This document shows, piece after piece, positions 1-64,000 of a DNA stretch of 64,000 bases. The notes beneath the pieces are model-generated. The model made no database searches, was not told the origin of the DNA, and saw only the letters and a program-made list of their open reading frames with translations. How positions within the stretch are numbered: position 1 is the stretch's first letter; each line of letters begins with the position of its first letter. Source of the stretch: Candidatus Poribacteria bacterium (GTDB lineage Bacteria; Poribacteria; WGA-4E; WGA-3G); NCBI GenBank assembly GCA_963663765.2, contig CAXXUA010000013.1, forward strand, positions 256,001 through 320,000. Direction: 5' to 3'. A program made the translations under genes and the position numbers.

Positions 1-47
1 CTTGATATCTCTTTCAGTAAAAAAGATTTTCTTATTTTTCTTATGGA

Positions 48-1517
48 CTACAGTGCGTTCACTATTTTGTTAAAAACTTCGCCGCGTTCTTTGTAATCAT
101 TGAACATATCAAAACTAGCGTTTGCCGGAGATAGGAGTACAACATCACCTTGTATTGAATGCTCATAAGAATATTCAATTGCTTCATTCATTGTTGAAGC
201 ATGATACATCTCAACATGACCAGCAAAAACCATTTCAATGTTTTTTGTGTGTTTTCCAAGCAATACCAAACATTTTACTTTGCTGCAAACTAATTCAATT
301 AAAAGTGTATAGTCGTTGCCTTTATCATACCCTCCAATGATTAGAATGACACGTTTTTCGCTACCATCAGAATTTGTTGTAATCGCAACGGATTCAAGAG
401 CAGCGCATGTTGATATGACGTTCGTTGCTTTTGAATCGTTTATGTAATCTACTCCATTGATAACGCGGACCTTCTCGTAAGCATGTTCAAGTGCAGGATG
501 CGACCGTTTAAAACCACGAATAGCAGCTTGTATGCTTCTTGGTTTTACATTAAAAATGTTGCCAATAACAACTGCAGCAAGAAGATTTCTGATATTATGT
601 GTTCCTGCTAACGGTGCATCAGCAATATTGCAAATCCTGTTTTCACTATTATTTTTTAGATTATAAATACCAATGTTATTTTCTGAATCTTTCTTTAGGT
701 ATGTCACTGTATCGCTGCCTAAGGACTTACACAATGTCTTACTCTCAGTGTGTGCTTCAAGTGGAATATCCGTGAAATATGCTTTTTTTGCGTGAGTACA
801 ATCAGAAAGACTCCTAACTTTCTTATCGTTTGCATTCAGTACTAACCAATCTGTGTTCTTCTGGTTTAGACAGATCTTCTGTTTCGCTTTGAAGTAAGAC
901 TCCATCGTCTTGTGTCGATCCAGGTGATCGCGTGAAAAATTCAGTACGACACTAACATAGGGTTTAAAACTAATGGTACTCTCCAATTGGAAACTACTTG
1001 TTTCAACAACTGCAACATCCTTACTGGTTAATATCTCAACTTTACTGGCTAATGGGACACCAATATTTCCCGCTACGACAACATTAGAAGTGTTAGCATG
1101 TTCTCTTAGAATTGCAGCAGTTAATAATGTAGTTGTGGATTTACCTTTAGTGCCAGTTATAGCTACGATACGTGATTGACAAAGACTTGCCGAAACTTCC
1201 AATTCGCCTATAATCGGTATACCTATCTTCTTAGCAGTAACCAAAATAGGTATATCCAAGGGGACTCCTGGAGATACAACAATTAATTCAGCATCAGCAA
1301 TACAAGAACTTTCATGGGCTCCAAGGAATAATTGGATTGGGATACCGTCCAATTGGACTAATTCTTCTGATAATGAATCTGCATCACGACTATCGGTAAG
1401 GGTGATATGTGCGCCCTGTCCATATAATAACGTAGCAATTGCTATGCCACTACGATTAGCACCGAATATGGTTACCTGTTTACCTTTTAGATTGTCCAAG
1501 TTCGGTTTTTTTAACAT
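48..1517 (-). CDS. murD: UDP-N-acetylmuramoyl-L-alanine--D-glutamate ligase
   Basis: VVSPGVP, ITGTKGKSTTT P-loop, ETSSFQL, DHLDRH, NDSKATN, LLSPANASFDMF; dcw context. Confidence 0.96.
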   Translation of the reverse strand: MLKKPNLDNLKGKQVTIFGANRSGIAIATLLYGQGAHITLTDSRDADSLSEELVQLDGIPIQLFLGAHESSCIADAELIVVSPGVPLDIPILVTAKKIGIPIIGELEVSASLCQSRIVAITGTKGKSTTTLLTAAILREHANTSNVVVAGNIGVPLASKVEILTSKDVAVVETSSFQLESTISFKPYVSVVLNFSRDHLDRHKTMESYFKAKQKICLNQKNTDWLVLNANDKKVRSLSDCTHAKKAYFTDIPLEAHTESKTLCKSLGSDTVTYLKKDSENNIGIYNLKNNSENRICNIADAPLAGTHNIRNLLAAVVIGNIFNVKPRSIQAAIRGFKRSHPALEHAYEKVRVINGVDYINDSKATNVISTCAALESVAITTNSDGSEKRVILIIGGYDKGNDYTLLIELVCSKVKCLVLLGKHTKNIEMVFAGHVEMYHASTMNEAIEYSYEHSIQGDVVLLSPANASFDMFNDYKERGEVFNKIVNAL

Positions 1518-1566
1518 ACACTCTGTTTGTTTGTAGTGGAAAGCATCTGATATTTACGTAAAAATG

Positions 1567-2685
1567 TTATCCTAATCTTAACGTACTCAACGCCAAGAGC
1601 ATTAAGATAAGTGCTACAATCCAAAAACGTATGACTACTTTCGATTCCTTCCATCCCGATAAAAGAAAATGAAAATGAAGAGGTGACATCTTGATTACAC
1701 GTTTTCCAAAGGTTCTATATGAGATAACTTGTGTAATGACTGATAAAGCTTCTGCTACAAAAATACCACCAACTATGATTAAAAGAAGTTCCTGCTTGAT
1801 GAGTAAAGCACATGTTCCAAGGGTTGCTCCAAGTGGTAATGAACCGGTATCACCCATGAACAGTTGAGCAGGATGCCCATTATACCAAAGAAAACCTAAA
1901 CCTGCTCCAGCCAATGATGCACAAAATATAGCAGTAACTTCTCCTCCAACAGGTAGGTGAGATAGGTTCAAATGTTCTGCAATTAGATCATGACTTGTCA
2001 TATACCCTAACGCTCCTATAGTCCCAGCAACGAAAAGAGTACATCCAATTGCTAATCCATCCATACCGTCTGTAAGATTCACGGCATTGGAAGTACCAAC
2101 GATAACTAAGGTAGCAAATGGTATAAAGAAAATTCCTAAAGTAGGTTGTAATGACTTAAAGAATGGTATATTTAGTACAGTACGACTTGTGGAATCATCA
2201 CCTTCTACAGGTCCCCATTGATAGAGATAAAACGCAATAGCTAAAGCACCAATTGTTTGGAGTAAGAATTTCTGCCAACCACGAAGTCCGAGTGATTGAT
2301 TTCTGCTAATTTTGCATATATCATCCAAAAATCCAAGACCTCCAAACCACAGTATCGTGAAAATCATGAGATAAATAAAGTGTTGATCTAATCTCGCCCA
2401 AAAGACTACCGAAATCAATACTGCAACAATGATCAGGATACCACCCATAGTTGGAGTACCTGCTTTAGTTTGGTCTTCACTGTGCCGTTGTGCTTTCTCT
2501 ACCTCCTCTTGAATATGTTCACCTATACGCAGCTGTTTCAACTTTCTTATCATAAACGGACCCAATACAAGTGATATAACAAGAGCTGTTGCAGTTGAAT
2601 ATACAGCGCGGAAAGTAATTGCCTTGAAAACGTCAAATGGTTGAAAATAGTTGCCAAGGTATTCATATAAAAGATGATAGAACAT
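1567..2685 (-). CDS. mraY: phospho-N-acetylmuramoyl-pentapeptide transferase
   Basis: KAGTPTMGG, SNAVNLTDGMDGLA, FMGDTGSL; multiple TM segments. Confidence 0.97.
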   Translation of the reverse strand: MFYHLLYEYLGNYFQPFDVFKAITFRAVYSTATALVISLVLGPFMIRKLKQLRIGEHIQEEVEKAQRHSEDQTKAGTPTMGGILIIVAVLISVVFWARLDQHFIYLMIFTILWFGGLGFLDDICKISRNQSLGLRGWQKFLLQTIGALAIAFYLYQWGPVEGDDSTSRTVLNIPFFKSLQPTLGIFFIPFATLVIVGTSNAVNLTDGMDGLAIGCTLFVAGTIGALGYMTSHDLIAEHLNLSHLPVGGEVTAIFCASLAGAGLGFLWYNGHPAQLFMGDTGSLPLGATLGTCALLIKQELLLIIVGGIFVAEALSVITQVISYRTFGKRVIKMSPLHFHFLLSGWKESKVVIRFWIVALILMLLALSTLRLG

Positions 2686-2951
2686 TAGAATGACTTCTCT
2701 ACTATTTAAAGCGGAAAGTAAATATGTGACAAACTATCTTACAAAATATTTAGGTTATACCTTATTGAAACGTCTGGTTCTTTTTTCATAAAAACTAAAC
2801 TTGCTGCAGCGTTGATACCAGATAAGCTGACTGTTGTCAGTGGGAACTTGGATTCCAGACTACTTTCAAACACATAATTGGAAAGTTGACCATGACATAG
2901 ATACATACAATATTACCAAAAAATAAAATACAAAACTAAAATTCCACAGGT

Positions 2952-4172
2952 TTATTCAGTTTGTAAGTCGGTCTTCAGTTTAGAGAAACTCGTCCCTGCT
3001 TGACTTAACAAATTCGTTGAATAGGAATAGATTAACCGATTTTTTTCTTGATGTGTTTCTTTTGCAAGTACAACCAATTTTGAAACTAATTCTGGAAATG
3101 TCTTACCCGCCGGTTCCCATAAATAAAAACTTAATGATCCAGGGATTGTGTTAATTTCGTTAATAAATACTTCTTCTTCTTCACTTACCAAGAAGTCCAA
3201 TCGGGCAATTCCTGCACAGTCAAGCACTTGAAAAGCTAAAGTCGCAAGGTCTTGAATATGTAACGTCAATTCATCAGATATTGGTGCAGGAATTTTCCGT
3301 TGTGCTCCTGCCATCCCATTTGCAACTTCTGTACTTAACGTGTCATCTGCTTCGGCTTCAGATTCTGTATCTGTGTGGATATACTTGTCGTCAAAACTAA
3401 GAAAATCAGTGCTTGCAATCGGTTGTTCACATACTGATGCAGAAGGAGGATTTGTTCCCAACACCGAGCAATTGATCTCATAACCGTTTTCAACACCTTG
3501 TTCTACTATGATACGACGACAATACCTACATGCAAGTTCAATGGCATCCTTCAACGTATCAACATCTTTAACTTGACTTACACCAATACTTGACCCGCTA
3601 ATCGCAGGTTTTACATACATAGGAAATGAAATCTCTTCTTCAATAACTTTGAGTATATCCTCACTCACAGTATCCCAATCATTTTTTGTAAAAGGCACAT
3701 AAGGCACGATTGGAAGACCATTCTCATTAAGTATTGCTTTCATCATTGTTTTATCCATACCTACGCCCGAACCTATGACGCCTGCTCCAACATAAGGCAC
3801 ATTCATCATTTCAAGAAGTCCCTGAAGCGTACCATCTTCACCGTGGACACCGTGAATCGTAGGAAAGACAACATCAATTGACAGTTCCTTTTTTTTTGCA
3901 AACAAACTTGTGCGTCTTGGTAATACACAAAATCTTGCTTGCGTTTCAAATTCAATGGACACCTTGTCAAAGTCTACAGCCTGAGGTAAGTTTCCTTCAG
4001 TAAAAGTTTTCAACTCCGATAGAGTCTCTCCAGTCAACCAAGCACCATCCTTAGTAATATATATTGGCGTGACTTCATGACTTTCATCTAATGCTGCATT
4101 GACCTGATGTGCAGTGATAATAGATACTTCATGTTCAGGAGATCGACCTCCAAAAATAAGTGCTACGTTCAT
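2952..4172 (-). CDS. ddl: D-alanine--D-alanine ligase
   Basis: FGGRSPEHEVS, HGVHGEDGTLQG, KPAISGSSIGV, NEINTIPG. Confidence 0.95.
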   Translation of the reverse strand: MNVALIFGGRSPEHEVSIITAHQVNAALDESHEVTPIYITKDGAWLTGETLSELKTFTEGNLPQAVDFDKVSIEFETQARFCVLPRRTSLFAKKKELSIDVVFPTIHGVHGEDGTLQGLLEMMNVPYVGAGVIGSGVGMDKTMMKAILNENGLPIVPYVPFTKNDWDTVSEDILKVIEEEISFPMYVKPAISGSSIGVSQVKDVDTLKDAIELACRYCRRIIVEQGVENGYEINCSVLGTNPPSASVCEQPIASTDFLSFDDKYIHTDTESEAEADDTLSTEVANGMAGAQRKIPAPISDELTLHIQDLATLAFQVLDCAGIARLDFLVSEEEEVFINEINTIPGSLSFYLWEPAGKTFPELVSKLVVLAKETHQEKNRLIYSYSTNLLSQAGTSFSKLKTDLQTE

Positions 4173-4217
4173 TTTTTTATCCTTTATAGCAAGATATAAT
4201 TGCGAATAATATATCTC

Positions 4218-5849
4218 TTAAACTGTTTCATCATAATTGTCTGGTAGGTCATTCTCAAAAAGAACTACATCTCCCGGTTTCAATCTTTTTTCAAGGTGTT
4301 GTTGTGCTTCTTTTAAGTTTGCAACAACTAAAATTTGTTGCTCTGGATAGTTATCATCTTTTAGTCCAGCTTTAATGGGGACAGTCCTTGTTGGACCAAC
4401 AAGAATTACAAGGTCACATACCTTAGCTGCTTCAGAACCAAAACGCTTATTCTCTTCATATTCAAGTTCACCCAGTTCTACCATCCCTGGAGTAACCAAC
4501 ACCTTTTTTCCATTTTTTTCACTTACAAAATCTGAAAGCACTTCAAGTGCTGCTTTTGCGCCTTCTGGATTAGAATTGAAACTGTCGTCGATTACGGTTA
4601 CACCAGCACCACCAGCGATCAACTGCAAACGGTGTGGAACAGGTTCTAAACGTAGAAGAGCATCTTGAATTTCTTTCAATGACATACCACAATTGAGTGA
4701 AACTGTCATTGCTGCAAGGATATTTGAAACGTTATGTTTTCCAAGAAGACGGGTTGTTATTTCTACGGAACGCTCCTTTTCATCCTCTACTGTAAATGTT
4801 AATCCTTTCTCACTCTGTTTGATGTTACTGGTTTTCAAACTTATTGTTGAATTTCCATTCATGTTATATTCTAAACCATAACGGATTACAGGAACACGAT
4901 CAGTTTTATTAGCCAAACCTGCACATATTTCATTATCTACATTGATTACCGCAAGTCCATCTGTTGGTAAGGCTTCAATCAGCTCATATTTTGCACGTGC
5001 TGTATTTTCAAGACTCTTGAATCGTTCTAAATGCTGTGGTCCAACAGCAGTGAGAATGCCAATTTCTGGAGGTGCGAGACGACACAATTCTCTAATATCA
5101 CCACGCTTATAAGCTCCCATTTCAACAATAAAGTATTCATGAGTTGGCAACAAATCTCCTCTGATTACCTTACATATCCCCATCGGTGTATTGTAACTGT
5201 CCGGTGTCATCAATGTGATATATTTCTGTGACAAAATCTGATGAAGAATATATTTAGTACTTGTCTTTCCGTAGCTTCCAGTTATTCCAATGATTTTCGG
5301 TTGTAGTTTTCTTATACGTTTTCTCGCATCGCGTAAATATGCATTATTTATCATTTGTTCTAAAGGCCAAATCAGATAACTACTTACTACAAGAATGGGA
5401 ACAGTCAGTTCGCTGAAAAGAAAAATACCTATTCGCCAACGGTTTTCTGTCACAAAAACTGCAAGCAAAGTCGCAACAACAACCTGTAACAAAAGTGCTA
5501 ATGTGTAAAGACGTTTTGCACGCGATGTGAATACGAGGGGTTTTTTTACTGTGGTCTTTTTACGCCATATAACTCTATAGGTTTGCAATGTTGACCAAAT
5601 AAGACATAAAGTTACAAAAAGCCAATCGGTTAAGATTTTAGGGAAAATCATCACAACCGAAAGCAATATTACAACACTTAGAATCTCTAAGGTTTCAAAG
5701 CAATGTCTTATATGTGTTGTGCTCCATTTCAGGTATCGACCCGGTTTATACCCATCAAGTTGTAATATATGTAATCCACCAGTCGTCCTGATGACAGTCC
5801 TTATAAGACATAAAACAATGAGTATATAAAAAAATATATTGCTAACCAT
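4218..5849 (-). CDS. murF: UDP-N-acetylmuramoyl-tripeptide--D-Ala-D-Ala ligase with N-terminal membrane domain
   Basis: GITGSYGKTSTK, SYNTPMG, EMGA, DDSFNSNP, PGMVELG; first ~165 aa hydrophobic. Confidence 0.9.
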   Translation of the reverse strand: MVSNIFFYILIVLCLIRTVIRTTGGLHILQLDGYKPGRYLKWSTTHIRHCFETLEILSVVILLSVVMIFPKILTDWLFVTLCLIWSTLQTYRVIWRKKTTVKKPLVFTSRAKRLYTLALLLQVVVATLLAVFVTENRWRIGIFLFSELTVPILVVSSYLIWPLEQMINNAYLRDARKRIRKLQPKIIGITGSYGKTSTKYILHQILSQKYITLMTPDSYNTPMGICKVIRGDLLPTHEYFIVEMGAYKRGDIRELCRLAPPEIGILTAVGPQHLERFKSLENTARAKYELIEALPTDGLAVINVDNEICAGLANKTDRVPVIRYGLEYNMNGNSTISLKTSNIKQSEKGLTFTVEDEKERSVEITTRLLGKHNVSNILAAMTVSLNCGMSLKEIQDALLRLEPVPHRLQLIAGGAGVTVIDDSFNSNPEGAKAALEVLSDFVSEKNGKKVLVTPGMVELGELEYEENKRFGSEAAKVCDLVILVGPTRTVPIKAGLKDDNYPEQQILVVANLKEAQQHLEKRLKPGDVVLFENDLPDNYDETV

Positions 5850-6108
5850 TTTTTTCAGAAAGTGCTTTTGTAAAACTATTGTTGTACCAATTCTGGGTTT
5901 TTGACTTTATAAAATATTCTTATGTAGACTAGAACAGATAAAACTGAATAATCACTAATTACGTTTCTAAATTTCTGAAATTAGATAACAAAAACGCAAT
6001 GAATTATGGTGCTACAAGAAACATCAGTAGCAACATAATTTATTGCGCGCCATGTTCAGTATATATATCAACAATAAACCAAATGCATCAATGAATACAA
6101 AGGATCGT

Positions 6109-6855
6109 TTATGCTAAAAAGTCTTCCACAATTTGACAAAATTGTGGAAATTGATCCAAATACGAGAAATGTCCCGCATCCTTTAGAACGACTAAAGCAG
6201 CATCAGAGATTTCCTCTTCCATGATTTTACCGTAAGATACTGGCGTGTCTTTATCGTTTTCTCCCCAAATTAATAACGTCGATGCTTGGATCTTGGGTAA
6301 ATATGGTCGTAAATCTTGGTTTACCGATTTCACCATAGTAGGTCGCATCGGTCCTGCTTCACGATAGTCTTTTGAACCTGCATGTCTTGAGATATTATCT
6401 GCTAATCTGTGTCCAACCGGACCCAAACGACGTAACAAGCGACCAAACTTTGCAAGACAGACCCGTATGTAGTATTTTGCTGAACGCGGAGGAATAATTC
6501 CTGCACTATCTACTAAAATCAACTTATCTACTTTTTCTGGTTCCGATGCTGCGATCACAATAGAGATTCTACCCCCGTAGGAATGTCCAATTAGATGGGC
6601 TTTGTTAATACCATGTTTTTTGAAAAATGAAGAAAGGAGGTTTGAATAATCACCAGCATCCCATGCTTTCGGTGGAATCTCACTCAATCCAAATCCAGGC
6701 AGATCTAAAACATATACTTGATAAGTATTTGATAACCTATCAAATACAGGTTTAAAACTGTTCGCTTCACCACCCCATCCATGTAGTAACACCACGGGAG
6801 TGCCGCTCCCTTTTACTTGATAGGCAACTTTTAAATCATCAATCTCTGTAAACAT
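6109..6855 (-). CDS. alpha/beta hydrolase
   Basis: LLHGWGG, DLPGFG, GHSYGG nucleophile elbow, WGENDKDTP, AGHF. Confidence 0.93.
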   Translation of the reverse strand: MFTEIDDLKVAYQVKGSGTPVVLLHGWGGEANSFKPVFDRLSNTYQVYVLDLPGFGLSEIPPKAWDAGDYSNLLSSFFKKHGINKAHLIGHSYGGRISIVIAASEPEKVDKLILVDSAGIIPPRSAKYYIRVCLAKFGRLLRRLGPVGHRLADNISRHAGSKDYREAGPMRPTMVKSVNQDLRPYLPKIQASTLLIWGENDKDTPVSYGKIMEEEISDAALVVLKDAGHFSYLDQFPQFCQIVEDFLA

Positions 6856-6876
6856 TTGAATATTTGTCTTATTCTA

Positions 6877-8439
6877 TCATATTGATGTTTGCATTGAATG
6901 TATTGGCTTCTGCGTCAATATTTCCATAGCAACTTCTCTATCATCAAAGGGGTATCTTTTTCCATGTATTTCCTGATAATTTTCATGTCCTTTTCCAGCA
7001 ATTACTACAACATCACCCGAATTTGCATCCATAATTGCCTTACGAATTGCCTCACGTCTCTCAGAAATACACATATATGCTGCATCATGTGGCAAATTTG
7101 ACACAATCTCTGATATGATTTCATCAGGATTTTCAGTTCGGGGATTATCCGATGTAATCACACTAATATCAGCAAGTTGCGTTGAAATTGAACCCATTTT
7201 CGGACGTTTCCCCCGATCACGGTCACCCCCACAACCAAACACAGAAATTAACTTCCCTTCAGTGATACCACGAGCTGCTGTTAAGACATTTTCCAAACCA
7301 TCAGGTGTATGTGCATAATCAACAATAACTGCAAAATCTTTGTTGTGAGTTCCATTCAAGTCTATACATTCAAAGCGACCTGGAACGACTGTCTTTGCAA
7401 GACCTTCTCTAATTGCCTTAGCACTACAGTTATATCGTATACCAACACCCATCGCAGCAAGTGCATTGCAAATATTATACTCACCAAGTAATCCCAATTC
7501 TGCTTGTATCTCTCTGTTGGTTATACCTGAAACATTAACATGGTTTTGTTCATTCAAAACCGCGGTGAATGCTAACTTTCTTAATGACAATTCAACATTC
7601 TTTGCAATTAAATCTGCTTTATTTTCAATGCCGTAAGTTAGAATATTCGCGTCAGAAATATGTTGTTTTATTTGTCCTGTTGCAGAAGAATCAGCATTTA
7701 ATATGGCTAATCCACCTTGACATAACTGCTCAAACAACATCAATTTTGCAGCAAGATATTTTTCCATTGTACTGTGATAATCAAGATGATCTTGTGTTAA
7801 GTTCGTAAACACCCCTGTGTCAAATGTAAGTCCAGCTAATCGATGTTGTGCAAGACCTTGAGATGAGGTTTCCATAACAACATGTTCTATTCCAGAATCG
7901 GCTATCTGTTTTAGAATAGCATGCAGTTGGAATGCGTCGGGTGTAGTCAATAGTGCAGGTAACTCTAATGGGGAAGGTTGGTTGTCGTTTGAACTCTTAT
8001 TGTCTATGTCAATCGTATGACCAACTGTACCTAATACAGCGGCTTTTAAACCGTATGCTTTCAAAATTCCATAGCACAAATGTGCTGTGGAAGTCTTACC
8101 ATTCGTTCCAGTTATACCTATTAACTTTAGGCTTTTCGCTGGATTGCTATACCAATTGGCTGCACAAAGAGCTTGTGCTATGCGACCGTTAGGAGTGACT
8201 ACATTTGTCACATCATTTGGTAGGTACTGTATGTTTTTCTCAGATATAATTACTCTCGCACCGTTTCTTATTGCACCCTCAATAAAACTATGTCCATCAA
8301 CATTCAAACCTTGGTAACAGATGAACGCAAATCCATGTTCAATTTTGCGGTGATCACTGACAACTCCGACAATTTCTGGATTACGATTCCCTGTGACCTC
8401 TCTAACTTCTATTCCTTCAAGAAGTTTATTGAGTTTCAT
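6877..8439 (-). CDS. murE: UDP-N-acetylmuramoyl-L-alanyl-D-glutamate--2,6-diaminopimelate ligase
   Basis: GITGTNGKTS, TNLTQDHLDYH, DYAHTPDG, FGCGGDRD, DNPR (meso-DAP motif), AGKGHE. Confidence 0.96.
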   Translation of the reverse strand: MKLNKLLEGIEVREVTGNRNPEIVGVVSDHRKIEHGFAFICYQGLNVDGHSFIEGAIRNGARVIISEKNIQYLPNDVTNVVTPNGRIAQALCAANWYSNPAKSLKLIGITGTNGKTSTAHLCYGILKAYGLKAAVLGTVGHTIDIDNKSSNDNQPSPLELPALLTTPDAFQLHAILKQIADSGIEHVVMETSSQGLAQHRLAGLTFDTGVFTNLTQDHLDYHSTMEKYLAAKLMLFEQLCQGGLAILNADSSATGQIKQHISDANILTYGIENKADLIAKNVELSLRKLAFTAVLNEQNHVNVSGITNREIQAELGLLGEYNICNALAAMGVGIRYNCSAKAIREGLAKTVVPGRFECIDLNGTHNKDFAVIVDYAHTPDGLENVLTAARGITEGKLISVFGCGGDRDRGKRPKMGSISTQLADISVITSDNPRTENPDEIISEIVSNLPHDAAYMCISERREAIRKAIMDANSGDVVVIAGKGHENYQEIHGKRYPFDDREVAMEILTQKPIHSMQTSI

Positions 8440-10292
8440 AAGTCCTCTCCATTTCTCACCAGAGTGTCATCAGAGAGTGGTGCAGACTTCCGTATCGAAT
8501 TCTCTTTATCCGTCTTATTCGTCTTTTCAGTTACATTATTTATGTTTCTGTTAGTCCTTTTTCTTGGACCGGTTTCAAGAAAACCTGTCCTTTCAATATA
8601 TTTTAGTGATTGCATTGCAATCCGCTTAAATACAGGTCCTGCAATTTGTCCACTAAATCTCGCTCCAGTAGGTTCGTCAAGCGTAACAATAATTGCAATC
8701 TTAGGATTATCAGCGGGAAGAAATCCCATAAAAGACATTACCTCTTTACCAGCACGATATCCCTTACCTTTTTCTGCTTTCTGCGCAGTACCAGTTTTTC
8801 CTGCTACACGAACTCCTTCTATTCTTGCCCTCTTGCCACTACCTTCTTCAACCACACCAACAAGAATCTCTGTCATTGTTCTGGCAATTTCTGGACGCAA
8901 TACTCTTCGTACATTTGCGGGTTTGTTCTTTTGTACTATATTACCGTGTGCATCGCGAATTTCCTTTGTGATATACGGACGCCGCAATATTCCACCGTTC
9001 GCAATGACTGCTAATGCATTCACCATCTGTAATGGCGTAACAGAGATACCTTGACCGAAAGGAACAGCTGCAAGTGAGTTTGTATCCCAATTCTTCAACG
9101 CATAGAGGTTACCCAGCTTTTCATAGGGTAGATCAACACCAGTCTTTTTTCCAAATCCAAACTGGTAAACATAATTCTGAAACGAGTCTATACCTAATTT
9201 CTGAACAATTTTTATCATGCCAATATTGCTTGATTTCTGGACGACTTCCGATAAGGACAGCCATCCTTTTTCTGATACATCCCTTATGGTACGACTGTTT
9301 GCCAGACGAAAACTACCATATTCACAGAATACAGCAGATTCTGGAGTCAAAACGTTTTCGTTAAGCACCGCTGAGGACGCAACAATCTTAAATATGGATC
9401 CCGGTTCAAATACATACCAAATACCCAAATTGCGTTTCGCTTCTTCACTGGCATTCGTCTGGTCATTTATGTCATAAGTTGGATAACTTGCCATCGCTAA
9501 TATTTCAGAAGTTTCTACAGCCAATACAATAGCTGTCCCTTTTGATGCATTCCATTCTTCACAACCTTTCTCAAGTTCCTTTTCAGTAATCCGCTGAATG
9601 TATCCATCAAGCGTAAGTACTACATTACAACCAGTATTATTAAGAGCATTTGTGGTAGATTGTGTACGTGTAGAAACAGGGGTTAATGCAGAAGCGTGCT
9701 CTATAAACGAAGGATGAAGATTTTCAAGATACTGGTCATACAAGAGCTCAACACCTTCTCCCTTCTTCTCATCATTAAGATAACCAATAACTTGTGAAGC
9801 CAATGTCTTTTTTGGGTACACTCGTCTGGGTTCAACTGAAATCTTCAGTCCGCGATGATTACTGGTAATGTTTCGAATTGCATCATACTTTTCATAGTCA
9901 ACATCCTTTTTGAGCCACACAAATTCTACGTACTTTTCGTTCTGCTTACGTTTCAACTTTTCAAGCAACACAGTTTTAGTTTCTTCCAAAATTGGCGCTA
10001 ATTCTGTTGCAACACTATACGCATTAGATTTAAGATTAAAGGTCTTTGGATCTACCGATACTGAAAGTGTATCTTGGCTGATACCTAACACACTTTGATG
10101 ACGGTCAAGTATTTTGCCTCGTTTGACGTCCTGTTTACCACGAATTCGCCAATCCTTTCGTGACAAAAACTCATCACTTAAGCCAGAATATTGAATCGTA
10201 AATAGTTTTCCTATTAACACAAGAAAACCTATCTGTAATACAATAAGCGTGAATACAAGCCGTCGTATTGAGAGGTGTGTGTTGTTTTTCAT
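8436..10292 (-). CDS. ftsI: class B penicillin-binding protein (FtsI/PBP3 type)
   Basis: N-terminal TM, RGKILDR, EPGSIFK (SxxK), SSN, KTGTAQ; follows rsmH and ftsL-like gene. Confidence 0.9.
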   Translation of the reverse strand: MKNNTHLSIRRLVFTLIVLQIGFLVLIGKLFTIQYSGLSDEFLSRKDWRIRGKQDVKRGKILDRHQSVLGISQDTLSVSVDPKTFNLKSNAYSVATELAPILEETKTVLLEKLKRKQNEKYVEFVWLKKDVDYEKYDAIRNITSNHRGLKISVEPRRVYPKKTLASQVIGYLNDEKKGEGVELLYDQYLENLHPSFIEHASALTPVSTRTQSTTNALNNTGCNVVLTLDGYIQRITEKELEKGCEEWNASKGTAIVLAVETSEILAMASYPTYDINDQTNASEEAKRNLGIWYVFEPGSIFKIVASSAVLNENVLTPESAVFCEYGSFRLANSRTIRDVSEKGWLSLSEVVQKSSNIGMIKIVQKLGIDSFQNYVYQFGFGKKTGVDLPYEKLGNLYALKNWDTNSLAAVPFGQGISVTPLQMVNALAVIANGGILRRPYITKEIRDAHGNIVQKNKPANVRRVLRPEIARTMTEILVGVVEEGSGKRARIEGVRVAGKTGTAQKAEKGKGYRAGKEVMSFMGFLPADNPKIAIIVTLDEPTGARFSGQIAGPVFKRIAMQSLKYIERTGFLETGPRKRTNRNINNVTEKTNKTDKENSIRKSAPLSDDTLVRNGEDL

Positions 10293-10409
10293 TTATCTTT
10301 CTACTTTCTAAAAACTATGTCAACATGCTGATGAACCTTCAATAGTAATAAGAAACATGAGACAGGTTTCTAAATATTTCATAACATCTTCTTCTAAATT
10401 CAATATAAA

Positions 10410-10733
10410 CTACCTACCTAAGAGTTCTATCGGTTTTCCAGTGGGTTCAACCAAACCCAATTCTTCAGTTAACTCACGGACTCTTTCAACATCAACTAAC
10501 GCGTTTTCTTCTAATTCCAAACCTTGAATCTCATACTGAATTTTGCTTCTTTGTTCATCAAAAATAGGTCTTTGTTGTAATACAACCTGTTTAGCATACG
10601 ATGAAAACCAGATACTCGCTACAAAAACAAATAATGATAATCCAAGTACGATATAGACAAATAACATCGCTACTTTTGGTTCAGATTGCTGTTGTTCTAC
10701 AAACAGTTGAGTATAATTCCCCGAAGTACGCAT
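10410..10733 (-). CDS. ftsL: FtsL-like cell division protein
   Basis: Single TM then coiled coil ending RVRELTEELGL; lies between rsmH and ftsI. Confidence 0.65.
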   Translation of the reverse strand: MRTSGNYTQLFVEQQQSEPKVAMLFVYIVLGLSLFVFVASIWFSSYAKQVVLQQRPIFDEQRSKIQYEIQGLELEENALVDVERVRELTEELGLVEPTGKPIELLGR

Positions 10734-10794
10734 TATATAAACTTATACGTAGGTTTTAATAATTTGATACAAAGTTTTTACTCACAAATTTGTC

Positions 10795-11763
10795 TTATAA
10801 TCGGGTTGCGACACGTAATTTTGCACTACGTGCACGCGGGTTAGTACCAATCTCATTTTCTGATGGCAAAACCGGACGTTTTGTAACAATTTTCAAACGC
10901 TTCTTATGCTCACATATACAGATAGGTGTCTTCGGAGGACAAATACAACTTTTCGCACACTTTTGAAAATGATGCTTCACTATTCTATCCTCAAGCGAGT
11001 GAAAACTAATTACAATAAGAACTCCACCCGGTTTCAATACATTGACTGCACCCTCTAAACCACAAGATAGATTCTCAAGTTCCTTGTTCACCGAAATACG
11101 TAATGCTTGAAAAACTCGCGTTGCTGGATGAATGTTTCTACTCTTTTTTAGGCTTGATCGGATTGATCTTGACTTCGGCTTGTAATAAGAATATACATCT
11201 TCTACGATACCTGCAAGTTGGATAGTTGTTTTTACCGGTATTTTCTCACGTACAAAGACAATATTTTCTGCAATTTGCTTGGCATATCGTTCTTCACCGT
11301 ACTCTTTGAATATATCTGATAGTTTTTCAACAGGACTGTCGTTGATTATATCTGCAGCAGAAGTTGACATCTCAACATCCATTCGCATATCTAAAGGTCC
11401 TACTCGTTGAAAACTGAAGCCTCTATCAGCAGAATCAAGATGTAATGAAGACACTCCCAGATCCAACAATACACCATCTACTTCGCTAATCCCAAAGTCT
11501 AATAATAAGTTATGAATTTGGGCAAAGTTGCCTTTTACCAGACTGAACCGTTCCTTGTATAATTGCAACCTTTTTTTAGTGATTTCAAGCGCATGCACAT
11601 CAAGATCAATACCAATCAACCTACCATTCGGAGATGAATGTTCTAATATACACTGACTGTGTCCACCTAAACCAATGGTGGCATCTACATAAACGCCCTC
11701 CGATTTTGGTTTGAGAAAATCAATCACCTCATCTCGTAAAACTGGAATGTGTGATTCCGACAT
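10795..11763 (-). CDS. rsmH: 16S rRNA m4C1402 methyltransferase
   Basis: HIPVL, DATIGLGGHS, DLGVSS, RGFSF, HPATRVFQALRI, ISFHSLEDRIVK, NPRARSAKLR. Confidence 0.97.
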   Translation of the reverse strand: MSESHIPVLRDEVIDFLKPKSEGVYVDATIGLGGHSQCILEHSSPNGRLIGIDLDVHALEITKKRLQLYKERFSLVKGNFAQIHNLLLDFGISEVDGVLLDLGVSSLHLDSADRGFSFQRVGPLDMRMDVEMSTSAADIINDSPVEKLSDIFKEYGEERYAKQIAENIVFVREKIPVKTTIQLAGIVEDVYSYYKPKSRSIRSSLKKSRNIHPATRVFQALRISVNKELENLSCGLEGAVNVLKPGGVLIVISFHSLEDRIVKHHFQKCAKSCICPPKTPICICEHKKRLKIVTKRPVLPSENEIGTNPRARSAKLRVATRL

Positions 11764-11792
11764 ATTCTAACCTCACCATTTAACTATCATAT

Positions 11793-11808
11793 AGCAATAT
11801 TTATGCCA
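11793..11808 (-). promoter_or_regulatory. putative sigma54 -24/-12 promoter for the dcw operon
   Basis: Minus strand reads TGGCAT-AAATA-TTGCT (consensus TGGCAC-N5-TTGCW), 30 bp upstream of rsmH ATG, followed by GGTGAGG SD. Confidence 0.6.
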
Positions 11809-11894
11809 ATATGTTGTTGTAGTCATATTCCTTTTGAATTGTACAAAACAATGGGAAACACACAGCATTTTTTATTGTATTTTATTAGTGACAT

Positions 11895-11903
11895 TGTTAT
11901 AAT
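11895..11903 (+). promoter_or_regulatory. extended -10 element upstream of nadD
   Basis: TGtTATAAT about 120 bp before nadD ATG. Confidence 0.4.
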
Positions 11904-12024
11904 GTTTAATGCAAACTATCGTCAGAATTCAACAAGAACTATCGCATAAATCAAACGGTTTTTCAGTTAAATAATACACAATCATTGTCAGAATATAAGT
12001 TTATTGCTACATGCGTAAAACACG

Positions 12025-12648
12025 ATGAGAATTGCAATCATGGGAGGCACCTTCAATCCTATACATTACGCACATTTGTTGAGTGCTGAACAAGTGCGTG
12101 AAGGATTAGAATTCAGCAAAATTATCTTTGTTCCCGCAGCTCGACCACCACACAAATTAAACCCAGAAATCATTGCTGCGGAGCATCGATATCAAATGGT
12201 CTTGCTAGCTACTGAAGACAACCCCTGTTTTGAAGTGTCACGAATTGAACTGGATCGTAAAGGCCCCTCATATACTATCCAAACAATTAAAGTATTACGC
12301 AGAATATATGGCGAAACAACCGATTTGGCATGGATCATCGGAGCAGATTCACTAATTGAATACAAAATATGGAAAGACTTTGATGAAGTACTTGAACAGT
12401 GCACTTTGATTGCAACAACACGACCAAATTACAACTTACAACAAGTTCCATTAGAAATATTAAATCGGGTTAAGACCTTTCAAATCACTGGGTTTGATAT
12501 GTCTGCAACTGCAATTCGACAACGTATCCGAAACAATATATCTATCCGTTACCTTGTCCCAGAAACAGTAGCAGATTATATAAACCAACATCAATTATAT
12601 AGGCCTGTCGGTCTTAGCAAAGAAAACACACATCAGAATATTAGATAA
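12025..12648 (+). CDS. nadD: nicotinate-nucleotide adenylyltransferase
   Basis: GGTFNPIHYAH, PPHK, SYTIQT, IIGADSL, SATAIR. Confidence 0.95.
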   Translation: MRIAIMGGTFNPIHYAHLLSAEQVREGLEFSKIIFVPAARPPHKLNPEIIAAEHRYQMVLLATEDNPCFEVSRIELDRKGPSYTIQTIKVLRRIYGETTDLAWIIGADSLIEYKIWKDFDEVLEQCTLIATTRPNYNLQQVPLEILNRVKTFQITGFDMSATAIRQRIRNNISIRYLVPETVADYINQHQLYRPVGLSKENTHQNIR

Positions 12649-12695
12649 AATAAAGCATACGCTTACACATCATAATTACTTGAAAGGATTTTACG

Positions 12696-12929
12696 ATGAA
12701 ACTCAAATGTAGTTTATGTGGAACACCTTATGAATTTGTCTATAAAAAAGAAAAAACTTTGCCAGAACACTTTCCATTTTGTAGTAACAGATGCAAGTCA
12801 ATAGATTTAGGAAAATGGCTAAACGAAGAATACATAATCAGTACACCACTACCTGAGGTAGAAGAATTAACTGATATTCAAAGACAAGTTCTTGATGTAT
12901 TAAAGGAAAAATCTGAAAAAAGTTGCTAA
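12696..12929 (+). CDS. yacG: DNA gyrase inhibitor YacG
   Basis: CxxC...FPFCSNRCKSIDLGKWLNEEY zinc-finger signature. Confidence 0.88.
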   Translation: MKLKCSLCGTPYEFVYKKEKTLPEHFPFCSNRCKSIDLGKWLNEEYIISTPLPEVEELTDIQRQVLDVLKEKSEKSC

Positions 12930-13604
12930 ATGATGAAACAATTAAAGGATATGACGAAAAATAAACCATTACCTGTAAACGGAAAAATACAATCATCGTT
13001 TCCTACAATAATTGAACTCAGGAAACAACCAAAGTCAATCGCTATACAGAATTATCTAATTGAAAAACTTGATCCTGAACGTTACGATCATGTCTTATCT
13101 GTTCAAGAGACGGCAGTGACGTTAGCTAAGCTACATAATGCTGATGTTCAAAAAGTCAGTGTCGCAGCACTCCTACATGACGTTGTAAAATGGATGACTG
13201 ACGATCAGTTGTATGCCGCTGTATCACGATACAATATAGAACTTGACCCAATTGAACAGAATATGCCTGCATTATTACACGCAATTGTAGGAGTGAAGTA
13301 TGCAATCGACTTGTTCCAAGTTACCGATTTAGATATTCTTGAAGCAATAAGATGTCACACAACAGGTAACGCATCAATGGGTATTACTGCAAAACTTATT
13401 TATGTCGCAGACTTTACCGAACCTACACGAGATTACATTGAAGCTGCCCAGGTGAGAAAACTTGCTGAAAAACATTTGAACCAAGCAGTTCATTATGTGG
13501 CACTAAGCAAAATCAAATTTTTGCTACAAAAGGGTTATATAATACATCCAAATACTATCCATACATACAACAGTACACTGGAAGAGAAAAATATTTCTTT
13601 TTGA
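12930..13604 (+). CDS. yqeK: HD-domain Ap4A hydrolase YqeK
   Basis: RYDHVLSV, ALLHD, LLHA, CHTTG, YVADFTEP; nadD-rsfS context. Confidence 0.9.
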   Translation: MMKQLKDMTKNKPLPVNGKIQSSFPTIIELRKQPKSIAIQNYLIEKLDPERYDHVLSVQETAVTLAKLHNADVQKVSVAALLHDVVKWMTDDQLYAAVSRYNIELDPIEQNMPALLHAIVGVKYAIDLFQVTDLDILEAIRCHTTGNASMGITAKLIYVADFTEPTRDYIEAAQVRKLAEKHLNQAVHYVALSKIKFLLQKGYIIHPNTIHTYNSTLEEKNISF

Positions 13605-13715
13605 CTATCATGGATTACCAAAAAGTTTTGACATACTTAGAACCGTTTTTTTAATGTAAACACTCACTGAAATAAGAGCTTAAAGAATTTATAGTAAAGC
13701 ATAAAATTACTTAGA

Positions 13716-13837
13716 CTAGGACTTACGCACCAAATGGTAGGCGTGTTTTGTAAGCGCGCTGGAAACATAAATAATGTTGAAATTTACATTATTTTCACAC
13801 AATTCTTGATTAAATCATGAAAACTGCATAAATCCTG
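13716..13837. mobile_element. MITE family A, copy 1 (122 bp)
   Basis: Ends ctAGGACTTACGCA / TGCATAAATCCTG; flanked by ttaga on both sides; four more copies in window. Confidence 0.8.
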
Positions 13838-13998
13838 TTAGACATTTCTTTAGTACAACCTGTTTGGTTGTGCAGAAACCGAACACAACAGAACAAGCTG
13901 TGATACAACACACGCAGTCTGTTAGGCTTGCTAAACGCATTGATCAATGTGTTAATGTAATTCTATAATTTACTATATATTGATTAGGAGAAGAAAAT

Positions 13999-14451
13999 AT
14001 GATGGAAAATAATAATACATTAGAAATTGTAAAAGCAGCCGCATCCGCTGCAGTAAGTCGCCGCGCACAAAATCCCGTAATTCTTGATCTACGCAAATTG
14101 GATTGTTTTACCGACTACTTCGCCATTTTTAGTGGGATATCTGATGTACAAGTTGAAGGAATATCCGAAGCTATCTTAGAAGAACTTCAGGAAAACTGGA
14201 AGCAAACACCTTGGCACCGAGAGGGAACAAATAAAGCTGATTGGATTCTATTAGATTATATAGATTTTGTTGTGCACATATTCTTAGATGAAACCCGTTC
14301 ATATTATAATCTTGAACGTCTGTGGGCAGAAGCTCCAAACATCCAAATCCCTGAAATGGATACAATTCCAACAATAGACGAACCACAAGTTTATGATGAA
14401 GATGAAATTGTCTTAGGTCTTGTTTCAGCTGAAGAGGGGGGACAGTCATAA
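13999..14451 (+). CDS. rsfS: ribosome silencing factor
   Basis: TDYFAIFSG, WILLDYIDFVVHIF, RSYYNLERLW. Confidence 0.94.
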   Translation: MMENNNTLEIVKAAASAAVSRRAQNPVILDLRKLDCFTDYFAIFSGISDVQVEGISEAILEELQENWKQTPWHREGTNKADWILLDYIDFVVHIFLDETRSYYNLERLWAEAPNIQIPEMDTIPTIDEPQVYDEDEIVLGLVSAEEGGQS

Positions 14452-14509
14452 GAGGTTTGAAGACAAGTTCTCAAAAATCAAATCATAATTTGCAGATAGA
14501 CTCAAAAAA

Positions 14510-15244
14510 CTAATCAATATTACTTAAGAGAACTGTTACATTATCAGTACCTCCATAAGCAAGCGCTCTACTAATCAGGTTTTCACTCGCCGCCTCAAGG
14601 GATGGTGCTGTAGATATTATATTACGTGTTTCTGTGTCATTCGTAATAAGGTCATGCAAACCATCTGTACAAGCTAACACAATATCTCCAGGTGCAAGAG
14701 GAAATACATCTGACGCAAGCTTCACTTCAGGGGTTAATCCAATGGCTTGCGTTATGATATTACGTCTCGCATGAACACGACCTTCTTCAGGAGTAATTTC
14801 ACCCTTCTCTATCATCCTTTGTACTAATGAATCGTCTGTGGTTATTTGAATGAGAATATCATTATGGAGGACATACAACCGACTATCGCCAACATGCACA
14901 TAAGCCAAATAACTCGGTGTAACAAAACCTGCAGTCAAAGTCGTACCCATTCTTTGGTACTTCAACGATTCCTTACCCATAGCATATACACGTTCATTGG
15001 CTTCGGTAGCAAGTCTTTCCAAAATATTAAGACTATTTATAGGTCCCAAATCACTTACAGGATTAGCTGCTTCCGCCGTCCACTCCTCAAATATTTGAAG
15101 CGCAAGTTTACTCGCAATATCACCACGAGCATGACCACTCATACCATCAGCGATCGCAAACAAACGCTTCGATTCGTCAAAAAAATAGTAATCTTCGTTT
15201 CTTTCACGAAGATTACCTATATCTGTTTTAGCTATAAAATTCAT
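14510..15244 (-). CDS. PP2C-family Ser/Thr protein phosphatase (Stp1/PrpC type)
   Basis: TDIGNLRERNED, ADGMSGH, MGTT, HVGDSR, CTDGL, GGTDNVT; ATG 15244 preferred. Confidence 0.92.
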   Translation of the reverse strand: MNFIAKTDIGNLRERNEDYYFFDESKRLFAIADGMSGHARGDIASKLALQIFEEWTAEAANPVSDLGPINSLNILERLATEANERVYAMGKESLKYQRMGTTLTAGFVTPSYLAYVHVGDSRLYVLHNDILIQITTDDSLVQRMIEKGEITPEEGRVHARRNIITQAIGLTPEVKLASDVFPLAPGDIVLACTDGLHDLITNDTETRNIISTAPSLEAASENLISRALAYGGTDNVTVLLSNID

Positions 15245-15427
15245 CTGTTTATACCCTTCCCCTGAAACATTCAAATATTATAACGAAAACTATTTCAGTT
15301 TGTTTCATTTTGAACATAAAGTTATTAAGTTATTAAATAGAAAAATCAATTTATTTATTATGACTAATTATGGCTAATTATGCTGATTGGCTTGAACGGT
15401 ACACTAATCCTGTTCTTATAGTCATTA

Positions 15428-15651
15428 TAGTACCAATTTTAAATAATATTTTCCCATTACGAAATCCAACTTTTATTGTTGGTTGGAGGAATCTATCTTC
15501 AGTAGGAGCGACCCGCGGAATACCTTCTACTAAATTTGACCTAATTTGTAGGTGCAGGTCTCCAGGGAATGCCAACATCCATTCATATCTGACGAATACT
15601 CTATCGCATTCATATCGTTGATTTGTACCTACAAACTTTAGAATTTGTAAT
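15428..15651. repeat. degenerate MITE-like element (family C) with REP-like cargo
   Basis: Ends tagtaccaattttaaa / tttagaatttgtaat resemble those of 24471..24627; internal GTAG-starting motifs. Confidence 0.4.
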
Positions 15652-15701
15652 GTCTAAAATATATGAGACATTAGAAAATCGTAATGACGACTCAAAAAAA
15701 C

Positions 15702-15730
15702 TTGACAAACACAAAAATACATGTTAAAAT
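15702..15730 (+). promoter_or_regulatory. sigma70-type promoter
   Basis: TTGACA-17bp-TAAAAT with TG extension, about 400 bp upstream of the dipeptidase. Confidence 0.5.
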
Positions 15731-16133
15731 AAATATAACATATAAAATATATTGAAAATTCATACAGATAAAAACATAAATATAAAAGTTTCCAAAAACT
15801 GAAAATATTTTTTCAAAATAAAGAAATATCACAATGAACATACACGTAGACAGACATAAGAGCAATTTATAAATGTTTCCAAGAAAAAGAAAAATGTTTT
15901 CATTTGAAAACATTTTGCAAGGATGGACGAAAAAACTGTATTATTTTATTCTTTGAAAGGCAGAGGTAAAGCGCAGTCGTATGTCTTTTGTAATATGATC
16001 ACAGTAAAAGATATCTTTTGTAACTCAAACAAAATAAAGATTAAATAAATATTTCTGTTATCCAATAGAGAAAAACGTCCGTAGGGACGGGATTTCCTTG
16101 TCCGAATACTACTTTACTATAAAGGAACTTTTG

Positions 16134-17186
16134 ATGTCAGATTCTACCAATATTCCTGATTTTCATAAACAGTCCCTCGTGATTGATTCACATAACGATT
16201 CCATCGTCGCACACATCCGCCGACGAAACATCAGTCTTGCAGACGAATACAAAAAGAACCCTAATCAACACAGCGGCACAATTGCTTATCTACGTGGACG
16301 AGTACCCTCAGAAGAAGATTCTATCGGCATTCAGCTCAATATACCAAAAATGCGTGAGGGAGGAATTGACGCTGCGTTCTTTGCTGTAGATGTAACACGC
16401 GCATGGAAAAATCATCTCTCCTATGCATTAGACGCTTTCGGGTGGTTCAGTACAGAGGTAGAAATCAACACCTCCGAAATTTCCATCATTCGCAATGCTG
16501 TAGACATTCAGAATGCTAAGGCTGATGGAAAAATCGCTGCTATACTCGCAATTGAAAACAGCGAAGCTGTGGAACGAAGTCTAAATATACTGAAGTCCCT
16601 TTATCTGCTCGGTGTGCGGTCTATCGGATTAACGCACAACCCAAACACATGGGCAGCATCGGGCAATGATGAAGGAGAAACCGGAGGAGGATTGACAAAA
16701 TTCGGTGTTCAGTTGGTGAAAGAAATGAATAGAATTGGAATGCTTGTAGATGTATCGCACATCAGTGAACGCGGGTTTTGGGATGTTTTAGATGTTTCTG
16801 ATGCACCCGTCATCGCCTCACATAGCAACTGCAAAACATTGTGCAACCATTCGCGTAATCTCACTAACGAACAACTTAAGGCAATTGCTGCCAACGACGG
16901 TGTGGTAGGCATCACCTTTGTACCAGGTTTCATCACGGTAGACGGTTGGAAAAAAACACCTACTTTCGCACAACTACTGAATCACATTGATTACGCAGTA
17001 GATATAGCAGGTATTGACCATGTAGGAATAGGTTCAGATTTTGACGGTGGCGGTGATTTACTCAAAGACGCAACTGAATACCCAAGAATCACTGATGGCT
17101 TAAAAGATCGGGGTTATTCAGATACAGCAACACAGAAAATTTTGGGAAGAAATATACTGCGTGTCTTTGAATCCGCATGTGGTTAA
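16134..17186 (+). CDS. membrane dipeptidase (peptidase M19)
   Basis: DSHND, DVSH, ASHSN, VGIGSDFDGG, ILGRNILRV; ATG 16134 after AAGGA. Confidence 0.92.
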   Translation: MSDSTNIPDFHKQSLVIDSHNDSIVAHIRRRNISLADEYKKNPNQHSGTIAYLRGRVPSEEDSIGIQLNIPKMREGGIDAAFFAVDVTRAWKNHLSYALDAFGWFSTEVEINTSEISIIRNAVDIQNAKADGKIAAILAIENSEAVERSLNILKSLYLLGVRSIGLTHNPNTWAASGNDEGETGGGLTKFGVQLVKEMNRIGMLVDVSHISERGFWDVLDVSDAPVIASHSNCKTLCNHSRNLTNEQLKAIAANDGVVGITFVPGFITVDGWKKTPTFAQLLNHIDYAVDIAGIDHVGIGSDFDGGGDLLKDATEYPRITDGLKDRGYSDTATQKILGRNILRVFESACG

Positions 17187-17268
17187 ACTATGAACCAGAG
17201 ATCAAAGAAAACTTCAACCCCCACATAAAATAAGAAAGCTTAGCAGAATTTATCTAAGGAAAATTCCT

Positions 17269-19152
17269 ATGAAATCAACATTTTCTACTCTGGTTATACT
17301 GTTTTTCTCATTCTTCTGTTTCACATATTACCCACTACCTGCATCTGCACAAGATTACACCAAATGGGAACTACCTCAAAATGCAAAGGTACGACTTGGA
17401 AAGGGAATGTTAATCGGAAATATCGCGTTTTCTCCTGATAGTTCACAGATAGCCGTCTGTTCAACCATCGGTGTTTGGATTTACGACGCAGTTAATGAAA
17501 AAGAACAACATCTCTTTAGAAAACATGCAGATAAATGGGTACGGTGTGTTGCATATTCACCTGATGGATCTACCATTGCAGTCGGTGATGGGGGGAGAGA
17601 TAACAAAAACTTATACTTGATTGATGCCACAACTGAAGAATTAATCACCAGACTAAAACATGATTATGGAAGCGTTTTTTCTGTTGCTTTTTCTCTCAAT
17701 GGAAATACCCTCGTCAGCGGAGGAAATAACTACATACGTATCTGGAATCTCAATACAATGGAAGAAATTGCTAATAATGTACATCCTAGGGGTAAGGTCG
17801 ATTCCATAGCCTTTTCTCCTAAGGGGAATACAATTGCAAGTGCTGACGATCAAAATGTATTCTTGTGGGATGCTACCTCTGGTGAGCAAAAAGCTACGTT
17901 CAGTGGTCATATTGCTCACGGACCAGGACAAATCTATTCTGTCGCGTTTTCTCCTGATGGGAAAACTGTCGCAAGTGCTGGTAAAGATAAAACCGTAATA
18001 TTATGGGATGTGGAAACTGAATCTATTCACCGAGTCCTTACTGGACATCGTGATGAAGTACTTTCTGTAGCATTTTCTCCTGATGGACAGATCATCGTTA
18101 GCGGATGTAAGAACAGTATAATAAGACTGTGGAACGCATCCACAGGTAGAGTCAAAGCTGCTCTCTCTGGACATAAAGGTGCAGTAAAATCAGTTGTGTT
18201 TTCACCTGATGGAAATTCTATAGCAAGTGCAAGCGAAGAGGATGGAACGGTAAAACTGTGGGATGTAAAAACAAGAAAAGTTAAACACACTTTTGATGGT
18301 CATTTGAGTTCTGTTCATGACATCGGTTATTCACCTGACGGCAAAATTATCGCTACTGACCATGATGAAAAACATTTATGTTTGTGGGATGCACAAACCG
18401 GACATCTCATTTCCAAACTTCTTAGTAATGAAAGCGATTCACTTGCATTTTCACCTGAAGGAAAAACTATCGTTGTGGGAAGAATCGATGGGTTAGGACT
18501 ATGGAATGTAGACACCAAAACGTATAAGCCAGTGCGCATCTCAAAAAAAGGAGTAGTATATTCAATTGCATATTCTCCAAATGGTAAAACTGTCGTCAGC
18601 GGAAGCGGAAATGAGTTGAATTTGTGGGATTTGACGACAAAAACACACATATCCACCCTTTCCGGGCATACCGATACAGTTCGTTCTGTCGTCTTCTCCC
18701 CCAGTGGAAACATAATTGCATCGGCAAGCGAAGACAAAACCTTACGTTTATGGAACGTAACCACTCAAGCTGAAAAAGGAATTCTAAATGGACACACTGA
18801 GAGAGTTCAAGCTGTTGCATTTTCTCCTGATGGTAAAAGACTTGTGAGTGGCGATATGGAAGGCGAAGTACGTTTATGGGATGCGACAACAGGAGAAGCA
18901 ATCTCTCTGCTTGCTAAACATGATTCGTTTGTACATTCAATCGCGTTTTCTCCTGATGGAAAAACCATACTTGGTGGAGGTGGGAATAGTTTTACAACAG
19001 TTTTGTGGGATGCAAAATCAGGTGAAATATTAGCAACCTTTGAAAAACATAACAGCACTGTCTACCATGCAATATTCTCTCCTGATGGTAAGACTATAGC
19101 CAGCACAGGACGGGATGGCGTAGTCCTGCTATGGGACAGTCCCACTGAATAA
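17269..19152 (+). CDS. secreted WD40-repeat protein (about 14 blades)
   Basis: Signal peptide; repeated GH...V.SVAFSPDG..IAS...D.T..LWD units. Confidence 0.95.
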   Translation: MKSTFSTLVILFFSFFCFTYYPLPASAQDYTKWELPQNAKVRLGKGMLIGNIAFSPDSSQIAVCSTIGVWIYDAVNEKEQHLFRKHADKWVRCVAYSPDGSTIAVGDGGRDNKNLYLIDATTEELITRLKHDYGSVFSVAFSLNGNTLVSGGNNYIRIWNLNTMEEIANNVHPRGKVDSIAFSPKGNTIASADDQNVFLWDATSGEQKATFSGHIAHGPGQIYSVAFSPDGKTVASAGKDKTVILWDVETESIHRVLTGHRDEVLSVAFSPDGQIIVSGCKNSIIRLWNASTGRVKAALSGHKGAVKSVVFSPDGNSIASASEEDGTVKLWDVKTRKVKHTFDGHLSSVHDIGYSPDGKIIATDHDEKHLCLWDAQTGHLISKLLSNESDSLAFSPEGKTIVVGRIDGLGLWNVDTKTYKPVRISKKGVVYSIAYSPNGKTVVSGSGNELNLWDLTTKTHISTLSGHTDTVRSVVFSPSGNIIASASEDKTLRLWNVTTQAEKGILNGHTERVQAVAFSPDGKRLVSGDMEGEVRLWDATTGEAISLLAKHDSFVHSIAFSPDGKTILGGGGNSFTTVLWDAKSGEILATFEKHNSTVYHAIFSPDGKTIASTGRDGVVLLWDSPTE

Positions 19153-19181
19153 GATGTCAATTTACATCAAAACAATTGCTA

Positions 19182-20174
19182 TCAGTCAATCATTTGACAA
19201 ATTGTATCCCATACCTCATCAACAGAAATCTTTTTCATACAAATGTTATCTTTACATTTATCTGTAAACTGTTTACAAGGACTACACGGCACATCATGAC
19301 GAATAACATGATGCTTCTCACCAATAGGTTGGAATTTTACATGATTACCAGGACCAAATAAGGCTAAAGTAGGGGTATTCACTGCAGTTGCAATATGCAT
19401 AGGACCAGTATCATTGGAAAGAAACAAATCACACTTTTCTATACAAGCAGCTAACTGCCGAAGATGGAGTACACCTGCAAAAGAATAGGATGGGTGTTGC
19501 ATCAGACTGGAAACGCTTCGAACAAGTTCCACCTCTTTCGGTCCACCAAATAGAATAACCTGAGCGTTGAATTCTTCCACAAGTCTATCACCAATAGCAG
19601 CAAAACGATCTGGCATCCATTCACGTAACTTCCAGCCTGCACCTGGGAATAGACCTATCTTTAAAGGAATCTCTGAAATACCTGCTTCTTCAAAGGTAAA
19701 ACACGCATCTGCGCGCTCAGTGTTTGATAGAAATATTTCTAATTGACGATCTTCGGCAGGAATACCAGCAGCACGCAATAGATCAAAATAGTGTTCCGTG
19801 GCATGTTTATTCCCCTGAACAGGAACACGAATGGTACATAACATACCCTTTCCGACACGTTCTGAGGCACCGCTGAAATACATTAGGAGTTCTGTCCGAA
19901 ACCTACGTTGAAAATCAAATGAAACTGCAAATTCACGTTGACGCAAAATACGAACAATCCGAAGCATCTCTTTTGTATCCTTGTCTTTGGCTGTCCGATT
20001 AAATTGAATGATCTCATTAAGGTGAGGGTTATTTCTAAGAACATCTGCTGATTGTTTAGCAACAAGCATCGCTAAATAAGCCTTGGGGTAGTGGGTACGG
20101 ATTGCACGAATAGCAGGGGTTGTCAACACAATATCTCCAAGAGAACTTAGCCGAATCAGTAATATCTTTTCCAT
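19182..20174 (-). CDS. GT9 glycosyltransferase (LPS heptosyltransferase-like)
   Basis: RLSSLGDIVLTTP, SNDTGPMHIA, LFGP, CSPC. Confidence 0.9.
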   Translation of the reverse strand: MEKILLIRLSSLGDIVLTTPAIRAIRTHYPKAYLAMLVAKQSADVLRNNPHLNEIIQFNRTAKDKDTKEMLRIVRILRQREFAVSFDFQRRFRTELLMYFSGASERVGKGMLCTIRVPVQGNKHATEHYFDLLRAAGIPAEDRQLEIFLSNTERADACFTFEEAGISEIPLKIGLFPGAGWKLREWMPDRFAAIGDRLVEEFNAQVILFGGPKEVELVRSVSSLMQHPSYSFAGVLHLRQLAACIEKCDLFLSNDTGPMHIATAVNTPTLALFGPGNHVKFQPIGEKHHVIRHDVPCSPCKQFTDKCKDNICMKKISVDEVWDTICQMID

Positions 20175-20309
20175 AGTTCTGAGTCCATTTTTGTTGGTGC
20201 AAAAACTTTCACAACATCTGAAAACGCAAAATAATGAAGAAACTTATACATGCGACTAAAAAATATTATCCTTCTAAGAAATCTTCTGCAACATCAATGA
20301 TAAATTATA

Positions 20310-21503
20310 CTATTCATAAGAAAAACTGACAACCTGTTTCTCAATACCTTTCATCGTTGCATCAACAAGTGCTGTAATATCAAGTCCCGCTTCTGCTTTA
20401 TCTAATTCTGAAACAGAAGCATGCGTAGCAGGATGCTTTGGAACAAAAAGAGAACAACAATCTTGATGTGGTTGTGTGGATATTTCAAATGTACCAATCT
20501 CCTCTGCTTTAGCAATGATTTCAACCTTATCAAAACCAATAAGCGGACGGAGAATCGGCATTTCAGCAATTGCTTCAATAGACCGAAGGTTAGTAAGGGT
20601 CTGTGAAGCAACTTGCGCAAGGCTTTCACCCGTAACGAGTGCTTCCGCATCAACACGCGAAGCAACATGTTGTGCAATCCGAGTCATCATTCTACGATAT
20701 AGCAAAACCCTAAACGGTGTTGGTGTTTCTGTTACAATAATTTGTTGAAGGTCAGCAAACGGAACTAAATAAACTTCGCTTCTATAATTTGACTCTGACA
20801 AGATACGAGCCAACTCAATTACCTTTTCTAAAGATGCTTTATCCGTATACGGATAACTATAGAAGTGGATAAAAACCGCCTTAGCACCCCGCTTAATCAT
20901 TTGCCAAGCAGCAACAGGAGAATCAATACCACCAGACAACATCACAAGTATTTTACCACTAACACCAACGGGTAGACCACCTATCCCTCGCTGTTTATTT
21001 GTATAGATATAAGCATCTTTATGGGATATATTAACCCAAAATCGCAGATCAGGATTGTACATATCCGCTTGTGTACCTGTCTTTTTTATCAAGTACCCTC
21101 CTACTTCACTACTAATCTCAGGAGAAGTCAATGGGAATGCCTTATCGGTCCGTTTCGTTTCTACTTTGAGTGTCTCAAATGTCTTACCTTCTGTCAACTG
21201 AAGAGCGGTTTCTTTTATAGCTGTGATGTCCTTTTCTGTCCGATAAACAAGTTCAAAATGAGCGATACCCATGACACGTCGAAGACGGTTCTCAATTTCT
21301 TTATTATCAGTTTCATCATTTAGATAGACAACAATTCTATCGTGTAATCTTTTTACTTCTACAAAGTCAGTATCCCGTAAGGAGAGTTTTATATTCCGCG
21401 CAAGTTTCTTTTCAAAATACAACCTATTTTTGCCTTTTAGTGCAACTTCAGCATAATGAATGACATAGTACTTATCAGTAGATTTCATTTTATACCCATT
21501 CAT
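20310..21503 (-). CDS. thiI: tRNA 4-thiouridine synthase (no rhodanese domain)
   Basis: YAEVALKGKNR, THUMP region, GGLPVG, SGGIDSPVA PP-loop, TGESLAQVASQT, DCC. Confidence 0.95.
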   Translation of the reverse strand: MNGYKMKSTDKYYVIHYAEVALKGKNRLYFEKKLARNIKLSLRDTDFVEVKRLHDRIVVYLNDETDNKEIENRLRRVMGIAHFELVYRTEKDITAIKETALQLTEGKTFETLKVETKRTDKAFPLTSPEISSEVGGYLIKKTGTQADMYNPDLRFWVNISHKDAYIYTNKQRGIGGLPVGVSGKILVMLSGGIDSPVAAWQMIKRGAKAVFIHFYSYPYTDKASLEKVIELARILSESNYRSEVYLVPFADLQQIIVTETPTPFRVLLYRRMMTRIAQHVASRVDAEALVTGESLAQVASQTLTNLRSIEAIAEMPILRPLIGFDKVEIIAKAEEIGTFEISTQPHQDCCSLFVPKHPATHASVSELDKAEAGLDITALVDATMKGIEKQVVSFSYE

Positions 21504-21557
21504 GTTGGATCACTATGTATATCTTCTTAGATTGCAATATTGATAATTGCAGATAAT

Positions 21558-22244
21558 CTAAGAAATAACTGACTCTGTTAAACGAAAATGCAACTTCGCA
21601 ACATCACTCAAGGCTTCAATTCCATGTAATCTCACAAACGCTTTTCCTGCATCAACAACTTGGTATGATCCCCTGGGCAATGATATTTTATATTGCTGCG
21701 ACAACGCTTCAATACCTTTCAGGAATGCATCACGCGCAATAACGGACGCTGCAGCGACTGCAATGTCCCTTTCTGCTTTAGGTATCTCTAATATCTCTAT
21801 AACTGAATTATCTTGGTTATTTTCTTTCTCTATATATTTCTGTAGCTGCGTTTCAATTATACCGTTACTTGCAAACTGATCGATCAAAGCATGGTTTACA
21901 TCGTTCACATTAGTAAGTGTCTGAATTACCTCAATATGAAGATTCGCAAGCATCGTATTGAGATTATCTCCATTTTCTCGCAAGCACTTGTAGCGTGGAT
22001 TATATTCGTTTGGCATCACTTGAGCAACAGCGATATGTTCACAATGATGGTTCCACATCCAATCTGCCAGTTTTCTGATACGTGGATTTGAGACCTTTTT
22101 GCCATCAGTTATTCCTTGTGTCAAAAGTTCATCACGAATTTCACAATCAACATATACCCCCGCAACAACCAAGGGTCCAAAATAGTCTCCTTTACCTGCT
22201 TCATCTGTTCCTATCCATCTGTTCCAATTGTGTATTTCATCCAT
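21558..22244 (-). CDS. rnhC: ribonuclease HIII, catalytic domain only
   Basis: IGTDEAGKGDYFGPLVV, IDQF, AVAAASVIAR, AKLHF. Confidence 0.85.
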   Translation of the reverse strand: MDEIHNWNRWIGTDEAGKGDYFGPLVVAGVYVDCEIRDELLTQGITDGKKVSNPRIRKLADWMWNHHCEHIAVAQVMPNEYNPRYKCLRENGDNLNTMLANLHIEVIQTLTNVNDVNHALIDQFASNGIIETQLQKYIEKENNQDNSVIEILEIPKAERDIAVAAASVIARDAFLKGIEALSQQYKISLPRGSYQVVDAGKAFVRLHGIEALSDVAKLHFRLTESVIS

Positions 22245-22251
22245 ATTTATG

Positions 22252-22851
22252 TTACAACTTATTTCCAGATTTACAAAGCGCTGCGAACTGTGTTACCTGA
22301 CGACCTACCGCTTTAACACGTGCTGCCAATTCAGAATCATGTAGGTTACCATCTTCATCAAACGCTTCAGACGCACAAGCAATAGATGCCTCTGTCGGAA
22401 TAACCCATGCACGCAATGTAGTTCCAACCGTCCTCAGCATTGACAATGCATTACCAGCACCTAATCTGCCACCAGAAACACCTATTAAACCAACAACCTT
22501 ATTCTCAAATTCATCATACCACATCAAATCTAATGCATTCTTTAATACACCGCTAAAACTTCCATGATACTCAGGTGTACCAAGCAAGATGCCCTGTGCA
22601 CATTTGACCTTTTCACGAAGTTTGATAACATCGTCAGGATATTGTGACACATCTGTAACTGATCCATAAAATATAAGCTGATATTGACTCAGATCTATCA
22701 ATTCTACTTCAGCACCAAGTTCTTTCGCACCAGCAAGAGCAATGGACAATGCTGCGTGGGTAGTACTCCCTTTCCGCAGACTCCCACACAGACCAATAAC
22801 ATTGATCTGTTCAACATCGGAATTCAGTTCATTGTGCTTATATTTACTCAT
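22252..22851 (-). CDS. NADPH-dependent FMN reductase
   Basis: GSLRKGS, TPEYHGSFSGVLKNALD, VSGGRLG. Confidence 0.92.
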   Translation of the reverse strand: MSKYKHNELNSDVEQINVIGLCGSLRKGSTTHAALSIALAGAKELGAEVELIDLSQYQLIFYGSVTDVSQYPDDVIKLREKVKCAQGILLGTPEYHGSFSGVLKNALDLMWYDEFENKVVGLIGVSGGRLGAGNALSMLRTVGTTLRAWVIPTEASIACASEAFDEDGNLHDSELAARVKAVGRQVTQFAALCKSGNKL

Positions 22852-22985
22852 GATATTACTGCAATGTATGCCATAAAATTATTTGCAGATACCTCAATGC
22901 TGATATATTCTCTCTGATATTGTACCTATTATATACGAAACAAGGATAAAAAACAAGGATGTGAATTGGATTGAAAACTGATTAC

Positions 22986-23014
22986 TTGACAATTGCTTAA
23001 TTGTGCGTTAGAAT
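22986..23014 (+). promoter_or_regulatory. sigma70-type promoter for fumC
   Basis: TTGACA-17bp-TAGAAT about 60 bp upstream of the start. Confidence 0.65.
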
Positions 23015-23071
23015 TGCAGTCGTAAACACATTACATAATGACATTTTTGGATAATCTAAAATAAGAGGATA

Positions 23072-24466
23072 ATGATGAAGACACGAATAGAAAAAGACAG
23101 TTTGGGGGATGTAGAAGTTCCAGAAGAAGCATATTGGGGTGCACAGACACAACGCGCATACCAAAATTTTGATATCGGTGATGAATATTTTCCAACGACA
23201 TTCCTCCGTTCTCTTGCAATTATCAAGCATGCAGCTGCAACTGTTAATGCTGAACTTGGTGGGATTACATCTGAAATAGCGGACCTTATATGTCGTGCTG
23301 CAGATGATATAGCAAATGGGAGTCTTGCAGATCAATTTCCGCTACGGATTTGGCAAACTGGCAGTGGTACTCAGACACACATGAATATCAATGAGGTGAT
23401 AGCAAACCGAGCTAATGAACTTGCTGGGAAAGGTCTCGGTGTGAAATCTCCTGTACATCCCAATGACCATGTGAATCGTTCACAATCTACAAACGATGTT
23501 TTTCCTACTGCTATACATTTTGCGGTTGTGACGCAAATTGTTGAGCGTTTATTGCCTGCTACCGTTGACTTGCAAACAACTTTTGAGGAAAAAACTGAAG
23601 AATTCTCCGGGATTGTCAAGACTGGGAGAACACATCTGATGGATGCGACTCCGTTGACATTAGGTCAGGTCTTCAGTGGGTATGCACAGCAGTTAGCACA
23701 TGCACAACAAGCAATTAGTGACACACTTACACATTTATATGAATTACCTATAGGTGGGACCGCAGTGGGTACAGGATTAAATACACACTCAGATTATGCC
23801 GAAACTGTTGCTTCAGTAATTGCTGACCGGACTGGACTTCCTTTTGTTACTGCACCAAACAAGTTTGAAGCGATGGGAAGTAGAGATGCTTTAGTATCAG
23901 CAAGTGGTGCGTTGAAACGATTAGCGTGTGCATTGTATAAGATAGCAAACGACATTCGTTGGTTAGGGAGTGGTCCGCGTTGCGGAATCGGGGAATTGAT
24001 TCTCCCAGAGAATGAACCTGGAAGTTCTATTATGCCCGGAAAAGTTAACCCGACGCAGTGTGAGGCTATGACAATGGTGTGTGCTCAAGTTATTGGAAAT
24101 GATACAACAATTTCATTAGCTGGCAGCGCGGGTAATTTTGAACTGAACGTATTTATGCCTGTAATTGCTTTCAACAGTCTTCAGTCAATTCGGATATTAG
24201 CCGATGCGTGTGACGCATTTAGACAACACTGTATTGTCGGTATTCAAGCAAATAAAGCAGTCATTGATGGGTATCTAAACGCATCTTTGATGTTAGTAAC
24301 TGCGTTGACACCCAAGATAGGATATGATGCAGCTGCCAAACTTGCACAAAAAGCACATCATGATGGGTCAACTCTCAAGGAAGTGGCAATAGAGGAAGGT
24401 GTGTTGACTGATGAAGAATTCGATGCACTTGTTGTCCCTGGTGATATGGTTGCACCGAATTTATAG
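23072..24466 (+). CDS. fumC: class II fumarate hydratase
   Basis: [41 protein letters not shown]. Confidence 0.97.
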
Positions 24467-24470
24467 TGAT

Positions 24471-24627
24471 TAAGACCATTTCTAATTAATTTGTCTCATT
24501 TAGGAATTCTACATTTATTACTGTTGGAGGACCTCACTTCGGTAGGAACAACCTACCGGTCGCGACCGGTTAGTCGCCCCTACAAGAACCCACGACAATA
24601 GAATCTTATTTTTTAGAATTGGTATTA
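24471..24627. mobile_element. MITE-like element (family C, 157 bp) between convergent fumC and rpoC
   Basis: Imperfect TIR taagaccatttctaattaat / attttttagaattggtatta; internal hairpins cggtagg-aacaa-cctaccg and ccggtcgcgaccgg. Confidence 0.55.
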
Positions 24628-24724
24628 CATGAGAGTATCTTGACTGAACCAAGATTTGCTGATAGTCAATGTCCTTTTCATATATGGCTTGATCCATAAA
24701 ATCTTGATTCAGATCTCACAATGT

Positions 24725-27700
24725 CTAACTCAACGTCTCTTCTATTTCATCAGTGGGTTCTGGAAGTTCTTCTGGTTCAGGATTCGGGATTGCATTGCTT
24801 GTAACCTCAAGTTCCCTCCATTCAGAGAAACCCGTTCCAGCAGGGATAAGTCGTCCAAGAATTACATTTTCCTTCAAACCTCTGAGTAGATCTGTTTGTC
24901 CTTCTACTGCTGCATCAGATAGTACTTTACGTGTTTCCTGGAAGCTGGCTGCTGAAATGAAACTCTCTGTACTGAGCGATGCTTTGCTAATGCTTTGTAA
25001 CACTGGTTTTCCTGTTGCCGGTTCACCCCCATCTTGTTCAATGCGTCTATTCTCTGCATGGAATCTGTGTCGTGGAACTTCATCATTAGCGAAGAATTCA
25101 GTATCACCTACAGACAGTATTTTTATCTTTTGCAACATCTGTCGCACTATTACTTCTACGTGTTTGTCGTTGATGGTATTGTTTCCGGGATAAACTGTTT
25201 GTACTTCATCAACGAGATAAGCCCAGACTGCTTCTTCACCCTCAATTGAATGTCCGTTGATGGTAGTTCTTCCGATTTCAAGGATATCGTGTGGGTTCAG
25301 GAAACCATCAGTAAGGGGTTGTCCAGCTTCAATCCAGTCTCCATCGTCTACACGCCTTTTTTCATCAGTAATAGAATAGAGTCTGCTTTTTGTTGCCCCA
25401 TCAACAATTCTGTATTGTGGCACACCTGCTTTTTGACCTGTGAGTTGGACATTCCCATCAATCTCTGCGATTTCTGCAGCGTCTTGCCGTTTAGGAGGAC
25501 GTGCTTCAAAGAGTCCTGTCACCCGTGGTATGCCTGCTACGATGTCAAGGTTAGTTGTTTTTTCGTGTAACTCTGCCAAAGCCTGCTGTGCCTTAACCTT
25601 TTCACCTTCTTTGAGTGTACCGGAATACCCGTTGGGAATCAAGTGAGATACTCTGGCACCGTTTGAGGTTACTATATCAATACGGAACCTTTCTTTTAGA
25701 TCATCAACTTCAACGCCTGGATACTGTTCATAAGCAGTGGCATATTCCCAATCTTTAAGCGTTTGTCCAACAGTCAGAGTGCAGTTTGGATGAATTATAT
25801 TGGTAACTTCATAAGTATTCTTTGATGTGGCTGCAGTTACTTTCTTATAGTCTGCATCACTTAGGAATTCATCAACTGTGAGTTCGGTTTCAGCATCATT
25901 AACCTTTGTTACCTTGAAGACGCGTTCTGTATCAAATCCTTTGTAAAGCCTCAATGCCCGTTTATACTCGGTTTCGTCTATACGTTCACCAACAGTAAGT
26001 TGACATTCGCTATGATGAACTGCCAGAATATGGTAATAAAGTTTGTATTCTGGCGGCGGCGTGTCAGTCTCACGATGTGTTTTTACCAATGCTTTGTATT
26101 CCGAGTCCATTAGTACTTCTTCAGAATCACTTTCTTCAGTTTCAGGTATATAGAGTTTTTCAAAGTCAAAACCTCTGTAGCTTCTTCGGAATTTGTTGGA
26201 TTCAGATTGTGTGATTCGTTCATCAACAGCAACGGGGAAATCTGGATGATGTATTGCCACGACTTGATACAATCTTTCAACTTCAAACGCTTCCTCGTTT
26301 TTTGCGACATTTACATCAAATCCTGGGTATTGCTTCATTAAAGCCTTTTTCTCAGTATCGGTAAGGAGGATTCCAGGTTCTAACTTACAGTCCGTATTGT
26401 GTATTGCTGTAATCCGATGTTTAAGTGGGTCTACCGTAACACCACTAAATTTCTCACGTAAAGTTTCTAAGTTTGCACTTTCAATGAGTTCCCCAGGTTT
26501 CAGTGGACAGTCAGGATGCGTAACTTTTGTAACTCGAAACTGTGGGTTTGATAGTTTCTGCACTTCAAATGACTTATTTTCTTCCTGCGTGCGGCGGACT
26601 TCTGCAACAGTTAGTTCTTGTCCCTTTTCAATATCAACATCATCATAGACTTCTTTTACGGTATAAACAGGGTCACCAAATTCAATGTGGTATTGACTTT
26701 CTTCTTCAGGAGTTAATAGATCACCTATACTATGTGGAAAGTCGGGATCACTTACAGTTTCGATTTTATACTTCATTTGTGCTTTTTCTTTATTATTTTT
26801 CTTTTGCAAGTATTCACTTTCGGTAAGGATGTCTCCCTTATTAGTTTGATAAACCCATTCACCGTCAAAGGGACGGATTTTAGCACGCCATTCTTCTGCT
26901 TTGCTTTCAGTCAAAAGTCTACCTGGTCTTAACGAGGTCTTTGGTTTTGATACACTGATGACGGGATAACGGGCTTCATTACAACGGAATAGTGCGTATT
27001 TCTGAGAATACACATGGTATTCTTGTTCCGTAAGGTACTGACCCACTATCAATGAAGCATCTTTATCAGAAGCTGCTTCAATAACATCCGGACGGTTAAT
27101 CTGTCTGACTTCGTAATAGACAGTTTCTACTTCAAAACCGGGATACCTTTCATTGTTTTCCTGCTTCTGTTTTTCTGTAAGGAGTTCTTCTGGTTGCAGT
27201 TTACATTCAGGATGTTGTACCGATCTGACCTTATATTTCGGTTGGTCTGGGTGTTCAGCGACTTGTTGTGCAATCCACAAACCACTTTCTTCACGAACGG
27301 TGCGGCCGGGTATATAGTCACGGAAGCGAACATTCCCCGATGCCTTTGCCAGAATTTTACGAGCAAGACGTTCACTCATATCTTCAACAACACCACCCGT
27401 GTGGAAAGTACGCATTGTCAACTGCGTGCCAGGTTCACCAATTGACTGTGCTGCAATAATTCCTATTGCTTCACCTACATTCACAAATTGCCCTGAAGTT
27501 AAATCTGAACCATAGCAGGTTGCACACGCACCTTTTTCTGCTTCACAAGTGAGAATGGACTTTACACGTACACTGGGTACATCTATATCTTCAATGTGTT
27601 GTGCCATCTGAGGTGTGATGATCGAATCAGTTTCTACTAATACTTCCTCTGTTTCAGGGTGAATTATTGGTTCGACCGCGACTCTACCACTAATCTTATG

Positions 27701-30337
27701 ATTAATGGTTCCTGAGTCCGTAGTGAATTTTAGGATACCATGTGTGGTGCCACAGTCTTCTTCAGTAATCATCACGTCTTGTGCTACATCTACGAGTTTA
27801 CGAGTTAAGTAACCAGAAGCAGCGGTTTTCATGGCGGTATCCACCAATCCCTTCCGAGAACCATAAGTAGATGTGAAGTAATCAAGAACATCTAAACCTT
27901 CACGATATGAAGATTGTATCGGTGAAGATAGAATTTCACCACTCTGTTTTGATTTCAATCCAACGATAGCACTGATTTGATTGAATGGGTTCTTGCGTGC
28001 GCGTGCACCACTGTCAGCCATTAGATGAACAGGACTAAATCCTTTTACTTCTTTTCCCTGTTCAACCAGTTGTGTTTCAGTTTCTGGCAACGCATCAAAA
28101 AGTGAATCCTGAATTTCAGAGACTGCATCATACCAGATCCGTATCTTTTCGTTCTCTAATTCTTCAAGCTCAAGATTTTCCTCTGTAGACAGGCGTTCAA
28201 TTTCAGAACTTGCTTTATTAAGGATTTCCATTTTATTATCAGGAATCAGGTAATCCCGAATACCAGGAGAAATCCCACTACGTGTCGCATATTCAAAACA
28301 CAGTGTCTGTAGACGATCTAACAGGGATACAGTTTCTGTAGTTCCCAGTTCATTAAAGCACCTTTTGACAAGTTCAGATAAACGTCTGCTACGTGCTTCT
28401 TCATTGAAGAACGGTATTTCAAGTCCAGTTGTTTCATCATTCCAAGTAAGTGATGAAGTTCCATTCGCTTTTGGAAGAACTTCATTGAAGATCACACGTC
28501 CGACAGTTGTCAATATAGGCTCGCGATGTCCTTTGAAATAGAGTATAACCGAATCGTGTAGTTTAAGAGTACCGCATCCATGAGCATGGGTAATCTCATC
28601 CACTGTTGCGTAGCGGCGCTTCGCCCATTCTTCCTTTTCTAATGATGAAAAGTTACCGTTAGATTTGGTTTCATCTGAGTTTTCTGAGTATGCTGCATTG
28701 AGTAATTCTGCGCGTTCAGTATGTTCTGGCAACGCTTTCGTTAAAAAACTTGCTCCCAAAATCATATCCAATTCTGGTACAGTAATGGGTTCTCCGTGTG
28801 AAGGTTTGAGGATATTTCCACTACTTAACAGTAACATCTTAGCTTCAGCGCGTGCCTCAATAGAGAGGGGGATGTGCACAGCCATCTGGTCACCATCAAA
28901 ATCTGCATTGAAAGCTTTACAGACAAGTGGTGGAATTCGTATAGATTTACCTTCAACAAGTACCGGCATAAATGCTTGGATGCCGAGTCTATGAAGTGTT
29001 GGCGGACGATTGAGCAATACCGGATGGTCAGCGATAACCTCTTCTAATGCTTCCCAGACCGGTGAATCCGGTGTGACGTGTTCAGTCATGTATTTTCCAC
29101 GTTTGATTGTCTGGACTTCACCTGCGGCTAATAATTTTTCTATTATAAATGGTTTGAAGAGTTCAACAGCCATCAATTTGGGAATTCCACATTGATGCAA
29201 TTCAAGTTCGGGTCCCACGACAATAACACTTCTACCGGAATAGTCAACCCGTTTACCAAGTAGGTTTTGACGGAATCGCCCAACTTTCCCTCGCAAAATG
29301 TCAGATAAGGATTTTAGGGCGCGTTTACCCGGTCCAGTAACTTGTCGACCATGTCGACCATTATCCAAAAATGCGTCTACTGATTCCTGAAGCATCCGTT
29401 TTTCATTTCGGAGGATGACTTCAGGGGAACGTAGGTCTATTAGTTTTTGCAGACGATTGTTCCGGTTTATCACGCGTCGATATAGATCGTTTAGGTCGCT
29501 TGTAGCAAATCTTCCACCTTCTAAAGAGACTAAGGGGCGGAGATCCGGACTGATAACGGGTAGGACATCAAGTATCATCCACTCTGGTTGCATCTGTGTT
29601 TTATTGAAACCTGCTACCATTCTCAATTTCTTAGAGAGTTTCATTTTTTTCTGACGACTGGAGGTTGCTTCAAGTTCTTCAGTGAGTTTTTCAACATCTT
29701 CAGAAAGAGTAGTCTTTTGTAGGAGTTCCTTAATTGCATCAGCACCAGTTCCTGCTCGGAACGAATCTGGGTGATCGCGCAATTTCTCCTCCATTTCGGA
29801 TTCAGTAAGTATATCTTTTTCAACCAATCCGCACTCCTCATTCATAACCTCAGTGACGATGAACGCTTCAAAATAGAGAATACGTTCTACGGCGCGTGAG
29901 GCAAGCTCAAGGAGGGTTCCTATTCGTGAAGGGATACCTTTAAAGAACCAAATGTGAGAGACAGGAGTAGCAAGTTTTATATAACCAAGCCGTTCACGTC
30001 GGACTTGTGATTTCGTAACCTCAACACCACATTGATCACAAATAAGTCCTTTGTGCTTAATTCGCTTGTATTTTCCACAACTACATTCAAAATCCTTTTG
30101 AGGTCCGAAAGTTGCTTCACAAAATAGACCTTGATGTTCAGGACGAAAACTTCTGTAGTTAATGGTTTCAGCTTTCTTGATTTCACCGCAATCGCAAGTA
30201 CCTTTTTCCGAGCACGACCATGTGTCATCAGCTGGATTCCTCCGTTTGCAAGAGGTGCGTTTCGCCCAATCTCTTATCGTTTCAGGAGATGCAATGCTGA
30301 TTGAAATACGATTAAATTGATTTTCTTTATCTGCCAT
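24725..30337 (-). CDS. rpoC: RNA polymerase beta' subunit with a very large trigger-loop insertion
   Basis: Zinc-finger cysteines, [51 protein letters not shown]; 1870 aa. Confidence 0.98.
25700..27238 (-). repeat. about 13 degenerate ~40-aa protein repeats inside RpoC
   Basis: Recurring Y-x-V-x2-(V/I)-x-HP-x-C-x-L-x2-G-x2-L-T-E-x-E-Y...Y-x-G-F pattern in the translation. Confidence 0.85.
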
Positions 30338-30446
30338 TATAAATACTCCTTATAAGACATTTGAAAAACGGTTATCTGCTGTTGGATTCTGAAGACAATG
30401 ACGAATAATGGTTTAGTATATAATCAAATTCATTGAAAATATTGAA

Positions 30447-33400
30447 CTATTCAGAATCGTCGGTATTCCACGTCAATCTAAGAGGGGGTTCCTCTTCAAT
30501 CGGTTCCAGGGTATCTATCGTATGTAAGAGCGGGAAGCCTGCGTCAAGTAATGATGAATGCTCAGAATCAGCACCGTCACGATCACCTTCTGAGAGTTCT
30601 ACATTTAATCCCAGACTTTGCAGTTCTCTTACTAAGACATTGAAAGATTCTGGTGTCCCTGGTTTTAAGGGACTTTGTCCTTTCACAATTGATTCATAGA
30701 TTTTTGTTCTACCTTTTACGTCGTCGGACTTTATCGTCAACATCTCCTGAAGGGTGTGTGCTGCACCATACGCTTCCAATGCCCATACCTCCATTTCCCC
30801 GAGACGCTGTCCGCCATGTTGTGCTTTTCCACCAAGAGGTTGTTGCGTCACTAAGGAATAGGGACCTGTTGAACGTGCATGCATCTTATCTGCCACAAGA
30901 TGGTTTAACTTGAGGAAATATACATGACCGACAGTTACTTCCTGTCCGAACGGTTCACCAGTTCTACCATCAAAAAGGATGCTTTTACCAGTTTTCTTGA
31001 CGTTATCGGGTAAAACGGTTTTTGCTAACATTTCAAACACTTCTTCTTCTGTCGCACCGTCGAATACTGGTGATGACACATATAATCCGAGTTGGTGACA
31101 TGCTAATCCTAAGTGTATCTCAAGGATTTGACCAACGTTCATCCGAGAAGGTACACCAAGGGGATTTAAGACAATGTCTACGGGGGTACCATCAGGTAAA
31201 TAGGGCATGTCTTCCTCTGGTAATATTTTTGCAACAACACCTTTATTCCCATAACGTCCAGCCATTTTGTCACCGATAGATATTGGACGACGACTTGCTA
31301 CATAGACTTTTACAAGTTTTAATACTCCAGGCTTTAATTCTTCACCTGCTTCAAGTTTTTCCAAAGCCTCGTCTTTCTCCTCTGTATATGCATTGATTCT
31401 ACCAGATGCGAGTTCATGAAGACTCTTGATGTATGATGTAGCGTTAGTATCAGTAATCTGCAATGTTTCAAGTTCATTTTGTGAAAGAACATCCAGGTAT
31501 TCTCGCGTCAACACATCACCTGTTTGCAGCTGCCTAACTGATGCCGTGTTATCTTTTGCATCATCTTTATCATCAGTATCAAAAGTTGTTGGATACGCAA
31601 GTTCTTTGTTAGTTAAGGTTTCACGTAATTCTTCAACTAAACGTTCGGTGACCTGATCACACTGTTCTTTCCACGTTTGCTCAATTTGTTTGCGTAATGC
31701 TTCTTGCCGCCATGCAGTTTTCTCACTGTTTGGTGAAGTATGACGTGAGAAGACTTTAACATCAATAACAACACCTTCCACACCTGGTCGTGTGTATGCT
31801 GATGCGTCTTTTACCTCTTTGACTTTTTCACCGAAAATTGCACGAAGCAGTTTTTCTTCAGGACCATATTCACTTTCACCTTTTGGCGAAATTTTTCCAA
31901 CGAGGATGCTACCAGTACCTACGACACTCCCAACACGAATGATCCCCTCATCGTCAAGTTGGGCAAGACTACGTGCAGACATGTTTGGAATATCCCGGGT
32001 AATTTCTTCATCACCCATCTTCGTTTGTCTGGCGGCAACTTCAAACTCTTCTATATGGATTGAGGTGAATGTGTCGTCTTTGATAAGGGATTCACTTATC
32101 AGGATTGAGTCTTCAAAATTATGTCCACCCCAAGGCATATATGCACAAAGGATATTTCTACCAAGTGCTAATTCACCACCTTCAGTAGCAGTACCATCCG
32201 CAATAACATCCCCAGCTTCCACAACATCACCGATATTCACACGGGGACGTTGATGTATACATGTACCACTATTGCTCCGTTTGAAGTTCTTAAGTTTATA
32301 TACATCGTATCCCATTTCACTAAAGCCATGTTCACCCTCTTCCAAATGCAGTGCTTGACCAGTTCGGATAAGCACCTCTTCCGCATCAACACTGGAAACA
32401 ACACCACCACGGTGTGCAACGACCATTGCATTTGCATCCCGCGCTGCCCGGTGTTCCATACCTGTACCGACCCAAGGCGCTTCTGGACAGATTAAGGGAA
32501 CTGCTTGTCGTTGGTGGTTAGCACCCATAAGCGCGCGGTTTGCATCCTCATGTTCCAAAAAAGGAACAAGTGCAGCTGAGACACCGACAATCTGTTGTGG
32601 CGCTATTCCAATGTAGTCTATATCTTCGAGATCACACTCAATGATCTCCTCACCCTTTCTACTCCGAAGCGTGGATAATTTATTCCTGGGAGAAATAGCA
32701 TCTGCAGGTGCGATGTGATATCTGTCTTCTGCATCTGCTGTTAGAAACTCAACATCTTTAGTTATTTTACCTTTGCGAACTGCACGATATGGAGTTTCTA
32801 AGAACCCATAAGGATTTACCCTTGCAAAAGTTGCTAATGAGACTATGAGACCAATAGACGGTCCTTCAGGCGTTTCCAATGGACAGACTCGACCATAGTG
32901 TGTACGGTGCACATCACGTACAGCTGCAGTAGCACGATCACGGTGCAATCCACCTGGTCCAATCGCGGAAATCCTACGTTTGTGTGTAAGTTCGTCTAAA
33001 GGATTTATCTGCTGCATAAATTGGGAAAGTTGGTTTGAACCGAAAAACTCTCGAAGTGAACTCATCAAAGGTTTCGGATTCACCAAATTCTTGGGGTTTT
33101 TCAGTTGCGCATCCGAAGTGGAACTCAATTTTTCACGTGCTGCGCGACGTATCTGCAGTAGAGCAATTCTGAATTGATTCTCAAGAAGCTCTCCGATGAC
33201 ACGTACACGACGGTTACCAAGATGGTCAAGATCATCTACCAATCTAAGTCCATTGCGTATGTCCATTAGGTGTTGTAAGGTTGCTGCAATGTCTTTGGGA
33301 CGCAGCACACGAATGTCTTCTTTTGGTATTTCTCCAGATTCATCAGGATACACAGTAGAATCACTGAGTTGTGAATTCAGTTTGTATCTACCCACGGTGC

Positions 33401-34472
33401 CTAAATCATAACGTGCCCCATCAAAAAAGAGACGTTCTAAACATGTAGAAGCAGATTCACGTGTGGGGGCATCACCCGGACGAAGCGTCCTAAATATCTC
33501 AAGCAGTGCACCTTCTTGTAATGTACCCCCTGCATAAGCTTTTACAGTGTCCCGAGAAAGAGTGTTTCGTAGATATCTCAATTCTTGTTCGTCTGTTTCT
33601 ACTAATACTTCAATCTTTTGTACTTTTGCTTCTGTCAGTCTGTCAAATTCTAATTCTGACAACTTCGTATTTGATTCAAGGAGTACCTCGCCAGTTTCTT
33701 TGTCTATAACAGGATCAACGATAATACGACCAATTACATCTGGAGACAGTTTCACCTCTTCAGAACTACTGAACAATCTTAGTATATCTGCGTCAGTTTC
33801 CCAACCGAGAGCCCGTAAGAGAACTGTTGCTAATATTTTCTTTTTACGATCCAATCGCACGTGAATACAGTCCTTTGAATCAAATTCAAACTCTATCCAA
33901 GCACCACGGTATGGAATAATTTGACCTGTTGGTAATTTCTGAACACTTGTTGCACTTGATTTATCAAGGAATATCACACCAGGTGATCGTTGTAACTGAT
34001 TAACAATAACACGTTCCGAACCGTTTATGATAAAAGTGCCATTTTCAGTCATCAGTGGGATATCACCCAGATAGACTTCGGATTCGGTAATGTCAAGAAC
34101 ACGTGTTTGTCCTGTGTCTTCATCTTTTTCACGTTCAACACACATCAGACGTGCTTGTAATCTTACTTGATAGTTCAACCCACGTGCCTGACAATCCATT
34201 AGGTCGTGTGTTGGAGGACTCAAAGTATAACTGACAAATTCAAGACTTGTTGTCTCTTTGAAATCATATATCGGAAAAACTTCTTTGAACAGTGCTTGCA
34301 GCCCAACTGACGCGCGTTCGTTTTCTGGAACATTACGTTGTATAAATGCGGCATAAGAACGTTTCTGAGTTTCAATAAGATTGGGCAGGTCAATTACCGA
34401 AGGGGTTTTAGAAAAGGAGACGCGCTGACGTAACGCTGCAGGTCTTCCATTCGTTGTTTTATTTTTAGGCAT
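30447..34472 (-). CDS. rpoB: RNA polymerase beta subunit
   Basis: GTFIINGSERV, ETPEGP, GDKMAGRYGNKG, GGQRLGEMEVWALEAYGA; ATG 34472 after AAGGTGG preferred over 34517. Confidence 0.98.
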   Translation of the reverse strand: MPKNKTTNGRPAALRQRVSFSKTPSVIDLPNLIETQKRSYAAFIQRNVPENERASVGLQALFKEVFPIYDFKETTSLEFVSYTLSPPTHDLMDCQARGLNYQVRLQARLMCVEREKDEDTGQTRVLDITESEVYLGDIPLMTENGTFIINGSERVIVNQLQRSPGVIFLDKSSATSVQKLPTGQIIPYRGAWIEFEFDSKDCIHVRLDRKKKILATVLLRALGWETDADILRLFSSSEEVKLSPDVIGRIIVDPVIDKETGEVLLESNTKLSELEFDRLTEAKVQKIEVLVETDEQELRYLRNTLSRDTVKAYAGGTLQEGALLEIFRTLRPGDAPTRESASTCLERLFFDGARYDLGTVGRYKLNSQLSDSTVYPDESGEIPKEDIRVLRPKDIAATLQHLMDIRNGLRLVDDLDHLGNRRVRVIGELLENQFRIALLQIRRAAREKLSSTSDAQLKNPKNLVNPKPLMSSLREFFGSNQLSQFMQQINPLDELTHKRRISAIGPGGLHRDRATAAVRDVHRTHYGRVCPLETPEGPSIGLIVSLATFARVNPYGFLETPYRAVRKGKITKDVEFLTADAEDRYHIAPADAISPRNKLSTLRSRKGEEIIECDLEDIDYIGIAPQQIVGVSAALVPFLEHEDANRALMGANHQRQAVPLICPEAPWVGTGMEHRAARDANAMVVAHRGGVVSSVDAEEVLIRTGQALHLEEGEHGFSEMGYDVYKLKNFKRSNSGTCIHQRPRVNIGDVVEAGDVIADGTATEGGELALGRNILCAYMPWGGHNFEDSILISESLIKDDTFTSIHIEEFEVAARQTKMGDEEITRDIPNMSARSLAQLDDEGIIRVGSVVGTGSILVGKISPKGESEYGPEEKLLRAIFGEKVKEVKDASAYTRPGVEGVVIDVKVFSRHTSPNSEKTAWRQEALRKQIEQTWKEQCDQVTERLVEELRETLTNKELAYPTTFDTDDKDDAKDNTASVRQLQTGDVLTREYLDVLSQNELETLQITDTNATSYIKSLHELASGRINAYTEEKDEALEKLEAGEELKPGVLKLVKVYVASRRPISIGDKMAGRYGNKGVVAKILPEEDMPYLPDGTPVDIVLNPLGVPSRMNVGQILEIHLGLACHQLGLYVSSPVFDGATEEEVFEMLAKTVLPDNVKKTGKSILFDGRTGEPFGQEVTVGHVYFLKLNHLVADKMHARSTGPYSLVTQQPLGGKAQHGGQRLGEMEVWALEAYGAAHTLQEMLTIKSDDVKGRTKIYESIVKGQSPLKPGTPESFNVLVRELQSLGLNVELSEGDRDGADSEHSSLLDAGFPLLHTIDTLEPIEEEPPLRLTWNTDDSE

Positions 34473-34612
34473 AGATTTCCACCTTGCTCGGTTTGTAGAC
34501 GGTTTGAAGTTTCGCACGCTTATACTTTATTATTCGACAAGTTGATGATTCTCTTTATTAGCAAATAGTTAAGTAAAGGTTCTCGTTGTAAAAGAAATTC
34601 ACTTATTATGAT

Positions 34613-34734
34613 CAGGACTTACGCACCCAACGGTAGGCGTGCTTTGTAAGCGCGCCGGAAACCTAAAAAATGCTGAAAATTACATCGTTTTCGTCTTAAT
34701 TCTTAATTGGATCATGAAAACTGCGTAAGTCCTG
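34613..34734. mobile_element. MITE family A, copy 2 (122 bp)
   Basis: Perfect 13-bp TIR CAGGACTTACGCA/TGCGTAAGTCCTG; TSD atgat. Confidence 0.88.
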
Positions 34735-35352
34735 ATGATAAAGGTATCAGTACTATTTCATTTTGCCTTAGATTACATAAACATTTTTTATCTTAGCACA
34801 GTACGGTATCATGTTGGATTGTGAGTAGCAGATGATAAACTATATCTCGCAACCAACATAAGTGGTTCATTTCACTTTGTCTTCACAAAAAATATGAATT
34901 CGTTGAAGACCGAATATTACAAATTTAAATACGGGGATTGTAATTTTTAGAGTTGACACAGTCTAATTGGGTTTGTCTTTTCCGATAACTAAATTGTCTA
35001 ACCAGTTGACAATTCGGTATCTTATGGGTTAATTCTGGTTTTAAGCAAACTATTTGTATGAATGTACTCTTCCTTGGAAATGGGTTTGATACGAATGATA
35101 ACAATAGGTAGAACATTAGACTTCTACAAACTTTCTTTGTTAACAGGAAGTCGGCGCGACAAATCACTTGACTTCACATACCCGACTGATAGGTAGATGA
35201 AGCACTTGATTACCTCCTGCACACATTAGATAATTGTGTTCACTGTTGTTATGATACAAAAACAGTTGCCTATTTTTTGAAGAAGGTGTATACTTCCATA
35301 AAAGAAATTACCATGCCTACACTTTAGCAACTACCCAAAACCTTAACGTATT

Positions 35353-35382
35353 ATTATACATTAATACATATAGTATTGTCAA
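35353..35382 (-). promoter_or_regulatory. consensus sigma70 promoter facing rpoB
   Basis: Minus strand TTGACA-18bp(ending TG)-TATAAT. Confidence 0.65.
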
Positions 35383-35500
35383 GAAAAAATGCAAAATATA
35401 TTCGTTTTTCTCAATTTCTTTACACCCTCATTCCCTATTTTCTACAAATAATTTGGAGCAATGCAAAAAACGTTTACTAAACTATCAATCTGTAAAAATT

Positions 35501-36031
35501 ATGAGTACAATTATTGAACAGTTACCTGTTAAAACGATCATCGGTGTTCTCACAGCAGAACCTAAAATCTTACCTACTGTTTATAAACAACTTACTCACC
35601 AATTTGGTCCCATTGACTACAAAAGTCCAATCATTCCATTTACATGGTCAACCTACTACGAGAAAGAAATGGGTCATGAAATAAAACGACAATTTATCAG
35701 TTTTGAGAACTTGATGCATGCAGACACTTTAGGAAAAAAGAAGCAGTTGACAATTCAGCTGGAGCAAGAATATCTGAAAGAGGGCACAACTCACAGACGC
35801 GTCAACTTGGATGTAGGTTATATTTGCATGGCAAAATTAGTACTTGCATCTACGAAAGACAACGCCCACCGAATCTATCTTAGTGATGGAATCTATGCAG
35901 AAATAACTCTCAGGTACTATAAGAAAACCTTCCAACCGTGGGAATGGACTTATCCAGATTATCGTTCCACCCAATACATAGACATTTTTAACCATATTCG
36001 CACAATCTATAGGGAGCAACTCAATACATGA
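35501..36031 (+). CDS. DUF4416 family protein
   Basis: TYYEKEMG, RRVNLDVGY, LVLASTKDNAHRIYL, PWEWTYPDY. Confidence 0.85.
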   Translation: MSTIIEQLPVKTIIGVLTAEPKILPTVYKQLTHQFGPIDYKSPIIPFTWSTYYEKEMGHEIKRQFISFENLMHADTLGKKKQLTIQLEQEYLKEGTTHRRVNLDVGYICMAKLVLASTKDNAHRIYLSDGIYAEITLRYYKKTFQPWEWTYPDYRSTQYIDIFNHIRTIYREQLNT

Positions 36032-37221
36032 ACATAAGTGACATAATTCACAAAATTATGAATATTAGAAAAACCACGCGCTTGATATTAAGTTCCAAAA
36101 TTATTATTGTTTTGTCATTTTGCTGTTTGCTTTCATATATCACGAATCTAACAACAGCACAGGAAGCTAAAACTGATCGTATGCGTGCCCGTGTACTGGG
36201 TATCAACATTGGCACATTGGCTACAGGAGAATTTAACGCGATCACTGATGTTGATGGAGTTAAGGTAGGTCACATAACTTTGAACGAAGGTGCGTCTATT
36301 CGCACGGGTGTAACAGCGATCCTTCCTCACGATGATATATGGAAAAAACGTTATTTCGGCGCAGCACACACTATACATGGCAACGGTGAAGCAACCGGAA
36401 TCGCACGAATAAATCAAGCAGGGTGGATTGAATCACCTATATTGCTGACAAACACCTTGAGTGTTGGGGCTGTTCACGATGGCGTTGTGCGGTATATTAT
36501 CAAGCGATATCCTAACGACAACATTATTCTACCGATTGTTACGGAATGTTATGACGGTGGGTTGAACGACATCAGCGGTTTACATGTTAAACCTGAACAT
36601 GCAATCAATGCAATAGAAAATGCAAAATCTGGCAAAGTAGCGGAAGGTTGTGTCGGTGGTGGCACAGGTATGCGTTGTTATGGATTCAAAGCAGGTATCG
36701 GTACAGCTTCACGTGTGCTCCCGCAGAATAGAGGAGGTTGGAAAGTGGGTGTATTGGTGAACTCTAACGGAGGAAGACGGCACCAATTGCGGATTGACGG
36801 CGTGCCAGTCGGAAAAGCGTTAGATGATGATCAGATGGAACAAGGCAGGGATGGTTCGTTTATTATCGTTATCGCAACTGATGCACCGATGTCACATCGC
36901 CAGTTGAAACAGTTAGCAATGCGAGCAACACACGGTCTTGCACGCACAGGAACACCTAGTACTGACAGCAGTGGTGAGTTCGTTATTGCTTTTTCCACAG
37001 CGAATGTATTTCCAAGCAGCACTGAAAACGGCACATTCCAGATACAGATGGTTGTGAACAGACAATTGAGTACGCTATTTCAAGCCGCCATTGAAGCAAC
37101 TGAGGAAGCAATTATCAACTCAATGACAATGGCAACAACCACGACAGGTCGAAACGATAGAACTATGCCAGCAATCCCGCTGGATCAGTTGAGAAAAATT
37201 ATGAAACAGTATGGACGTTGA
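36028..37221 (+). CDS. peptidase S58 (DmpA/P1 family) aminopeptidase
   Basis: NAITDVDGVKVGH, RTGVTAILP, EGCVGGGTGM, DGSFII autoprocessing site, AIEATEEAI. Confidence 0.92.
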   Translation: MNISDIIHKIMNIRKTTRLILSSKIIIVLSFCCLLSYITNLTTAQEAKTDRMRARVLGINIGTLATGEFNAITDVDGVKVGHITLNEGASIRTGVTAILPHDDIWKKRYFGAAHTIHGNGEATGIARINQAGWIESPILLTNTLSVGAVHDGVVRYIIKRYPNDNIILPIVTECYDGGLNDISGLHVKPEHAINAIENAKSGKVAEGCVGGGTGMRCYGFKAGIGTASRVLPQNRGGWKVGVLVNSNGGRRHQLRIDGVPVGKALDDDQMEQGRDGSFIIVIATDAPMSHRQLKQLAMRATHGLARTGTPSTDSSGEFVIAFSTANVFPSSTENGTFQIQMVVNRQLSTLFQAAIEATEEAIINSMTMATTTTGRNDRTMPAIPLDQLRKIMKQYGR

Positions 37222-37461
37222 GTAAATGGTGGGAATGATTCACTCAAGTGAATGCTTGACTCAGGCTTAACATTAGTAGTAAAATATACAACCTATCTCA
37301 AGAATGATAGAAGGGGTTTCTAACCCCGATTTACAGACCCACGATCTGGTCGAATTATACAAAATCACTGTTACTTGAGATACTCTGAAGTATATTTTTG
37401 GTTAGTAAAACGCACTAACACTGCTTTCTAAGATCTTTGGTGATTAATCATTTTACTTATA

Positions 37462-37616
37462 CAGGACTTACGCACAAAACGGTAGGCGGGAATGCCTAAA
37501 TGGCATTCATACCGTTGATTTGGCACTTTGTAAGCGCGCTGGAAACAAAAAATGTTAAACATTACACCATTTTCGTCATAATTCTTGATTTAATTATGAA
37601 AACTGCGTAAGTCCTG
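37462..37616. mobile_element. MITE family A, copy 3 (155 bp, extra internal hairpin)
   Basis: Same 13-bp TIR; flanks ttata/ttatg; extra gaatgcc-taaat-ggcattc hairpin. Confidence 0.85.
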
Positions 37617-37651
37617 TTATGTTTTCATTTCTTGATAGTAAAGGAGCAAAT

Positions 37652-38479
37652 ATGAAACGTTATTTTTCTCTAATTGTGATATTAGTATTTGGTTTATTGT
37701 CGTTCAATACAAGTGCGCAACTTACCAAAGGTTTACATTTCTATATGCCTTTTGAGGAAGGTGAAGGAAATATTGCTAAGGACGTTGGTCCAAAGGGTTT
37801 TGAAGCAACTTTGCATGCTACTGCGAAATTTGTTGAAGATGGTAAGTATGGAGGAGCAATTGAGTTTTCTGCGGGTTCTGCAAAGATAGCCGAACCGGGT
37901 GGAAAAAGCGAGCTTTACACTGAGCATCTCACAGTTGCTGTTTGGATATACCCTTATGAAATATCAGCTGAAGCACTCGGTACCGGACACCTCTACGGGA
38001 ATATCTTTTTTCACAAGTCTGGTTCAAGTGATGATAACGTGGAATTTGGACTCGGCAACGGTCAAGGATTGTACTGGTATATCAATGCTGGTCAAAAGGA
38101 CATGGGGCCATTTGACGGGACTGATGTTGATATAACAATTCCTTTACCTGAATTGGGGATGCAGACAGACACTTGGTATCACGTCGTTGGCACTTTTGAC
38201 AGTGACAGCCTTCGTATCTACCTTGATGGTGAATTAAAAGGAGAGAAACCTGTACCCGCAAATGGTCCTGCGATGATCTGGAATGATAACCCTATTGAAT
38301 TTGGAGGTCGTGGCACTGCTGAGAATTCTTACAAAGGGTTAATGGATGAACTGGTTGTGTACGATCGTGCAATAACTGAGGATGAAGTCGTCAGAGTAAT
38401 GAACGCAAGAGATTTCTTTGCTGTTGATGCTGGAGGTAAACTGACAACAACTTGGGCTGATTTGAAAATGGGATGGTAG
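37652..38479 (+). CDS. secreted LamG/concanavalin A-like domain protein
   Basis: Signal peptide, GKYGGAIEF, TVAVWI, WYHVVGTFD, YLDGEL, GLMDELVVYDRA; tail AVDAGGKLTTTWADLK. Confidence 0.9.
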   Translation: MKRYFSLIVILVFGLLSFNTSAQLTKGLHFYMPFEEGEGNIAKDVGPKGFEATLHATAKFVEDGKYGGAIEFSAGSAKIAEPGGKSELYTEHLTVAVWIYPYEISAEALGTGHLYGNIFFHKSGSSDDNVEFGLGNGQGLYWYINAGQKDMGPFDGTDVDITIPLPELGMQTDTWYHVVGTFDSDSLRIYLDGELKGEKPVPANGPAMIWNDNPIEFGGRGTAENSYKGLMDELVVYDRAITEDEVVRVMNARDFFAVDAGGKLTTTWADLKMGW

Positions 38480-38537
38480 TAATTTATTGAATCATATGCC
38501 ATATTGCAATCTTGAAATAATATCTGATTCAATTAAA

Positions 38538-38719
38538 CTCTACTTACGCAAAAACGGTAGGCGGTGAATGCCTAAAGAAGCATGCGCGTATGGCATGCTC
38601 CATGATTCATACCGTTGATTTGGTGCTTTGTAAGCGCGCTGGAAACCTATAAAAAAGCTGATAATTACACCATTTTCATCATAATTCTTGATTAAAACAA
38701 GAAAACTGCGTAAGTCCTG
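38538..38719. mobile_element. MITE family A, copy 4 (182 bp, nested hairpins)
   Basis: Right TIR intact, left degenerate (ctctACTTACGCA); TSD ttaaa. Confidence 0.82.
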
Positions 38720-38802
38720 TTAAACTCAACTAAAGTACGCTTATTGTTTAGGAATAGTGTTGCTAATAATGAAATATCCGCACTCCTTGGTGTGATTTCA
38801 TC

Positions 38803-38831
38803 TTGACATTCCCTTCTGTCCCTTGTATACT
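38803..38831 (+). promoter_or_regulatory. sigma70-type promoter
   Basis: TTGACA-17bp-TATACT about 60 bp upstream of 38890. Confidence 0.6.
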
Positions 38832-38889
38832 TACACAAGAAAAATTTCTTAGTAATTGTATCAGTAAGTACAAATTATAAGGGTATGAA

Positions 38890-40113
38890 ATGAGACAATT
38901 TACAGATTCGGAGTTGTTAGAAATAATTTCAGAGGATGAAGCAGACCGTGTTGAGTTTAAAGAGTCATTGTCTGGAGATTCTCCTGGAAAAATCAGAGAG
39001 GACATCTGTGCCTTTGCTAATGATTTACCCAATCACGAAAAACCCGGATTCGTTTTTGTAGATGTTAAGAAGGACAAAACTATCGTAGGTCTACGGGTTA
39101 CAGATGAATTGCTGCTGCAGTTAGCGGATATGAAAACTGATGGGAATATTGTGCCACCACCATCTCTTACCGTAGAAAAACGTGTGTTAGAAGGGAAAGA
39201 AGTTGCGGTTGTTAAGGTGGAACCCTCCGATTCTCCCCCAGTTCGATACAAAGGTACTATTCGTATCCGTATAGGTTCCCGTCGAGACGTTGCCACGGCA
39301 CAAGATGTAAGGATCCTCAACGAAAAACGACGATATGGAGACCGTCCGTTTGACTTGTATCCTATCCCTACTTCCAGCATTTCGGATCTAAATTTAGGAA
39401 TGTTCAATTATGAGTACTTACCCCAAGCTGTTTCTCAAGAAATATTGGAACAAAATGAGCGCACCCTGAATGAACAATTGACGGCTACAAAAATGATCAT
39501 AGCAGATGATCAACCAACACCCACTGTACTTGGAATTCTTACACTCGGGAAGAATCCACAAGATTTCTTATTTGGTGCTTACGTGCAGTTTCTAAGAATT
39601 GATGGCGATGAACTGACAGATGAAATTATTGACAGTGAGGATATCCGTGGGGCAATTTCAGACCAAATTCGGCGCTTAGATGATAAACTCATCGCGCATA
39701 ACCGGGTTGCCGTTGATATTTTGTCCGGTCCTGTTGAAAAACGCACGTCACTTTATCCGATTGAGGCATTACAGCAGATTACCCGAAATGCTATTATGCA
39801 CCGGACGTATGAAGGTACAAATGCTCCTGTCCGTGTGTACTGGTTCAACGATCGGATTGAGATAATTAGTCCCGGAGGTATATTCGGTGCTTTAACACCA
39901 GAGAAATTTGGCAAACCAGGTATTACCGACTATCGGAACCCCAATTTGGCAGAAGCGATGAGGACGCTTGGTTTTGTGCAACATTTCGGCATGGGAATAT
40001 TAATTGCGAGAAAAGTTTTGAAAGGAGCAGGTCATCCAGAACCTATATTTGAAATTGATAATGCTTATGCAATCGCTACAATAAAAACGGTGTCAAATAC
40101 CAAGAGGACATAG
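38890..40113 (+). CDS. AlbA_2 (Schlafen-like) domain protein with RecG-C/HATPase_c_4-like domain
   Basis: EADRVEFKES, ICAFAN, YPIEALQQITRNAIMHRTY, DRIEIISPGG, YRNPNLAEAM. Confidence 0.85.
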   Translation: MRQFTDSELLEIISEDEADRVEFKESLSGDSPGKIREDICAFANDLPNHEKPGFVFVDVKKDKTIVGLRVTDELLLQLADMKTDGNIVPPPSLTVEKRVLEGKEVAVVKVEPSDSPPVRYKGTIRIRIGSRRDVATAQDVRILNEKRRYGDRPFDLYPIPTSSISDLNLGMFNYEYLPQAVSQEILEQNERTLNEQLTATKMIIADDQPTPTVLGILTLGKNPQDFLFGAYVQFLRIDGDELTDEIIDSEDIRGAISDQIRRLDDKLIAHNRVAVDILSGPVEKRTSLYPIEALQQITRNAIMHRTYEGTNAPVRVYWFNDRIEIISPGGIFGALTPEKFGKPGITDYRNPNLAEAMRTLGFVQHFGMGILIARKVLKGAGHPEPIFEIDNAYAIATIKTVSNTKRT

Positions 40114-40115
40114 CA

Positions 40116-41153
40116 ATGCCTGTACCAGTTCTAACTTTTTTTAACAATAAAGGTGATGTTGGTAAAACATCTCTTGTTTATCATCTTGCGTGGATGTTGT
40201 TTGATCTTGGCTATCGGGTATTGGCTTGTGACCTTGATCCGCAAGCAAATCTTACAGCAGCGTTTTTAGACGAAAAACGTTTAGAAAGCCTTTGGGATGA
40301 AAGTGAATCATCCGCTAAACTCGGAGCCACAATCTTTGAGAGTGTAAAACCGTTGACAGAAGTTGGTGACCTGCTCCCACCATATCTTCAAAAAGTTACC
40401 TCAGAGTCACATCAGTCTGAAGATTTAAATCTGATACCAGGGGACTTAGCTTTAGCGGAATTTGAGGACATACTATCCGCTGAATGGCCAAATGCAATGG
40501 GTTCAAGTAGTTTGTATCGTCCATTCAGAATTTTGACAGCATTTTCTACAATTATGCAACAAGGCGCATCCGACATGGATGCCTCAATAATCTTAGTTGA
40601 CGTTGGTCCGAATCTTGGCGCGATAAACCGTTCTTCACTCATTGCAAGTGATTATGTAGTTGTTCCTCTAGGTGCTGATCTGTTTTCATTACGCGGGTTA
40701 CAAAACTTAGGTCCAACACTTAAACGATGGCGGCAGGATTGGAAACTTAGGAAAGACAATTGGGAAAGTCCTGATTTTGCGCTTCCTATAGGGAGGATGG
40801 AACCTATCGGATATATAATGCAGCAACACGGTGTTCATCTTGGACGTCCGGTTAAAGCTTATGACAAATGGGTTAATCGAATGCCAAAAGAATATGCTCG
40901 GAACTTATTGGAAGACGTGAAAGGTCCCTATCCTAGTACCCCGGAAAAAGATCCGCAAAATGCACTTGCTACAGTCAAACACTATCGAAGTCTTGTCCCG
41001 ATAGCGCAAGAGGCACGCAAACCTATTTTTCATCTCAAACCTGCTGACGGAGCAATTGGAGCCCATGCGACTGCTGCTCACAATGCATCCTTTGCCTTCA
41101 AAATTCTGGCAGAAAAAATAATAGATAGAATTGGAATTGCAAATGTGTTATAG
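40116..41153 (+). CDS. ParA/AAA_31-like ATPase
   Basis: FNNKGDVGKTS, DLDPQANLT, DVGPNLGAIN. Confidence 0.85.
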   Translation: MPVPVLTFFNNKGDVGKTSLVYHLAWMLFDLGYRVLACDLDPQANLTAAFLDEKRLESLWDESESSAKLGATIFESVKPLTEVGDLLPPYLQKVTSESHQSEDLNLIPGDLALAEFEDILSAEWPNAMGSSSLYRPFRILTAFSTIMQQGASDMDASIILVDVGPNLGAINRSSLIASDYVVVPLGADLFSLRGLQNLGPTLKRWRQDWKLRKDNWESPDFALPIGRMEPIGYIMQQHGVHLGRPVKAYDKWVNRMPKEYARNLLEDVKGPYPSTPEKDPQNALATVKHYRSLVPIAQEARKPIFHLKPADGAIGAHATAAHNASFAFKILAEKIIDRIGIANVL

Positions 41154-41269
41154 ATGCAAATGAAATCTTGATTGTTCTTTATGTTTATTTTGACAGGTTA
41201 TATTGGTATATCAATTCCGGACAAAGAGACAAGACAAGATTCAATAAATTTCCCCATGCCATAGAACAC

Positions 41270-41527
41270 TTATTTAACTCCGGGAAAATAAGAATCGCGC
41301 AAGAGATAGTCCATATTATTAGCGTCTAATTCACTGGATATGATATCCCTACACCAATCCCATCTCTTTTCCTTACCTTCTATCATTTCAATCACGAAAT
41401 TGTGTTCCGCATCTTCCAAAATAGTATTAGTTTCTGGATCTGTCTGAATAATGTCTACAGTAATTTTTTCATGTATCTTTTCACGAACCTTATCTATATC
41501 AGTTTTATCGTATGTGAACTCATCCAA
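41270..41527 (-). CDS. short hypothetical protein or gene remnant
   Basis: 85-aa acidic ORF with TTG start; no motif recognised. Confidence 0.35.
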   Translation of the reverse strand: MDEFTYDKTDIDKVREKIHEKITVDIIQTDPETNTILEDAEHNFVIEMIEGKEKRWDWCRDIISSELDANNMDYLLRDSYFPGVK

Positions 41528-41616
41528 TAAATGCTCCGAGACATGATCCGAGACATGACTAAAAGGTCCGTGTCCTCCGCGCCAATCCGCGATTCAGACA
41601 GTTATTTGTTGGACTG

Positions 41617-42814
41617 CTATGCCTGCGGGGGTGTTAGCAGTGCAGCGAAATCTTCTGGTAATTGAATACCGATTTCCTATTCAAAATCTTCAACGTTTGC
41701 GTAGTCTCTACGAAACTCATTTGAAACAATATTTTCCTGTTGTTCTTTGGGAATTTTTAAGTCTTCTTTTGCCATTTGCCATTCTTGCTAGATTAAACAC
41801 ACTACACCACGATTGTAATGATATGATCCAGGATTTTGAGCGTTATCAGGTTCGCGTCTTATTGCTTCATTGTGTTACTCTATAGCACGTTCATATTCAC
41901 CTATTTTACGGTAAGCAATACCACGGTTGTTATAATATTCGTCAGCAGAATTAGGATTCAGTTCTATTGCTTTGGTAAAGTCTTGAATTGAAGTTTCATA
42001 ATCCTTCTTTTTATCACGGTAAACGACCCCGCGATGGTTATAGACACCTGCAAAATCAATTTTTCGTTCTATTGCTTTTGTAAAATTCTCGATAGCAAGG
42101 TTAAATTCCCCTTTTTTCTCGTAAATCATACCAAGATTGAAATAGGGATTAGGATTATCGGGTTTAATGTCTATCGCCTTGTTTTGGTCTTCAACCGCAC
42201 GCGTGTAATCTTCTTTCTCCATATATACGAGTCCACGATTGAGATAAGCACATACAAAATGGACTTGATTTCTATTGCTTTGGTGAAATCTTGAATTGCA
42301 AAGTCATATTTCTTTATTTTACTGTAACATTAGCTCAAATGTAATAGAGTTCAACATCGTTATGTTTGAGTTTAATCGCAGCGTTATAGTCCGTTATGGC
42401 AAAATCGTCCTGCTTATTTTCGGCATAAGCAACACCCCGATTTTTATAAGCTTGGATATAATCAGGTTTGAGTTTAATCGCATACGTATAGGCTTCTATT
42501 GCCTTGTCATATTGGTTTAACATAATCAAAACGTTACCCCGTTCAAATAACCATTTAGTCAATTCTGCATTTGGCACGTTTTCAGTAATTTATCCAACAA
42601 TTATTTGTATACCTTCAACAACATTCAGCCACCCTTTACTCTCAGGATTCCATTCGTTAATATCGTAAATTGGCTTGCCTTTATCGGGAAGAGCTTGGAA
42701 ATCACTAAGTTGATAATTTTGCTAATCACAGTGTTCTAAGGATAATTGGGATCACTCTTTTGTTTAGATTTAACGCAGCAGATAATTCATTATTGCAATT
42801 TTTAGATGCAAGAT
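41617..42814 (-). pseudogene. decayed TIR-domain + TPR-repeat protein gene truncated by IS5
   Basis: Fragments across frames: LASKNCNNELSAAL..RVIPIIL/EHCD*/LSDFQALPDKGKPI..W (TIR C-half), several TPR units (YKNRGVAY, YNNRGIAY), tail IQLPEDFAALLTPPQA*; several stops and frameshifts. Confidence 0.8.
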
Positions 42815-42816
42815 TA

Positions 42817-43681
42817 GGTAGTGTTTACATATTCTTATATTGTTATGAGAATTGATGCGAAATATACAAAACCGAGATACCGGTCTGCGTATTTATCATA
42901 ACGTGTTGCTACACGACGATACTGTTTTAATCGATGAAAGAAACGTTCTATTTTGTTTCGCCGTTTATATAACTCTTTGTCATAGGTGCGTATTTCAGTG
43001 CGATTTTTGCGCGGCGGTATTACAGCCGTCGCATTGTTGGAGACAATCTCCTCTATAAAAGCATCCGAATCGTAGGCTTTATCTCCTATCACATACTGAT
43101 AAGAATAACCTTTGATCAGCGCAGATGCTTGCGTAATATCATGGCATTGTCCTGCTGTCAAAGTAAACCTGAGAGGTATCCATTCATCGCTGAGAGATAG
43201 ATTTAGTTTCGTGGTAAATCCGCCTCGGCTCCGACCAAGTGCTTGTGTTTCTTGTCCTCCTTTTTTTTAGGTGCACCGGCTGAGCAGGAGTGGGCACGCA
43301 CTATCGTGCTATCAACGAGAATGGTAGAAATCTCACTCGCATCGTGAAAATGTTGGGGCATTGCTTGAAAAATACCCGATTCACACCATCTACCGAACCG
43401 ACGATAGATAGTGTTCCAGTATCCATAGACTTTAGGCAAAGCACGCCAGGAAGCTCCTTCTTTAGTCATCCAGACAAGTGCAGAGAGAAACCGTCTGCAG
43501 TCTTGTGGATCACCAATATAGACGTTGGGATACGCTCGGAGAAAAGGTAAAAGGCTTTTCCAAGCTGCGTCACTGATGGAATGCGGGAGTTCTTGGGATT
43601 TATCTGTTTTTTCGCTTTTCATATATACAAAATACTATAATATCTGTAAAATATCAATACAAATTAAATGTAAACACAACC
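42817..43681 (-). mobile_element. IS5-family insertion sequence (IS427-like, ~865 bp)
   Basis: TIR GGTAGTGTTTACAT / ATGTAAACACAACC flanked by TA; two overlapping transposase ORFs. Confidence 0.9.
42835..43622 (-). CDS. IS5 transposase, two ORFs joined by a probable -1 frameshift
   Basis: WRALPKVYGYWNTIYRRFGRW, DSTIVRAH; A8-GG at ~43261; -1 frame gives ALGRSRGGFTTK...GDKAYDS...RNKIERFF..LKQYRRVATRYDK. Confidence 0.9.
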
Positions 43682-43861
43682 TAGTAACAATGAAAGCATG
43701 GCATCCAGGTCACGAAAAACAACAAGATGAAGCTCAAATTGAAGATAGAGAAGTACTCTCGTCTGATGATTTTGTTGACAATTAGATGACTTTACTGGAC
43801 GATGACTTGTGGAGTGCGGACAACAGTGCCACAGGTCATCGTTTATATGAGGTATTATGTT

Positions 43862-44890
43862 ATGAAAATAAAACGTAGACTCACGTTTTTGTCTGTGTTC
43901 ATGGGGCTTGCTATTTTCCTGTTTTATGCATTGAATATTGATGCCAAAATAGTATTTCAAGCGAGAATAGAACATACAGGAGATACACTTTCTCATATCT
44001 ATGCGATGGAAGATGACGGTAGTAATTTACGTAGAATAACGAGTCCACAACGCTATGATCGTGTCCCACGTTGGTTTCCTGATGGTAAACAGATAGTATT
44101 TGAAAGAGATTGGGGGTATGGGAAGCAAAACACAGGGGATACCAGGCATAGAGAATTTTTTATTATTGATGAAACAGGCATGAACGAACATAGCTTTATG
44201 GACAATCATCGTAAAGATACAGACCCTGTTCCCTCTCCTGATGGTCAATATATTCTTTTTGATAGTTATCGTGATAATAAATATCTGGATATTTATAGTT
44301 ACGATTTAGTCCGTAAAAAACTAAATCAACTGACACACAACAACACAATAGAAGATGGATTTACACAAAGGCCTACCTGGTCTCCTGACGGTAACAAGGT
44401 TGTATATCACAATGTAGGAGATACTATTTGGATAATGGATTCAGATGGAAGCAGAAAAGAACGTATTACGCCTTTTCATCAAGGGAATACATTCCTTAAT
44501 CGAGCGTATCAAAGTTGGTCGCCTTCTGGCAAATATATTATGTACTATGAATCAGAATTTGTAAATGAACCCTTAAAGGTCATAACAAATCATATTATTA
44601 TTCAGAATGTTTGGACAGACACACGTACCATACATAAATTTCCGGTAGAAGGGAGATTTACTGGGTTAGCATGGATGGGGAATGATAACTCTGTGCTGTT
44701 TGCATACAGAGAACAACGATCTGATTCACCACGTAATATTTATCGGTATGAACTAAATAGTCGTAAGATGACAAAACTTACCGATTTTCCATTAGGACAT
44801 GCTATATTTCCACATTGGGTTGAAGGCTCGCTTGCAGTATCACCACAAGATAAAATAACGACATGTTGGGGACATTTAATACAAAAGTAA
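43862..44890 (+). CDS. secreted TolB-like (PD40) beta-propeller protein
   Basis: Signal peptide, PRWFPDGKQIVF, PSPDGQYI, PTWSPDGNKV; tail AVSPQDKITTCWGHL. Confidence 0.88.
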   Translation: MKIKRRLTFLSVFMGLAIFLFYALNIDAKIVFQARIEHTGDTLSHIYAMEDDGSNLRRITSPQRYDRVPRWFPDGKQIVFERDWGYGKQNTGDTRHREFFIIDETGMNEHSFMDNHRKDTDPVPSPDGQYILFDSYRDNKYLDIYSYDLVRKKLNQLTHNNTIEDGFTQRPTWSPDGNKVVYHNVGDTIWIMDSDGSRKERITPFHQGNTFLNRAYQSWSPSGKYIMYYESEFVNEPLKVITNHIIIQNVWTDTRTIHKFPVEGRFTGLAWMGNDNSVLFAYREQRSDSPRNIYRYELNSRKMTKLTDFPLGHAIFPHWVEGSLAVSPQDKITTCWGHLIQK

Positions 44891-44926
44891 AATAACAAGC
44901 ATTTACCATAATGGACGCAATACCTT

Positions 44927-45285
44927 CAGGGTTATTCAGTTTTATAAACAGGACCTACGCAAAAACGGTAGGCGTGCTTTGTAAGCGCGCTGGAAACCCA
45001 TAAAAACGCTGATAATTGCATCATTTTCAACATAATTTTTGATTAAATCAAGAAAACTGCGTAAGTCCTGATAAATTGCAAGTCCATGAGTTTTACTAAT
45101 AGTTAGTTTTGATTGCATCAGTGCAACGTATTAGGCACACGTCGTGGGTTATCCGTGATCTAATCTAAAAACTGCACACGGCGCGTGCCTACTACCATGT
45201 CCGATTATTGATTATTATATAACCCACAATACATTCACATTTGTGATAAAATGGTTCAGGAAAAACCTAAAACTAAATACCCCTA
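44927..45285. mobile_element. MITE family B-like element hosting a family A copy
   Basis: Ends CAGGGTTATTCAGTTTT / AAAACTAAATACCCCT match TIRs of 51621..51979; no clear TSD. Confidence 0.55.
44949..45070. mobile_element. MITE family A, copy 5 (122 bp)
   Basis: TIR CAGGACCTACGCA/TGCGTAAGTCCTG; TSD ataaa. Confidence 0.87.
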
Positions 45286-45286
45286 C

Positions 45287-45877
45287 TCACCAACGCATAG
45301 CGGCTTCGCGATATAACTGAATTTGTTCAATGTTGCGTGTTACTCTGCTTTGTAAAGATTTCCGCTTGCGATTTATGTCTTTTAGGACAATCGGTGCACG
45401 AAGCATATTTGCTAATGTTACAATACCTGATTCATAATAGACCCACATGCGTTGTTCGGTATAGGGATTGAGAACATAAGCAGAGTTTGGGTTTTCTGAT
45501 TGTGATACGATCTCTGCATAAGAGTCATATTTCGGATATGCTAATTCAATTGTTTTGTCATATCCTTCTAAAAACAACTGTTCAGGTGGTATTCTTGGTG
45601 TGTACCCGCTCATTTTACACTTAGTGAACTGTATGGGGGCAGAAGATTTATTTATTAGATGAAATGAAACAACGATAGCTATACGGTTATTGTCATCACG
45701 ATTTATGAACCACGAATCTTCCTGCATGATTTCTATTGTTAATCCGGGTATTTGCTTCCATCTGTGGTACACAATGGCTAACATAATAACGCAGACGAGA
45801 CCGAATATCACCCAATTTCCTGTAGGTGAAGCAAGGAAGCTTAGGAGTTGCTTAAATACCTGTTGTAGCACTTCCAC
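45287..45877 (-). CDS. hypothetical membrane-anchored protein
   Basis: 196-aa ORF with one N-terminal TM; overlaps the end of tsaC. Confidence 0.7.
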   Translation of the reverse strand: MEVLQQVFKQLLSFLASPTGNWVIFGLVCVIMLAIVYHRWKQIPGLTIEIMQEDSWFINRDDNNRIAIVVSFHLINKSSAPIQFTKCKMSGYTPRIPPEQLFLEGYDKTIELAYPKYDSYAEIVSQSENPNSAYVLNPYTEQRMWVYYESGIVTLANMLRAPIVLKDINRKRKSLQSRVTRNIEQIQLYREAAMRW

Positions 45878-46467
45878 TCCTTGTCAAGTGTTTCAGAAGG
45901 TATAACCCCCTCTCTGAGGACATTTGGAGGTGACACTGATAGGTCATAGACTGTTGATGGTATAGGACCAGGTGTTTCTCCATCATCTACAATGTAGTCT
46001 ATTCTTGAATACAAGATTTCACTGAATTCCTGTGGTGATGTTGCTGCAGGTTGTCCAGTGAGATTTGCACTTGTAATTGCTAAAGGAGCACCAAATTCGC
46101 GTATAATTTGCATTAATAACGGTTGATTTGGAATCCGTAATCCGACAGTAGTACCCTCCGCAGTCAATTGCGGCAGTAAGTTCTTTGCTTCCACAATGAT
46201 TGTGAGTCCGCCGGGCCAAAACCTTTCTGTGAGATGATAAAAGTATTCTGGTATGTTCTGAGCAACTTGATTGACATCTTCAATTGAACCAAGGACTAAA
46301 GGTATAGGTTTCTCTTCTGGTCTGCCTTTTATGGTATATAGTTTTTGAACAGCATTTGCATTAAATGGGTCAACCCCTATACCATAGACTGTGTCTGTGG
46401 GAATAGCGATAATTCCACCAGACTTTAGATAATCCACAGATGCTATAACACGAGTATCAGTTTCCAC
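45841..46467 (-). CDS. tsaC: L-threonylcarbamoyladenylate synthase (YrdC/Sua5 family)
   Basis: PTDTVYG, KGRPEEKP, FWPGGLT, TSANLTG; next to tsaD. Confidence 0.93.
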   Translation of the reverse strand: METDTRVIASVDYLKSGGIIAIPTDTVYGIGVDPFNANAVQKLYTIKGRPEEKPIPLVLGSIEDVNQVAQNIPEYFYHLTERFWPGGLTIIVEAKNLLPQLTAEGTTVGLRIPNQPLLMQIIREFGAPLAITSANLTGQPAATSPQEFSEILYSRIDYIVDDGETPGPIPSTVYDLSVSPPNVLREGVIPSETLDKEWKCYNRYLSNS

Positions 46468-46481
46468 TAATTATTCCTTTG

Positions 46482-47504
46482 TTATACATCTACAATTGAT
46501 CCATTAGCTGCAGCATTGAGGGATAGTTCATCTCTCAATCCTTGCTGATATTTCTCAAAAGCGATTCCTGCGATCATCGCCCCGTTATCTGTACATAAGT
46601 TTATAGGTGGATAGTAGACCTCAGCTCCAATTTCTCGTGCAGCAGATTTTAAAGAGATTCGTAATTGGCTATTCGCAGCAACACCCCCTGTCAAGGTTAT
46701 GGTTTTGCATCCAGAAGTTTTCGCCGCATGTACCGTTTTTGACACAAGTACATCTACGACGGCTGCTTGAAAACTTGCAGCAATATCCTCAATTGTTATT
46801 TCACCCGCTTCAATGATTCCATCACGATCGGCTTTTTCAACATAATATCGGACAGATGTTTTGACACCACTAAAGCTGAATTGGTAATCTCCGCTCTGTA
46901 TCATCGGACGTGGAAAGTCTATTGCGGTTGGATCTCCTTTTTGTGCAAGTTCGTCAATTATTTTACCCCCAGGAAAACCGAGTCCCATATATTTTGCGAC
47001 TTTATCATAAACTTCTCCAGCAGCATCATCCTGTGTTGTTCCTAACACCTTGTATTCCCATCCTTCGTGAACTTCTACGAGCAATGTATGTCCACCTGAG
47101 ACTGTTAAGCATATATGAGGAAATGACAAGTTGTCATGCACCATATAATTAGCATAGATGTGTCCTTCTATATGATTTATACCAAGTAAAGGAAGGTTAA
47201 AGGCATAAGCAAGGCTTTTCGCTGCAGCAACACCGACAAGCAACGCCCCAATTAATCCAGGACGATTTGTAACCGCAATGGCATCTAAGTCATTGAAAGT
47301 CACTTCTGCTTCATTCAGTGCTTTGTTGACTATAAAGTTGATGGCTTCGATGTGTTTGCGCGATGCTATTTCTGGAACAACACCACCATATTCTTGATGT
47401 GCTTTTACCTGTGAAGCGACAATATTTGATAACACTTCCCGTCCATTACGAACGATTGCTGCAGCCGTTTCGTCACAGGATGTATCAATTCCAAGTATTT
47501 TCAC
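46482..47504 (-). CDS. tsaD: tRNA N6-threonylcarbamoyltransferase
   Basis: ILGIDTSCDET, GGVVPEIASRKH, NHIEGH, VSGGHT, DDAAGE, CTDNGAMIA; GTG 47504 preferred. Confidence 0.96.
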   Translation of the reverse strand: MKILGIDTSCDETAAAIVRNGREVLSNIVASQVKAHQEYGGVVPEIASRKHIEAINFIVNKALNEAEVTFNDLDAIAVTNRPGLIGALLVGVAAAKSLAYAFNLPLLGINHIEGHIYANYMVHDNLSFPHICLTVSGGHTLLVEVHEGWEYKVLGTTQDDAAGEVYDKVAKYMGLGFPGGKIIDELAQKGDPTAIDFPRPMIQSGDYQFSFSGVKTSVRYYVEKADRDGIIEAGEITIEDIAASFQAAVVDVLVSKTVHAAKTSGCKTITLTGGVAANSQLRISLKSAAREIGAEVYYPPINLCTDNGAMIAGIAFEKYQQGLRDELSLNAAANGSIVDV

Positions 47505-47644
47505 AAATCTATCTTTTTCTTTCAATCTCACTGATAAGGTGATTGAGTGCGGATTAATAACGATAACACCTGAGAACAAAAAACACCAAAATAAGGACTT
47601 TTACACTCTAACCCAATATCAATAGCAGTAATGCTATAGGTCAA

Positions 47645-47998
47645 GTAGACCGTTGGCGAAACCCATAGGTGTCAACTTAAGGAATTTGACCTCTTGTGGG
47701 AGGGGTTTTCAACCCCGATTTGAGTGGAAATGCACTAAAAAATCGGGGTTGAAAACCCCTCCCACAAGAGAAAATGCAAACAATATTTTCTTAAGTTGAC
47801 ACCTATGGGTAGACCGTTAGCGAAACCCATAAACGTCAATTTAAGAAAAACTGTTGGTGTATCTCTTGTGGGAGGGGTTTTCAACCCCGAATTCACAAAA
47901 GGAATAGTACATAATCGGCGTTGAAAACCACACCCACAAGAGGTCAAAACTCTTAAATTGACGCTTATAGGTTACTCTTAGACTCTACCCAACCTACG
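47645..47998. repeat. two tandem TIR-bounded elements (47662..47809, 47826..47971), each enclosing a REP-like inverted pair
   Basis: Perfect 20-bp IR CCCATAGGTGTCAACTTAAG/CTTAAGTTGACACCTATGGG and a diverged second copy; inner ctcttgtgggaggggttttcaaccccga and its complement. Confidence 0.8.
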
Positions 47999-48083
47999 GC
48001 ATAAACTTTTAGTAACACTCATCAAAGACCGGGTAAATCTGCGTCAGTCCTATAGAAGTACCATTAGCGATTTACCTCATTTG

Positions 48084-50033
48084 TTAACTTTCGTGAGTTT
48101 CGCGTCTTTCTTTAATCATACCGTATAAGACACAACCACCCATTCCTAATAGCACAATTGCAAAGGGAAATCCTGTTGCAAGTGAAGCAGCTTGTAACGC
48201 CTTTAAACCTCCTCCCAATAACAGCGCGATAGCAACCAATCCTTCAACAGTACACCAGAACACACGTTGTGGGACCGGTGCGTCAACCTTGCCACCTGCT
48301 GCAATGATGTCAATAATCAGAGAACCGGAGTCGGATGAAGTAACGAAAAAGATTATTGTCAACAGCATTGCCGCACAAGAGAGAAACAATGCCCACGGTA
48401 GTTCACCTAACATTTCGAACAGAGCGATTGGGTAATTATATTTCTCAACTTGTTCGGTTACTCCCGTGAAGTTACTAGTGAGGAATTGGTGGATAGCTGT
48501 GCCACCAAAGGCACTAAACCAGAGTAGACACAATAACGTCGGCAAAAGAAGCACGAAGATTACAAATTCGCGAACCGTCCGTCCCTTTGAAATTCGTGCA
48601 ATGAACGTACCGATGAATGGTGCCCAGGCAATCCACCATGCCCAATAGAATGTCGTCCAATCATGAAAGAAGCCAGTGTCCTCGCGTCCGACCCAGTTGC
48701 TGAGCGGTACAATATTCATCACATAGGACCCAACTCCAGCGAACATACTTTGGAAAATGTAACGTGTTGGACCAAGAACAAAAATAGCCAAGAGTAACAA
48801 AAACGCAAGAATAATGTTGAACTGGCTAAGACGTTTGATACCCACGTTAATACCTGTCATCACTGATATGAGTGCAATGCAGGTAATCCCTACAATCAGC
48901 AGGATCATTGTCAAGTTGTTTGCTGGTATCCCAAACAGATGGTCAAGACCGGTAGTTACCTGTTGCACACCTAAACCGAGTGAGGTAGCAAGACCAAAAA
49001 TACCTGCAAAAATAGCAAATGTATCAATGATGTGTCCAGTCCAACCCCATATTCTATCACCAAATATAGGGTAAAACGCGGATCGGATGAGGAGTGGAAG
49101 CCCGCGGTTATAGGCGAAAAAAGCAAGAGCGAGTCCAACGACACCGTAAATCGCCCATCCTTGTAGTCCCCAGTGAAAAACTGTTGTTGCTATTCCCAAG
49201 GAGGCTGCAGCTTGAACTTTGGTATCTATTATGTTAGGGACATCTTTAACACTGTAATCTGCCTCTGCGTCATAATTGGGATCTCCGATGTTAGGGACAT
49301 CTTCAACATTATAAATTGCATTTGCATCATAAATCGTATCTGCCCCCAACGGGGAATAGTAACCCCCTTGAAAATAGGTGACCGGTTCTGACACACCAAA
49401 GAATAGAAGCCCGATTCCCACGCCTGCAGCAAAAAGCATGGCAAGCCATGTTAAGTAGGAATACTCAGGTTTTGCATCTGCGCCACCTAACCGAATCTTA
49501 CCAAGAGGAGAAAGTGCAACAACCAGACAAAAGAGAAATACAAGATTGGTAGTGATCATGAATAACCAGTCGAGATTATTGGTAAGCCATTTCCGGAGAC
49601 CATTAAAAAGTACTGGTACCTTTGACTTAATTTTCTCATCCATAAGAGTAAATTTACCATCTTGAAGTATTTCTTCACGTATATCCTGAAGTTCATCTTC
49701 CTTAAGTATTCCCTCAAAATCATCTTTAGGACGTATTTTCAGTATTTTCAATAGATCATCATCTCGAAGTTCTTCCTGAAGTTTGACCTGAAGCTCACTT
49801 TCCTGAAGTTCACCTTCCTGTAGTATATTCTGATGTATTTCCTGAAGTTTATCTTGGAGCTTACCTTCCTGAAGATTGATATAGAATAGAGTGCCAACGA
49901 TAAATGCAACGATAGTGATACTGGAAATTATGAATACAGGAGTCAAGTAAATCTCTAAACCGAATAGTTTCCTGTACTTGCCTTCATCTACTTGATGCGG
50001 CATCTGATGGGATTGTTTTCCTTCTTCGTTCAT
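48084..50033 (-). CDS. BCCT family (betaine/carnitine/choline) transporter
   Basis: WLAMLFAAGVGIGLLFFGVSEP, FHWGLQGWAIY, WTTFYWAWWIAWAPF.G.FIARISKGRT.REF, TSSDSGS. Confidence 0.95.
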   Translation of the reverse strand: MNEEGKQSHQMPHQVDEGKYRKLFGLEIYLTPVFIISSITIVAFIVGTLFYINLQEGKLQDKLQEIHQNILQEGELQESELQVKLQEELRDDDLLKILKIRPKDDFEGILKEDELQDIREEILQDGKFTLMDEKIKSKVPVLFNGLRKWLTNNLDWLFMITTNLVFLFCLVVALSPLGKIRLGGADAKPEYSYLTWLAMLFAAGVGIGLLFFGVSEPVTYFQGGYYSPLGADTIYDANAIYNVEDVPNIGDPNYDAEADYSVKDVPNIIDTKVQAAASLGIATTVFHWGLQGWAIYGVVGLALAFFAYNRGLPLLIRSAFYPIFGDRIWGWTGHIIDTFAIFAGIFGLATSLGLGVQQVTTGLDHLFGIPANNLTMILLIVGITCIALISVMTGINVGIKRLSQFNIILAFLLLLAIFVLGPTRYIFQSMFAGVGSYVMNIVPLSNWVGREDTGFFHDWTTFYWAWWIAWAPFIGTFIARISKGRTVREFVIFVLLLPTLLCLLWFSAFGGTAIHQFLTSNFTGVTEQVEKYNYPIALFEMLGELPWALFLSCAAMLLTIIFFVTSSDSGSLIIDIIAAGGKVDAPVPQRVFWCTVEGLVAIALLLGGGLKALQAASLATGFPFAIVLLGMGGCVLYGMIKERRETHES

Positions 50034-50052
50034 TTCAATATTCTCCTTATAG

Positions 50053-50082
50053 AGGTAGGCACGCTAAAAGCATGACTACCTT
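50053..50082. other. intergenic hairpin between porin and BCCT genes
   Basis: aggtaggcacgct-aaa-agcatgactacct imperfect stem-loop. Confidence 0.4.
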
Positions 50083-50099
50083 AGGATAGTGTGAACTGA

Positions 50100-51371
50100 T
50101 TAGAAATAGTACCCGAAGTTAAGGTTTAGTCTCCAATTCTGCTTTTTCTCATCGGTATCTTCGTTTGCAGCAAGATCACCAGCCCCATCGTTCCCAACAA
50201 AGGGATTGCCATCAGAAAGTGCAAAATCACTATAGACATATAGTGCACCGTAGAGCGTCCAACTTGCTCCGATTGTTACAAGAGTGCTTGGGTTATATTC
50301 CTCTACTGTTTTAATGATAGAGCTCCATTCCACATAAGGTGTGACACTGTCAAGCCATGAGATACCTGTTGTATCTATACCGTTGTACCGCAGCGAAATA
50401 GCGGGTATTATTCCGTTTGAAGCAACGGGGGATGCGTAATCGTAAGCTCCCATGAGAATCTGGTCTCCCGTACCCCATGGCGTTTCGTCAGCGATATTAT
50501 GGGCGTAATAGGAGAACTGTGAAAAGAGAGTAAAGTTGGCATACGAGTTTTTCATGTGCGCGGAAACAGCATACTGACTTCCGTTCTCATCGTCCCCTAC
50601 ATTTGTTGCTTTGAGTAACCCGTATTGAAGCGATACACCTACGTCTGCTATGTTCTCAACTGCATAGATTGCACGAAGGTTAAATTGATGTTGCTCATCA
50701 TATCCGTGCTCAACGTCCTCAACTTTACGTTTTACAACGTCATAAGCGTATCGAGAACTGTTGAGGCTGGAGCCGTCGGTTTGGAATTCGCTCTGTAAAT
50801 AGTAAGCGACATCATAAGTCAAATTATTAAGAGAACCACTCCAGTTTATACCCAAATCAGGATCATCTGATAGTCCGACATAAAAATGCTGGTCAAAAAA
50901 CCAGCTAGAAGAAACGCCGTAAGGTCCTGGACCAAAAGGTGCACGTACAATACCTGCTTTAAGTGTTCCCAAATCTTCGAAATTATATCCTAACCATGCA
51001 GTGTGTATCATACTGTAACCACTTGAAGCTCCAAACCACCTTGGATACCAACGGTACTCCAGTCTACCAATGATGTTATGAAAGTCAAGGTCGGCATTAA
51101 CACGGAGAATCTCAAGATCGACGTCGCCATTATCATCCCCTCTGCCATCTGTGTAAGTTCCGTATACGTAATTTGCCCGCATTGCCCCACCGATTTTTAT
51201 AGGACTTTTCTTAGGTTCTACGGTTTCAGTTGCTTCTGCGGTTTCTTCGGTGGTATCAGCGATTGCGAATGAAGTGAAAATTAGCAATAAGGCTACACCA
51301 AGACTGAAGAAATATCGATACTTCCTATTCATCATAAAAAAGCGGTTTATAATACCTATATGTAAATTCAC
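50100..51371 (-). CDS. putative outer-membrane beta-barrel (porin)
   Basis: Signal peptide, KIGGAMRANY, C-terminal LNLNFGYYF; GTG 51371 after AAGGAGG; upstream of BCCT. Confidence 0.8.
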   Translation of the reverse strand: MNLHIGIINRFFMMNRKYRYFFSLGVALLLIFTSFAIADTTEETAEATETVEPKKSPIKIGGAMRANYVYGTYTDGRGDDNGDVDLEILRVNADLDFHNIIGRLEYRWYPRWFGASSGYSMIHTAWLGYNFEDLGTLKAGIVRAPFGPGPYGVSSSWFFDQHFYVGLSDDPDLGINWSGSLNNLTYDVAYYLQSEFQTDGSSLNSSRYAYDVVKRKVEDVEHGYDEQHQFNLRAIYAVENIADVGVSLQYGLLKATNVGDDENGSQYAVSAHMKNSYANFTLFSQFSYYAHNIADETPWGTGDQILMGAYDYASPVASNGIIPAISLRYNGIDTTGISWLDSVTPYVEWSSIIKTVEEYNPSTLVTIGASWTLYGALYVYSDFALSDGNPFVGNDGAGDLAANEDTDEKKQNWRLNLNFGYYF

Positions 51372-51620
51372 CAGCTTCCTCCTTATGTAAATAATACTTT
51401 CTAAGAGGGTTTTCACTATATGACGTTGCAGATGTGACGATCCCCCTCAACCGCGCACTACCACAATTAATTTTCATATTATACCATAAACATGAAAAAA
51501 GTTAAATAAAAAACTCTCCCACGGATGTGTAAAGTTTTTGTCACAAGAATGTACTGAATACAGATCTTGCTTAGTATTAGGTAAAATGGTATCCTTCTAA
51601 CAATACCTTCGCCAATAATA

Positions 51621-51979
51621 CAGGGTTATTTAGTTTTAAGAGTTTTCTGTTATTGAGATTTACTGAAAGTTAATACCCAGGTTCGGTTTCCTAACCGAAC
51701 TTTCTGCATCAGTTTTAGATTATTGAAAAATGAACATCGCTCTTTAGTCCCGTAGGGACGATATGTTTATAGAAAACGAATACCATCCACAGTTCTTTAG
51801 TCCCGTAGGGACGATATGTTTATTCTTCTATGTCGTTCCTACGGAACTCAATTGGGGTGGAAAACATTTTCTATAAACATATCGTCCCTACGGGACTAAA
51901 GAACTGGACAAGATGGTACCCCATAAAATTAACGACATAGCAAAATAATATCAAAAATATTGAAAACTAAAAAACCCTG
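51621..51979. mobile_element. MITE family B (359 bp)
   Basis: TIR CAGGGTTATTTAGTTTT / AAAACTAAAAAACCCTG; exact 10-bp TSD GCCAATAATA; contains gtcccgtagggacgatatgtttat repeats. Confidence 0.88.
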
Positions 51980-51990
51980 GCCAATAATAG

Positions 51991-52127
51991 ACATTCTGCC
52001 AGATTGTGTGGGTAACTTTAGCACAATCTGCCAGATTGTGTGGGTAACTTTAGCACATTCTGCCAGATTGTGCGTGTAGTTGTAGCACATTCTGCCAGAT
52101 TGTGCATATAAATTATTCTGCCAGATT
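51991..52127. repeat. 32-bp tandem palindromic repeat (about 4.5 units)
   Basis: acattctgccagattgtgtgggtaactttagc units; core GCACAATCTG-C-CAGATTGTGC palindrome. Confidence 0.88.
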
Positions 52128-52317
52128 CTATCGTCAAATTAGACGCTATGATAATTAAAAATACTTCAACGAAAACCTGAAGTTATTTTTATTTATGTAA
52201 TCCTAACAATATCACAGAGCAATGGTAGATCAACACTATATACTCATTCAACTGAAGCACTCAAAAATGGCGAAGGTATCCTTCTAAAAAACACTATTTT
52301 TATCAGAGAGGATACCA

Positions 52318-53866
52318 ATGTTTAGTATATCATTAGCAAGTTGTGAAGTCAAAGAATTTAGAGAAGATGCAAACCATTTTGTAGAAAAGATCAATAATGT
52401 TTTACACACCCTTAGTTCAGACAGTCTTTATGTAGACGTTATGGAGATAATAGTCTTAGAGAGGATGCGTTCGTTAGGTCAAATGATGTTAGAAATGGGT
52501 GTTCTCAAACATTCCGTTGAACAAGTTTCTGGATCTGTTGAATGTCCACAATGTCAACAAGCGTGTCGTCCGTATCGTAAAAGAGAACGCCGTATTACGA
52601 CGCTATGTGGTGTTATTCGTGTTGACCGTTGGGTGTATCGTTGTGCTTCGGGTTATTATCATTTTCCGTGGGATACGAAAGAAAAGTTGAAAGGTCAATA
52701 CACACATCGTGTAGCTGAAGTGATGTGTCGTCTATCTGCGCGTCTTGACTTCAGGGAGGCATCAGAGGAGTTGTCTCGTCAAGGGATAGAAGTCAGTCGG
52801 ACGACCCTCAATCAAAATGTGCGTGAATGGTCAAAAGCGTTGCGGGTTTCACAACAAGTGGAAACACAAAAACTTGAGGCAAATCAGCGGTGGTATGTCA
52901 GTTGTGATGGCTGTTATACGAACTCACCGGATGGGTGGACTGAAGTGAAAGTAGGAAGTATTTATAGAGATTACCCGCACTATGGTTCTATTGCGAAAGC
53001 GAGTGTTAGAACGCCAAGTATTCGTTATGTTGCGACCCGTCATAATGCGGAAGACTTTGGTAAGGAGTTGTATGCGTTAGCCACCAACAGCGGTATCTAT
53101 CAAGAAGATATAGATACACAAGAGGTTGTCTTTATTGGCGATGGTGCTGCGTGGATTTGGAACTTAGCGGATGAATACTTCCCGAATGCCGTTGAGATTG
53201 TGGATTACATGCACGCCACATCTCATCTGTATAATGTTGCGAAACACGCCTTCGGTGAGATGGAAACAGAAGCGATAGAAGCCTGGATCAAAGCAACAGA
53301 ACCGCTCCTTTACGATGGCAACATCACAGAAGTCGTTTCAAGCATCCGTGCCTTAGCCACACAGCACCCGGAAGTTTCAGATAGTTTAGAAAGAGAAGCA
53401 AGATATTTTGAAAAACATGCAAAACGTATGCACTATAAAGTATTTAGAGAAAAAGGGTATCAGATTGGTAGTGGCGTAATTGAGAGTGCCTGTAAACATG
53501 TTATTGGACAAAGATGTAAACAAGCTTCTATGACGACTTGTGCCAGTTAATCAATTGTTTTTATAGTTATCACATATATTAGGTTTATAATGCACACATA
53601 TCGTCCCTACGGGACTAAAGAGGGTGTACTATGACGTTTTTCTATAAACATATCGTCCCTACAGGACTGAAGATCGTTACAAACTATGAAGTACACCTGC
53701 AAAACGTCATGTTTATGTGAAACAATGATTAACATATAGTTATTTAGCACAACTCGTTTCTATGAGATGGGAGAAACCGGGTATCAATGCTGTTCTAAGT
53801 TGGAGGTGTCTGTTGAAGAATAATGCCTGGGACAGATATTGGTATCCAGACACAAAAGCCGCATAA
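52318..53866 (+). pseudogene. ISKra4/ISLre2-like DDE transposase interrupted near its C-terminus
   Basis: CPQC, SCDG, GDGAAWIW, DYMHA, IGSGVIESACKH; missing tail MRWEKPGINAVLSWRCLLKNNAWDRYWYPDTKAA* resumes after 53757. Confidence 0.88.
53534..53756. mobile_element. MITE family D (223 bp) inserted in the transposase
   Basis: Imperfect TIR CGACTTGTGCCAGTTAA / TTATTTAGCACAACTCG; TSD (c/t)TTCTATGA; removal restores the frame. Confidence 0.88.
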
Positions 53867-53893
53867 CACTTAGTTACAAAATTTTACACACCC

Positions 53894-53921
53894 CTCTCCC
53901 ACAAGGTTTTGTGGGAGAGTT
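53894..53921. terminator. hairpin downstream of the 706-aa gene; IS target site
   Basis: ctctcccacaa-ggtt-ttgtgggagag; before IS insertion it abutted the A-run at ~51507 (U-tract on minus strand). Confidence 0.6.
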
Positions 53922-53929
53922 CTAATCTT

Positions 53930-56050
53930 TTATTGCATCGGTCCCATTCCAGACATCATCATCATAGTTTGTATCAACTGTTTGAAGTCACCAAAGGCGA
54001 TATGGAATTTTGTGCCGATTCCACCATCCTGTACTTTTGCAGAAAAACCGATGCTGTAGTTTTCAGGTACTCCCATCAACATACCCATAAACATCTGCAT
54101 TTCTGCTGCTGCGTTTGGATCAGCTCTTCCCATCATATTCACAACGCTTTTTGCAGCCGTTAAAGGAGAAAAACCCATTATAAAGTTATTATCTTTCCCC
54201 AACACTTCAATGAGTCTTTGATAACTCAAGTTAGCTGCCAGTTTGTCACCTTCTTCGGATTTACTATCCAGTGCTAACTTAATTAATTCTGGTCCACCTA
54301 AAGCAAAATATAGATGTCCATCAGAAAATGCGTAAGACCACTGCCATTCTTGCGGTATAAGCATGGCAATTTCATCAGGAAGTTCTCCCAGTGCTGAACC
54401 AAAATTGGGAAATACATAAGACTTGATCTCAACTTCGTTATGCATGATAGGTTCACCCATATACGCATTTTCATAAATGCTCAATTGAGGAGAATCACCT
54501 ATATGTTCTTTCATAAGATCAACCATAGCTTGAAGTTGCACTAATATTTTCTCATCGTAATAGGCTTTAACTTTTTCTTCATCCTTGACTTCATAGATTG
54601 TCAGATAGTCAGGGATGAGACTGTTACCAAAATTAATTGTAAAAGTCCATTCATCACCAATAGACTCATACATTTCTTTCATTGGTTGGAATATCTTTTC
54701 AAAATCTTGTAACTGTTCAGTTTGCTCGTTAAATAATGCTTTTACGAATAGCGTGCTTAAGTCGAGCAACATTGATGTATTACCTTGAAGTGCACCTGCC
54801 ATGAAACCGATATTTGGCAATTCATCTATGAGACTTAAATCTCCAGGTTTCATGTCCTTTAATAAATCATGTACTTTTCCGTCGTTCTTGAAATTTAGGT
54901 CCAGCGAGAATAGAACATCTGTTCCGTTGACCTGTATTGTTGAACCAACAGATTTCGCATCTTCAACAAACATGAGCAATTTATCAATCATGTTTTCTAA
55001 CATTGGCACTGAAGCCATTGATGCAGGATCACTTTCCATTGCATCTACAATAGACTGTTTTCCTTCAATCAACATGGCACTAAAAGGTGCTATGATGGAT
55101 TCAAGGTCGAATAAGGCATATACCTGTTCCTTTGCTTCCAATATATTGCTGAGAAATGTAGTATAATCCGTATTATTTTGGATTGAGTTCTTTGCACCTT
55201 TTTTGATATCAATGATGTTCTCACATACTTCAGGCATCTGTGAAAACACAAATATGTTTTCTAAAATAGCGAAACTTCCGCTCCCTTCAGCTGAACTCCA
55301 GTATGTAACTCCATTGTATTCTTTGGGTTCACTACCTTCAGCTTCAGCATCAATAACATCTTTTATTGCAACTGGATCCGTTAAGTGAACTATTGCAGAT
55401 AGGTTAAGTGGGTCTAAACTTGTCATGAAGACAGCAAAATCTTGGTTCAAATCAAGACCAATTTCCTCTAACTCTGACAAACTTTCAAATCCTGCACTAA
55501 ACAAACCTGCCAAAATATTAGCCAAGACCTCTTGTTCAGGTCCAGCTTGCGGCATCAGATCCTCGGCTAACCTATTTACTCTATCATTCAACTCAAGCAA
55601 GCTGGGACAATAGATGATTCCCATAGCTGATTCAGGGATGAGATTTAAAACACTTTCATCAGGTAAATCAACTTTTTCTTTTAAGACATCTGAATTTTGT
55701 TGATTGGAACTTGAGTCAACTTTTACATCTGCTGAAACAAAACTTGTTCTTACCTTCACATCAGCTTCTACGAATTGTGGTTTTACATGTTGAATTGTTT
55801 CAGGTGAACGTGGTCTGTCACGTAGGTCTGATTCAGGTGAACGGCGCAGTTGTTCTCTGAGTTCTGCTTCAGATGTATTAGATTTATTGCTTATTTCAGT
55901 TTCATTAGAAATAACTGCTTTTGTCTTTATAATACTTTCTATATGGGAAGTTTCAACTGATGAAGTAGATTCTTTTGTTCCATAAGCAATAAATACCAAC
56001 ATTGATAGTAAAACAATAGTGATAATGTTTAAATGCAAATACCTTTTCAT
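53930..56050 (-). CDS. large exported hypothetical protein
   Basis: 706 aa, N-terminal signal/TM, low-complexity linker, acidic and Met-rich body; family not recognised. Confidence 0.8.
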   Translation of the reverse strand: MKRYLHLNIITIVLLSMLVFIAYGTKESTSSVETSHIESIIKTKAVISNETEISNKSNTSEAELREQLRRSPESDLRDRPRSPETIQHVKPQFVEADVKVRTSFVSADVKVDSSSNQQNSDVLKEKVDLPDESVLNLIPESAMGIIYCPSLLELNDRVNRLAEDLMPQAGPEQEVLANILAGLFSAGFESLSELEEIGLDLNQDFAVFMTSLDPLNLSAIVHLTDPVAIKDVIDAEAEGSEPKEYNGVTYWSSAEGSGSFAILENIFVFSQMPEVCENIIDIKKGAKNSIQNNTDYTTFLSNILEAKEQVYALFDLESIIAPFSAMLIEGKQSIVDAMESDPASMASVPMLENMIDKLLMFVEDAKSVGSTIQVNGTDVLFSLDLNFKNDGKVHDLLKDMKPGDLSLIDELPNIGFMAGALQGNTSMLLDLSTLFVKALFNEQTEQLQDFEKIFQPMKEMYESIGDEWTFTINFGNSLIPDYLTIYEVKDEEKVKAYYDEKILVQLQAMVDLMKEHIGDSPQLSIYENAYMGEPIMHNEVEIKSYVFPNFGSALGELPDEIAMLIPQEWQWSYAFSDGHLYFALGGPELIKLALDSKSEEGDKLAANLSYQRLIEVLGKDNNFIMGFSPLTAAKSVVNMMGRADPNAAAEMQMFMGMLMGVPENYSIGFSAKVQDGGIGTKFHIAFGDFKQLIQTMMMMSGMGPMQ

Positions 56051-56090
56051 TGGATTCTCCTATGATTGTTATTCCATTAGATTAGATGCC

Positions 56091-57212
56091 TTAATTAGAC
56101 GTATTTGATATTTTTTCTTGAATTGCGTTAATCTCATTTTTAGATGTTAACACACTAATTTCAACTTCATAATGACGACGACCGCCAGGTTCAATATGTT
56201 GTAAAGTACCGTTCTCTCTTTCAGATGCTCTTCCTTCAACTTTGCAGTTAGATGGTTCTAAACCCATCACATAAGCTCCATGACCGCACATTTTCCACTG
56301 AACAAAATTAGGGAATTGTGTTTTATGGTACCGCACGGCTATACCGATACCTTGACCTTGATTAAAACCATGATTAACAAGTGCTACACGAATATGATTA
56401 TCTACATCAGGTTCCATTTTGTGGTAGTAGACCTGTTCCTGAAAATCGACGGAAGGCGGTTCACCAAAGTTATATTTTGTGATATTATTTTTTGCATGAT
56501 CGTCACGGGGTGTTACTTGAGAAGAAGGAGCTAGCAATTCACTTCCATCTGCAAGTATTGGAAAACCAATATTGATGTGAAAAAGATACATGTGTGGACA
56601 ATCTTGATATCCAAGATTTTCAATAATGTCTTCAATATGTATTTTGTTTGATCCTAATTCTGTCCAGATGCGGCGTGTGCGACATAAATGTTCACCCAAT
56701 GCTGTGATTTCTGATACCTTACCTTGTACCCACATGATGTATCTGTTACCTTCCCATCGGGTATCAACCCAAACATTTTTCGCTGGTATGTGTGAAACTC
56801 TACCATGAAGACCGAGGTCTTCATCACCGTCAACGTTAGGTGATCCAGCTTGTATCATTCCGCATGTTGTCAACAATCCACCATAGAAACCGCGCAACCA
56901 TCCGAGTCCATTGGGATCGTAATGAGATGCTTCTACATCACCTGTTCCTGAACGCCAACATAGTGGAATTCCATTGTAATCTGCATAGGAAATGTCCAAA
57001 CCCCTGTTTGGCAACACAGTGAAGTTTAATCCTGAACCCGTGCGAAAGCCGATTGCATCTGTTCCTTTCTCATTACCATCATTAAGTTGGTAAACCTTCG
57101 CTTCTGCTACTTGGGATATATCCCCCAAGTGGCGAAGCAATTGTATTCTATCATAGTTTTCTCCATATAGATGTATCAATTCATCGTTCTCCTTAACTAT
57201 GAGATTTGTCAT
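56091..57212 (-). CDS. aldose 1-epimerase-like protein (DUF4432)
   Basis: RGLDI, GGLLTTCG, LHGRVS, YLFHINIGFP, MGLEPSN. Confidence 0.85.
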   Translation of the reverse strand: MTNLIVKENDELIHLYGENYDRIQLLRHLGDISQVAEAKVYQLNDGNEKGTDAIGFRTGSGLNFTVLPNRGLDISYADYNGIPLCWRSGTGDVEASHYDPNGLGWLRGFYGGLLTTCGMIQAGSPNVDGDEDLGLHGRVSHIPAKNVWVDTRWEGNRYIMWVQGKVSEITALGEHLCRTRRIWTELGSNKIHIEDIIENLGYQDCPHMYLFHINIGFPILADGSELLAPSSQVTPRDDHAKNNITKYNFGEPPSVDFQEQVYYHKMEPDVDNHIRVALVNHGFNQGQGIGIAVRYHKTQFPNFVQWKMCGHGAYVMGLEPSNCKVEGRASERENGTLQHIEPGGRRHYEVEISVLTSKNEINAIQEKISNTSN

Positions 57213-57330
57213 TTAGATAAAATGTTTTTGATTTTTCGGCATTATAGCATGTTCACAAAGTAAATTCAAACAGTTATTGTATTCTAATTGATAAACTTTA
57301 ACGACAAAAGATAGACAAAGTTAACATCAC

Positions 57331-58497
57331 TTATATTTCTGATCTTAATATCTCTGCGGCTTTATATATAGTCTGTATCTTTTGTGCTGCAATATCTATA
57401 GTGTTTACTGGACGGTCAGCGAAAGTTCCAAAACCACAATCTGGATTAAGATATATCTGTTCTGGGTTGCGATGTTTTAGTAGAGGACGCACCTTTTCTA
57501 TGACAAAATCAACAGATTCAATGTTGGTTGTGCGCGGATCAACCACACCGAGTCCAATCTCTTTGTCAGACGGTAACTCGCTTAGTACTTCGGTACTTCC
57601 TGCGCGTTCTGTAGCATATTCTAACACAAATTGATTAATATTCATCCTACTAAAATAGGGAATTAGACTGTCATAAGAACCGCGCAAAAGGACATCTTCC
57701 TGTTGACTCCAGTTACCACGGCAGACATGAAGTGCGGTTTTGATGTTGCTATCTATTCCCTCAACGACACGATTCATCAGTTCCACTGCGAAATTGAGTT
57801 CTTCCTCAGGGCTGCTTTTTTCTGAAAGAGCAGCGCACATAAAGGTATGGGTTTCATGCGGTCCCGTAAATGCAACTTCGGTGAGTACAGGTTCATCAAA
57901 TTGCACAAATCCGCAGCCTGCTTCCTGTAAATCGTGCAATTCTTGGCGAAGTATTGCTACGACATCATCGCCAAGTGATTCTTTATCAGGATAAAACTCA
58001 TAAGATAACTTCTTTACCCACATTGAACGGGTCAAAAGGTAGGGACCGGGAAGGGTGACTTTGATGGGTTTTGTCGTGTGTTCTTTGAGAAAGTGGTAGT
58101 CGTTCAAGACAAGGGGTGATGTACGTTTCAGTTTACCATCAACGACCGGATTTTTTAGTGCAAATGCTGGAACATCAAGAGCGTTGAGTAGTTGTTCAAA
58201 CGCTGCTTTGTCTTCAACATAGTCAAGCATTTCTGCCAGTGTCATAAGTCTGATACCGTCAATGCATCCTGTGATGAATGAATAGAAGTTGTCACGACGT
58301 TGTTCACCATCACTAACGATGTCTACTCCATTTGCTTCTTGTAACTTGAGGCTTTCAATTACTGCTTCATCAGCAATCGTATCAAACTCTTCATCCGTGA
58401 TACGTCCTTTTTGTTTGTCGCGTAATGCCCGTGAAACTGTCTTGTATCGTGGCATGCTGCCGACAACGGTCACTGGGAATTGTGGTAAATTGTTCAC
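57331..58497 (-). CDS. cobalamin-independent methionine synthase II-like protein (MetE catalytic half only)
   Basis: VVGSMPR, SDGEQRR, QFDEP, Zn ligands HVC / LEY / NPDCGF. Confidence 0.88.
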   Translation of the reverse strand: MNNLPQFPVTVVGSMPRYKTVSRALRDKQKGRITDEEFDTIADEAVIESLKLQEANGVDIVSDGEQRRDNFYSFITGCIDGIRLMTLAEMLDYVEDKAAFEQLLNALDVPAFALKNPVVDGKLKRTSPLVLNDYHFLKEHTTKPIKVTLPGPYLLTRSMWVKKLSYEFYPDKESLGDDVVAILRQELHDLQEAGCGFVQFDEPVLTEVAFTGPHETHTFMCAALSEKSSPEEELNFAVELMNRVVEGIDSNIKTALHVCRGNWSQQEDVLLRGSYDSLIPYFSRMNINQFVLEYATERAGSTEVLSELPSDKEIGLGVVDPRTTNIESVDFVIEKVRPLLKHRNPEQIYLNPDCGFGTFADRPVNTIDIAAQKIQTIYKAAEILRSEI

Positions 58498-58518
58498 TGT
58501 TCTGCTCTCCTTCTCATT

Positions 58519-58731
58519 TTATTCATCTGTTGATTCTACTAACTCTCTTTCAAAAACTATAATCACAGCGGTTGATTCACCAAAAGCTGCTGCAGGTTGA
58601 ATAACCTCACATAGTCTCCAACCTTCATTTCCTTCGCGATTTAGTGTGTCTTCAAGTTCTGGTATCTTTCTGGACTTAAAACCCCATCCCTTTTGACTTA
58701 CTCTCACAGTTTTGTATTCGTATTTTGTCAT
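58519..58731 (-). CDS. DUF4177 small protein
   Basis: KYEYKTV...LNREGNEGWRL...FERE. Confidence 0.82.
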   Translation of the reverse strand: MTKYEYKTVRVSQKGWGFKSRKIPELEDTLNREGNEGWRLCEVIQPAAAFGESTAVIIVFERELVESTDE

Positions 58732-59076
58732 GACGAAATAACCTTAATCTGCTTTATATACAGGCATCAACAGAAAAATCTATGATGTATGCGGAAAGTT
58801 CTTCAATAGTCGCATCTGCGTTTCCGTTCAGTTACCCATAGGCTGCTATGAAACTTGTAGGTGTTCCATATTTTCTGCAGTTACTTCTTTGCTAAACTCA
58901 TCATCACTGATATTGTTTTGCTCAAAGAGGTCGAATAACTCAACACATGTGATGATGGAATTAACTTGGATGTTTACGCTTTGTGGTGTCATAGTTATAC
59001 CTAAAATTAAATTAATAATAATTCCTTGATAAAAACTAGATATGTTACAGTTTACAGTAATCATTGTAATTATCTG

Positions 59077-60870
59077 TTATAATGATTTATAATAGTTTTG
59101 AATCTTAGCTGATATGAGATTTCTACGCTCTTTCAAAAACTCATCATAACTTTCCACTGTTTTAGTTTCTATTTCTCGTGGTATGCAATGAGAATCTAAA
59201 TTTGCTTGTAACTGTGCATGATCACTTATTCCTCCGAATTGAGGCGTTCCGTTTTGGCACTGCTCACTTACCATCGAAAAGTATGCCGCAGGTTCTTTTG
59301 CACCAATAGCGATATTGATTTCGCTTTGCATCACAACATAGTTAGCAATCTGATTGTAACTTCCAGGTGTTAACCCATGACTCTGTAAATACTTACGTGG
59401 AAATATGTGATGAATATTAGATTGTCCTTCAAGAAGATCTCTAACTGAGATATCGCTTGAGAGAAAACCTTTATCGTTTGCCTTAACTTGGCTTGCCAGA
59501 AAAACATTAAAATAAGGACTACTTGCTACAGACGTGTCCATATTTTGTGGAAGACCAACTTCCCAGAAAGCATCAGAAAGGTCAGCTAGTTCTATTTTCT
59601 TTAGATACTGTTCTGCCCCATGTTCATTAATGTTTCGAATGTCAACGTCAAATGCAGTTTCGGGGGAACCTGTGTACCTGGCGGTCAGGATTGACATTGC
59701 AAACCACCGTCTAACCATGGTCTCTATCTTAGATGCTTCTAAGTTTTCCTTTCGTAATGTTAAATAGAGGATGTAAGCAAAATTGAGTGTGTTTTTTGAT
59801 CTTATCATTGAAGCAGTAACAAATCCTGCAGATCGCAAAATCATAATAAAACGTTTAAAGTTAGTCTCATTCATGTAACGCTGAACACCATTTTTAAGTA
59901 TGCTAAATGAATTTTCTGCTATAGATTCTTCAAAACTACGAGTTTCAAAGTTACGTCCCGATAGTAAAGCAACTAAATCACTCAAGCGTCCTCTTTTAAA
60001 TTCAGTCGTAAAGGTTACTCTAAGCATATCAGTATAGGAAGGATCATAAAGATCTTCCCTTTCATGTCTTAACCATTCCATTGTCCTGAAGTAATCAGTA
60101 TTTACAAAGCTACCATCTTGGCTTACGGTGTTATATGATTCTGGTGCGACAGCAAGATGACAAAAATAATCTATACTTTTACGTAGCAAATGACCTTCAT
60201 ATTTCTCGCTTGCAGCCATTTTGGACATTGCAAAATCTGCAGTGTTCAATGCAACACCCTGAGAATTTATACGGACAAATATCTCAGTAACTGTATTTAC
60301 ATCCAAATCAGGCTTTAATTCAATTAATCCAAGCGTATTGTTAAGGATTCCTTTTAAGCAATCAATATTGTCATCAATGGTATCTGTATCCATGTCTTTG
60401 TTGATTCTGCAGTACTCATCTACTAATTTTCGCGCTCGGGTGTCTGGATCAAAAACAACAGCAATATCTGGTATCCACTCATTACTTTTTTTATTTGCAG
60501 CGTTGGATACTTCAAAACGCCCTTCACAAGGATGAAAAGCAATCGTTATCCGTTTATGAGAATAGTCTTTGTTGAAAACCATCTGTCCTAACAAAGCTGC
60601 AAAAAGTGCCGTTACACGTTGTTGACCATCTATAAGTATACGTTTTCCGTTTGACTTTGAACCATCTTTGAGTCGGACATCTGGAGTGCGCCAAGTAATG
60701 AGATAGCCAACAGGATATCCCCGGTAGAGTGAATCAATTAAATCGCGAACTTTTGTGGAATTCCAGACAAATGGACGCTGAATTTCTGGAATAGCGATTT
60801 CATCTGAATTGTTCCAAGCAAGTATTGTTTGTATAGACTGTTGATTTACATCGTATTGATGAATTGGCAT
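59077..60870 (-). CDS. GmrSD-like type IV restriction protein (DUF262 + HNH-like C-terminus)
   Basis: IPEIQRPFVW, LIDSLYRGYPVG, IDGQQR, FVRINSQG, HHIFPR..NQIAN. Confidence 0.88.
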   Translation of the reverse strand: MPIHQYDVNQQSIQTILAWNNSDEIAIPEIQRPFVWNSTKVRDLIDSLYRGYPVGYLITWRTPDVRLKDGSKSNGKRILIDGQQRVTALFAALLGQMVFNKDYSHKRITIAFHPCEGRFEVSNAANKKSNEWIPDIAVVFDPDTRARKLVDEYCRINKDMDTDTIDDNIDCLKGILNNTLGLIELKPDLDVNTVTEIFVRINSQGVALNTADFAMSKMAASEKYEGHLLRKSIDYFCHLAVAPESYNTVSQDGSFVNTDYFRTMEWLRHEREDLYDPSYTDMLRVTFTTEFKRGRLSDLVALLSGRNFETRSFEESIAENSFSILKNGVQRYMNETNFKRFIMILRSAGFVTASMIRSKNTLNFAYILYLTLRKENLEASKIETMVRRWFAMSILTARYTGSPETAFDVDIRNINEHGAEQYLKKIELADLSDAFWEVGLPQNMDTSVASSPYFNVFLASQVKANDKGFLSSDISVRDLLEGQSNIHHIFPRKYLQSHGLTPGSYNQIANYVVMQSEINIAIGAKEPAAYFSMVSEQCQNGTPQFGGISDHAQLQANLDSHCIPREIETKTVESYDEFLKERRNLISAKIQNYYKSL

Positions 60871-61019
60871 TTCGGTTCCTTCCTTGCGATAGATCGTGAT
60901 TTACAAAACTGCTTTGTATCTTTTTTAACTTCTCATATAAGTGTATTTACGAGGCGAGTCCGTGGTTTACTTTATGAAAGTATAACCAATATTGACTTCA
61001 TGAAGACATATTACAATTT

Positions 61020-61288
61020 TTAAAGTTGTTTGAGCAATTTCTCATATTCTGCATGATGACCAATCCAGAACCAATAAATGCTATTGTCTTCAAGCAAACC
61101 CAAAACATGCCAATCAATTCCGATTCGGATTGAATAAATAGGTTCTCTGGTATGCACACGTTTAAAATGAAGACTTGGGTGATTATTGTCTTCTTTCCAA
61201 AGGCGATAGTCTTACGAGCTTTTTCCTTTTTATCCTGAGGCAGCCGCCCAAAACGTGTGATAAAATTCTCTGTCAGATATGAGTTCAC
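61020..61288 (-). pseudogene. frameshifted RelE/ParE-like toxin
   Basis: MNSYLTENF...KARK, then alternate frame YRLWKEDNNHPSLHFKRVH..YSIRIG..WFWIGHHAEYEKLL*. Confidence 0.75.
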
Positions 61289-61502
61289 AATTCATCAATC
61301 CCCATTTGTTTCACACGACCCGCCTTAATGTCAGCACGAGCTTTTTGAGCAAGTTTAGTGAGCTGATCTTGGGATTCTGCAAAAGTCTTATCCCATCGGC
61401 GCTCATCTTCAAGTTCTTCAAGAATAATAGAAACGATGGCATCCTGCCTTTCAGGTGCGAATTTATAAATCTCAGTTCACACTTTTTCAATAGCTGCGTC
61501 AT
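61285..61502 (-). pseudogene. frameshifted cognate antitoxin
   Basis: MTQLLKK, then alternate frame QDAIVSIILEELEDERRWDKTFAESQDQLTKLAQKARADIKAGR..DEL*; GTGA overlap with toxin. Confidence 0.7.
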
Positions 61503-61687
61503 TACAATGTCCCTTATATACCTTGATAACAGATATACCTTGATAACAGATATCAACAGAAACTCCAAGATATTTTCAAAAAGTCTGTCAGAAGTAACTC
61601 GTTACGAGTCTGAATAGTTCTGTCTCAGTATAAACAAAATAGCACTTTTATCATTTCGCTAAAATTACGCATTTAATAGTCTAATTG

Positions 61688-62011
61688 TTATGATTTTATA
61701 CGCACAATCTCCCTACTATTAACTGTTTTCAGTACAGCATTAACTTGAGAAATCAACGGTACAAGATCCTCAAGTCGGTTACTCTCAGCTTCCAACAATA
61801 TAATTCCAATCTCAAAATTCTCTAAGTTTTGCTGCTTAGGAATACCTTGGTCTGTTGTGATAAAAACATCAAATTCACTTGCTGCCATTGTCAACAGTTC
61901 ACCATTTTCTTTTCCCTTCCATCCACGATAACTTACTATGACTACCTCAATATCGTCCAAAATAAATCTTCGTAGTTGAAGCGGAAGATTTTCATCAAGC
62001 AACACGCGCAT
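61688..62011 (-). CDS. DUF5615 PIN-like toxin
   Basis: MRVLLDENLP, GWKGKENGELL, FDVFITTDQGI. Confidence 0.87.
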   Translation of the reverse strand: MRVLLDENLPLQLRRFILDDIEVVIVSYRGWKGKENGELLTMAASEFDVFITTDQGIPKQQNLENFEIGIILLEAESNRLEDLVPLISQVNAVLKTVNSREIVRIKS

Positions 62012-62210
62012 CGGCAACCTCTAAAGTCATCTTTAGGTACGCAACAGCTTGCTCATGAGATACGGTCGGAAAATCGTTAAGGAAATTTTTTAGTGAATCA
62101 CCTGCAGTCAGATGTTGAATCAATACCTCAACTGGGACACGGGTCCCTGCGAAAACTAAGGCACCGTTCATTACTTTTGGGTTGTGCGAAACAATCTGTT
62201 CTTTTTTCAT
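61995..62210 (-). CDS. DUF433 antitoxin
   Basis: PKVMNGALVFAGTRVPV, GDSLKNFLNDFPTVS. Confidence 0.88.
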   Translation of the reverse strand: MKKEQIVSHNPKVMNGALVFAGTRVPVEVLIQHLTAGDSLKNFLNDFPTVSHEQAVAYLKMTLEVADARVA

Positions 62211-62214
62211 AATT

Positions 62215-62570
62215 AAATCTCCGTTGAAGCCTATATCAATAGTAGCAGGTCAATGTTGATCGGCAATTGACAGTGTGATTGTCGGCACACCGTCAGCTGT
62301 GACCGTGGCGTAAATCACTTATGGCATCCCTTACGAAAATAGGTGTCATCTCCAACCCGCTGGAAAAACAATAGAGAATCCAAACCCTCTCTGTCTCTTT
62401 GTTGAACTATCGCTTGAATTGAATCGCCGAACCAAATACGGCTATATTTTGGATCTATACCGACTGTCTTTCTGATACGTTCAGAAAGATTATTTTGCTT
62501 TTGATACGTCTCCTATATCAGTTTGCTTTTTGGGAATCGGCTTCAGTCCAATTTAAGTGTTTCATTTTGA
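62215..62570 (-). pseudogene. remnant of a small protein plus start of a clan AA aspartyl protease gene
   Basis: MKHLNWTEADSQKA/..VGIDPK..IWFGDSI..RVGDDTYFRKG, then VIYATVTADGVP..*PATIDIGFNGDL (DTGF-like motif), cut off at the DUF433 gene. Confidence 0.5.
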
Positions 62571-62596
62571 AATCTCCTTATAGTGTTTTTTCCATA

Positions 62597-63337
62597 CTAA
62601 ATGACGCGCAAGTCAACATTTATATCAACATCACGTGTAAGTGTATTTGTCACTGGTGAGGCAGCAAGGGTTTCCTCCCAGAGTTGTTCTAATACATCGT
62701 CATCAGCATCCGATGCGACATAGATTGTGCCGCGCACCTCTTTAAACCCGCTATGTCCACCTTCTTCCGTTCCGAGAAATACAAAAATATTGTCTATCTG
62801 ACCGGTAAGTGAGATCTCTAATTCATCGATCTCGATTTTTTGTTGTGACGCACGAATCTGGAAACCCATCGCTAAACATGCACCGAGAGCACCGAGTACA
62901 TACTCAACGGCACTGGGTGCAGCATCGCGCACATCAAAACTTGCCGGTTGTCCAACCGACCATGAATGATTTCTACAGAAAACCTTTGCCTGCAAACCAC
63001 CGTCCCAATGGATACGAGTTTGCCATTTGTAATCTCGTGCTTGTGCATAAGCAGCATCAGCGTCTTGTTCTGCTTCTCCACGTCGTACGAAGTACTTGTT
63101 GTGTTCAGGTGCAGATCGCCATCCGATGTACGGGTTTTCAGTCATTCTACACCATGCTGGTAGGTCCTCTTTGACGCTGATTTCAGTGCTGCGAATCTCA
63201 AGCACTTCACCATCTGGCACCTGCTCCATAGATTTGCGAATCAATAGTAACAGACCGGAACCGCAGTCAAGGTTTCCGCCTTCACATATATGGGGTGTTT
63301 GTAGCGAATCCGGTGCTTGTAGGTCTTCTTTTCGCAT
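62597..63337 (-). CDS. TusA-like sulfur carrier fused to an OsmC-like domain
   Basis: GGNLDCGSGLL, GEVLEIRST, DLPAWCRMT (TusA-like); PSAVEYVLGALGACL...SPV (OsmC-like). Confidence 0.85.
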   Translation of the reverse strand: MRKEDLQAPDSLQTPHICEGGNLDCGSGLLLLIRKSMEQVPDGEVLEIRSTEISVKEDLPAWCRMTENPYIGWRSAPEHNKYFVRRGEAEQDADAAYAQARDYKWQTRIHWDGGLQAKVFCRNHSWSVGQPASFDVRDAAPSAVEYVLGALGACLAMGFQIRASQQKIEIDELEISLTGQIDNIFVFLGTEEGGHSGFKEVRGTIYVASDADDDVLEQLWEETLAASPVTNTLTRDVDINVDLRVI

Positions 63338-63494
63338 TTATCCATAAGTCCTTTCAGCAATCTCACATTAAATTCGGAATAAGAATCGTTGACTTTTGTT
63401 GTTTTTGAGTTGTGTTTGGAGTTTTCTTCTGTTTATTAGGTAGGTTGAAGCAATTTGAATTTTAGAAATGTGTTTTTTTATATTAGACTTTAGA

Positions 63495-63580
63495 AACCCT
63501 CCCTTGTAGATTACACCTTATGGTATGAATGTATGCTGTGAAATTTGAGTGAGGTAAATATACGCAAAGGGAGGGAATCT
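63495..63580. repeat. intergenic inverted repeat
   Basis: ccctcccttgtagattacacct ... aggtaaatatacgcaaagggaggg. Confidence 0.45.
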
Positions 63581-63652
63581 GCCATTAGACTGGGAATCCA
63601 ACCGATCCCTTATGGATGTTGCTGCAATTAGCAGAAATTCCTTTTTTAGATG

Positions 63653-64000
63653 TCAATATGTTATGCTTGAACCACCCGTGATTAGGAATTCAACAGCCTT
63701 AGCACCACCCACAATGACAGCACTATCCACCAGATTATCTTCATCAAGGTTTCGTTTCTTGAAGCATGGTGAACAGACCCAGATTATGCCTCCCACATCT
63801 GCAAAGTCAGACATAAGTTGTTTCATCGGTGCGAAACCTTCCTCGTGTATATCATCAGCGTAACCATTTTGGCAAAGATGTACACCCTCTGTGCTTAGAA
63901 ACACGACAGTTTCCACACCAGACGCTACAGAAGCATTCGCAACAACGAAACCGACAGTGGCTTTGTCGGTATTATCTTTCGCGTGTGTAATGCTTATCAT
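63653..64000 (-). CDS. DsrE family protein (start may lie beyond the window edge)
   Basis: DKATVGFVVANA, VFLSTEGV, GGIIWVCSPCFKKR. Confidence 0.85.
   Translation of the reverse strand: MISITHAKDNTDKATVGFVVANASVASGVETVVFLSTEGVHLCQNGYADDIHEEGFAPMKQLMSDFADVGGIIWVCSPCFKKRNLDEDNLVDSAVIVGGAKAVEFLITGGSSITY

What the first reader, a model, noticed from the sequence alone, without database searches (positions are those of the whole stretch)
25547..27391. RNA polymerase beta' trigger loop carries a ~615-aa insertion built from ~13 repeats resembling beta's own clamp segment
Seen: between TMRTFHTGG and DIVAGIPRV there are 615 extra residues. Their edges ([11 protein letters not shown] ... [38 protein letters not shown]) look like the two halves of a single SBHM, as in E. 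coli SI3. Inside are ~13 degenerate ~40-aa units, e.g. [72 protein letters not shown] and [36 protein letters not shown]. They resemble this protein's own N-terminal segment [37 protein letters not shown] (29750..29875). Known: trigger-loop insertions (SI3/beta'i6) in E. coli and cyanobacteria are SBHM arrays that modulate pausing and catalysis. Inference: this is a different architecture, in which a clamp-derived module was amplified into a ~60-kDa appendage on the catalytic trigger loop. I do not know of a description of it.
Basis: partly seen in the sequence, partly recalled or inferred. Interest (0 to 1): 0.92.

Follow-up and report, generated by a model that had tools for sequence, protein, structure and literature searches.

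The report
Giant repeat array in RNA polymerase
The RNA polymerase beta' subunit of this sponge-associated (Poribacteria-like) bacterium carries a 71-kDa appendage on its catalytic trigger loop, made of 13 copies of a small module that beta' already has near its N-terminus, so it is a second kind of giant trigger-loop insertion beside the cyanobacterial one.

Summary
rpoC (24725..30337, minus strand, 1870 aa) has 615 residues (983-1597; window 25547..27391) between TMRTFHTGG and DIVAGIPRV.

- **Edges.** The two edges fold as one SBHM. It superposes on the second SBHM of E. coli SI3 (Z 12.0).
- **Array.** A 515-aa, 60-kDa array of 13 units of about 40 aa sits in one loop of that SBHM. Eleven units are clear and two are degenerate.
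- **Unit fold.** The best structural matches are all bacterial beta' chains, at beta'-bD7 and beta'-bD2. These are the "sLC" fold, CATH 3.30.60.280.
- **Origin.** A profile of the units hits only the protein's own N-terminal segment (P 9e-8). It hits that segment in sister families even more strongly (i-E 3e-13).
- **Distribution.** The array was found in 79 of 81 genomes of one family and in 0 of 39 from seven sister families. Three sister-family proteins read have an ordinary two-SBHM SI3; a fourth carries a different insert.
- **Constraint.** Insert length is 613-655 aa in 78 of 79 proteins. dN/dS is about 0.12.
- **Assembly.** Independent assemblies from three studies hold the stretch intact.

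The new part is its tandem amplification inside the trigger-loop SBHM. Function is inferred: an SI3-like mobile regulatory appendage.

The parts
24725..30337 (-). rpoC, RNA polymerase beta' subunit, 1870 aa, single copy in the genome
   Evidence: ORF; Pfam Rpb1 domains 1-5; one match in the 6.35-Mb genome
29753..29863 (-). N-terminal sLC module (beta'-bD2, aa 159-195), the conserved 'clamp' segment that is the paralogue of the repeats
   Evidence: Only non-insert hit of the unit scans; hhalign Prob 94.4%, P 9e-8; position matches bD2 139-177 / 142-181 of PMC11515920 Table 2
27392..27418 (-). Trigger-loop N-terminal helix motif TMRTFHTGG (aa 974-982), with the catalytic Met, Arg and His present
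   Evidence: aligns to beta' trigger loops of solved RNAPs
25547..27391 (-). Whole trigger-loop insertion, 615 aa, 71.2 kDa, pI 5.27
27239..27391 (-). N-edge (aa 983-1033): short linker and helix, then the first half of one SBHM
   Evidence: Aligns to the first half of the second SBHM of sister-family SI3, ending at the shared '..DQP' (score 55-65 against shuffle maxima 44-49); part of the SBHM that superposes on E. coli SI3
25694..27238 (-). Array of 13 sLC-like units (aa 1034-1548), 515 aa, 60.0 kDa, pI 5.10
27116..27238 (-). unit 1 (aa 1034-1074)
26972..27115 (-). unit 2 (aa 1075-1122), with an extra short helix
26849..26971 (-). unit 3 (aa 1123-1163)
26774..26848 (-). unit 4 (aa 1164-1188), truncated and degenerate
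   Evidence: weak HMM hit; helix in the model
26663..26773 (-). unit 5 (aa 1189-1225)
26543..26662 (-). unit 6 (aa 1226-1265)
26423..26542 (-). unit 7 (aa 1266-1305)
26300..26422 (-). unit 8 (aa 1306-1346)
26150..26299 (-). unit 9 (aa 1347-1396)
26039..26149 (-). unit 10 (aa 1397-1433), degenerate and acidic
   Evidence: weak HMM hit; helix in the model
25919..26038 (-). unit 11 (aa 1434-1473)
25817..25918 (-). unit 12 (aa 1474-1507), short
25694..25816 (-). unit 13 (aa 1508-1548)
25547..25693 (-). C-edge (aa 1549-1597): second half of the same SBHM
   Evidence: phmmer to the last SBHM of solved beta' SI3 (7ye1_D 1083-1156, E 1.6e-8; E. coli 1099-1165, E 1.1e-4); weak Pfam Apocytochr_F_C hit; cytochrome f small domain by Foldseek
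25520..25546 (-). Trigger-loop C-terminal helix motif DIVAGIPRV (aa 1598-1606)
30447..34517 (-). rpoB (1356 aa), immediately upstream; it carries none of these units
   Evidence: ORF; unit HMM and profile find nothing

Best explanation
**What it is (shown).** The beta' subunit carries a composite insertion at the site where E. coli has SI3. One sandwich-barrel hybrid motif (SBHM) is homologous to the second SBHM of an ordinary two-SBHM SI3. One of its loops holds a tandem array of 13 small modules of about 40 aa (strand-loop-strand-helix-strand). The modules have the sLC fold of beta'-bD2 and beta'-bD7. By sequence they are paralogues of the lineage's own N-terminal bD2 segment.

**How it arose (inferred).** The ancestor of one Poribacteria-like family had a two-SBHM SI3. 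It lost the first SBHM. It gained a copy of the bD2 module in a loop of the second SBHM, and this copy was amplified to 13. The array then became fixed in length and order, under purifying selection.

**How it works (inferred by analogy, not tested).** The array begins and ends in the same SBHM loop, so it must project from the trigger loop as a closed, folded-back appendage. It would have to move with every folding and unfolding cycle of the trigger loop, as E. coli and cyanobacterial SI3 do. I take it to be an SI3-type regulatory mass. It would couple trigger-loop folding to contacts on the polymerase surface (jaw, lobe, sigma or a lineage-specific factor). It would thereby tune elongation rate, pausing and access to the secondary channel.
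For: - **Position and size:**
- **Edges form one SBHM:** E. coli SI3 structures 4iqz_A (Z 12.0) and 2auk_A (Z 11.2) and Synechococcus SI3-tail 8h02_A (Z 9.3) all align across model residues 34..639, with only 74-88 residues aligned. The C-edge aligns to the end of solved SI3s. The N- and C-edges align to adjoining parts of the second SBHM of sister-family proteins.
- **Unit fold, search of representatives:** among 48,161 representative chains, ranks 1, 2, 3 and 5 are beta' chains (6edt_D 1163-1207, Z 5.4, rmsd 1.3 A over 40 residues).
- **Unit fold, second look:** among 888 Foldseek candidates, the top 46 rows shown are all bacterial beta', at bD7 or bD2 (Z 3.4-5.6). The next rows have Z 2.8 or less.
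- **Paralogy with bD2:** hhalign P 9e-8. The unit HMM hits bD2 of sister families at i-E 2.8e-13, 3.4e-11 and 3.5e-10, with a shared '..PDC.L....LLTE.EY' pattern. The top PDB sequence hit of the unit profile is B. subtilis beta' 136-163 (E 0.039).
- **Ancestral state:** three sister-family proteins have inserts of 193-212 aa with two SBHMs and no units.
- **Distribution:** 79 of 81 genomes in family f1, and 0 of 39 in f2-f8.
- **Constraint:** insert length is 613-655 aa in 78 of 79 proteins. dN/dS of the array is 0.119 and 0.133, against 0.043 and 0.044 for the core.
- **Real DNA:**
- **Analogy:** SI3 modulates pausing and trigger-loop folding. Cyanobacterial SI3 swings with the catalytic cycle and forms an arch with sigma (abstracts of PMC11077087, PMC4227799, PMC10895346 and PMC10120043, seen in the listings).
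Against: - No functional data exist for this enzyme, so the mechanism rests on analogy only.
- The global shape of the array is not reliable (pTM 0.46), and I could not inspect coordinates.
- Structural Z-scores for a single unit are modest (up to 5.6), because the module is only about 40 residues. Foldseek alone gave no hit at E<=1e-3.
- The C-edge alignment to sister proteins is not above the shuffle maximum (43 against 51).
- Similarity of the units to the window's own bD2 is weak with a single-genome HMM (i-E 0.0065 at Z=1). It was not reported at whole-genome scale.
- dN/dS is about three times higher than in the core, so part of the array may be loosely constrained. Units 2, 4, 6, 10 and 12 are the least conserved.
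- Loss of the first SBHM is a parsimony inference.
- Gre factors are missing from the whole phylum sample, not only from array-bearing genomes. The cyanobacteria-like link between a giant SI3 and a lack of Gre does not discriminate here.
Confidence: 0.75

Rival explanations
1. The array is a tolerated passenger. A small, robustly folding module was duplicated at a permissive surface loop. It persists because removing it would disturb the trigger loop, not because it has a regulatory role.
For: - The same SBHM loop holds a different, K/E-rich insert of about 175 aa in another family (L011), so the loop is permissive.
- The same module has also spread to other RNAP sites in related genomes.
- The array evolves about three times faster than the core.
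- Several units are degenerate.
Against: - dN/dS of 0.12-0.13 shows clear purifying selection over 514 codons.
- Length and unit order are kept across clades that share only 35-37% identity in the insert.
- Units 1, 9, 11 and 13 and their His/Pro/Cys positions are strongly conserved.
- A 60-kDa mass on the mobile catalytic loop is unlikely to be kinetically neutral (inference).
Confidence: 0.17
2. The repeats are ordinary SBHM (HABAS) domains, as in cyanobacterial SI3, and the resemblance to the clamp segment is coincidental.
For: The site and total size match cyanobacterial SI3. The weak Foldseek ranking of the whole model has cyanobacterial RNAP first (E 7.6e-3).
Against: - Each unit is about 40 aa with one helix, which is too small for an SBHM.
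- The three-unit model matches only beta' bD7 and bD2 and no SBHM.
- In the whole-insert model, the SBHM matches use only the two edges.
- The profile match to bD2 has P 9e-8.
Confidence: 0.02
3. The insert is an artefact (misassembly or chimera), or it is an intein-like element removed from the mature protein.
For: It is a very large in-frame insert in an essential gene of a metagenome-derived genome. Some related rpoC genes carry a nuclease-like domain elsewhere.
Against: - Contigs from three studies span the whole stretch with 0, 0 and 17 substitutions and no indels.
- The insert is present in 79 of 81 genomes of the family, many of them single-contig.
- There are no DNA repeats that could mislead an assembler.
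- No intein (Hint) or endonuclease domain was found in this protein.
- The trigger-loop residues flanking the insert lack intein splice-junction features (sequence).
Confidence: 0.02

Closest known systems
E. coli SI3 (beta'i6, beta' G/G' insert; PDB 2AUK, 4IQZ)
   Same: Same insertion point in the trigger loop. The base SBHM of this insert superposes on the second SBHM of SI3 (Z 12.0 and 11.2), and its C-terminal half aligns by sequence. Sister families of this organism have an SI3 of about 200 aa with two SBHMs.
   Different: E. coli SI3 is 188 aa with two SBHMs (abstract of 10.1101/2021.01.27.428476). Here there is only one SBHM, and 515 of the 615 residues are a nested array of a different module.
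Cyanobacterial and plastid SI3 (nine SBHM/HABAS domains, about 65 kDa)
   Same: A giant appendage on the trigger loop, with recursive domain-in-domain insertion. Its size is comparable: the abstract of PMC10120043 calls the cyanobacterial one 'the largest by far SI3 (~65 kDa)'. This one is 71.2 kDa, and one relative has a 966-aa insert.
   Different: It is built from sLC-like modules of about 40 aa, not SBHMs. It arose independently within one Poribacteria-like family. beta' is not split. No structure or function is known.
sLC domains beta'-bD2 and beta'-bD7 (CATH 3.30.60.280; Alvarez-Carreno et al. 2024, PMC11515920)
   Same: Same fold and, for bD2, significant sequence similarity. The paper notes sLC among rare lineage-specific inserts of beta'.
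   Different: [quoted passage not shown] Its trigger-loop (uD5) inserts are HABAS only. A 13-copy tandem array in the trigger loop is not mentioned in the text I read. Its Table S4 could not be seen.
BBM2 / BEAN inserts of the beta lobe (beta-i4 of E. coli, beta-i5 of Firmicutes)
   Same: These are small RNAP-specific modules that occur as tandem repeats. Beta-i4 was predicted to hold one to six BBM2 repeats (Opalka 2010, PMC2939025). In sister genera, the very units of this array fill a lobe insertion in RpoB (P0081 and P0087: five to six units, i-E 1e-9 to 1e-12).
   Different: No sequence or structural match to E. coli beta-i4 was obtained. None was found to the window's own RpoB either. 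Whether sLC equals BBM2 is unresolved.
Thermus beta' non-conserved domain and Mycobacterium beta' SI (inserts within beta'-bD2)
   Same: These are lineage-specific elaborations involving the same bD2 segment. The crystal structure of beta'MtbSI (5uh7_B) is one of the top structural matches of a unit (Z 4.8).
   Different: There, bD2 is the host of an insertion. Here, copies of bD2 are the inserted material, at another site.

Membership tests
SI3 / beta'i6 (lineage-specific trigger-loop insertion) | Inserted between the two trigger helices, at the position of E. coli SI3 | tested here: met
   The flanks TMRTFHTGG and DIVAGIPRV align to the beta' trigger loops of solved RNAPs on both sides.
SI3 / beta'i6 (lineage-specific trigger-loop insertion) | Contains an SBHM (HABAS) fold connected to the trigger loop | tested here: met
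   The two edges form one SBHM (4iqz_A Z 12.0, 2auk_A Z 11.2, 8h02_A Z 9.3). There is sequence homology at the C-edge.
SI3 / beta'i6 (lineage-specific trigger-loop insertion) | Made up entirely of two or more SBHM domains (2-5 in most lineages, 9 in cyanobacteria) | tested here: not met
   Only one SBHM is present. 515 of the 615 residues are units of about 40 aa with a different fold.
sLC domain (CATH 3.30.60.280; beta'-bD2 / bD7) | Module of about 40-45 aa that superposes on beta'-bD2 and bD7 | tested here: met
   rmsd 1.3-1.8 A over 39-43 residues to bD7 of Thermus, Mycobacterium, Bacillus, E. coli and cyanobacteria. Also matches bD2 of B. subtilis (130-172) and E. coli (140-182). The top 46 rows are all beta'. 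Z is at most 5.6, as expected for so small a module.
sLC domain (CATH 3.30.60.280; beta'-bD2 / bD7) | Sequence homology to a bona fide member | tested here: met
   hhalign to the family's bD2: Prob 94.4%, P 9e-8. HMM i-E 2.8e-13 to bD2 of a sister family. No sequence signal to bD7.
BBM2 / BEAN (CATH 3.90.105.10; E. coli beta-i4) | Structural or sequence similarity to beta-i4 or beta-i5 modules of solved RNAPs | tested here: inconclusive
   No beta chain is listed, and no RpoB hit appears. However, identical units occupy a lobe insertion in RpoB of sister genera. The original definition (Iyer 2004) could not be read.
Intein | Hint domain or splicing blocks at the junctions | tested here: not met
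   Pfam finds no Hint or intein family in P0001 at E<=1.

The most novel reading that the evidence does not exclude
In this Poribacteria-like family, the beta'-bD2 (sLC) module behaves as a proliferating building block that has colonised several surface sites of the polymerase:
- the trigger loop (13 copies, and more in a relative whose insert is 966 aa);
- the beta lobe (5-6 copies in sister genera);
- bD2 itself;
- a site near aa 893, where it travels with a PD-(D/E)XK-type nuclease domain.

The same nuclease-plus-module combination also exists in free-standing proteins. This suggests an in-frame, nuclease-associated mobile cassette as the vehicle. On this reading, the trigger-loop array is a convergent second invention of a giant SI3. 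It would gate catalysis or bridge to sigma or DNA, as the cyanobacterial arch does.
Probability: 0.22. Interest if true: 0.82.

Novelty: new variant of a known kind. Interest (0 to 1): 0.62.

Why it matters
- **A second model for giant trigger-loop insertions.** These insertions directly shape catalysis, pausing and regulation. The only giant one studied so far is the cyanobacterial SI3, which is built of SBHMs.
- **An independent origin from a different module.** This insert has the same or greater mass and arose separately. It allows a test of whether the mass and geometry of the appendage matter, or its domain type.
- **A clear evolutionary series.** Relatives show a two-SBHM SI3, then one SBHM plus an array. 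This documents how a conserved segment of an enzyme can be copied and amplified into a new domain elsewhere in the same protein.
- **Practical uses.** The array is a clear-cut family-level marker for these sponge-associated bacteria. It is also a caveat for RpoC-based alignments and automated annotation.

Tried and rejected
- **BLASTP self-comparison** returned only the identity hit. I replaced it with sliding-window phmmer.
- **Foldseek against the PDB** gave nothing at E<=1e-3, for the whole insert and for three units. The VIA-align searches were informative instead.
- **ESM Atlas** gave no usable hit for the array.
- **Unit HMM against all six-frame ORFs of the genome** (14,207 ORFs of 80 aa or more) found only RpoC convincingly. 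A 229-aa ORF reached full-sequence E 0.0024, but from six repetitive weak stretches (each i-E>100), so I dismissed it. The N-terminal segment was not reported at that database size.
- **Link to beta-lobe modules of solved RNAPs or of the window's own RpoB:** none was found.
- **Link between the array and loss of Gre factors:**
  - GreA/GreB domains were not found in the window's genome (97.8% complete).
  - They were also not found in 116 of 121 genomes of the phylum sample, including the families without the array.
  - The five matches are marginal and lie in ORFs of 1307-1455 aa.
  - So there is no association with the array.
- **Representatives search**. The lower-ranked hits that I scanned with Pfam (P0102, P0103, P0113) are unrelated repetitive surface proteins. 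A second Pfam batch exceeded the size limit and was not re-sent, so 25 of the 32 hits were not Pfam-scanned.
- **RNA contigs** of one metatranscriptome cover only 9 of 30 bins. I draw no conclusion on expression.
- **Papers not held:** Lane & Darst 2010 and Iyer et al. 2004. Supplementary Table S4 of PMC11515920 could not be seen. Any of these may list related architectures.
Full report
**1. The observation**

- The window holds rpoB (30447..34517) and rpoC (24725..30337) on the minus strand.
- rpoC translates without stops into 1870 aa with Pfam Rpb1 domains 1-5. Domain 5 is stretched over residues 814-1746.
- TMRTFHTGG ends at residue 982 and DIVAGIPRV starts at 1598. The 615 residues between them map to 25547..27391, exactly as reported.
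- The gene is single-copy in a 6.35-Mb, 15-contig genome that is 97.8% complete.
- Named homologues are labelled Candidatus Poribacteria. The DNA is found in sponge metagenome runs.

**2. The repeats are real**

- I cut the protein into 305 overlapping 44-aa windows and searched each against the whole protein.
- 58 windows had non-self hits at i-E<0.01 (best 9e-09).
- All targets lie in aa 1031-1551 or in 161-190. Nothing else in the 1255-aa core is hit.
- An HMM from six units recovers the others.
- The AlphaFold2 model of residues 955-1625 (32-sequence alignment, mean pLDDT 78.6, pTM 0.46) shows 13 successive strand-loop-short strand-helix-strand units.
- Eleven units reach E<1e-3 with the unit HMM. 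Units 4 (1164-1188) and 10 (1397-1433) are degenerate.
- The array (1034-1548) is 515 aa, 60.0 kDa, pI 5.10. The whole insert is 71.2 kDa.
- There is no repetition at the DNA level, so the duplications are old.

**3. The edges are one SBHM**

- I searched the whole-insert model against 48,161 representative PDB chains. The best matches were:

| Chain | Structure | Z |
|---|---|---|
| 4iqz_A | E. coli SI3 (rmsd 2.6 A, 87 residues, chain residues 110-216) | 12.0 |
| 2auk_A | E. coli SI3 | 11.2 |
| 8h02_A | Synechococcus SI3-tail | 9.3 |

- After these come tobacco PEP beta'' (8w9z_c, rank 4), then cytochrome f, NusG domain II and biotinyl domains, with further RNAP chains among them. These are barrel-sandwich hybrids.
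- All these matches span model residues about 34 to about 640, with only 56-88 residues aligned. So in the model, the N-edge and C-edge pack into a single SBHM.
- By sequence, the C-edge plus the C-terminal trigger helix aligns to the end of SI3 in solved beta' chains (7ye1_D, E 1.6e-8; E. coli 1099-1165, E 1.1e-4).

**4. The ancestral state**

- Genomes of other families of the same order have RpoC of 1411-1445 aa. In the three read, the trigger-loop insert is 193-212 aa, two SBHMs in tandem with no units (L012, L002, L003).
- The window's N-edge aligns to the first half of their second SBHM and stops at a shared '...DQP' (scores 55 and 65; shuffle maxima 44 and 49).
- In L003 the C-edge alignment begins at the very next residues. 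Its score of 43 is about 4 s.d. above the shuffle mean but below the shuffle maximum of 51.
- So the array sits in one loop of the second SBHM, and the first SBHM (about 100 aa) has no counterpart here.
- A fourth family (L011) has a 369-aa insert. The same loop there carries a different, Lys/Glu-rich segment of about 175 aa.

**5. What the unit is**

- I modelled three units (aa 1262-1398) alone (pLDDT 83.1).
- Against 48,161 representatives, ranks 1, 2, 3 and 5 are beta' chains:
  - M. tuberculosis 1163-1207: Z 5.4, rmsd 1.3 A over 40 residues.
  - Cyanobacterial 1132-1179: Z 5.2.
  - The beta'MtbSI crystal fragment: Z 4.8.
  - Tobacco PEP 1230-1271: Z 3.9.
- A second look at 888 Foldseek candidates gave 46 consecutive top rows, all bacterial beta'. 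They match at two places:
  - The C-terminal module: Thermus 1377-1421 (Z 5.6), E. coli 1259-1306, B. subtilis 1073-1120.
  - The N-terminal module: B. subtilis 130-172 (Z 4.7) and E. coli 140-182 (Z 3.4).
  - The next rows drop to Z 2.8 or less.
- These two places are beta'-bD7 and beta'-bD2. Alvarez-Carreno et al. 2024 treat them as homologous 'sLC' domains (CATH 3.30.60.280; bD2 at 139-177 / 142-181, bD7 at 1060-1103 / 1255-1298 in their Table 2).
- The Z-scores are modest in absolute terms because the module is tiny. The weight lies in their exclusivity to beta'.

**6. Sequence relation to the N-terminal segment**

- I built a profile of 473 non-redundant trigger-loop units from 74 homologues, with N-terminal hits excluded. 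I compared it with a profile of the insert-free protein (1262 columns).
- It gives one hit, the bD2 segment (Prob 94.4%, P 9e-8). The runner-up has P 0.11.
- The HMM built only from the window's own units hits bD2 of sister-family proteins at i-E 2.8e-13, 3.4e-11 and 3.5e-10.
- Those segments share the lineage-typical '..V.DPDC.L.VKQLLTEEEY' pattern with the unit consensus.
- Against all PDB sequences, the unit profile's best hit is B. subtilis beta' 136-163 (E 0.039). Three further distinct beta' chains of other species match at the same place (E 0.18-1.2).
The direction of descent (bD2 to array) remains an inference.

**7. Distribution, stability and selection**

- With the insert as query, 79 of 81 sampled genomes of the window's family matched (five genera). 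The two misses are 90% and 81% complete.
- None of 39 genomes of seven other families in the phylum sample matched.
- Among 79 RpoC proteins with both flanks, the insert is 613-655 aa in 78 and 966 aa in one.
- The most divergent clade keeps a collinear array at 35-37% identity.
- dN/dS against two relatives:

| Region | Relative 1 | Relative 2 |
|---|---|---|
| Array | 0.119 | 0.133 |
| SBHM edges | 0.058 | 0.075 |
| Core | 0.043 | 0.044 |

- Units 1, 9, 11 and 13 are the best conserved.
- In 1.84 billion representative proteins, only 32 match the unit profile at E<=1e-3. Those identified by Pfam or flank motifs are RpoC, RpoB of related genera, and two TPR proteins; several short unscanned hits are probably fragments.

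**8. Integrity**

- Logan contigs from three studies contain the 2401-bp test stretch in one piece. Two have 0 differences, and one of those may be the source sample. The third, a 2016 sponge metagenome, has 17 substitutions and no indels.
- Four short contigs of an RNA library lie on the array. This is compatible with transcription but does not prove it.

**9. Mechanism**

- Shown: an SI3-site insertion consisting of one SBHM that hosts a 13-module sLC array, which is conserved and constrained.
- Inferred from geometry: both ends of the array enter the same loop, so the array must fold back on itself and hang from the SBHM. The SBHM in turn hangs from the two trigger helices, so the whole 71 kDa must move when the trigger loop folds.
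- Inferred by analogy with E. coli and cyanobacterial SI3 (abstracts): it tunes trigger-loop folding, and hence elongation, pausing and perhaps initiation, through contacts on the enzyme surface or with a partner.
- I give the architecture and origin about 0.9, and the functional reading about 0.4-0.5.
- The main rival is a tolerated passenger domain (0.17).

**10. Comparison and novelty**

- It works like SI3, but it fails SI3's compositional definition of tandem SBHMs.
- Its units are members of the sLC fold class.
- A relation to the BBM2/BEAN modules of the beta lobe is unresolved.
- The 2024 survey of RNAP insertions describes only HABAS domains in the trigger loop, and places rare sLC inserts at four other beta' sites. 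It does not mention Poribacteria.
- Six literature searches found no description of this architecture. Iyer 2004, Lane & Darst 2010 and Table S4 of the 2024 paper could not be read.
- I rate it a new variant of a known kind.

Noticed in passing
P0003-P0007, P0029 (RpoC of 2241-2426 aa); also ORFs of 2231-2511 aa in G005, G019, G021, G044, G064, G076: Several RpoC proteins of the same genus carry a second large in-frame insertion after the equivalent of aa ~893. It holds short 'HYKVT' repeats, a PD-(D/E)XK-type nuclease-like domain (Pfam MTES_1575, E 2e-21; DUF559) and up to five further ~60-aa repeats that contain the same unit. The window's protein lacks it.
   Followed up: partly
P0041, P0046, P0056: Other long RpoC variants have insertions of about 330-430 aa after the equivalent of aa ~696-722. 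Their content was not examined.
   Followed up: no
P0072, P0078: In the divergent clade, two RpoC proteins have an extra copy of the unit inserted within the N-terminal bD2 segment itself (insertions after aa 159-171).
   Followed up: partly
P0081, P0087 (RpoB, 1540 and 1519 aa); secondary hits ~8 kb from rpoC in genera g2-g5: RpoB of sister genera carries five to six tandem copies of the same unit (aa 234-420, i-E 1e-9 to 1e-12). They split the Rpb2_2 lobe domain, at what I recall to be the beta-i4 position. The window's RpoB (1356 aa) has none.
   Followed up: partly
L011 (G052, another family): The trigger-loop insert is 369 aa. It has two SBHMs, with a Lys/Glu-rich, internally repeated segment of about 175 aa in the same SBHM loop that hosts the array here. 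This loop looks like an insertion hot spot.
   Followed up: partly
P0083: One representative RpoC (2210 aa) has a trigger-loop insert of 966 aa with at least 13 detectable units.
   Followed up: no
P0094, P0095 (837 and 938 aa, not RNAP): These are free-standing proteins with restriction-endonuclease-like N-terminal regions (weak HSDR_N_2 hit), two to three copies of the unit in the ~60-aa repeat form, and C-terminal TPRs. This is the same nuclease-plus-unit pairing as in the long RpoC variants.
   Followed up: partly
whole genome G000 and the phylum sample: GreA/GreB domains (PF01272, PF03449) were not found in the window's genome. They were also not found in 116 of 121 genomes of the phylum sample. 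The five matches are marginal and lie in ORFs of 1307-1455 aa.
   Followed up: partly
window 25694..27238 (units 1, 7, 8, 9, 11, 13) and 29753..29863: A His-Pro-x-Cys (or His-His) motif in the loop after the first strand is invariant or nearly so in several units across 32 sequences. The Cys is also conserved in the N-terminal bD2 segment of this order. Its role is unknown.
   Followed up: no
window 27392-27428: In run X4, two short contigs match only the conserved trigger-loop flank and diverge exactly at the insert border (tables 7 and 8). They are presumably rpoC of other organisms in the sample.
   Followed up: no
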